This document shows, in pieces, positions 1-26,738 of a stretch of DNA of 26,738 nt; the stretch's first letter is position 1, and each line of letters opens with the position of its first letter. The translations under genes were made by a program, and so were the position numbers. Under the pieces are notes generated by a model, which did no database searches, was not told the origin of the DNA, and saw nothing but the letters and a program-made list of their open reading frames with translations. Source of the stretch: an archaeon (GTDB lineage: Archaea > Iainarchaeota > Iainarchaeia > Iainarchaeales > Iainarchaeaceae). The stretch is taken from positions 1-26,738 of the forward strand of contig DATDXA010000050.1 in the NCBI GenBank assembly GCA_035289485.1, in the 5' to 3' direction.

Positions 1-430
1 TCACGGCGAGCCACTTCTTTCTGCGCGTATCGTACACTCCTACGGATTGCGTTGTTTTGCGCGGTAAACCGCGTTTAACGCGTTCTAGGTACGCGAAGCT
101 TGGATTGTTTTGGGAAAAATACAATCCATCCGTTGCGGCTACCAGTGTTTTCTTGAACTCGTTTGTTGCTTCGAGAAGCAGTTCAAGCTGCTGCACATTC
201 AAACGTTTCAGGCACTTGCATAAAGCTGATGATGTGGGTGCCTGAAAACCTAGTTCGTCTAGAAATTTTGATACTCGAACGTATGACATTTTGCACGCCT
301 GCTTTACAAGCAGGCAGAAGAAATGTTTCCAAAACTCGTACGTTTTCGGCCCATACCTATGCAGGTATGGGCGTACGCCTGCTCGCCGGAGCAGGCGTTT
401 GATTTTTCTGATGATTTTACATTCATTCAT
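1..430 (-). CDS. IS5-family DDE transposase, N-terminal 143 aa (3' part outside window)
   Basis: Hand translation from ATG 430 is open to the edge: MNECKIIRKIKRLLRRAGVRPYLHRYGPKTYEFWKHFFCLLVKQACKMSYVRVSKFLDELGFQAPTSSALCKCLKRL...VAATDGLYFSQNNPSFAYLERV. The SYxR, P-x-x-S and AxD.xxFS patterns match the IS5/DDE_Tnp_1 N-terminus and first catalytic Asp. Not in the ORF track. Confidence 0.82.
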   Translation of the reverse strand, partial: MNECKIIRKIKRLLRRAGVRPYLHRYGPKTYEFWKHFFCLLVKQACKMSYVRVSKFLDELGFQAPTSSALCKCLKRLNVQQLELLLEATNEFKKTLVAATDGLYFSQNNPSFAYLERVKRGLPRKTTQSVGVYDTRRKKWLAV

Positions 431-506
431 GGGGAACCGCCTTAATCGGTTTCCCCCACCTATCGGTGGATGTTCAACCCACTATAAAGACATTTTCAAC
501 GAAGCC
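1..506 (-). mobile_element. Left end of an IS5-family (IS903-group-like) insertion sequence, truncated by window edge
   Basis: Minus-strand transposase ORF from 430. Candidate left terminal inverted repeat GGCTTCGTTGAAAATGTC (minus, 506-489) resembles the IS903 end as I recall it (GGCTTTGTTGAATAAATC). Right end and TSD are outside the window. Confidence 0.7.
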
Positions 507-607
507 AAAGCCACAAGGACATTTATTAAAGAAAGGAGAAAACTTGCCGCAGACTGATGGAAGCCGCCCGCATAGTTAGCCAAAGCCCTAACATTTTCAA
601 AACCCAC

Positions 608-614
608 TTATAAA
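608..614 (+). promoter_or_regulatory. Archaeal TATA box for a probably leaderless gene at 636
   Basis: TTATAAA ending 22 nt before the ATG; no Shine-Dalgarno before the ATG. Confidence 0.5.
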
Positions 615-635
615 GCGCCGTACATATTTCACTAC

Positions 636-1853
636 ATGAAAAAATACGCGCTCCTCATCCTCATTGCAGTGCTGCTAACTGTAGTACAGATGCAGGCCGT
701 ATCCGCCGCGCAAAGCGATGGGTACATCCACACCAACCATTACTATGCGGTTTCCTTTGACGGGGAAGGCGATGCGGTCGTGCGGGCGCAGATAGATGTC
801 GAAAACACTCTTGACCGGGCGATTTTCTCAGTGGACCTGGAAATCCCCGGCCAGGCAGTGATATACAAGGCTGTGCAACAGAGGCAATATGGAGCATATC
901 CGGTTTATGAGTATGACAGGTATATCCTGCCTGAAAAATACCCGCAATATCCCCACCCCATCAATTACACTAAAACACTCACTTCAGATGCCACAATCTT
1001 GCACCTTAATTTGTGGGAACCGATTCAGCGCGGCGAGAGCTCGAGCATAACCCTTTTCTACAAAATCCCCCTTTACGCGAAAAAGGATTCTCTTGGAAAT
1101 TTCCAGTTCGATTTCCGCACAATAATCGACCGCGATGCGATTCTCATTGAGAACATGCGCGTTGCGGTGAATGTGCAGGAAGGATTTGTTCTCAAAGGCG
1201 GAGATGCAAAAGTCGATTACAGGCCGAACACCGGGTTTATGGGAGAAGCCGCCATGTCAAGCGTTGCATCCGCTGATGTTTCTTCCCCGCAATACAGGCA
1301 ATATTATGACGGCATTAGGAATGCTGACGGCCTTGTGAAAACAACATCGGGCGTTGATGCTTTCGAGAGCTTTCATGTGAAGGGAACTTATGGCGAGAAC
1401 GGATTTTTGGTGAACATGCCAGAAACACTCATTTGGCTTGTTATTGGAATACTTGGAATTGCAGGACTAGCGCTAGTTGTGAAAAAAGGCCTCGGAGCCA
1501 TAAAAATAAAGGGAAAAATCGATACCAATGGTTGGGGAAAAATCGGGTTTATTTCATTTGCAAGCGCCGCGGGAGTGATTGCAATCAATGCGGTTACGTT
1601 CTTTATTGCGCAGGAAATTTCCAAGATATCTTACAGATTCGAGCTCGCCATGATGGGTATTGTGCTTTTGGGGATTCTCGCATCCGCAGGGGTGCTGTTT
1701 CTGCCTCCGCTTTATACCGCCTCAAAAGAGGGAGTTGTGAAGGGCGCTTTGATGTTCTTTTTGAGCATAGGAATTCTGATAGCCATTGTAATAGGGCTGC
1801 AGCTGCTCCTTTCCGCCCTTTTCCCGCCGATTTACACCTATGCAAGCATGTAA
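636..1853 (+). CDS. Hypothetical secreted/membrane protein
   Basis: 405 aa. N-terminal signal peptide (MKKYALLILIAVLL...VSA), beta-rich extracellular domain and about four C-terminal hydrophobic helices. Confidence 0.8.
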   Translation: MKKYALLILIAVLLTVVQMQAVSAAQSDGYIHTNHYYAVSFDGEGDAVVRAQIDVENTLDRAIFSVDLEIPGQAVIYKAVQQRQYGAYPVYEYDRYILPEKYPQYPHPINYTKTLTSDATILHLNLWEPIQRGESSSITLFYKIPLYAKKDSLGNFQFDFRTIIDRDAILIENMRVAVNVQEGFVLKGGDAKVDYRPNTGFMGEAAMSSVASADVSSPQYRQYYDGIRNADGLVKTTSGVDAFESFHVKGTYGENGFLVNMPETLIWLVIGILGIAGLALVVKKGLGAIKIKGKIDTNGWGKIGFISFASAAGVIAINAVTFFIAQEISKISYRFELAMMGIVLLGILASAGVLFLPPLYTASKEGVVKGALMFFLSIGILIAIVIGLQLLLSALFPPIYTYASM

Positions 1854-1984
1854 ACACCCCAGAAAGCCAAAAAGATACCTTTAAAAAGGTCGGGAGCATC
1901 AATTTGTATGCTAAGAGAAAAAGGATTCACTTTTGAATATCGGATTCTCAATAAAGCTAAAGATGAAAATAGAGGTGAAAATAG

Positions 1985-2077
1985 ATGATACAGCTACAGT
2001 ACTGTAAGGAATGCCACAATGCGTTCCAGGTGTCCAGCAACATTGCAGATGCCGAGAAACATATCTGCGAAAAGTAG
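1985..2077 (+). CDS. 30-aa zinc-finger-like microprotein (CxxC...HxC)
   Basis: MIQLQYCKECHNAFQVSSNIADAEKHICEK*; SD GAGGTG at 1972-1977. Below the ORF-track cutoff. Confidence 0.6.
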   Translation: MIQLQYCKECHNAFQVSSNIADAEKHICEK

Positions 2078-2246
2078 GCGCAGAATTATGCTTTTTGCCC
2101 GTTAGGGCAAAAATACAAAGGAATTTTCCGGCCACGCACAAAAGAGGGCCGGAATGAATTCTCTTGTAAATTCTGATTTTCCAATAAAGGAAAATAAAAC
2201 TGCGCGCCCCGCAAAACACAACTACACGAGTGCGGGGCTGATGCAG
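2078..2246. other. Densely structured intergenic region (four hairpins; candidate ncRNA or bidirectional terminator)
   Basis: Stems: TTTTTGCCC/GGGCAAAAA (2092-2113); TTCCGGCC/GGCCGGAA (2126-2154) extended by GAATT/AATTC and TACAA/TTGTA; ATTTTCC/GGAAAAT (2176-2195); GCCCCGCA/TGCGGGGC (2206-2238); enclosing CAGAATT/AATTCTG (2081-2175). Confidence 0.5.
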
Positions 2247-2268
2247 GGATTTTTATGAATTTTAAAAG

Positions 2269-2320
2269 CCTCTTTCTTTTTCGTAAACGTTTTTCTTTCT
2301 CGGCACGAGAAAGAAAAAGG
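2269..2320 (-). repeat. Intrastrand-triplex-type repeat, copy A (2 nt after the tRNA 3' end)
   Basis: Minus strand: CCTTTTTCTTTCTCG-TGC-CGAGAAAGAAAAA-CGTTTACG-AAAAAGAAAGAGG. Hairpin plus mirror-repeated third tract; similar to copies at 2395 and 14715. Confidence 0.8.
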
Positions 2321-2322
2321 TT

Positions 2323-2489
2323 TGGGAGCGCCCGGATTTGAACCGGGGTCGCAGAGTCGTTCGACAACATTGCTTTTAGCAAACCAGGGGATTGCACTTT
2401 TCTTTTTCCCCGGGGTTTTTCTTTTCTGCAAGAAAAGAAAAAGGCCGTGCCCGAACCCTGAGTCCTGGACCAGGCTAGACTACGCTCCC
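2323..2489 (-). tRNA. tRNA-Pro(CGG) with a 92-nt intron at canonical position 37/38 (intron 2358-2449)
   Basis: Acceptor stem GGGAGCG/CGCTCCC plus discriminator A; D-arm GTCT-AGCCTGGTCCA-GGAC; anticodon stem CAGGG/CTCTG with loop TT-CGG-G^A; T-arm CCCGG-TTCAAAT-CCGGG. Bulge-helix-bulge: TTCG/CGAA helix, 3-nt bulges GG^C and CG^A, outer helix ACGGC/GTTGT. Mature length 75 nt; CCA not encoded. Confidence 0.95.
2395..2444 (-). repeat. Intrastrand-triplex-type repeat, copy C (inside the tRNA-Pro intron)
   Basis: Minus strand: CCTTTTTCTTTTCT-TGC-AGAAAAGAAAAA-CCCCGGGG-AAAAAGAAAAGTG. Confidence 0.8.
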
Positions 2490-2543
2490 ATCTTCACCTT
2501 CGCGGAAAAAAGCGCGAGAGGTACCACAAGACAAAATTTGCAT

Positions 2544-2557
2544 GAAAAGCTTAAATA
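2544..2557 (+). promoter_or_regulatory. Candidate BRE+TATA promoter upstream of pyrG
   Basis: GAAAAGCTTAAATA; the same 13-mer GAAAAGCTTAAAT recurs at 9887 upstream of the TA operon. Confidence 0.5.
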
Positions 2558-2620
2558 CCCAAACGAACTAACATTTAGTCTGTTTTTAGAAATTAATTTC
2601 AATCATTTGGGGGTTGCAAT

Positions 2621-4330
2621 TTGGACGAAAAGTTCCTTGCGGAGATAAGCGATAAGTCCAGTGGCGAGCGCTTTACCGATGTCCCGCAGGGCTATGTAAA
2701 GGGCAAAACCAAGTATGTAATCATCACCGGCTCAGTTATGAGCGGCATTGGAAAGGGCATTTTCTCATCTTCGCTTGGAAAGACGCTTCAGGACCGCGGG
2801 CTTAAGGTTGCGCCAATAAAGGTCGAAGCCTATTTGAATATTGATTCAGGAACCCTAAGCCCATACAGGCACGGCGAAGTGTTCGTTCTTGATGATGGCA
2901 CTGAAACCGACATGGACCTTGGTTCATACGAGAGAATGCTTGATACAAACCTCACAAAGGACAATTTCACAACGCATGGGCAGATTTACAACCGCATAAT
3001 CGGCATGGAAAGGGCGGGATTCTACCAAGGAAGGGATGTGCAGTACATCCCGCACGTCACGGGCGAAACAAAACTGGTTCTAAGAAACCTTGCAATGAAA
3101 TCAAAGGCCGATATTGTGCTGATTGAAATCGGCGGAACTGTCGGGGACTATGAGAATCTTTTCGCAATGGAGAGCGTGCGCGAGCTTATTTATGAAGAGG
3201 GGGAGCAGAACTGCTGCCTTGTAAACCTCACATACATCCTCGAGCCGCACCACCTTGGGGAATTCAAAAGCAAGGCGGCGCAGCTTGGATTGCGCCACCT
3301 CATGAGCTTGGGGCTGCAGCCGGATGTTGTGGTGTGCAGAAGCGAGAGGGCGATTACAAATTCAGTGAAAGAAAAAATTTCCATGAACGCAAATGTCCCG
3401 CTGGAAAAAGTGTTCAACACATACGATGTTGGAAACATTTACGAGCTGCCGCTCTTCTATAGGGAGCAGGGAGTTGACAGCGCAATCCTTGATGTTTTGG
3501 GCTGGAATGAAAAGTACAAGGCAAATGGCAGCAAAAGCCTCAAGGACTGGACCGCAAAGAATGTTGTGGAATTTGAAAAGGAAATAACGATTGGCATTGC
3601 CGGAAAATATACGGGAACAAGCGACACATACATTAGCATTGTAAAGGCGCTAGAGCACTGCTCCGCGGCGCTCAAAACTAAAGTTAACATAAAGTGGATT
3701 GAGGCAACGGAAATAGAAAATGGCAAGAAGAAAATTGAGGAGGAAATGAAAGGGGTTGAGGGGGTAATAATTCCTGGAGGCTTTGGAACGCGCGGAATTG
3801 AGGGGAAAGTTAAGTGCGCGAACTATGTGCGCGTGAACAATGTGCCATTCCTTGGGATTTGCTATGGGTTTCAGATGGCTGTTGTTGAATTCGCACGCAA
3901 TGTGTGCGGAATAAAAAACGCGAGCACTGAAGAAGTGAAAAAGGACCCCCAGAACAATGTGATTTGCATCCTTCCCGAGCAGGAAGAAGTTAATGGGCTT
4001 GGCGGCACGCTGCGGCTTGGCGGATTTGATCTGAAAGTGAAGAAAGGGACCCTTGCTTACGAACTTTACGGGAAAAAAGAAACCGTGCGCGAGAGATTCA
4101 GGCACCGCTTCAATGTGAATACCAAATTCATAGAAGCGCTTGAAAAGAACGGGCTTGTATTCTCCGGAATGGCGCCTGAGAAGAAAATAATGCAAATACT
4201 TGAGCTCCCGAATCACCCTTATTTTATCGGCACGCAATACCACGCCGAATTCACTTCAAGGCCGCTAAAGCCCAATCCATTGTACTTTGGGCTTGTGAAG
4301 GCCGCGGTAAAGAAGAAGTTCGGGAAATAA
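2621..4330 (+). CDS. pyrG: CTP synthase
   Basis: KYVIITGSVMSGIGKG, HGEVFVLDDGTETDMDLGSYER, EIGGTVGD; glutaminase motifs PGGFG, GICYG (catalytic Cys) and QYHAE. TTG start preceded by GGGGT. Confidence 0.97.
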   Translation: MDEKFLAEISDKSSGERFTDVPQGYVKGKTKYVIITGSVMSGIGKGIFSSSLGKTLQDRGLKVAPIKVEAYLNIDSGTLSPYRHGEVFVLDDGTETDMDLGSYERMLDTNLTKDNFTTHGQIYNRIIGMERAGFYQGRDVQYIPHVTGETKLVLRNLAMKSKADIVLIEIGGTVGDYENLFAMESVRELIYEEGEQNCCLVNLTYILEPHHLGEFKSKAAQLGLRHLMSLGLQPDVVVCRSERAITNSVKEKISMNANVPLEKVFNTYDVGNIYELPLFYREQGVDSAILDVLGWNEKYKANGSKSLKDWTAKNVVEFEKEITIGIAGKYTGTSDTYISIVKALEHCSAALKTKVNIKWIEATEIENGKKKIEEEMKGVEGVIIPGGFGTRGIEGKVKCANYVRVNNVPFLGICYGFQMAVVEFARNVCGIKNASTEEVKKDPQNNVICILPEQEEVNGLGGTLRLGGFDLKVKKGTLAYELYGKKETVRERFRHRFNVNTKFIEALEKNGLVFSGMAPEKKIMQILELPNHPYFIGTQYHAEFTSRPLKPNPLYFGLVKAAVKKKFGK

Positions 4331-4360
4331 AGCAGAATTTACTAATTTTAGAATAAGAAA

Positions 4361-5221
4361 TTATTTTATTTTCCACTTGCCCTTGCTTTCGGCTAGCGCC
4401 CCTGCCATTTCCTCATTTTCCTTTGAAACCGGCAGGTTGTACTCGTCCTTTCCGCCATAGAGGCTTGCGGGAGAACTTGAAATCCGGGATTTTATCAGTA
4501 GCACTACGCCAACAGCGAGAGCAATTACAACAAGAATCACAATCGCAAAACCAAGCGGCGCAATTATTCCCGAAACCAAATCAACAAGCCCTGAAAACGG
4601 GGAATTCTTTTTCTCTTCCTGCGCCAAGAGCGCGGCGTTCATCTTGGTTTGCTTTGATTCGATGACATCAAGGCGGCCTTCCAACTCAGCGGAGGTTTGT
4701 TTTATTGCGCGGTTAGAATCTAGTGCAGTGCGGTTTATGCGCGTTCCCAATTCATTGATATCGGAGTCATGCGCCGCGGTTTTTTCATCAAGCGCGCCAA
4801 TGCTAGAATCGAGCGCGTTCTTGTCTGATTCGCCAAGCGGCGCGAACGCAATCACGGTTGCGGAATCGTTGCCCGCATCGGATGAGGCTGAAATTGTGTG
4901 AGAGCCTTTCAGTAGCCCGAAGTGCGAAACATAAAGCACCAAGCCGCTCGTGGTTGCGGGGTCCTCATCATAAACGAATGATTTGATGACAAACTGCCCA
5001 CTGTACGGGTCCGGAGTTATTGTGCCATTTGAGTAAACATTGAGAACTTCGGAGCCGTTGATTTTTACCGAAGTTTTTGTCCAGGAATCTGTGGGTTCTA
5101 GCATCACGCTAAAGCCCCATGAGGTGTTTTCTGGAACCGAAGCCGGGGCGCCTATTGTAACCGCAGAAGCGCCAGAAGCCAGAAGGAGCAAAAACGCCGC
5201 AAAAACGAGTGCATTTCTCAT
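4361..5221 (-). CDS. Hypothetical surface protein (signal peptide, beta domain, coiled coil, single TM)
   Basis: 286 aa. Signal peptide MRNALVFAAFLLLLASGASA; heptad-like middle; hydrophobic anchor IIAPLGFAIVILVVIALAVGVVLLI. Confidence 0.8.
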   Translation of the reverse strand: MRNALVFAAFLLLLASGASAVTIGAPASVPENTSWGFSVMLEPTDSWTKTSVKINGSEVLNVYSNGTITPDPYSGQFVIKSFVYDEDPATTSGLVLYVSHFGLLKGSHTISASSDAGNDSATVIAFAPLGESDKNALDSSIGALDEKTAAHDSDINELGTRINRTALDSNRAIKQTSAELEGRLDVIESKQTKMNAALLAQEEKKNSPFSGLVDLVSGIIAPLGFAIVILVVIALAVGVVLLIKSRISSSPASLYGGKDEYNLPVSKENEEMAGALAESKGKWKIK

Positions 5222-5367
5222 TAGTATGAATAAATTTATTCGGATTAATAAATGTGCCTTCGTTTCCGGTAAAATTGGCCTTTTTATGTGCGTTTAATTT
5301 GGGCATCTTAGTGAAACGCCTTGCATTTCGGCTTTCCTTTAAAACAAGAACACCGCCAATTCTTGCC

Positions 5368-6522
5368 ATGGAACTTGAGCGAGTAAGGCTTAGTGAAAAG
5401 GAAGTTCTGCTTTTGGGCACAGCGCACATTTCAACGAAGAGCGTTGAGGAAGTAAAGGAAGCAATAGAGAAGGAAATGCCAGATGTTGTGGGGGTAGAGC
5501 TCGATTTTAACCGCCTGCGCCAGCTAAAGCTCGGAAACCGCTGGCAGGAAACTAATATTGGGAAAATAATCTCCAGCGGGCAAACATACCTTTTCCTTTT
5601 CACGCTGATGCTCTCGAATTTCCAGCGCTCTTTGGGGCAGAAGCTTGGAATAAAGCCCGGAATGGAAATGGTTGAGGCCGTGCGCATTGCCGAGGAAAAA
5701 AACATACCGATAATGCTTCTTGACCGCGACATCAATATTACACTAAAGCGCGCGATGCACAAAATGAAGCTCACGGAAAAAATCAAGCTGCTCTATTCAA
5801 TACTTTTAGGATTCTTCTCCGAAAACAAAATTGAGATCACAACAAGCACCATTGAAGGCCTTAAGGAAAAGGATGTGCTAAACAGGTTAATGCAAGAGCT
5901 CGCGCGCGAGATGCCTTCAATTAAAAGCATTCTTGTAGATGAGAGGGATGCATACATCGCGCGCGCGATTGAAAACAGCCCCGGAAAAAAAATACTTGCA
6001 GTTGTGGGGGCAGGGCACATTGAAGGAATCAAGAGGCACTTTGGGGAGAAAATTGATATCGCGGCAATCACAACAGTTCCGAAAGGAACAAATTACATGA
6101 AAATAATCGGCTATGTGATTCCTGCAATATTTATTGTGCTCATAGCGGCGCTGTTCTATTTCAAGGGAGGGGGAGTAACCCTTACTGCAATCGCATACTG
6201 GGCGCTTGCAACTGGAACTCTTGCAGCGCTTGGGGTAATCATTGCACGCGGGCACCCGCTCACTGTGCTTGCATCATTTCTTGCAGCTCCGGTGACAACA
6301 CTTCACCCTCTGCTTGCGGCCGGGTGGGTCGCCGGGTATGTAGAAGCCAAAATGCGAAACCCGAAAGTGAAGGATTTTGAAAACCTAAGCAACCTAAATT
6401 CACTTGGGGATTTTACAAACAATCAGGTGACGCGCATACTTCTTGTGGTGGCGCTTGCAAACGTGGGAGCAACACTTGGAGTGATAATCGGGATTCCGCT
6501 TGTGGCATCGCTTTTTGGGTAA
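5368..6522 (+). CDS. traB: TraB/GumN (pheromone-shutdown PrgY-like) family protein
   Basis: LLGTAHIS, PDVVGVELD, PGMEM, DRDINITLKRA, LVDERDAYIA, AVVGAGH; C-terminal TMs with HPLLAAGWVAG. Start placed at ATG 5368, downstream of TTTAAA at 5338-5343. Confidence 0.92.
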   Translation: MELERVRLSEKEVLLLGTAHISTKSVEEVKEAIEKEMPDVVGVELDFNRLRQLKLGNRWQETNIGKIISSGQTYLFLFTLMLSNFQRSLGQKLGIKPGMEMVEAVRIAEEKNIPIMLLDRDINITLKRAMHKMKLTEKIKLLYSILLGFFSENKIEITTSTIEGLKEKDVLNRLMQELAREMPSIKSILVDERDAYIARAIENSPGKKILAVVGAGHIEGIKRHFGEKIDIAAITTVPKGTNYMKIIGYVIPAIFIVLIAALFYFKGGGVTLTAIAYWALATGTLAALGVIIARGHPLTVLASFLAAPVTTLHPLLAAGWVAGYVEAKMRNPKVKDFENLSNLNSLGDFTNNQVTRILLVVALANVGATLGVIIGIPLVASLFG

Positions 6523-6552
6523 AAATATAAAGATGGAGGCAGTTGCTTATAT

Positions 6553-7146
6553 ATGCCATTGCCAGAAAGGCGGTTCTCTTCTGCCGTAATGAAAAAAATT
6601 CACCCACTTAAATTGGCAAGAGAAATAAAAAGCCCGGCACATGAACTTCGGGTAGACATATATGAAAAAGGGTTTGATTATGCATACCAGCTTCAGGAAC
6701 ATTTTCCTATAGACCCTCAGCATTTGCAGGAAGTCACAACTAGGACAAAAGAAGACAACAAAAACATTAAATTGCAAGATAGGTTTTCAACACATTTTTT
6801 CCTCATCTCTGCATTTGAACATTCCTTGCCAAAGGGTATGGAAAAAAATAAAGCAATCAAACTTGCAAGTTTTTTGCGTAAAAAGGCAAAATCTGAGGAC
6901 ATACAGGATGATATTGCAAATATTGCTTTCACAAAAGAAGAAAAAGAACTTGGCAAAATAGTCGGGGAGAAAAACTTACAGGCAGCATATGGATTGATGA
7001 CTGAGATATTTAAAGAAGTTCAGGAAATGGAATTGACAAGGGTAAGGGTACAGGCGATAATGACTCTGATGATGCACACTACCCTTCGCGGAGTGACAAG
7101 GGCTAGATCTATAATTAGAAAATTGATGACAGAAATTCACTATTAG
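6553..7146 (+). CDS. Hypothetical protein
   Basis: 197-aa ORF filling the gap between genes; basic and helical; A/T-rich TATA-like sequence upstream. No recognised motif. Confidence 0.65.
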   Translation: MPLPERRFSSAVMKKIHPLKLAREIKSPAHELRVDIYEKGFDYAYQLQEHFPIDPQHLQEVTTRTKEDNKNIKLQDRFSTHFFLISAFEHSLPKGMEKNKAIKLASFLRKKAKSEDIQDDIANIAFTKEEKELGKIVGEKNLQAAYGLMTEIFKEVQEMELTRVRVQAIMTLMMHTTLRGVTRARSIIRKLMTEIHY

Positions 7147-7162
7147 TTTATACAACGGTTTT

Positions 7163-7795
7163 TTAGTTCTTCTTCAAATAAGGAAGAACTTTTCCACTTT
7201 TTTCCGCTTCTGCAATCAGTTTCTTTGCATAGAAAATGCGCTGCACCGAGCCTACTGCGGCAATTAGTGCAATTGCCCAGAGTGAAAGTTCGAGTATTTT
7301 CGTTCCGCTGAATGCAATTCCGAAAATCGAGAGCAATATCCCCCCAAGCAACAGAAGCATGCGCTCTGAGTGCTCTCCAATTGCCGGCCAGTCGCGGTTG
7401 TCTGTAATTATCACAAGCGCCGCGCGCGACTTGGCATAGCTTGCAAGCATTGAAAAGCCAAGAGCGCAAATCGCGGCAATAGGGTGCACAAATGCAGCGC
7501 CGATGAAAAGTATTATTTCCACAGCCTTGTCAACCATTGTTTCGAAATAATTTCCAAAAAGCGTTGAGCGGTTCTGCAGGCGGGCAACCGCACCGTCAAA
7601 GAGGTCAATTGAAACCGCAAGCAGCGCAAAGATGAATGCACTGTGAAACTGCTGGAGTGAAATGAAATACGCGGCAGCGATTGCAAGCGGAACTGCAAGG
7701 AAGCTGAAAAGATTAGGGTTTATTTTTGCCGCCGCGAAAGGATATGCCACAATGTTCACAAACGAGCTTATTGCGGGGCGAAGTTTTCCAATCAT
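7163..7795 (-). CDS. CDP-alcohol phosphatidyltransferase (archaeal lipid head-group synthase family)
   Basis: PN..S followed by DLFDGAVAR...STLFGNYFETMVDK signature; SYAKSRA and GEHSER resemble archaetidylinositol-phosphate synthase motifs. Start ATG 7795 (or TTG 7801). Confidence 0.9.
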   Translation of the reverse strand: MIGKLRPAISSFVNIVAYPFAAAKINPNLFSFLAVPLAIAAAYFISLQQFHSAFIFALLAVSIDLFDGAVARLQNRSTLFGNYFETMVDKAVEIILFIGAAFVHPIAAICALGFSMLASYAKSRAALVIITDNRDWPAIGEHSERMLLLLGGILLSIFGIAFSGTKILELSLWAIALIAAVGSVQRIFYAKKLIAEAEKSGKVLPYLKKN

Positions 7796-7874
7796 TGGCA
7801 AAACACCAGTTAACCATTGTTTATAGGGAGTGAATATATTAAAAAGAAAGGGAAACCAATACTAGCGTGCCTAA

Positions 7875-8876
7875 ATGAAAATAGCTTTTTTTGAAACAGA
7901 GAAATGGGAGCAGAAATACCTCTTGGAAAATCTAAAGGGGCACAAGCTCGAATTCAGCACTAAAGTCATTACCGCTGCGCAGGCAAAAAAGGAAAAGGAT
8001 GCGCAGGCGCTCGCGGTTTTCATTTATTCACAGGTTAATTCCGCAGTGCTTGATGCAATGCCAAAATTAAAGCTCATTGCAACGATGTCAACCGGGTACA
8101 ACCACATTGATGTTAAGGAATGCGCGCGGCGCGGAATTACGGTTTGCAATGTGCCAACTTATGGGGAGAACACTGTTGCCGAGCACACATTCGCCCTGCT
8201 GCTTGCGCTCTCGCGCAAAATACACCTCTCATATGAGCGCACACTGAAGGCGGACTTTTCGGCGCATGGCCTTCGCGGGTTTGATTTGAAGGGAAAAACA
8301 ATAGGTGTTGTAGGGTGCGGGCACATTGGCATGCATGTTGTTCGCATGGCAAAAGGATTTGAGATGGATATTCTTGTCTACGAAAGGCACCCGGATGAGA
8401 CGCTTGCTGCGAACATGGGATTTAGGAATGTGAGCGTGGATGAGCTGTATGCCAAGTCCGATATCATAACATTCCATGTGCCTCTGAGCGAAAGCACAAA
8501 GCACATGTTCAATGCCGGTTCGCTCAAAAAAGTGAAGAAAGGAGTTGTGATAATAAACACCGCGCGCGGGGAAATAATTGACACCAAGGCGCTCATAAAA
8601 GGCCTCTCGGACAAGACCATTGCGGGCGCGGGGCTTGACGTTCTTGAGGGAGAGTGTTATATCCGCGAAGAAAAGCAGGTGCTTGACCCGCACTTTCCCA
8701 AGGAGTGCGATTTGCGCACGGTTTTGCAAAACCACGTGCTCCTCAAAATGCCAAATGTTCTCATAACTCCGCACAACGCGTTCAACAGCCAGGAAGCGCT
8801 TGAGAGGATTTTGCACACAACAATCGAGAATGTAAATGCCTTTGCAAAAGGCAATAAAGTTAATACTGTCCAATGA
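7875..8876 (+). CDS. D-isomer-specific 2-hydroxyacid dehydrogenase (D-lactate dehydrogenase-like)
   Basis: STGYNHID, VAEH, GVVGCGHIG Rossmann motif, INTARG, GAGLDVLEGE, ITPHNAF. Confidence 0.93.
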   Translation: MKIAFFETEKWEQKYLLENLKGHKLEFSTKVITAAQAKKEKDAQALAVFIYSQVNSAVLDAMPKLKLIATMSTGYNHIDVKECARRGITVCNVPTYGENTVAEHTFALLLALSRKIHLSYERTLKADFSAHGLRGFDLKGKTIGVVGCGHIGMHVVRMAKGFEMDILVYERHPDETLAANMGFRNVSVDELYAKSDIITFHVPLSESTKHMFNAGSLKKVKKGVVIINTARGEIIDTKALIKGLSDKTIAGAGLDVLEGECYIREEKQVLDPHFPKECDLRTVLQNHVLLKMPNVLITPHNAFNSQEALERILHTTIENVNAFAKGNKVNTVQ

Positions 8877-8894
8877 AATGAGTACTGTGATTTA

Positions 8895-9842
8895 ATGGTT
8901 GTCTGTGTAATCGCGCTTGTTGTTTTTGGAATCCTTAGCATATTCTCCGCAACTCACAGGGCGATTGCACGCGAGGCATTCGACTGTGTTTTCCGCAAAA
9001 TGACGCTTCGCCCGTGCAACACAGGGCTAGATAAGCGCCTCAAGATGCTTGTGTCGATGAAAGTGATGAAGCACAACGAGGGCGCGGGAAAGTTCGTGCA
9101 CACGAACTTCGAGGCGATTTCATTCGTTTTCATGCTGCTAATGATTGGAAGCATTGTATTCAGCGGCATTGGCATTTACAATTTCTGGGCATACGGCAAC
9201 TGCAACGGGCAGAACAGCTCCGAGCTGTGCCTTCTGAACCCTGAAACTTATTCGAACACCAATCCGCTCGCATGGCTTTTCCCTCCATCCCCTTCTGATG
9301 TGTTGCCTGTTTCAAGCGAAGGGCTTCCCATGCGCGGAACAACAGGCGCGCCTGTGCAAATAATCGAGGTCGGGTGCTTCTCATGCCCGTTCACGAAATC
9401 AACCGAGCCGCTTGTGGATGAGGTGATGGCAAAATATGATGGTAAAGTGGCGCTCTATTTCAAATATTTCCCCCTTCCAAAGCACGAGTACTCGCTTGAA
9501 TCATCAGAGGCCGCAGAATGCGCGCGCGACCAGAACAAATTTTGGGAGTACAAGGAACTTCTTTTCACAAGGCAGCTTGAGTGCGCTGCGCAGCCAAATG
9601 CCGGGGAGCTGCATTCATTGCACGCGGAGTTTGCAGAGGAACTCGGGCTTGATACTGAAAAGTTCAGTGTGTGCATGAACACGGGAAAATATGCCCCATA
9701 CATTGAAGCGCAGAAGCAGGAATCAATCACCGCAGGGATTTACGGAACCCCTACATTTTTTATAAATGGAAAAGTGCTTGTGGCGCCGAAAACGATTGAA
9801 GAGTTTTCTGCGGTGATTGATGCGGAGCTCGCAGCACAATAA
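8895..9842 (+). CDS. Membrane-anchored DsbA/thioredoxin-fold protein
   Basis: Cys-containing 2-TM N-terminal region. C-terminal DsbA-like domain: G...APVQIIEVGCFSCPF, YFPLPKH, AAECARDQNKFWEY, GIYGTPTFFING. Confidence 0.88.
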   Translation: MVVCVIALVVFGILSIFSATHRAIAREAFDCVFRKMTLRPCNTGLDKRLKMLVSMKVMKHNEGAGKFVHTNFEAISFVFMLLMIGSIVFSGIGIYNFWAYGNCNGQNSSELCLLNPETYSNTNPLAWLFPPSPSDVLPVSSEGLPMRGTTGAPVQIIEVGCFSCPFTKSTEPLVDEVMAKYDGKVALYFKYFPLPKHEYSLESSEAAECARDQNKFWEYKELLFTRQLECAAQPNAGELHSLHAEFAEELGLDTEKFSVCMNTGKYAPYIEAQKQESITAGIYGTPTFFINGKVLVAPKTIEEFSAVIDAELAAQ

Positions 9843-9886
9843 ATATAATAATTTCGTCAATTGCCTAATAATATGCCGTATTTTCC

Positions 9887-9932
9887 GAAAAGCTTAAATG
9901 AAAATACACTTATTTTACTTATATTACTTATT
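9887..9932 (+). promoter_or_regulatory. TA operon promoter with a triple direct-repeat operator
   Basis: GAAAAGCTTAAATG (BRE/TATA), then ACTTAT at 9908, 9917 and 9926 (9-bp period), then SD GGTGAT. Confidence 0.55.
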
Positions 9933-9944
9933 CCAGGTGATTTC

Positions 9945-10157
9945 ATGGGAAGAAACATGACAATGGCGTTGAAGGACAAAACTTTTGAAATAATGAAAAA
10001 GCATCCAGAAATAAAATGGACTGAAATTGCAAGGCAGGCAATAGAGAAAAAGGCAATGGAAGTCGAAATGGAAAACGATGAATGGAGAAGGTATGCCATG
10101 AAAAGAGCATATGAGGACAAAGACTGGACTGATGCGGATGAACTCATCGATTATTGA
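9945..10157 (+). CDS. Archaeal RHH-type antitoxin
   Basis: MGRNMTMALKDKTFEIMKKHPEIKWTEIARQAI matches the 'N.T......MKKHPEI.WSE.AR.AI' antitoxin pattern; acidic tail; SD GGTGAT; overlaps the downstream toxin gene. Confidence 0.75.
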   Translation: MGRNMTMALKDKTFEIMKKHPEIKWTEIARQAIEKKAMEVEMENDEWRRYAMKRAYEDKDWTDADELIDY

Positions 10158-10488
10158 GCAGGGAGAGCTCATAGTTGCGGACATCCTTTTTGCAGAGCAG
10201 AACGCCGCAAAAAGGAGGCTTGCACTTGTAATCAGCAAAACCGAATACAACGAGCACTCACGAGACATTATAGCCCTTAAGGTGACATCGCAGGACCATT
10301 CGGATTATTTCTCGATTCCGCTCACAAACAGTGACACTGCAAAAAAAACCCTGAAAAAAGAGAGCTTTGTTGTTGCGGATTTCCCCACCACAATTTCAAA
10401 ACAGAATGTGTTTGCGCGGCCTGACATGGTTTCCGGAAAAAAGCTGGCGGAAATAAAGGCAAAGATTAGGGAACTCTATGAACTGTAA
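10138..10488 (+). CDS. PemK/MazF-family toxin
   Basis: EQGELIVADILF...KRRLALVISKTEYN...DIIALKVTS...LKKES fits the PemK pattern (the usual RP is RL here). Start ATG 10138 or 10132. Confidence 0.82.
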   Translation: MNSSIIEQGELIVADILFAEQNAAKRRLALVISKTEYNEHSRDIIALKVTSQDHSDYFSIPLTNSDTAKKTLKKESFVVADFPTTISKQNVFARPDMVSGKKLAEIKAKIRELYEL

Positions 10489-10544
10489 AATTAATGCACT
10501 CCGCCACAGTTAGACTTAAACACCAATTCACACATTGATTTAGC

Positions 10545-11759
10545 ATGATTTCCGAAAAAATACGCGCCGATTTTCCCATGCTGCAAAAGCACCCAAATCT
10601 TATCTACTTTGACAACGCGTCCACTACGCTAAAGCCAGTACCAGTGATTGCGGCAATGAATGAATATTATGAGCAGTTAACTTCCAACACAGGAAGAGGC
10701 TCACATCATATCAGCCAGCAGGCAACGCAGCGCTTTGAGGAATCACGCGAGGATGTGGCGAAATTTGTGGGCGCCAAGGCGCAGGAGCTTGCGTTCACGC
10801 GAAACGCAACCGAGAGCATAAACCTGACCACAGTTTCGCTAGAGAGAATGGGGCACTTCAAAACTGGCGATGAGATCGTGGTTTCATTTATGGAGCACCA
10901 TGCAAACCTTGTTCCGTGGCAGGAACTGTGCAGGCGCACTGGAGCGAAGTTGCAGGTTGTGAAGCTTAATGCGGATTACACTTTAAATATGGAGGATTTG
11001 CGCTCGAAAGTTTCGCGCAAAACTAAAATGGTTTCAATTGCGCACGCGGCAAATACGGTTGGCTCAATTCAGCCTGCAGCAGAGATTGCAAAAATCGCGC
11101 ACGATAACGGAGCGCTGTTTTTGCTCGATGGCGCGCAGAGCGTTCCGCACATGAGCGTGGACGTTAAAAAAATCGGCTGCGACTTTTTGGTTTTCTCCGC
11201 GCACAAAATGCTCGGGCCAACTGGGATAGGGGCGCTTTATGGAAAACGGGAGCTTTTGGAAAAAATGCCGCCCTACAATTACGGCGGCGGGATAATTTCG
11301 CATGTTTCTGCGGAAAAAAGCGAATATGTAAGCGCGCCGCAAAGGTTCGAGGCAGGAACAACCCCAATTGCGGAAGCATTCGGCTTTGCTGCTGCGGCAA
11401 AGTATTTGAAGAAGCTTGGAATGGAAAATGTGCGCGAGCATGATCGCAAGCTAACGGAGCACTGCATTGCAAAACTTGGTGGCATTTCGGGGGTGCAAAT
11501 GTACTGCCCAAAAAACGCCCAAAAGCAGGGCGGGATAGTGCTTTTTGGTTCCCGTTCGCTTGACGCGGTTGACCTTGCTGTGGCGCTTGATGAGGCCGCA
11601 AATATAGCGGTGCGAAGCGGAATGCACTGCGCAGAACCGATTGTGAGGAGCATTAATCCAAAAGGGCTTTGCCGCGCAAGCTTTTATCTGTATAATACAA
11701 TGGCGGAAATTGACACCTTTGCAAGCAAGGTCATGGCCATCACGGTGGCGTTCAAATAA
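10545..11759 (+). CDS. sufS: SufS-type (class II) cysteine desulfurase
   Basis: YFDNASTT, MEHHANLVPW, DGAQSVPH, SAHKMLGPTGIG (PLP lysine), RFEAGT, RSGMHCA (catalytic Cys), RASFYLYN. Confidence 0.95.
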   Translation: MISEKIRADFPMLQKHPNLIYFDNASTTLKPVPVIAAMNEYYEQLTSNTGRGSHHISQQATQRFEESREDVAKFVGAKAQELAFTRNATESINLTTVSLERMGHFKTGDEIVVSFMEHHANLVPWQELCRRTGAKLQVVKLNADYTLNMEDLRSKVSRKTKMVSIAHAANTVGSIQPAAEIAKIAHDNGALFLLDGAQSVPHMSVDVKKIGCDFLVFSAHKMLGPTGIGALYGKRELLEKMPPYNYGGGIISHVSAEKSEYVSAPQRFEAGTTPIAEAFGFAAAAKYLKKLGMENVREHDRKLTEHCIAKLGGISGVQMYCPKNAQKQGGIVLFGSRSLDAVDLAVALDEAANIAVRSGMHCAEPIVRSINPKGLCRASFYLYNTMAEIDTFASKVMAITVAFK

Positions 11760-11913
11760 AACGCACTTTCACATGCGTTAATTTTTCACTTGGCGAACCT
11801 GAAAAAGCGGGGTAGCGTTTTTAAAACAAACCGCAGTCAATTCTATTATAAAGCAACGAAAACAGCCTTTCCAAGGGTGAGCGGAAGGCATCGAAAAAGC
11901 AGGATTGGTATTT

Positions 11914-12210
11914 ATGAGTGCATTCCCCTATGGAACTGTGCAAACAAAAAAAACCATCCCTGCCGCAAATCATTCCGCCAAAGCATCAGTGCGCTCTTTT
12001 TCAATCGGCTTCTCACTTCTTAGCATTTTCCCATATTTGCTTGCAATTGTTTTTGCCCTTGCAGCAGGGGTAAAATTCGGCTTTTTTGGAATCAATAAGG
12101 CGCTTGCACTGCTGCTTGTTTCACTTATAACGATTTATTTTGCTCTCCCGATGATGGCACAAAGGCTTGAAAGCGGCATTTGGGCAACCCGGAAAGCGAG
12201 GAAAAACTAG
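11914..12210 (+). CDS. Small 2-TM membrane protein immediately upstream of the ATP synthase genes
   Basis: About 98 aa with two hydrophobic segments and a basic tail; ends 14 nt before atpH. Confidence 0.55.
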   Translation: MSAFPYGTVQTKKTIPAANHSAKASVRSFSIGFSLLSIFPYLLAIVFALAAGVKFGFFGINKALALLLVSLITIYFALPMMAQRLESGIWATRKARKN

Positions 12211-12224
12211 GAAGGTGTGAACGA

Positions 12225-12551
12225 ATGGAACACAAAGATGATTTTGCAGAAGAACTTGGAGAAATTAGGCAGGCCGAGGCCGAAAAGGAAAAAATACTTG
12301 AAAAGGCGGCGAAGGATTCCGAAAAAATAATCGCGGAGGCGAACGCGCAGGCAAAAAAAATAATCGAGAAGGCTTCGGATGATGCCGAAGCGATAGAGGA
12401 GGAAATCCTCATGAAGGCTCACAAGGAGCTCGAGGCAAAAGAGAGGCAAATATCTGCAAAGGCGCAAAAAGATGCGCAGGAAATTTCCTCAATGAATGTC
12501 CCTGCACCCGCTGTGAAGAAGGCAATCGAAGGAATGCTCGAAATTGAATGA
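12225..12551 (+). CDS. atpH: A/V-type ATP synthase subunit H (peripheral stalk)
   Basis: Coiled-coil E/K/A-rich (LGEIRQAEAEKEKILEKA); first core gene of the operon; SD AGGTG. Confidence 0.8.
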   Translation: MEHKDDFAEELGEIRQAEAEKEKILEKAAKDSEKIIAEANAQAKKIIEKASDDAEAIEEEILMKAHKELEAKERQISAKAQKDAQEISSMNVPAPAVKKAIEGMLEIE

Positions 12552-12564
12552 AAGGTGCAATGAA

Positions 12565-14472
12565 ATGTTTTTCCCGGCAAAGATGTGCAAAGTAAGGGTC
12601 ATAGGCCTCAAGAGCAACATTGGAAAAACAATCGGGGCGCTTGAGCGATATGGCGGCGCGGAGATAAAAAAATTCTCAAATACTGAAATTTCACTTTCAA
12701 AGCCCCTTGAAACCCACGACGAAACAATTGAAATGCTTCTCAAAATGGAGGCACTACTAAATGCGCTTAATGGGAAGGCAACGTATGCGGCAAAAATACC
12801 GGCTGCCAAGGCCGCGGAGTACATAAAATCCAAAGAATTCCGCGAAACTGAAAAGGAAATAATGAAAATAAGCGCAGAACTCGAAAGCAACTCTGCAGAG
12901 CTTGATGTGCAGAAGGATGCGAAGGCGAGGCTTTCGGTTTTTTTGGGGTTTGACATTGATTTTGGCAAACTAAAGCTTAGCTCGGTTAGCTTAATTGCAG
13001 GAACTGTTGCTGCGCAGAAAAGGCCGGCGGTTGAATCCGCGCTTTCCAAAATTTCTGAAGCGAACTTTTCTTTCAGGCCATATGGGGCGAACTCTTTTGC
13101 ATGCATTGTCGCGCTAAAGAAGGGAAATGAAGAGGCAATTGAGGAAATTTCAAGGGCGGGGTTTGAGCGCGTGCAGCTGCCGGAAATTGGCACAAAGCCA
13201 TCATCCGAACTCAGGGCAATTGAAAAGAGGATTGCGGAGCTTGAAAAGAACAAAGCGGCGCTGCAAAAAGAACTTTTGGGAATTTCCGCAAAATCTTATC
13301 AGAAGCTTGCCGCGGCAAAGGAATACCTCGAAATCGAATCCGGAAAATCCGGCGCTGCAACATCTCTTGGGAGCACGCAGCATGTATTTGTCCTTGAAGC
13401 GTATTTGCCTGAAAAGAATTACCGCGAATTTGAGAGGTTTGCACATGAAAACTTCGGGGAAAGAATGGAACTGCGCAAATTCTCAAGCCATGATTTGGAA
13501 AGCGCGCACGAAGAGGCGCCAACTTTACTTGAGCACAACAAGGCCCTTGCGCCATTTGAATTCATCACAAAGTACATGGCTGTGCCGCGCAGCGGAGAAC
13601 TTGACCCCACAATAATATTTCTTGTATTTTTCCCGATTTTTTATGGCATGATGGTCGGGGATTTCGTTTACGGGCTCATTTCATTCCTGCTCGCGCGATT
13701 CATTGTAAAAAAGGTCGGCGCGGAGAGCATACTTAAGCCGGTTGGAATAATCTGGATGTGGGGAGCCATACCGTCAATAATATTCGGGATAATTTATGAT
13801 GAATTCATGGGCATGTCGCACACAGAACTTATACACAGGTTTTTTGGGCTAGAAGAGGTCGTGCTCTATCATGGAATAGAGAGGCTGCATAATGTGCAGT
13901 TCCTGCTCGCGGCGACCATTCTCATAGGAATTATCACAGTATGCACAGGGTTTTTGCTTGGGTTTTTGAACGCGGCAAAGCACGGGAACAAAAAGCACGC
14001 GATTGCAAAATTCGGCTGGTTTGGAACCGTGATATTTGGGACAGTGCTAATCAGCACCGCGATATTCAATTCATTCCCCCAAATAATGATTCCTGCAAGC
14101 GGGCTGCTCTTGCTTGTTTCACTTTCGCTCGTTGTCAAGGGCGAGGGCGCAGTTGGACTAATTGAGCTTCCAAGCATTGTGGGAAACGTGATGTCCTTTT
14201 CCAGAATACTTGCAGTGGGGCTTGTCGGCACCCTGATAGCGCTAATACTAAATGATTTGCTTTTCCCTTCGCTTGACAAGGGGATATTATTAATCATTCT
14301 TATACCAGTTTACATTGTGGGGCATTTATTCAACGCATTCCTTGCAATGTTTGAATCGTTCATACAGGGAGCAAGGCTCAATTTCGTTGAAATGAACTCC
14401 AAGTTTTTCGAGGGGGGAGGAAGGGAATTCGCCCCATTCAGGCTTAGCAGGAAATATATCAAGGATGATTGA
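12565..14472 (+). CDS. atpI: A/V-type ATP synthase subunit I (a)
   Basis: MFFPAKM, PTLL.H, ELDPT...FFPIFYGMMVGD, SFSRILA (essential Arg), RLNFVEM.SKFFEGGG. Confidence 0.95.
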   Translation: MFFPAKMCKVRVIGLKSNIGKTIGALERYGGAEIKKFSNTEISLSKPLETHDETIEMLLKMEALLNALNGKATYAAKIPAAKAAEYIKSKEFRETEKEIMKISAELESNSAELDVQKDAKARLSVFLGFDIDFGKLKLSSVSLIAGTVAAQKRPAVESALSKISEANFSFRPYGANSFACIVALKKGNEEAIEEISRAGFERVQLPEIGTKPSSELRAIEKRIAELEKNKAALQKELLGISAKSYQKLAAAKEYLEIESGKSGAATSLGSTQHVFVLEAYLPEKNYREFERFAHENFGERMELRKFSSHDLESAHEEAPTLLEHNKALAPFEFITKYMAVPRSGELDPTIIFLVFFPIFYGMMVGDFVYGLISFLLARFIVKKVGAESILKPVGIIWMWGAIPSIIFGIIYDEFMGMSHTELIHRFFGLEEVVLYHGIERLHNVQFLLAATILIGIITVCTGFLLGFLNAAKHGNKKHAIAKFGWFGTVIFGTVLISTAIFNSFPQIMIPASGLLLLVSLSLVVKGEGAVGLIELPSIVGNVMSFSRILAVGLVGTLIALILNDLLFPSLDKGILLIILIPVYIVGHLFNAFLAMFESFIQGARLNFVEMNSKFFEGGGREFAPFRLSRKYIKDD

Positions 14473-14487
14473 AAAGGAGGTGCAACA

Positions 14488-14709
14488 ATGGTACTCGAAG
14501 AAGCTGCTGCAAAGGCACTCGGAGCCGCTATCGCAATTTTCGGCGGAGCAATAGGAACCGGGCTCGCGCAATCGGCAATCGGAGCAAGCGCAGTAGGCGT
14601 CATAGCCGAAAAACCCGAGCAGGCATCAAAACTGCTGGTGTGGCTTGTCATACCAGAGTCAATAGTCATATTCGGATTCATTGTAGCGGCAGTGTTGCTG
14701 TTCCTTTGA
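14488..14709 (+). CDS. atpK: A/V-type ATP synthase proteolipid subunit K (c), single hairpin
   Basis: 73 aa: GAIGTGLAQSAIG...AEKPE...IPESIVIFG with ion-binding Glu; strong SD AGGAGGTG. Confidence 0.95.
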   Translation: MVLEEAAAKALGAAIAIFGGAIGTGLAQSAIGASAVGVIAEKPEQASKLLVWLVIPESIVIFGFIVAAVLLFL

Positions 14710-14714
14710 AACAA

Positions 14715-14767
14715 CCTTTTTCTTTTCGTTAACACGAAAATAAAAATGTTGACGAAAAAGAAAAGTG
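14715..14767 (+). repeat. Intrastrand-triplex-type repeat, copy B (5 nt after the atpK stop)
   Basis: CCTTTTTCTTTTCG-TTAACA-CGAAAATAAAAA-TGTTGACG-AAAAAGAAAAGTG; one mismatch (T14741) against the consensus. Confidence 0.78.
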
Positions 14768-14772
14768 TCAGA

Positions 14773-14796
14773 CTTTCGCCAGAAAACTGGCGAAAG
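14773..14796 (+). other. Perfect 10-bp hairpin in the atpK-atpE spacer
   Basis: CTTTCGCCAG-AAAA-CTGGCGAAAG. Confidence 0.7.
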
Positions 14797-14824
14797 GGCA
14801 TGATTATCGCCAGGTGAGCAAAAA

Positions 14825-15400
14825 ATGGGATTGGAAAACGTGAAAAAGGGCCTTGTGCAGCAAGCGCAGGCGGAAGCGAAGAAAATTCTCTCGCAAGCTG
14901 ACAAGCTGGCAGAGCAAACAATCGAGGAAGCCAAGGAAAATGCATCCAAAATAAGGGCGCGGGCAAAGGAGAGGGCTGCGCAGATTGCGGATGCTGAGGC
15001 CAATGAGAAAGGGAGCGCTGCAAAGCTGCGCGCAAAAAAGCAAATTGCTGAAGCGACAAATGCGAAGATGGATGAGGCGCTTGCAAAGGCTTGGGAAGAA
15101 TTTTCCAGCGCGGCTCAGGGAAAAGGATATGAAAAAATGATGGAAATGCTAATTGAGGTAGCGGAAAAAGAGCTCGGCGGCAAGGCAATTGTATATGTAA
15201 ATGAGCGCGATGAAAAAATTGCCAAGAAATTTTCTAAAAATGTTTCACCAAAGGCGGCAAACATTTCAGGCGGAGCCATTGTGTCCACTGCAGATGGAAG
15301 AATAAGCATAGACAACTCGCTTGAGGCGATATTCGCGCAGAAAAAGGACGATGCAAAGAAGGTGCTTTACATGGAAATGTTCAAGGAGAGGGGCGAATAA
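14825..15400 (+). CDS. atpE: A/V-type ATP synthase subunit E
   Basis: MGLENV, N-terminal coiled coil, ISGGAIVSTADGRISIDNSLE; SD AGGTGA. Confidence 0.93.
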   Translation: MGLENVKKGLVQQAQAEAKKILSQADKLAEQTIEEAKENASKIRARAKERAAQIADAEANEKGSAAKLRAKKQIAEATNAKMDEALAKAWEEFSSAAQGKGYEKMMEMLIEVAEKELGGKAIVYVNERDEKIAKKFSKNVSPKAANISGGAIVSTADGRISIDNSLEAIFAQKKDDAKKVLYMEMFKERGE

Positions 15401-15401
15401 G

Positions 15402-16475
15402 ATGATGAATGCCATTGAATCCTCAATTGTTGCGCGCGCAATAACGCTTGGATACGCGAATGCGAGGGTTAAGGCAATGAAGCAGCTCCTGCTTACGCAT
15501 AAGGAAACAGATGCTATGGCGGAAGCAACAGGCGTTGAAGAAGTTTACGCGCTGCTTGAGAGAACGCAATACAGGCAGGATTTGGTTTCAAGCGCGCTTG
15601 CAGGAAAAACCCTCGCAGACCAGATTGAATTTGCGTGCGCGAAGAATTTTTCACGCACGCTTCGCAAAATAATCAAAATCGTGCCAAAAAAGCTCTCGCA
15701 AAAAATCTCCGAGATGTTTGAAAAGTACGAAATCAACAACATCAAAACAATTATTCTTGCAAAGCACATGGGCGAGGGAAAGGAAAGAATCAGCCACCTT
15801 CTTATTGAAACAGGAATGCTCTCAAAGGCCGCAACCGCGAAGATGCTTGAATCAAAAAGCGTAAAGGATGTTTCTGCAGCGCTTGCAGGCACGATTTATG
15901 GGACAATACTTGAAAAGAACATGAAAAAATATGAAAAGGAGAAGGAAGCCGCGCCGCTGCTTGCCGCACTTGATGATTATTACTACCGCAAGCTCCCGCA
16001 CATAGCAAAGAACCCTTATGGCGATGAGAGAATAATTCTTGCAATGCTAAAGGCGCAGGTGGACGCGAAAAATATTTCCAATATCCTGCGCGGCAAGAAA
16101 GAAGGAATGAAAGAGGAGAAAATAACTGAAATTATAATTGCCGGCGGGAACATTTCAAGAGACAGGCTCGTGCAGGCAGCAGGGGCAAAAGGAGTAGAAG
16201 AGGCAGCGAAGGCTTTTGAAAAGAACTTCAAGCTTGCAAAGGCGCTTGAAGCGTACAAAAAAAACGGGAGCCTCATACCGATTGAAATAGAAGTGGAGAA
16301 AAGCGTGGCAAGAAAGGGCCTGAGCCTTCTAAGTGTAAGCGTGCTCTCGATTGGCGCAATTGCGGGGTTTTTGTTTTTGAAAGAAGAGGAGGCATCAAAC
16401 ATCCGCAAAATCGTGAGGGCGAAGGAATTCAACCTCTCGGCGGAAAAAATTGGGGAGATGATTGTGCAGTATTAA
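15402..16475 (+). CDS. atpC: A/V-type ATP synthase subunit C
   Basis: GYANARVKAMKQLL, YEINNIKTII, LDDYYY, KEEEASNIRKI; operon position. Confidence 0.92.
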   Translation: MMNAIESSIVARAITLGYANARVKAMKQLLLTHKETDAMAEATGVEEVYALLERTQYRQDLVSSALAGKTLADQIEFACAKNFSRTLRKIIKIVPKKLSQKISEMFEKYEINNIKTIILAKHMGEGKERISHLLIETGMLSKAATAKMLESKSVKDVSAALAGTIYGTILEKNMKKYEKEKEAAPLLAALDDYYYRKLPHIAKNPYGDERIILAMLKAQVDAKNISNILRGKKEGMKEEKITEIIIAGGNISRDRLVQAAGAKGVEEAAKAFEKNFKLAKALEAYKKNGSLIPIEIEVEKSVARKGLSLLSVSVLSIGAIAGFLFLKEEEASNIRKIVRAKEFNLSAEKIGEMIVQY

Positions 16476-16488
16476 TTTTGGTGAAATT

Positions 16489-16887
16489 ATGGACGGGGAA
16501 CTAAAACACAGCATCGCAGTTGTGGCGGACGGGCCGACATGCACAGGCTTTAGGCTCGCAGGAGTTCAAATGGTGTTCCCTATAGAGGCTCTAGAGGCGC
16601 AAAAAGATGCCACGCAGGGAAAAGCTGCAGAAAATAAAAGTGCCGGTGGCGGCCAGATTGCAGCCGAGCAAAAAATAGAAGAGCTCCTCGCCGATGAGGG
16701 CATCGGGATTATGATTGTCAGCGAAAAAACAATGGGCGCGATGGATTGGCGGCTAAAAAAGAAAATAGAGAGGCTTGCCAAGCCAGTAGTCATTGCAGTG
16801 CCGGACAAATCCGGCCCAGTGGCGAACGAAACAGATTCGCTGCGGAGCATGGTAAAGAAGGCCCTTGGTTTTGAGCTGATGAAATGA
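16489..16887 (+). CDS. atpF: A/V-type ATP synthase subunit F
   Basis: IAVVADGPTCTGFRLAGV...IGIMIVSE...PVVIAVPD...LRSMVKKALG; SD GGTGA. Confidence 0.92.
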   Translation: MDGELKHSIAVVADGPTCTGFRLAGVQMVFPIEALEAQKDATQGKAAENKSAGGGQIAAEQKIEELLADEGIGIMIVSEKTMGAMDWRLKKKIERLAKPVVIAVPDKSGPVANETDSLRSMVKKALGFELMK

Positions 16888-17007
16888 ATGGAGGAAAAGT
16901 TAAGCTGAAAATTTTGCTAAAGGATTGTGAGTTCAGTTCCATCGAGCCAGCAGGCGAAGATGGTACGCTCCCTTCCGAAGAGCATGTTCGGAAATGAGGT
17001 GAAACAG

Positions 17008-18774
17008 ATGGCAGAACTTCTAAAGATTGCGGGGCCGGTTGTTGTCGGCGAAAAGATGTCGGGCGCTAGAATGTACGATGTCGTAAAGGTGGGAAAGGAA
17101 AGGCTCATAGGAGAAATCATCAAGCTAAGCGGGGACAGGGCCACAATTCAGGTTTATGAGGACACTTCAGGCCTCAAGCCGGGAGAGCCCATTGAAAACA
17201 CCGGAATGCCTCTTAGTGTTGAACTCGGGCCCGGACTTCTTCAATCCATTTACGACGGGATACAAAGGCCGCTTCTTGAGATACAGCAAAAGAGCGGAAC
17301 ATTCATCGCAAGGGGAATCGTTGCAACCCCGATTGATAAGAAAAAGAAGTGGGATTTCAAGCCTATTGCAAAAAAGGGAGAAAAGGTAGTTGGTGGAGAT
17401 GTCATCGGCGAAGTGCAGGAAACAGAGCTTATTGTAAATAAGGTCATGGTGCCTCACGGAGCAAAAGGGGAAATCACAGAAATCAAGAAAGGAAGCTTCA
17501 CTGTTGAAGAAACGGTCTGCATAATCAAGGATGGCAAGGAAAAGCATGAAGTTTCAATGATGCAGAAGTGGGAAGTGCGAAAGCCGCGCCCTTACGGAGA
17601 AAAAATGCCTCCGAACACGCCTCTCATTACAGGGCAGAGAATTCTTGACACATTCTTCCCGATTTCAAAGGGCGGAACTGCGGCAATTCCCGGGCCATTT
17701 GGCTCTGGAAAAACGGTGACGCAGCAATCGCTTGCAAAGTACAGCGACGCGCAGGTCATTGTCTACATCGGATGCGGAGAGCGCGGAAATGAAATGACAG
17801 AAGTGCTAACGGAATTCCCGGAACTTCTGGACCCTAAAACCAAAAAGCCGCTGATGCAAAGAACCGTACTTATTGCAAACACTTCAAACATGCCGGTCGC
17901 TGCAAGGGAAGCTTCGGTATATACCGGAATTACAATAGCGGAATATTACAGGGACATGGGTTACGATGTCGCGCTCATGGCTGATTCAACTTCTAGGTGG
18001 GCCGAAGCAATGCGCGAAATTTCAGGAAGAATTGAGGAGATGCCCGGTGAAGAAGGCTACCCGCCATATCTTGCAAGAAGGCTTGCGGAATTTTATGAAA
18101 GGGCGGGAAGAATAACCTGCACAGGCGGCCCTCAGAGAAGCGGCTCTATTTCAGTTATTGGAGCGGTCTCGCCGCCCGGAGGAGACATCTCAGAGCCTGT
18201 TTCGCAAAACACATTGCGTGTTACGAAAGTGTTCTGGGCGCTTGACGCCAAGCTCGCGCAAAGAAGGCACTTCCCAGCGATAAACTGGCTAAAGAGCTAC
18301 TCGCTTTATACGGGAACTCTTGATAGCACATACGCAAACACCGTTGCCGCGGATTGGTCAACGAACAGGGCAAAGGCAATGGCACTTTTGCAAAAGGAAG
18401 CGGAGCTGCAGGAAATCGTGCAGCTTGTAGGGCCCGATGCGCTGCCTGAAAAGGAACAGGCCGTGCTTGATGCCACAAGAATGATCCGCGAGGACTTCTT
18501 GCAGCAATCGGCGTTCAGCGATGTTGATGCATCGGCTTCTCTTCAGAAGCAGTACAGGATGCTCAAAACCATTCTCAAGTTCTATGACCGCGCAGCTGAT
18601 GCGCTTGATTTGGGAGTGCAGCTAAAAACTGTGTTGGGGCTTAAGGTTCGCGAGGAAATTGCAAGAATGAAGGAAATTCCAGAAGCTGAAGTTCAGAAAA
18701 AAATTGACGGAATAATCGGGAGCATCGATTCCGAATTTGATAAAGTGGTAAAGGACTCAAGGGTGAGACAATGA
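17008..18774 (+). CDS. atpA: A/V-type ATP synthase subunit A (catalytic)
   Basis: Walker [43 protein letters not shown]. Start set to ATG 17008 after SD GAGGTG (16996-17001). No intein. Confidence 0.98.
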
Positions 18775-20150
18775 TGAAAGAATACCAGACCGTAACAAAT
18801 GTCGAAGGGCCGCTCGTCTTTGTTGACAGGGTCGAGAACGTCGCATACAACGAAATCGTTGAAGTGAAACTGCCAAATGGCGAGAAGAGGAAAGGGCAGG
18901 TTCTCGAAACATCAAAAGGCAAGGCGGTAATACAGATATTTGGCTCAACTACAGGACTTGACGCCGACAAAACCAAGGTCAAATTCCTCGGAGAAACCAT
19001 GAAGCTTGGCGTCTCCAAAAGCATGCTCGGAAGGGTATTCAACGGGCTTGGAGAGCCGCGCGATAAGGGCGCTCCAATCGTTGCTGAAAAAAGGGTTGAT
19101 ATAATCGGCGCTGCAATAAACCCTGTCGCGCGCAGAAAGCCTGAGGACTTCATACAAACCGGAATCAGCACAATTGACGGGCTTAACACGCTTGTACGCG
19201 GACAAAAGCTGCCGATTTTTTCGGGTTCAGGCCTTCCGCACAACGAGCTTGCGGTGCAGATTGCAAGGCAGGCAAAGGTGCGCGCAAAAGGCGAGAGCTT
19301 TGCTGTCGTATTCGCGGCTGTTGGAATCACGCATGAGGAAGCGAATTTTTTCATGAAGGATTTCGAGCGCACAGGAGCGCTTGAGAGGAGCGTACTGTTC
19401 CTTAATTTGGCTGATGACCCGAGCGTTGAGAGAATAATCACGCCAAGAATGGCACTCACAACCGCCGAGTATCTTGCATTCGAAAAGGACATGCACGTGC
19501 TTGTAATAATCACGGACATGACAAACTACTGCGAAGCGCTGCGCGAAATTGCGGGAGCTAGAAAAGAAGTTCCCGGAAGAAGGGGCTACCCAGGATATAC
19601 ATACACTGACCTTGCTTCGCTCTATGAGCGTGCAGGAGTAGTTGAGGGCAAGAAAGGATCTGTAACGCAGTTCCCGATACTTTCAATGCCATCAGATGAC
19701 ATTACTCATCCAATCCCAGACCTTACAGGATACATCACAGAAGGGCAAATAGTTGTTGGAAGGGAACTTCACAGAAAAGGAATATTCCCGCCAATTGATG
19801 TTCTCCCGTGCCTCTCAAGGCTTATGAACCTTGGAATCGGCAGCGGAAAGACGCGAGAGGATCACCGCGGAGTAGCAGACCAGCTTTATGCTGCGTACGC
19901 ACAGGGGCGCGATTTGAGGGCGCTTAGCGCGGTTGTTGGAGAGGAAGCGCTCTCTGAAATCGACAGGAAGTACTTGAAATTCGCGGATGAATTCGAGAAA
20001 AGATTCATCAGGCAGGGCAAGGACGAGGACCGCACAATTGAGCAAACGCTTGATTTGGGATGGGAACTTCTCGCAGTGCTCCCTGAAAAGGAACTCAAGA
20101 GGGTAAAACTGGACCATATACAGAAATACGGCGCAAAGTTCCGGAAATAA
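18771..20150 (+). CDS. atpB: A/V-type ATP synthase subunit B
   Basis: [58 protein letters not shown] overlap with atpA. Confidence 0.98.
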
Positions 20151-20195
20151 AAGTGATTCCGGCATTGCTTTGCCAGATGCCAAGAAGTGAAAAAA

Positions 20196-20831
20196 ATGGC
20201 TGAAGATGTAAAAACAACAAGGCTCGAACTCATTGAGACGCGCAACAGGATTCGCCTGGCGGAGAACGGGCACAAGCTTCTAAAGCAGAAAAGGGACGTG
20301 CTAGTGCTCGAATTCTTCAAAATCATGAAGCAGGCACAGGACCAGCGCAACGAACTCAATGCGCGCATGAAGGATGCATTCGAGGCCCTTGCAATGGCGC
20401 AGGCATACCACGGAATTCTTGAAGTGGAAAACATCTCGCTCGCGGTGAAGAAGGCCCCGAACATTGAAGTTGAATCCAAAAACGTGATGGGAGTGCATAT
20501 CCCGCACATCAAGGGGGAATATGTTTCCAAAACACTTGAAGCGCGCGGGTATTCAATACAGGGAAGCTCGGCAAAAATCGATGAAGCTGCGGGCGCTTTT
20601 GAGAAGAGCCTTGAAATTATAATAAAGCTTGCGGAAACCGAGAACGGGCTTAAAAAACTTATAAAAGAAATCGAAAAAACCAAGAGGCGCGTGAACGCAC
20701 TTGATTACATCATGATTCCATCGCTTAAGAGCACCGCAAAATACATCATAATGCGCCTTGAGGAAATGGAAAGGGAACAGTTCATTTCGCTAAAGACGAT
20801 TAAGGCGAAGCTGGAAAAGGAAACGGCGTAA
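20196..20831 (+). CDS. atpD: A/V-type ATP synthase subunit D
   Basis: TRLELI...GHKLLKQKRDVL, NVMGV, EIEKTKRRVNALD, LEEMERE.F..LK. Confidence 0.96.
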   Translation: MAEDVKTTRLELIETRNRIRLAENGHKLLKQKRDVLVLEFFKIMKQAQDQRNELNARMKDAFEALAMAQAYHGILEVENISLAVKKAPNIEVESKNVMGVHIPHIKGEYVSKTLEARGYSIQGSSAKIDEAAGAFEKSLEIIIKLAETENGLKKLIKEIEKTKRRVNALDYIMIPSLKSTAKYIIMRLEEMEREQFISLKTIKAKLEKETA

Positions 20832-20851
20832 AATTCTGAAAATAAATAAAG

Positions 20852-21178
20852 CTATTTCTCAATCGGGATTGTTTTCCCTGACCAGACAATGAGCAATTTG
20901 CACCCTTCTTTGGAGAATGGCCTGTGCAAATCCCCGGTTTTGTTTATGAAAAAATCTCCCGGGTTATGGACTCCTTTTTCATCCTCTATTGAGCCCTCAA
21001 GAACATAAACCCATTCCCAATCGCCGTGGTAATGCCCTGGGTCAACAAACCCTTTTGGTATGTCCAGCAAATCAATCTGCACATTCCTTTTTTCATCCCT
21101 TGAAAGAGGCAGTATTCTAATGCCCTCACGCAGGTCTTTCCACTCTTGCATGAAATGGAAGGATTCCAAAAAATTCAT
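20852..21178 (-). CDS. Cupin-domain protein (ChrR-like)
   Basis: PGHYHGDWEWVYVLEGS...HRPFSKEGC cupin metal-binding motifs. Confidence 0.85.
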   Translation of the reverse strand: MNFLESFHFMQEWKDLREGIRILPLSRDEKRNVQIDLLDIPKGFVDPGHYHGDWEWVYVLEGSIEDEKGVHNPGDFFINKTGDLHRPFSKEGCKLLIVWSGKTIPIEK

Positions 21179-21241
21179 AAAACAGTGCAAATATATCTAT
21201 TTCGTCAATCAACGAATATAGCAAGAATTATATATTGCCTA

Positions 21242-21259
21242 CCACACTATATAGTGTGG
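21242..21259. promoter_or_regulatory. Perfect 18-bp palindrome, candidate operator
   Basis: CCACACTAT/ATAGTGTGG, flanked by CCT...AGG, between TTATATAT (21228-21235) and SD GGTGAT of the gene at 21279. Confidence 0.65.
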
Positions 21260-21278
21260 CAGGTCACATGGTGATTTT

Positions 21279-21590
21279 GTGGCTTACCTATTAGAAAAGG
21301 AACGGACATACTTTGGCAAAAAAGAATTTATTGAGGTAACGGTTTATGCCGTGCCAGAGAGTGTTTATTTCCCCCAAGGATTGAAGTATTCGTTGAATTA
21401 CATTAGAGGCGGAGAATGCATTTTAAGATATGACAATGAAAAGGGAAAAAGCCACCACGTGCATTTTGAAGGAAAAGAATTAAACGTGGAATTTCCGGGA
21501 ATGGAGGAGCTCAAAAAGGAATTCGGGGACAAAGTGGCAAAAATAAGGGGTGATTTTCATGAAAGCGAGGAACGTAACAATAAGGATTAG
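21279..21590 (+). CDS. DUF6516-like protein (putative TA module component)
   Basis: VP.S..FPQGLKYSL...ILRYDNEKGKSHHVH; GTG start with SD GGTGAT. Confidence 0.8.
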   Translation: MAYLLEKERTYFGKKEFIEVTVYAVPESVYFPQGLKYSLNYIRGGECILRYDNEKGKSHHVHFEGKELNVEFPGMEELKKEFGDKVAKIRGDFHESEERNNKD

Positions 21591-21924
21591 CAGCATGGAT
21601 GAAACATTGGACAGGTTTGCCGGTGTTTATGAAAGGGCTAGCCGCGGGGAAAAAGTTGTGCCGCAGGAAATTCTCTCTTTTGAAACCCCGGAACTCATGC
21701 GCGAGATGCTAACCAAAGAGAGGCTGCGTACACTTAAAACAATCCGCGAAAAGGAGCCCAAGACCATTTACGCGCTTGCAAAAATGCTGCAAAGGCCGTA
21801 TTCAAATGTCTTCAACGACGTCAAAAAGCTCGCGGAGATGGGGCTTATTGATTTGCGAAAAGAGAATGGCACGGCGCAGCCGAGGGCAAAATACGACCGA
21901 CTCAATATCACAATACCGATTTGA
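21559..21924 (+). CDS. Predicted HTH transcriptional regulator/antitoxin (HVO_A0114-like)
   Basis: LSFETPE....LTKERLRTL..IRE.EPKTIYALAKMLQRPYSNVFNDVKKL...GLI; SD GGGGTGAT; overlaps the upstream gene. Confidence 0.82.
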   Translation: MKARNVTIRISSMDETLDRFAGVYERASRGEKVVPQEILSFETPELMREMLTKERLRTLKTIREKEPKTIYALAKMLQRPYSNVFNDVKKLAEMGLIDLRKENGTAQPRAKYDRLNITIPI

Positions 21925-21945
21925 ATTCTTGAAGCATTTTTGGCA

Positions 21946-22692
21946 TCAGTTTTTTTCCGAAACCTTCCATAGCAAATCAAAGTATTTCCTGTAAGCGTCA
22001 GCGATGTCCTTGTTCACCATCACAAAGCAGAGCGGGTAATCGCCTTTCCAGATGACATTCACCACACGGTCGCCGTAGATGTTTATTACCGCAGGATTGT
22101 CAATGTATGATGGCAAAAACCTTGATTCGGCATGATGTTTTCTGATGGACATTGGAAGAGTTCTTGCCGCGGCCTTGTAGAGGATTCGCAGCCTGATTTT
22201 GAGATCTTTGCGCTCCTTGTTCCACTTCTCAAAAAACAATGGCATCACACGGTCCTCGCGCGCAATCGCCCCAATCATCAAATGCTCGCCCTTTGAGTGT
22301 TTTAGAACGTCCCTGCGCATTGCCTTGAAGCCCTCAACGCCTTGCAGAATGTACGCTTCCGCAGTGGGCTTTGTTTCCCTGTACTTGTTCAATTCCGGAA
22401 TGTGCTTTTTCATTTTGGCGATTTTTTCCTCCGCCTGCTTTTTTTCTTCCTCAAGAACATCAAGAATTTTTTCAGAAGAAGTTGCCTCGAAAAATGTTAT
22501 TGTCCCCTTTTTCACAAAGCTAACAAGACCTTTTTCTGAGAGCCGGTTGAGGCCTTCGTACACGCGCGAGCGGTGAAGGCCGCACTCACGCACTATTTTT
22601 CCGGAAGGCGCGGAGCCAAGGCTTAGAAGCGCCGCGTAAATCTTCACTTCGTTTTGTGTGAGGCCAAGCTCTTGCAAAAAACTAAAATCCAT
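21946..22692 (-). CDS. TrmB-family transcriptional regulator
   Basis: LQELGLTQNEVKIYAALL...GLHRSRVYEGLNRLSEKGLVS winged HTH; G.EG.K linker; IYGDRV C-terminal effector domain. Confidence 0.9.
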   Translation of the reverse strand: MDFSFLQELGLTQNEVKIYAALLSLGSAPSGKIVRECGLHRSRVYEGLNRLSEKGLVSFVKKGTITFFEATSSEKILDVLEEEKKQAEEKIAKMKKHIPELNKYRETKPTAEAYILQGVEGFKAMRRDVLKHSKGEHLMIGAIAREDRVMPLFFEKWNKERKDLKIRLRILYKAAARTLPMSIRKHHAESRFLPSYIDNPAVINIYGDRVVNVIWKGDYPLCFVMVNKDIADAYRKYFDLLWKVSEKN

Positions 22693-22731
22693 GCAATGAA
22701 TATGCCCACTTGAGGATTTAAACCTTGCTTA

Positions 22732-22754
22732 TGTCCTCCTTAAACAGGAAGACA
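22732..22754. promoter_or_regulatory. Imperfect inverted repeat in the divergent promoter; candidate TrmB site
   Basis: TGTCCTCCT-TAAAC-AGGAAGACA (8 of 9 positions complementary). Confidence 0.45.
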
Positions 22755-22790
22755 CACATATTTGAATAGCCGGCAAAGAAAGTATTTCAC

Positions 22791-23150
22791 ATGCCTTTTG
22801 TTGAACTCTTGCAGAATGCAATGACACTGAACCCGCAATTCTTCATAGACCTCGTAATGAACAACCTGCTGTGGGTCTTCATGCTGTTTGCCGCAGGGTA
22901 TTTCTTTTCCGGCGGCAAAAAGCCACTTGCAAGAGGGCTAGTATTTTACCTAATGGTAATGACTTCGATGGACATATTCAAACTCATGGGATTTTCCATA
23001 TTCACGGCCACGGGAATTGCCCTACTATATTTCCTGAGAATGCCAGTACTCCTGCTTCTCGAAAAAACCAGAGGAATGGGAAAATACATGTCACTTGCCT
23101 GGACTCTGACATTCTACGCAGTAATTGCAGTTGTGGCTTTTGGAGGATAA
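22791..23150 (+). CDS. Hypothetical multi-pass membrane protein
   Basis: 119 aa with about four hydrophobic segments; divergent from trmB. Confidence 0.75.
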   Translation: MPFVELLQNAMTLNPQFFIDLVMNNLLWVFMLFAAGYFFSGGKKPLARGLVFYLMVMTSMDIFKLMGFSIFTATGIALLYFLRMPVLLLLEKTRGMGKYMSLAWTLTFYAVIAVVAFGG

Positions 23151-23153
23151 AGA

Positions 23154-23327
23154 ATGTATCTTAAGATTGCAGTGGAGAGCATTTTTTGGACATTCATCCT
23201 TCAAATGTTCTTCTTTTTCATAAGTTCAACTTCTGGAACAATGTTCAAAGGAATCACGTTCACGCTCTTTGGCTTTCTGATCATTTATTTTTCCATGTTC
23301 ATGGTTTTGGTCAGCCTGAAATACTAA
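23154..23327 (+). CDS. 57-aa two-TM microprotein
   Basis: MYLKIAVESIFWTFILQMFFFFISSTSGTMFKGITFTLFGFLIIYFSMFMVLVSLKY*; SD GGAGG; starts 3 nt after the upstream stop and fills the gap. Below the ORF-track cutoff. Confidence 0.68.
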   Translation: MYLKIAVESIFWTFILQMFFFFISSTSGTMFKGITFTLFGFLIIYFSMFMVLVSLKY

Positions 23328-23356
23328 TAAGTGAGAAATTTACAAAAATAGATGAA

Positions 23357-23830
23357 CTACTCCCTCGCCACTTTTATCACATCTTCAATCTGAATATCCT
23401 CGACATTTTCAAGAATTTCACGAACCTTTATGCGCATCAGGTGCTCTGAGTCGCCTCCGCCGCATATTACTTCCTCTTTTTTTGCAGCGCGCTTGTCAAT
23501 GAAGGTTAGGATTCCATAAATCGAAATCGGGGGAACTCCGCCGATTCTATAGCCGGTTGCGTTGTAAACTTCGTCCGGCTCAGCTAGGCGCACATCCTTT
23601 ACATCCAGAAGCGCCTTCATTTTTTCAAAATCCACCTTGTCGTTTCCGAGCAAAATCACGAGCAATGGCTCGCGGTTCGAATCCATTAGGACAATGGATT
23701 TTGCAATTGCGCCCTCTTCAAGCCCCATTTCCTGAGCGGCTTTTGTTGCGGTCTGAACCTCGCGCGAGGTAGCAAATACTTTTGCAGTAAGCTTGTTTGC
23801 GGAAATGAAATCTTCGAGCATTGCGTTCAC
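23357..23830 (-). CDS. YbaK/EbsC aminoacyl-tRNA deacylase family
   Basis: IAKSIVL, DVRLAEPDEV...TGYRIGGVPP, CGGG. GTG start overlaps the upstream TGA (alternative ATG at 23821). Confidence 0.9.
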   Translation of the reverse strand: MNAMLEDFISANKLTAKVFATSREVQTATKAAQEMGLEEGAIAKSIVLMDSNREPLLVILLGNDKVDFEKMKALLDVKDVRLAEPDEVYNATGYRIGGVPPISIYGILTFIDKRAAKKEEVICGGGDSEHLMRIKVREILENVEDIQIEDVIKVARE

Positions 23831-24936
23831 TGTTTTGGTTTTATGCGCAATATTTTATCATCTTGGGACATTGGCGAACCCCTTCCATCAGTATTGTTTG
23901 TGGCAAAGTAAATATAACCATCCGGACCCTGCACGATATCACGTATCCTTCCAAAGCCATCTAGCAGCTTTTCATCGCTTGCTAAAGCGCTTCCATCAAA
24001 ACGCGCAATACGAATTTGTTCTCCCCGAAGCCCGCCATAAAGAAAAGCGTTCTGGAAAGAAAGCACAGTACCTGAATAGAATGCCGCGCCTGAGGGAGCC
24101 ATTGTCCAATCGGCAAAGCACACTACTGCCTCTTTGAACTCTGCGGATGTTTCCCCTTGCGAGCAGAGCTTTGTTGGCCAGCCATAATTTGCCCCTTTGA
24201 GAATAATATTCACTTCATCATGTAGGCTTGGGCCATGCTCGGTTGCAACCAGCATGCCACTCTGCGGGTGCCAGTCAAACCCCTGCGGATTTCTATGCCC
24301 GTAAGAGTATACTGCATTCCTGAAAGGATTATCTTGGGGAATTGTTCCGTCGCTATTTATGCGCAGGATTTTTCCCGCAATTGAAGTTTTATCCTGAGAA
24401 AGCGAGGTTGTGCCAGCGTCCCCGGTTGAAATGTAGAGCTTTGCATCGGGGCCGAATTTTATTCTACCGCCATCGTGATAGACATTTCCCGGAATTTTTT
24501 CAAGCAGCGGCAATTCATCCAAGAGAGCATTTTCACGCAGGGTAAAGCGCGAAACACGGTTGTATAGCTGCGCGCCTTCGGAGTAAGTATAGTATAAGTA
24601 AATGTGATTATTTTTGGAAAAATCAGGGTCGATTGCAAGTCCCTGCAATCCGCTCTCACCTAAATGAACTACACCTTCTATTTCGTGCACTTCACTTCCC
24701 TGCAGAATTTTGAGCTTTCCTGCGCGCTCGGTAAAAATCATTTTTCCATCAGGAAGAAAAGCAATTGCCCAAGGAATCTGCAAATCCTGCGCAACTATTT
24801 CTGTTTCAAAGCCCTGAACAGGAATTGGGGCATTTGAATCTTCCGGGGCATCGGGGCTGAAAGCTGCGCAGCCTGAGAGTATAATTAGCGCAAGAATCGG
24901 AAAAAGCGAAAACACTGGAATATTGTTTATGTGCAT
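23827..24936 (-). CDS. PQQ-dependent soluble sugar dehydrogenase (GSDH family), predicted lipoprotein
   Basis: Lipobox-like LSGC; PWAIAFLPDG, GESGLQGLA, HDGGRIKFGPD, GKILRIN.DG.IP.DNPF, YGHRNPQG, GANYGWP, GRIRDI.QGPDG. Confidence 0.93.
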   Translation of the reverse strand: MHINNIPVFSLFPILALIILSGCAAFSPDAPEDSNAPIPVQGFETEIVAQDLQIPWAIAFLPDGKMIFTERAGKLKILQGSEVHEIEGVVHLGESGLQGLAIDPDFSKNNHIYLYYTYSEGAQLYNRVSRFTLRENALLDELPLLEKIPGNVYHDGGRIKFGPDAKLYISTGDAGTTSLSQDKTSIAGKILRINSDGTIPQDNPFRNAVYSYGHRNPQGFDWHPQSGMLVATEHGPSLHDEVNIILKGANYGWPTKLCSQGETSAEFKEAVVCFADWTMAPSGAAFYSGTVLSFQNAFLYGGLRGEQIRIARFDGSALASDEKLLDGFGRIRDIVQGPDGYIYFATNNTDGRGSPMSQDDKILRIKPKQ

Positions 24937-24981
24937 GCTAATTATTCGAGTGTTATTGTTTTTAATTGTTCTTGAAAATTT

Positions 24982-25365
24982 TCAGTATACGAGTTCTTTT
25001 TTCTTTCCCCTAATAGCAAGCTCGATTTTTCCGAACTCCTGCGCCGAAAGCCTGTAGAGCGAACTTGAGCCTTTCAGCGGGGATTCTAGCTGCACCTTGT
25101 ATCGCAGCGGCTTTGCAACCAAATCCACCGCAGGGACATCCACGGGCTTTAGGCGAATCTGAAATGGCCTTGACTCCGCCCAGCCACGAAAAGCGTTTTC
25201 CCCATGCCCCGCAGCCTCGAAAATTCCAGCAACAAGGCCGCTGCTAAAGTAAACAATTTTATCCCCTTTGGAAATGAGCTCGCGCTCCTTTTCTGAGGCA
25301 AAGCCTATGAATTCGAGTGTTTTGCGGTAATCTTCCCATGGGTGGTTGCAGAGCAGCAGATTCAT
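24982..25365 (-). CDS. EVE/PUA-like domain protein
   Basis: ISKGDKIVYF...VAGIFE...W...PFQIRLKPV...LSAQEF..I resembles EVE-domain patterns; recognised by eye only. Confidence 0.6.
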   Translation of the reverse strand: MNLLLCNHPWEDYRKTLEFIGFASEKERELISKGDKIVYFSSGLVAGIFEAAGHGENAFRGWAESRPFQIRLKPVDVPAVDLVAKPLRYKVQLESPLKGSSSLYRLSAQEFGKIELAIRGKKKELVY

Positions 25366-25404
25366 TTTAACCAGAACTTAAAAATTTTTTGAATTCAGGA
25401 AAAT

Positions 25405-25752
25405 TCAGCCGATCATTTTTCCGGGAACGCCAAAACCATCGCCTGTGATGCGCGACTTTTTCCTCTCTTCTAATGAATCCTGAAGCTTTGCAAGGATTTT
25501 CTTTCCCTTCGCCTCATTTACAATTGAAACCACTTCATGCCGAGGCACAGGAGCGCCTGCAACCGGAACCGGCGAATAATCAACCAAAACAAATGAGCCC
25601 TCTTTCACATCATTTGCAATTACCGGGCTGACGCGGAAAATAATCAGGTTCTCATCCCACATCTCAAGAAGCGCGTGCGTAACGGTATCTGAGGATTTCG
25701 AGCCCTTGTCTTCGGGGGAAATGACTTCGAGGATTTTGCCGAGATGGAACAT
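25405..25752 (-). CDS. Hypothetical protein
   Basis: 115-aa compact ORF (MFHLGKILEV...EMWDENL...VLVDY), co-oriented with its neighbours. Confidence 0.8.
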   Translation of the reverse strand: MFHLGKILEVISPEDKGSKSSDTVTHALLEMWDENLIIFRVSPVIANDVKEGSFVLVDYSPVPVAGAPVPRHEVVSIVNEAKGKKILAKLQDSLEERKKSRITGDGFGVPGKMIG

Positions 25753-25776
25753 AAAATATTACCTAGACCCAATATT

Positions 25777-26097
25777 TTATTTAGACATATGCCGTATCTG
25801 GGCAATTCTTGCGTCAATTTCCCCAATACGGATAATCGCATCCATGCCTTTCTCCGTTTTTCCGGATATACTAACACGTTCTTTTTCCAACAATTTTATT
25901 TGGTCACCGGCAAATTCCCTGCGCTTAATAGGAGGGAGCCTTAGCATAACAGTCATAAACTTATCAAACCGAGTAAGTGCTTGATCACGGTGCTCTGCAA
26001 GAGTTAAGGAAACTTCTTTTCTAGTGAAGCCTTTTTTCAGCAGATGCTTTGCAGCCTTTCTATGGGCGCTTTGAAGAGCTGGCAAAAGATGTTTCAT
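25777..26097 (-). CDS. Hypothetical basic protein
   Basis: 106 aa, K/R-rich, with A/T-rich TATA-like sequence upstream. Confidence 0.6.
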   Translation of the reverse strand: MKHLLPALQSAHRKAAKHLLKKGFTRKEVSLTLAEHRDQALTRFDKFMTVMLRLPPIKRREFAGDQIKLLEKERVSISGKTEKGMDAIIRIGEIDARIAQIRHMSK

Positions 26098-26166
26098 GAT
26101 TACCAGATTTAATATAATTTAGGTTATTAATAACCCAATCTATTTGCCAATCTTAGAAAGCAGGAG

Positions 26167-26738
26167 CTAGATTCCCGCTTCCTTCCTCAGCACATCCACC
26201 ATATCCGTCTTCTCCCATGTGAATTCAGGGTCATTGCGCCCGAAATGGCCATATGCGGCAGTTTTTCTGAAAATCGGCCTTTTGAGATCTAAATGCTTTA
26301 TTATCCCCGCCGGCTTGAAGTTGAAAACCTTATTCACAATCTGCTCAAGCTTCTCATCGGAAAGCTTTCCAGTGCCAAAAGTGTTTATGTAAACTGAAAC
26401 TGGGTCGGCTACTCCGATTGCGTATGCAACCTGTATCTCGCAGCGCTCAGCTAGCCCAGCCGCAACAACATTCTTTGCAACATAGCGCCCGAAATATGCG
26501 GCTGAACGGTCAACTTTACTAGGGTCTTTGCCTGAAAATGACCCTCCGCCGTGATGCCCAACGCCGCCGTAGGTGTCAACTATAATTTTTCTTCCAGTAA
26601 GGCCTGAATCTCCTACCGGCCCTCCGATTACAAACCTTCCGGTTGGGTTAATCAGGTATTTTGTATCCGAATCCACCCACTTGCCGCACACGGGCTTTAT
26701 CACTTTCTCAATTACCGTGCGCTCGATTTCCTCGTGCG
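26167..26738 (-). CDS. metK: S-adenosylmethionine synthetase, bacterial/eukaryotic type (5' part outside window)
   Basis: [63 protein letters not shown]; reading frame open to the window edge. Confidence 0.97.

Follow-up and report, generated by a model that had tools for sequence, protein, structure and literature searches.

The window analysed here, a stretch of 26,738 nucleotides that is contig C50 of a 1.156-Mb archaeal assembly of 64 contigs, contains three members of a family of non-coding, structured repeats whose three sequence tracts vary in concert, and whose hairpin end faces the borders of genes and exons. The unit is about 60 bp long and comprises, in order, three flank bases, the dinucleotide CC, a pyrimidine tract (tract 1), a loop, a purine tract (tract 2), a linker, a second purine tract (tract 3) and a tail. 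With slightly less than even confidence, we read the family as an archaeal, A/T-rich counterpart of the bacterial PIT/BoxC/TMECO repeats, which would be copied at the level of DNA and tolerated, or co-opted, at gene borders.

A sequence-only reading of the window had described three copies of a dispersed repeat of about 50 bp: A (2320-2269, minus strand), C (2444-2395, minus strand) and B (14715-14767, plus strand). Reading of both strands confirmed that all three are present as written; in each, tracts 1 and 2 are reverse complements, tract 3 mirrors tract 2, and the extra base of copy A sits in all three of its tracts. The length given for the unit was, however, too short, because three flank bases ahead of the CC pair with linker positions 5-3 and the tail beyond tract 3 pairs with the loop. 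In its full extent copy C runs from 2447 to 2392 on the minus strand (flank p1-p3 2447-2445, CC 2444-2443, tract 1 2442-2432, loop 2431-2427, tract 2 2426-2416, linker 2415-2408, tract 3 2407-2397 and tail 2396-2392, which pairs with the loop). Copy A, on the same strand, occupies 2269-2323 (flank p1-p3 2323-2321, CC 2320-2319, tract 1 2318-2307, loop 2306-2302, tract 2 2301-2290, linker 2289-2282 and tract 3 2281-2270), and copy B lies at 14712-14768 on the plus strand (flank p1-p3 14712-14714, CC 14715-14716, tract 1 14717-14727, loop 14728-14735, tract 2 14736-14746, linker 14747-14754, tract 3 14755-14765 and tail 14766-14768).

Nor are the copies free-standing: C lies within the intron of a tRNA-Pro(CGG) gene, A directly behind the same gene, and B behind the gene for subunit c of the ATP synthase. 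The tRNA gene (2323-2489, minus strand) is unannotated. It was recognised by ARAGORN with introns allowed, which reports tRNA-Pro(cgg) c[2322,2490] i(41,92), by its orthologs, and by a cloverleaf read by eye; default ARAGORN and a search with the 4227 Rfam models at gathering score, run over the whole window, did not detect it, the latter returning no match of any kind in the window. Standard tRNA finders thus miss element-bearing tRNAs such as this one, a warning for annotation. The sequence-only reading had noticed neither the gene nor its intron, nor that the hairpin end is turned towards the exon. Elsewhere in the genome, tRNA-Tyr, tRNA-Leu(CAA) and tRNA-Arg(CCG) are likewise detected only when long introns are allowed.

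Exon 1 of tRNA-Pro(CGG) occupies 2489-2450 and exon 2 2357-2323 (both minus strand), with the discriminator, an A, at 2323. Between them lies one canonical intron of 92 nt at position 37/38 (2358-2449, minus strand), placed by reading of the sequence with support from orthologs and equal in length to the intron reported by ARAGORN. Orthologs came from five genomes of the same genus (G001-G005); none was recovered from G006. The five fix the 3' strand of the anticodon stem as CTCTG at 2356-2352, and it is because they do so that a single 37/38 intron can be assigned to 2449-2358; the alternative of two inserts in the gene was ruled out by these orthologs. The intron carries a bulge-helix-bulge motif (outer helix CAGGG/CTCTG, central helix TTCG/CGAA, bulges GG|C and CG|A), so that the host of copy C has both the position and the 4-bp helix between two 3-nt bulges that define canonical archaeal tRNA introns. 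Copy C begins 2 nt inside the 5' end of this intron. Copy A, in the trailer, begins at the discriminator base itself, its flank position p1 being 2323. Copy B starts 3 nt past the stop codon of the gene for ATP synthase subunit c/K (14488-14709, plus strand; Pfam PF00137, E 1.2e-13), with 2 nt between the stop codon and the flank; the gene's neighbours are subunit I upstream and subunit E downstream (matches to PF01496 and PF01991).

To define the size of the family we used a strict three-tract pattern, which matches the window twice (copies A and C) and 100 shuffles of it not once; copy B escapes solely through the T at 14741 in its tract 2, where G is expected. In the whole assembly the pattern matches 26 times and its reversed form once, which rules out chance. 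A structural scan combined with a profile search recovered 33 full copies in the genome, together with three composite copies in which a second small repeat is nested in tract 2. Among other genomes of the same family the pattern is present in 20 of 22. It occurs in 43 of the 101 relatives and, across the phylum, in 77 of 215 genomes; these 77 belong to one order, and the pattern is absent from all 19 genomes of the phylum's other orders. It also matches 60 IMG/VR contigs, about 20 of which show the full architecture. At 13 further element sites, Rfam matched rRNA, RNase P RNA and tRNA, and nothing on the elements themselves. The linker had been described as a constant 8 nt; this is true of A, B and C, but family-wide it applies to 87 of 129 parsed elements, and in other families of the order the linker measures 9-11 nt. 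Stems are T/A-rich and 10-16 nt long.

The parsed set of 129 elements, 123 of them unique, was drawn from this genome and from loci of relatives, the latter chosen through matches to the element or to a tRNA plus the element. Among aligned triads, 1516 of 1604 are canonical (T-A-A or C-G-G). The positions of non-T/non-A bases are identical across the three tracts in 105 of the 123 unique elements, a count that overstates the number of independent events, the copies being related; the number of variant types is the safer figure, and the 123 elements carry 53 different tract-1 strings with tracts 2 and 3 to match. The proposal that structure rather than sequence is conserved is borne out by this three-way covariation. 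In 68 of the 123, tract 3 mirrors tract 2 exactly, compared to a mean of 6 and a maximum of 14 in 1000 shuffles of partners. No deviation confined to a single tract occurs in tract 1; tract 2 has 20, of which 12 are changes of G to T, and tract 3 has 28. With the hairpin alone modelled, computed folding z-scores range from -2.6 to -4.3. A mirror purine tract is not something that a polymerase can make, and copying alone therefore does not explain the match between tracts 2 and 3. Selection on a fold that brings tract 3 against the hairpin would be the simplest reading of that match, and the covariation makes a case, at the level of sequence, for a three-stranded fold under selection in cells.

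Three further sets of pairings accompany the tracts. First, the linker is itself a short palindrome: of 58 unique linkers, 44 have a Watson-Crick pair at positions 1:8, 29 at 2:7 and 45 at 3:6, compared to 10-26 of 58 for shifted-pair controls, and the pairs occur in both polarities (C-G and G-C; T-A and C-G). Second, each of the three flank bases ahead of the CC has a partner in the linker: pairing with linker positions 5, 4 and 3 is seen in 61, 63 and 63 of 65 unique combinations of flank and linker, with up to four types of pair; Watson-Crick pairs between flank and linker amount to 218 of 260, compared to 129 in shuffled combinations (maximum 146). Third, where the loop is at least 5 nt long the tail pairs with its 3' part. 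In 51 elements the mean longest complement between tail and loop is 3.94, compared to 2.96 after shuffling (maximum 3.37 in 500) and to 2.80 with the loop reversed. Together, the linker palindrome and the tail:loop pairing would hold tract 3 antiparallel to tract 2 from either end, which is what an intrastrand triplex calls for. The palindrome and the flank:linker pairing nevertheless compete for the same linker bases, and no single static fold explains both. Across hairpin, linker and flank pairs, mismatches of the G.T type outnumber those of the A.C type by 22 to 7, and although these events are not independent the bias points to folding of the strand as written, be it as DNA or as RNA.

In the fold that we propose, tract 1 pairs with tract 2, as the sequence statistics show, and tract 3 would follow tract 2 in antiparallel orientation, its A bases facing A-T pairs and its G bases G-C pairs. 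The result would be a class II, purine-motif intrastrand triplex, closed at both ends by Watson-Crick clamps (the two linker halves at one, tail and loop at the other); the complementary strand could form the pyrimidine-motif equivalent. What selection keeps would then be the three-stranded fold of one strand. Against a triplex stands the fact that A-rich purine-motif triplexes are weak, and a simple triplex does not account for a linker with two covarying, mutually incompatible partners. One conceivable, if rather improbable, answer is a two-state device at RNA cut sites: the linker would pair either with the flank or with itself, the latter docking the third strand, and this triple-helix switch would set cutting by RNase Z, RNase P or the splicing endonuclease, while inverted pairs of elements would enlarge archaeal tRNA introns. 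The flank bases involved in such a device include the tRNA discriminator or the first bases of the intron.

The family displays on one strand the sequence features of a class II intrastrand triplex, among them the mirror purine stem, and it fits, as had been suggested from the window alone, the geometry of the bacterial potential intrastrand triplex repeats. As set out in the available text of Holder et al. (2015, PMC4666352), class II motifs run pyrimidine stem, loop, purine stem, loop, purine stem, and are exemplified by the TMECO/PIT/BoxC repeats of E. coli; for these repeats, triplex formation was shown in vitro (for TMECO by CD, NMR and footprinting) and strain-to-strain variability was documented, no function was found, and no consensus among flanking genes is reported. 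In that text the word tRNA is absent, and archaea figure solely as a component of its database. The archaeal repeats resemble this group, so far as it is described there, in the one-strand order of parts, in the large number of dispersed copies and in a copy number that varies strongly among close relatives. In sequence they fall outside it. The TMECO consensus in PMC4666352 has G/C-rich 9-nt stems of the CCCTCNCCC type with a first loop of 3-6 nt and a second of 3 nt, whereas the archaeal family is A/T-rich with longer stems, has an 8-nt palindrome as its second loop, adds the flank:linker and tail:loop helices, and keeps to a strict position and orientation at tRNA exons and gene borders. 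Bacterial intrastrand-triplex repeats being known, in the text available, without function or positional rule, the interest of the DPANN counterpart lies in a border rule that is both strict and testable. The sequence-only reading knew of no such family in DPANN archaea, and we found no archaeal one described in the literature on triplexes, mirror repeats, tRNA introns and DPANN archaea, our coverage lying outside subscription journals and supplements.

A second point of comparison is provided by the transposed tRNA introns of the Thermoproteales, for which Fujishima et al. (2010), as relayed in a review (PMC4090602), describe near-identical sequences in the introns of unrelated tRNAs. The present family shares this property, which implies spread at the level of DNA. 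As far as the review's account allows comparison, the two differ in that the present element makes up only part of an intron, set within a pre-existing canonical intron, and in that it also occurs at tRNA ends and behind protein genes and bears the triplex signature. The family may offer a handle on the growth and sequence exchange of archaeal tRNA introns.

Of the 33 copies in the genome, nine lie 0-3 nt behind a tRNA in the same orientation, eight lie 1-5 nt ahead of a tRNA and are inverted, and five are in tRNA introns (Pro-CGG, Leu-CAA, Tyr-GTA and two in Arg-CCG); one is found 18 nt past the 23S rRNA match, one 27 nt ahead of tRNA-Gln, and nine near the ends or starts of ORFs or in intergenic DNA. 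A wider set of 78 elements was assembled from this genome (G000) and 20 regions of a relative (G021) picked for elements, not for tRNAs. Of these, 47 are at or in tRNAs: 17 at the 3' side in the same orientation, 13 at the 5' side inverted, and, within introns, 12 in sense and 5 inverted. The CC/tract-1 hairpin end is proximal to the tRNA in 30 of 31 flanking copies. Introns follow the same rule, with the proviso that ARAGORN intron boundaries are approximate: among 33 intron rows (30 distinct), 26 of 26 sense rows start 3-10 nt from the intron 5' end and 7 of 7 inverted rows start 4-15 nt from the intron 3' end. On crude ORF calls, copies at protein genes lie 3-12 nt past a stop codon in seven sense and two antisense cases, and three inverted copies lie 8-18 nt ahead of a start codon.

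This regularity invites a reading in terms of RNA processing. A hairpin or triple helix in the transcript, flush with the site cut by RNase Z, RNase P or the splicing endonuclease, could serve the host as a boundary module that stops discarded RNA from pairing with the tRNA body, or that switches the cut-site bases between hidden and free. The hairpin end abuts the cut site in flanking and intron copies alike; p1-p3, which at tRNA-Pro include the discriminator, pair with a linker that can alternatively pair with itself; element sites are conserved across genera; the wobble bias favours the sense strand; and a long helix can form beside the bulge-helix-bulge motif where an intron carries two inverted copies. 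We nonetheless consider a host function of this kind unlikely, though the likeliest of the rival readings. The element is dispensable: no copy is present in two of the family's genomes (one is 95% complete), whose tRNA-Pro nevertheless retains an intron. Nested insertions disrupt the element in two orthologous introns. Moreover, the hairpin end is turned to the gene whichever gene end it lies at, a symmetry that holds at the level of DNA yet gives complementary RNAs: leader copies yield RNA complementary to that of trailer and intron copies, and one RNA mechanism cannot serve both.

In the MALAT1 and MEN-beta RNAs a 3'-end triple helix lies upstream of a tRNA-like substrate of RNase P. The inverted leader copies would read similarly, as U-rich tract, turn, U-rich tract, loop, A-rich tract and RNase P site. 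Copies A, B and C are, however, oppositely oriented, and organism and context are unrelated. Two other notions were discarded. Tract 2' does not appear to be the TATA box of the tRNAs that have a leader copy, as normal tRNA promoters here follow a TTTTAAA pattern and TATA-like boxes are found upstream of the elements at variable distance. The idea of leaderless tRNAs in an organism devoid of RNase P fails on the presence of RNase P RNA (81.5 bits, in a match cut by the end of the locus).

An alternative, termination having been raised by the sequence-only reading next to 3' protection and mobile DNA, is that the element terminates or insulates transcription, the T-run of tract 1 stopping outgoing transcription and the two T-runs of the opposite strand stopping incoming transcription. 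Of the tRNA-3' copies, 28 of 33 contain a run of five T or more, compared to 14 of 24 sense intron copies, and copies A and B have such a run as well. Species without the element behind tRNA-Pro or subunit c show, by eye, T-runs and/or GC hairpins there, and the excess of sense copies past stop codons points the same way. T-runs in introns must, on the other hand, be read through; this applies to the sense intron copies just counted, to T5 tracts in the introns of tRNA-Tyr, a single-isoacceptor tRNA, in relatives, and to the inverted intron copies, 6 of 6 of which contain T5. Leader copies 1-5 nt ahead of a tRNA would halt the transcript of that very tRNA. Nor would termination account for the mirror relation of tracts 2 and 3, and as an explanation of the family we consider it improbable.

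A structure in duplex DNA, either H-DNA or a double-triplex cruciform, might instead form under negative supercoiling near highly transcribed genes and act as a supercoil sink, a replication pause site or a recombination hot spot. Tract 2, the 8-nt linker and tract 3 together make a perfect or near-perfect homopurine mirror repeat, which is the requirement for H-DNA according to the available text of PMC4666352, where the E. coli counterpart is also tied to genomic variability. A gene-facing hairpin end is a symmetric arrangement in DNA, holding at both gene ends, and a duplicated 16-nt 5' piece of tRNA-Gln adjoins one copy. But tract 1, the palindromic linker and the tail:loop pairing, which all covary, are superfluous for H-DNA, and the wobble bias suggests one strand folding alone; the third covarying tract on the same strand distinguishes the element from H-DNA in allowing a one-strand triplex without an unpaired half. 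We regard a duplex-DNA role as very unlikely.

The tRNA flanks were compared in four genomes from three genera (G000, G005, G009 and G012), with tRNAs called by Rfam and ARAGORN; Gly-GCC (non-orthologous lineages), Met, Ile-TAT, tRNAs present in a single genome and those lacking in G000 were dropped. Of 52 sites, 9 are occupied in G000 and 11 in G009, with 7 shared compared to 1.9 expected (P 7.5e-5). G000 and G005, with 10 and 8 occupied flank sites, share 6 (1.7 expected), and G000 and G012 share 5 (2.4 expected, P 0.048); sharing between G005 and G012 is not significant. A leader copy at tRNA-Val(TAC) and a trailer copy at tRNA-Lys(TTT) are present in all four genomes. Sharing across genera is at least as well explained by a host function, or by a very strong preference for certain sites, as by free mobility. 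Where a site is shared, the copies in different genomes differ concertedly in their three tracts, linker and flank, and resemble their genome-mates, as with the CTGTAC-type linkers of G009. We read this pattern as homogenisation or re-insertion. Two of the 5' copies in G009 are reduced to the hairpin alone.

Turnover is also evident. Within one genus the strict pattern occurs 0, 0, 7, 13 and 47 times per genome, and G010 and G019 are without the family also at the level of BLAST; the tRNA-Pro(CGG) gene of G010 contains an element-free intron of 36 nt and is followed by a T8 run. In the genus of the present genome, the trailer site of tRNA-Pro is occupied in 4 of 6 species, while the intron copy is found in 6 of 6 and is broken by nested insertions in two. 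Behind subunit c the site is occupied in 2 of 12 species, G000 and G005 only, and most of the others have a GC hairpin and/or a T-run there (by eye). An apparent gain of an intron in tRNA-Gly(GCC) between G000 and G005 was set aside, the two genes being non-orthologous. In contigs of four DNA runs, no empty allele was found on 1800-15200, the only joints being from paralogous tRNAs or other copies of the family.

Another comparison is offered by the REP/BIME family of enterobacteria. These are short structured intergenic repeats, often situated just behind genes and homogenised within genomes, and some have been co-opted for mRNA stability or termination; REPs, though, are plain imperfect palindromes and are linked to RAYT transposases. 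No transposase gene was found to track the archaeal family in a check that covered the IS200/IS605 Y1 family: Y1 transposase matches occur in 9 of 23 genomes and show no correlation with copy number, and G008 and G013, with 33 and 24 pattern matches, have no Y1 match, which led us to reject this enzyme as the mobiliser. At the copies examined there were neither terminal inverted repeats beyond the internal hairpin nor a regular target duplication. The family thus resembles MITEs in its presence/absence polymorphism and its bursts of copy number, and differs from them in inverted repeats, target duplication and cognate transposase.

These data bring us back to the reading of a structured repeat copied at the level of DNA. 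The most likely reason for the retention of the fold would be DNA-level copying and homogenisation of the family, by gene conversion or by structure-specific insertion, as for bacterial PIT/TMECO or REP. The family would persist only in DNA that is intergenic or discarded after transcription – tRNA introns, leaders, trailers, the 23S trailer and the space behind stop codons – and at 3' ends it would have replaced the ordinary T-run or hairpin signals and may act as such. A selfish repeat fits the turnover, the nesting and the confinement to discarded DNA, even though Y1 transposase does not follow its copy number. For experiment, the DPANN family makes available hundreds of natural covariation variants together with naturally filled and empty sites. 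Near-identical copies lie behind tRNA-Trp and in the intron of tRNA-Tyr.

Four tRNA genes of the genome under study, those for tRNA-Tyr(GTA), tRNA-Arg(CCG), tRNA-Leu(CAA) and tRNA-Pro(CGG), house triplex elements in introns of 74-142 nt. An Rfam tRNA search of the genome found none of the four, and ARAGORN at default settings, run on the window only, missed tRNA-Pro. Raising the intron limit of ARAGORN to 120 nt recovered tRNA-Pro (window 2323-2489) and tRNA-Leu (contig C23:8136-8295); at a limit of 250 nt, tRNA-Tyr (C24:4765-4963) and tRNA-Arg(CCG) (C63:7885-8102) were also recovered.

Triplex elements are themselves hosts to a second small repeat of ~54 nt, which comprises two hairpins and lies nested within tract 2. 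Examples are found in the same genome at C5:45681 (+), C5:39796 (-) and C29:53289 (-), and in the tRNA-Pro introns of two relatives, G001 (locus L054) and G002 (locus L050). The point of entry is invariant: 3' of GAA and 5' of AAA plus the linker. Because the position in tract 2 is always identical, the arrangement suggests that the nested repeat is a second-order, site-specific insertion into triplex elements.

The three tracts differ in the frequency with which they deviate singly. Tract 1 never deviates alone; for tracts 2 and 3, the lone deviations number 20 and 28, respectively. A G-to-T change recurs in tract 2, being present at position 14741 of the window (copy B), in the ortholog from the relative G005 (locus L093) and in 10 more unique elements. 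The change leaves a C.T mismatch, with the C in tract 1 and the G in tract 3 retained. Another alteration is apparent in the relative G009, where two leader copies (inverted elements just before the tRNA 5' end) keep the hairpin, and the linker and tract 3 are swapped for a common unrelated tail; these hairpin-only copies (locus L176 and neighbours) are in the leaders of tRNA-Val(TAC) and tRNA-Cys.

The strict three-tract pattern is also present in 60 IMG/VR contigs classed as viral (loci L116-L175), ~20 of which carry the full hairpin-plus-mirror architecture. These contigs may come from archaeal viruses or may be misfiled DNA from DPANN archaea.

On C52:880-709 (-) of the studied genome, a 16-nt copy of the tRNA-Gln 5' end has a triplex element downstream of it, and the complete tRNA-Gln gene follows after a spacer of 22 nt; the 16-nt piece is possibly a target duplication arising from insertion or recombination. 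A conserved module of ~60 nt lies directly 5' of tRNAs Ile-TAT, Leu-GAG, Lys-TTT and Trp-CCA (C36:~4600-4668, C40:~1880-1943, C43:~10870-10929 and C49:~10435-10495), and related pieces adjoin tRNA-Thr(TGT), tRNA-Ala(TGC) and tRNA-Pro(TGG). A match to archaeal RNase P RNA (C2:1134-1400) is situated downstream of the 23S rRNA end and of one triplex element, at a distance of ~800 nt; its score of 81.5 bits, against a gathering score of 84, is that of a partial match cut by the end of the searched locus.

What the first reader, a model, noticed from the sequence alone, without database searches (positions are those of the whole stretch)
2358..2449. Long tRNA-Pro intron that is more than half repeat element
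Seen: the 92-nt intron has a perfect BHB, and 50 nt of it is repeat copy C, starting at intron nt 6 at the end of the BHB outer helix. The remainder has a TTGCT-AAA-AGCAA hairpin and TCCCCTGG, partly complementary to the CCCCGGGG linker. No C/D boxes. Established: archaeal introns are excised at BHB motifs and can be ligated into circles. Inference: the element inserted into a ~42-nt ancestral intron as a neutral site, or the excised circle is a stable structured RNA carrying the element. Its U-rich tract must be read through here, arguing against it being a simple strong terminator.
Basis: partly seen in the sequence, partly recalled or inferred. Interest (0 to 1): 0.75.

Follow-up and report, generated by a model that had tools for sequence, protein, structure and literature searches.

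The report
tRNA intron built around triplex repeat
A proline tRNA gene of a tiny groundwater archaeon carries a real 92-base intron whose core is one copy of a three-armed repeat that this lineage places beside tRNA and gene ends, and relatives show the repeat is an old, conserved part of the intron, not a recent insertion.

Summary
Window 2323-2489 (minus strand) is tRNA-Pro(CGG), split after position 37 by a 92-nt intron (2358-2449) with a canonical 3-4-3 bulge-helix-bulge. Intron nt 6-55 are one copy of a repeat.

The repeat has three arms: a pyrimidine arm, its reverse complement, and a third purine arm that mirrors the second. This is the architecture of an intrastrand triplex. The arms change together: all three agree in 41 of 54 copies, across 8 length classes.

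G000 has 32 full copies. Eight abut tRNA 3' ends, 8 abut tRNA 5' ends in inverted orientation, 5 lie in tRNA introns, 1 follows 23S rRNA and 4 directly follow ORF stops inside conserved operons.

The "insertion into a 42-nt intron" reading is not supported. All 9 intron-bearing Pro(CGG) orthologues carry the element at the same place and orientation. Eight of them lie beside the same CTP-synthase gene, at 62-89% protein identity. The element's 5' flank forms the outer BHB helix.

The read-through inference holds. A stable intron circle could not be tested, because no RNA data exist.

This scan noted the same element family earlier in another genome (e1-3793544). My literature searches found no published description of this family.

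The parts
2323..2489 (-). tRNA-Pro(CGG) gene, exons plus intron
   Evidence: ARAGORN with introns; the spliced product folds as a 75-nt Pro(CGG) cloverleaf
2450..2489 (-). exon 1 (tRNA positions 1-37; anticodon CGG at 2451-2453)
2358..2449 (-). 92-nt intron at the canonical 37/38 position
2323..2357 (-). exon 2 (tRNA positions 38-73)
2452..2455 (-). 5' strand of the 4-bp central BHB helix (TTCG, tRNA positions 32-35)
2360..2363 (-). 3' strand of the central BHB helix (CGAA, intron nt 87-90)
2444..2448 (-). 5' strand of the BHB outer helix (ACGGC); overlaps the element's conserved CAACC-type 5' flank
   Evidence: this helix covaries in 9 orthologues
2364..2368 (-). 3' strand of the BHB outer helix (GTTGT)
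2431..2442 (-). element arm 1 (Y): pyrimidine arm TTTTTCTTTTCT, holding two U4 tracts
2416..2427 (-). element arm 2 (R): purine arm, reverse complement of arm 1; forms a hairpin with a 3-nt loop at 2428-2430
2408..2415 (-). palindromic linker CCCCGGGG
2397..2407 (-). element arm 3 (R3): purine arm, mirror image of arm 2 and parallel complement of arm 1
2384..2391 (-). TCCCCTGG, pairing partner of the linker
   Evidence: 5 of 200 shuffles as good
2370..2382 (-). small hairpin TTGCT-AAA-AGCAA
2269..2322 (-). second copy of the element, same orientation, starting at the base after the tRNA's discriminator; followed by a TTTTAAAA box
14712..14767 (+). third copy in the window, 2 nt after the stop codon of the ATP synthase c-subunit gene and 57 nt before the E-subunit gene

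Best explanation
SHOWN. Window 2323-2489 (minus strand) encodes a tRNA-Pro(CGG) whose spliced form folds as a normal cloverleaf. It is interrupted at 37/38 by a 92-nt intron with a canonical hBHBh' motif. The genome encodes the splicing endonuclease EndA, the ligase RtcB and RNase P RNA. The intron has three parts:
- a 5-nt 5' strand of the outer helix, which is the conserved CAACC-type flank of the repeat;
- one forward copy of a lineage-wide three-armed element: pyrimidine arm, loop, complementary purine arm, palindromic linker, mirror purine arm;
- a 37-nt tail holding a linker-complement, a small hairpin, the 3' strand of the outer helix and the 4 nt that pair with the anticodon loop.

This element-in-intron layout is ancestral for the family. 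It is not a recent insertion. The three arms covary as an intrastrand triple helix would require: hairpin plus third strand on this strand, and a textbook pyrimidine-motif fold-back on the opposite strand.

INFERRED. The element is a transcribed 'boundary' module. Its hairpin side always abuts the end of an RNA unit: tRNA 3' ends, the 23S 3' end, ORF stops inside operons, tRNA 5' ends in inverted orientation, and exon ends inside introns. Its U5-C-U4 arm resembles the archaeal U-tract signal bound by aCPSF1. In Methanococcus such signals terminate only about 30-55% of transcripts. I therefore read the element as a leaky terminator or 3'-end structure that RNA polymerase often passes. In the intron it costs some full-length precursor. 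EndA then removes it with the intron at the BHB that its own flank helps to build. The intron probably persists, and may have arisen, because an element copy lying next to the end of the 5' half can be spliced out once a short complementary tail exists.
For: Gene, intron and BHB. EndA at C20:6508-6768, RtcB at C60, RNase P RNA at C2:1134-1401.

Ancestry.
- ARAGORN gives Pro(CGG) introns of 66, 76, 80, 92, 107, 123, 138, 176 and 196 nt in 9 genomes, and all carry the element right behind the 5' splice site.
- CTP synthase lies next door in 8 of 8 intron-bearing loci from other genomes, at 62-89% protein identity.
- The BHB is kept in 9 of 9. The central helix has 4 of 4 pairs in 7 orthologues and 3 of 4 in 2. 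The outer helix covaries: CAACC/GGTTG, CAGCC/GGCTG, GGCC/GGCC, GACC/GGTC.
- The same layout occurs in 18 introns of 7 tRNA identities: Pro-CGG, Pro-GGG, Arg-CCG, Leu-CAA, Tyr-GTA, Ser-TGA, Ser-GGA.

Three-arm covariation.
- All three arms agree in 41 of 54 parsed copies, over 8 run-length classes. Arm 1 agrees with arm 3 in 44 of 54.
- Identity to a copy's own third arm is 0.957 against 0.812 for permuted partners (0 of 2000 permutations reach it).
- A mirror relation beats a direct-repeat relation in 40 copies, loses in 2 and ties in 12.
- 606 of 649 aligned positions are canonical T-A-A or C-G-G triples.
- At the orthologous Pro intron the class changes in all arms together: (5,4), (4,4), (5,3,1) and (3,4,1,1).

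Placement. Of 32 full copies in G000, 8 lie 3' of tRNAs, 8 lie 5' of tRNAs in inverted orientation, 5 are in introns, 1 follows 23S, 4 directly follow ORF stops and 6 lie elsewhere.

Leakiness. Copies lie between atpK and atpE, between proteasome alpha and SBDS, and 11 nt before the start codon of the gene after RpoL. One lies in the only tRNA-Tyr gene found.

Literature. Median termination efficacies of 55.5, 52.1, 43.3 and 30% for more than 2, 2, 1 and 0 U4 tracts, and two U4 tracts as the minimum for efficient aCPSF1 binding (PMC8716108, passages read). Internal operon terminators are common in an archaeon (PMC10450193, abstract).
Against: No RNA data exist for this organism. Transcription through the element, splicing, termination and any triplex are all inferred.

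On the strand transcribed in the intron, the third arm could only form a purine-motif (A-A-U, G-G-C) triplex. From memory, that motif is poorly documented for RNA.

The fold that pairs the linker with TCCCCTGG puts arm 3 in a hairpin loop. That is hard to reconcile with arm 3 docking on the hairpin.

The relatives' loci were fetched with a query that contained the element, which biases the sample. Orthology rests on the tRNA exons and the CTP-synthase neighbour.

The two intronless Pro(CGG) genes sit at contig ends and cannot be placed.

One orthologue (G003, 66-nt intron) has a degenerate copy and G004 is off by one A, so the constraint is not absolute.

Eight copies inverted in front of tRNAs do not fit a simple terminator role. 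Several of those tRNAs have divergent upstream neighbours.
Confidence: 0.55

Rival explanations
1. One reading: a mobile or recombinogenic repeat (MITE/REP-like) was inserted long ago into an ordinary 20-40-nt intron. It persists there because an intron is one of the few neutral sites in a compact genome. The three-arm fold is needed only for the element's own spread.
For: What remains of the introns after removing the element is 16-42 nt, a normal archaeal intron size.

The copy 3' of tRNA-Pro is present in some orthologous loci (G000, G005, G003, G002, G021, G008) and absent in others (G004, G001, G016, G057, G018).

Elements sit next to short duplications of gene ends: 15 nt of the tRNA-Gln 5' end at C52, the first ~33 nt of a lumazine-synthase-like gene at C24:39734, and repeated gene tails at C29:52811 and C29:52892. 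Bacterial intrastrand-triplex repeats are linked to genome rearrangement (PMC4666352, abstract and sections 15-16).

Shared loops (GTTACAC, GTTGACAC) and linkers at unrelated loci imply copying.
Against: No empty intron was found among 9 orthologues.

Position and orientation are identical in 18 of 18 element-bearing introns of 7 tRNA identities.

The element's flank is part of the BHB.

Copies at tRNA-Cys, tRNA-Glu(CTC) and tRNA-Thr(TGT) leaders stay at the same site across genera.

No transposase link was found. Y1_Tnp occurs in 9 of 23 family genomes, and only 1 of 12 Y1 loci has an element within 1.5 kb. TnpB was not found.
Confidence: 0.2
2. The element works at the DNA level. When negatively supercoiled or single-stranded, the 55 bp extrude as a cruciform whose two strands each fold into an intrastrand triplex (H-DNA-like). 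This would act as a supercoil sink, a polymerase roadblock or a recombination hot spot at the borders of heavily transcribed genes. The intron copy would be such a border element that happens to be transcribed.
For: Placement is mirror-symmetric about the gene and does not follow the direction of transcription. The hairpin side always faces the tRNA or exon: forward at 3' ends, inverted at 5' ends.

Both strands satisfy triplex rules. There is no G-U versus C-A bias that would single out one RNA strand (12 against 12).

The closest known analogues (PIT, BoxC, TMECO) are treated as DNA structures (PMC4666352).
Against: [quoted passage not shown]

A DNA role does not explain why intron copies are always forward. 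It also does not explain why the linker covaries with a downstream intron segment.
Confidence: 0.15
3. One reading: the excised and RtcB-circularised intron is a stable structured RNA with a function of its own, and the element is its functional core.
For: Three-arm complementarity and linker-partner pairing are maintained within the intron copies across genera. EndA and RtcB are present. Archaeal introns are known to circularise (established knowledge; PMC12558985 seen as a search listing only).
Against: The same element is equally conserved in leaders, trailers and operon spacers that would not be circularised.

Intron tails outside the element are poorly conserved, and intron length runs from 66 to 196 nt.

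There are no RNA data.
Confidence: 0.1

Closest known systems
Canonical archaeal BHB (hBHBh') tRNA introns at position 37/38, cut by EndA and joined by RtcB
   Same: The position, the 3-4-3 bulge-helix-bulge, the flanking helices, and the presence of EndA and RtcB genes.
   Different: The intron is unusually long. Its body is a genome-wide repeat whose flank forms the outer helix. It carries U tracts of the kind used as archaeal terminators. The three passages I read of the review PMC4090602 mention nothing similar.
Bacterial intrastrand triplex repeats: PIT elements, BoxC and TMECO (Holder et al. 2015, PMC4666352)
   Same: The block order is the same: pyrimidine stem, loop, purine stem, loop, second purine stem. 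Both are multi-copy and intergenic, both have a triplex class on each strand, and both are associated with local rearrangements.
   Different: The element here is A/T-rich and not G/C-rich, archaeal, and shares no sequence similarity. Its arms are 11-16 nt against 9 nt. It is placed with base precision at tRNA, rRNA and ORF ends and inside tRNA introns, which is not reported for TMECO ('tRNA' occurs 0 times in that paper's text).
MALAT1 / MEN-beta 3'-end triple helix followed by a tRNA-like RNase P substrate
   Same: In the inverted copies in front of 8 tRNAs, the RNA would read: U-rich strand, small stem or linker, U-rich strand, loop, A-rich strand, and then a tRNA cut by RNase P. This order allows a U-A-U / C+-G-C triple helix ending at the RNase P site. 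The MALAT1 layout is partly recalled and partly from the start of the PMC8457004 abstract.
   Different: The intron copy under review has the opposite orientation (one U-rich strand, two A-rich strands). There is no evidence for a stabilised upstream RNA, and several of these tRNAs have divergent neighbours.
Archaeal U-tract / aCPSF1 terminators and internal operon terminators (PMC8716108, PMC10450193)
   Same: U5-C-U4 or U5-C-U3 lies 0-10 nt behind tRNA, rRNA and ORF ends. Copies sit inside operons where partial termination would set stoichiometry, for example after the ATP synthase c subunit.
   Different: Known terminators need no hairpin and no mirror third arm. Here the same tract also sits in introns and 5' leaders.
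Models of tRNA gene disruption by mobile elements, and split tRNA genes (Sugahara et al. 2012, PMC3293823, abstract)
   Same: A tRNA 5' fragment lies next to an inserted element (C52). Introns with two inverted copies (Arg-CCG in G000, Pro-CGG in G021) have each exon flanked by mutually complementary sequence, as in split tRNA halves.
   Different: No recombinase-bearing element is involved. No split tRNA gene was found here.

Membership tests
Archaeal BHB tRNA intron | Interrupts a gene whose joined exons fold as a tRNA | tested here: met
   ARAGORN on the joined exons gives a 75-nt tRNA-Pro(CGG)
Archaeal BHB tRNA intron | Two 3-nt bulges separated by a 4-bp helix, with splice sites in the bulges, flanked by helices h and h' | tested here: met
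   GG|C bulge, TTCG/CGAA helix, CG|A bulge; anticodon stem of 5 bp and outer helix of 5 bp with 2 G-U; kept in 9 of 9 orthologues
Archaeal BHB tRNA intron | Splicing endonuclease and ligase encoded in the genome | tested here: met
   PF01974 at C20:6508-6768, 94.9 bits; RtcB at C60, 569 bits
Archaeal BHB tRNA intron | Intron is actually excised, giving a spliced tRNA and an intron circle | not testable with these tools
   No RNA run holds the stretch
Intrastrand triplex motif (ITxF class, PIT/TMECO architecture) | Three consecutive homopyrimidine or homopurine blocks of 8 nt or more, separated by short loops | tested here: met
   Arms of 12, 12 and 11 nt with loops of 3 and 8 nt; 54 copies parsed
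Intrastrand triplex motif (ITxF class, PIT/TMECO architecture) | The third block matches the duplex so that canonical base triads can form along its length | tested here: met
   606 of 649 positions are T-A-A or C-G-G; mirror beats direct repeat in 40, loses in 2, ties in 12
Intrastrand triplex motif (ITxF class, PIT/TMECO architecture) | Sequence membership in TMECO (the G/C-rich CCCTCNCCC-type consensus) | tested here: not met
   The arms are A/T-rich and do not resemble that consensus. The architecture is shared, but this is not the same family.
Intrastrand triplex motif (ITxF class, PIT/TMECO architecture) | Physical triplex formation (CD, NMR, melting) | not testable with these tools
   Needs oligonucleotide biophysics
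MALAT1-type triple-helix 3' end with a downstream tRNA-like RNase P site | Two U-rich strands and one A-rich strand on the transcribed strand, followed directly by the RNase P substrate | tested here: not met
   The intron copy has one U-rich and two A-rich strands and is followed by the intron tail. The feature is met by sequence only for the 8 inverted copies in front of tRNAs.
REP/BIME- or MITE-like mobile repeat | Multi-copy, structured, intergenic, with presence/absence differences at orthologous sites | tested here: inconclusive
   32 full copies. The copy 3' of tRNA-Pro is present in 6 and absent in 5 of 11 loci. The intron copy is present in 9 of 9 intron-bearing orthologues.
REP/BIME- or MITE-like mobile repeat | Cognate transposase (RAYT / Y1 HUH) flanked by the repeats | tested here: not met
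   Y1_Tnp in 9 of 23 family genomes; an element within 1.5 kb at 1 of 12 Y1 loci. These are incomplete draft genomes, so the negative is weak.
Archaeal U-tract terminator | One or more U4 tracts directly behind the end of a transcription unit | tested here: met
   Arm 1 starts 0-10 nt behind 8 tRNAs, 23S rRNA and 4 ORF stops
Archaeal U-tract terminator | Transcript 3' ends map to the tract | not testable with these tools
   No RNA data
Intron-encoded C/D box sRNA (as in tRNA-Trp introns) | C (RUGAUGA) and D (CUGA) boxes | tested here: not met
   None on either strand of the intron

The most novel reading that the evidence does not exclude
The three-armed element is a true nucleic-acid triple helix that a DPANN lineage uses as a general border device for RNA units. 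On its pyrimidine-rich strand it would make a MALAT1-like U-A-U helix ending exactly at the RNase P site of eight tRNAs. On the other strand it would cap 3' ends and tune termination. On this reading, tRNA introns are born when such a border module becomes trapped between the two halves of a tRNA. The two-copy introns, in which each exon is flanked by mutually complementary modules, would then be living intermediates between continuous, intron-bearing and split tRNA genes.
Probability: 0.15. Interest if true: 0.85.

Novelty: new variant of a known kind. Interest (0 to 1): 0.66.

Why it matters
How archaeal tRNA introns arise, and why they persist, is an open question. Here the long introns that carry the element (18 seen, in 7 tRNA identities) are all built the same way. 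Each is built around a repeat that otherwise marks the outer ends of tRNA, rRNA and protein genes, and the repeat's flank supplies part of the splice motif. That ties intron origin to a concrete sequence element that can be tested.

The element shows clear three-way covariation, pointing to a natural triple helix in a prokaryote. It sits in transcribed places: introns, leaders and operon spacers. Its biophysics and its effect on termination, processing and RNA stability can therefore be measured directly.

There is also a practical point. Standard tRNA finders and Rfam missed the gene. tRNA sets of such genomes are probably under-called.

Tried and rejected
- **Default tools.** The default tRNA tool and Rfam, at gathering and at E-value thresholds, found no tRNA or other credible family at 2200-2600. 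Only ARAGORN with introns allowed found the gene.
- **RNA evidence.** No RNA holder is listed for window 1900-2900.
- **DNA contigs from four other metagenome runs.** They carry the identical intron. The three 'joints' that skip 103-118 nt have sides of only 21-26 nt and other letters in between. I take them to be other tRNA genes, not an intron-less allele.
- **First pattern search.** A degenerate pattern for the arms was mis-specified and gave only chance-level hits.
- **Promoter inside the inverted copies.** Arm 1 starts anywhere from -39 to -30 relative to the tRNA 5' end. Ordinary tRNA TATA boxes here sit tightly at about -35 to -26. TATA-like boxes also occur at variable distances upstream of the element. 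Rejected.
- **Which strand is the functional RNA.** T-G and C-A mismatches in the hairpin are equal, 12 against 12, and mostly reflect register shifts. Uninformative.
- **Transposase link.** Y1_Tnp and TnpB gave no association.
- **Virus-borne element.** There was 1 pattern match in the viral contig collection, inside a 1.9-Mb record. It has no tRNA beside it and lacks the family's flanks. I take it to be chance.
- **Earlier scan notes.** A search by sequence gave nothing. A search by place among relatives gave an unrelated hit.
- **Alternative hairpin with arm 3.** If arm 3 were selected to pair with arm 1, it would be a direct repeat of arm 2. The mirror relation wins in 40 copies, loses in 2 and ties in 12. 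Rejected.
- **Literature.** My searches found no description of this element or of repeat-bearing introns in this phylum: tRNA intron + DPANN + repeat; archaea / triple helix / mirror repeat / terminator; tRNA intron / BHB / transposition; Diapherotrites + tRNA + intron; intrastrand or intramolecular triplex + tRNA gene + archaea. Subscription journals and bioRxiv supplements were not searchable.
Full report
**1. What is there**

On the minus strand of the window lies a tRNA-Pro gene with anticodon CGG. The default tRNA tool and Rfam miss it.

The coordinates, checked base by base, are:
- exon 1 at 2450-2489;
- the intron at 2358-2449;
- exon 2 at 2323-2357.

The joined exons fold as a standard 75-nt cloverleaf.

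The splice motif is canonical:
- The first bulge is G36, G37 and intron nt 1.
- A 4-bp helix pairs TTCG (tRNA positions 32-35) with CGAA (intron nt 87-90).
- The second bulge is intron nt 91-92 plus A38.
- An outer helix of 5 bp (ACGGC with GTTGT, two of them G-U) closes the motif.

The genome encodes the splicing endonuclease, RtcB ligase and RNase P RNA.

**2. What the repeat is**

The repeat has three arms. The first is a pyrimidine arm, TTTTTCTTTTCT in this copy. After a short loop comes its reverse complement. After a palindromic 8-nt linker comes a third, purine arm that is the mirror image of the second arm. It is therefore also the parallel complement of the first. Copies share a CAACC-type 5' flank and a GTG 3' flank.

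A profile search finds 32 copies in the 1.16-Mb genome that cover at least 50 of 56 model positions, plus 7 partial or variant hits. Strict three-arm 9-mers occur 105 times against 0 in each of 10 shuffles.

I parsed 54 of the 57 full-length hits, taken from this genome and from loci of relatives. The results:
- All three arms have the same first two run lengths in 41 copies, spread over 8 different classes. Arm 1 and arm 3 agree in 44.
- Identity between arm 1 and a copy's own arm 3 is 0.957, against 0.812 with permuted partners. None of 2000 permutations reaches the observed value.
- A mirror relation between arms 2 and 3 beats a direct-repeat relation in 40 copies, loses in 2 and ties in 12.
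- 606 of 649 aligned positions are T-A-A or C-G-G triples.

Templated copying can make inverted or direct repeats but not mirror repeats. This pattern therefore points to selection for a three-stranded fold. On the strand shown, that fold would be a hairpin plus a purine third strand. On the opposite strand it would be a textbook pyrimidine-motif fold-back.

The block order matches the bacterial intrastrand-triplex repeats PIT, BoxC and TMECO (PMC4666352; abstract, sections 15 and 16 and passages read). Those are G/C-rich and unrelated in sequence.

**3. Where the copies sit**

The 32 full copies in this genome are distributed as follows:
- 8 start 0-3 nt behind a tRNA 3' end, on the tRNA's strand.
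- 8 end 0-3 nt before a tRNA 5' end, in inverted orientation.
- 5 lie inside introns of four tRNAs: Pro-CGG, Leu-CAA, Tyr-GTA, and Arg-CCG with two inverted copies.
- 1 follows the 23S rRNA.
- 4 start within 10 nt of an ORF stop codon. These ORFs are a KaiC-like ATPase, proteasome alpha (followed by SBDS), RpoL, and the ATP synthase c subunit (followed by subunit E; window 14712-14767).
- 6 lie elsewhere.

In every tRNA-associated case the hairpin side faces the tRNA or exon and the third arm points away.

The element occurs in 20 of 22 other genomes of the family by an element-only BLAST, and in 5 of 173 genomes of other families of the order. More diverged versions, which BLAST misses, are visible in introns of other families.

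**4.

tRNA-Pro(CGG) genes were recovered from 10 other genomes.
- Eight have introns: 66, 76, 80, 107, 123, 138, 176 and 196 nt by ARAGORN's boundaries.
- All eight lie next to the same CTP-synthase gene as in the window, at 62-89% protein identity.
- Two (G008, G018) have no intron. They sit at contig ends, so their orthology cannot be checked.

Every intron-bearing orthologue carries the element in the forward orientation, starting 2-7 nt behind the 5' splice site.
- Some hold a plain copy.
- Some hold copies with large two-hairpin inserts in the loop or linker (G001, G002, G016).
- One has a second, inverted copy abutting exon 2 (G021).
- One copy is degenerate (G003).

There is no element-free intron, and so no discrete indel. 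There is no gradual low-complexity growth either.

The BHB is kept in all nine. The outer helix covaries (CAACC/GGTTG, CAGCC/GGCTG, GGCC/GGCC, GACC/GGTC), and its 5' strand is the element's own flank. At this one orthologous site the arm class changes in all arms together: (5,4), (4,4), (5,3,1) and (3,4,1,1).

The same layout is seen in 18 introns of seven tRNA identities. The relatives' loci were fetched with a query containing the element, so that sample is biased. In the unbiased whole genome G000, 4 of 7 ARAGORN introns of 60 nt or more carry the element. None of the 7 short introns (20-33 nt) does.

**5. How it most likely works**

Shown by sequence: the intron is ancient, and the element is its conserved core and part of its splice motif.

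Inferred: the element must be transcribed and passed by RNA polymerase. It lies in the only tRNA-Tyr gene found. It also lies between operon genes with no visible room for a promoter.

Its first arm is U5-C-U4, that is, two U4 tracts. It sits where element-free tRNA genes of this genome have plain T tracts.

In Methanococcus, termination at such tracts is graded and leaky. Median efficacies are 30-55%, and two U4 tracts are the minimum for efficient aCPSF1 binding (PMC8716108, passages). Internal operon terminators there set expression ratios (PMC10450193, abstract).

My best reading is therefore a leaky terminator or 3'-end structure that serves as a border module. The copy in the intron is removed by EndA.

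What the third arm does remains open. It could form a triplex in RNA, in single-stranded DNA or in supercoiled DNA. The mirror-symmetric placement about genes, and the lack of strand bias in mismatches, keep a DNA-level role alive. The strict forward orientation in introns, and the linker covariation, favour an RNA-level constraint.

**6. Results against my reading**

- No RNA data exist.
- The inverted copies in front of tRNAs do not fit a terminator role. Several have divergent neighbours and TATA-like boxes at variable distances upstream, so they are probably part of the 5' leaders.
- The intron fold that pairs the linker with TCCCCTGG puts arm 3 in a loop.
- Short duplications of gene ends next to elements (C52, C24:39734, C29), and presence/absence of the copy 3' of tRNA-Pro, show that copies are gained and lost. 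A selfish or recombinogenic nature is therefore not excluded.
- No transposase link was found.

**7. Novelty**

BHB introns, U-tract terminators and intrastrand-triplex repeats are each known. What appears new is their combination:
- an A/T-rich archaeal three-armed repeat with clear three-way covariation;
- placement with base precision at exon and gene ends;
- a role as the conserved body, and part of the splice motif, of long tRNA introns.

My literature searches found no description of it. The scan itself noted the same family earlier in another genome (e1-3793544). I reached the same reading independently here and tested it.

Noticed in passing
window 16942-16960 (+), and 11 other places in G000: A second repeat family, TCGAGCC-loop-GCGAAGA followed by a C-rich hairpin, about 60 nt long. 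There are 12 copies. Four end directly at the 5' end of a tRNA (Ile-TAT, Leu-GAG, Lys-TTT, Trp-CCA). Others, including the window copy, sit just before a gene start; the window copy is inside the ATP synthase operon. The tandem G-A pattern looks k-turn-like. Three of the four tRNAs also carry the triplex-type element at their 3' end; the fourth is at a contig end.
   Followed up: partly
G000 C5:39767-39880, C5:45679-45790, C29:53180-53292; loci L016, L017, L037: A nested module of two hairpins, each bracketed by CCTNG...CAAGG, about 55-60 nt in all. It replaces the linker or the loop of some element copies, including three Pro(CGG) introns of relatives. This is what makes those introns 123-196 nt long.
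   Followed up: no
G000 C52:780-880 and C24:39720-39850: Short duplicated gene starts flank elements. A 15-nt copy of the tRNA-Gln 5' end lies just before an element that precedes the real tRNA-Gln. About 33 nt of the start of a lumazine-synthase-like gene are repeated on either side of another copy. Repeated gene tails at C29:52811 and C29:52892 match earlier scan notes on pilin-gene tails.
   Followed up: partly
G000 C3:40560-40760: A TATA-like box is followed by two similar ~45-nt hairpin units (CAGGTAC...GTACCTG) separated by an element copy. This may be a small RNA locus. Rfam has no match.
   Followed up: no
G000 upstream of tRNA-Pro(TGG) C47:6020-6100, downstream of tRNA-Ala(TGC) C43, and the tRNA-Cys intron in L026: A third recurring module (CAACAGTTTCGGCTGTTGGGT..CGAC plus a G/C hairpin) lies next to tRNA genes. 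In one relative it lies inside a 91-nt tRNA-Cys intron that lacks the triplex-type element.
   Followed up: no
window 2495-2560 (-): The region upstream of tRNA-Pro has a near-palindromic TATTTAAG box about 60-68 nt before the tRNA, shared with the divergent CTP-synthase gene. It also has a small CGCG hairpin with a T6 loop. If transcription starts at that box, this is another U tract that must be read through. Most other tRNAs here have TTTTAAA at about -35 to -26, which implies very short leaders.
   Followed up: no
G000 C29:29213-29414, C43:14221-14371, C43:15118-15284, C3:45625-45730: ARAGORN calls tRNAs with introns at odd positions: Met with a 114-nt intron at position 26, Phe-AAA, Ala-TGC with an 82-nt intron at position 34, and Phe-GAA at position 33. 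These may be non-canonical introns or miscalls. The tRNA set of this genome needs an archaeal-mode finder.
   Followed up: no
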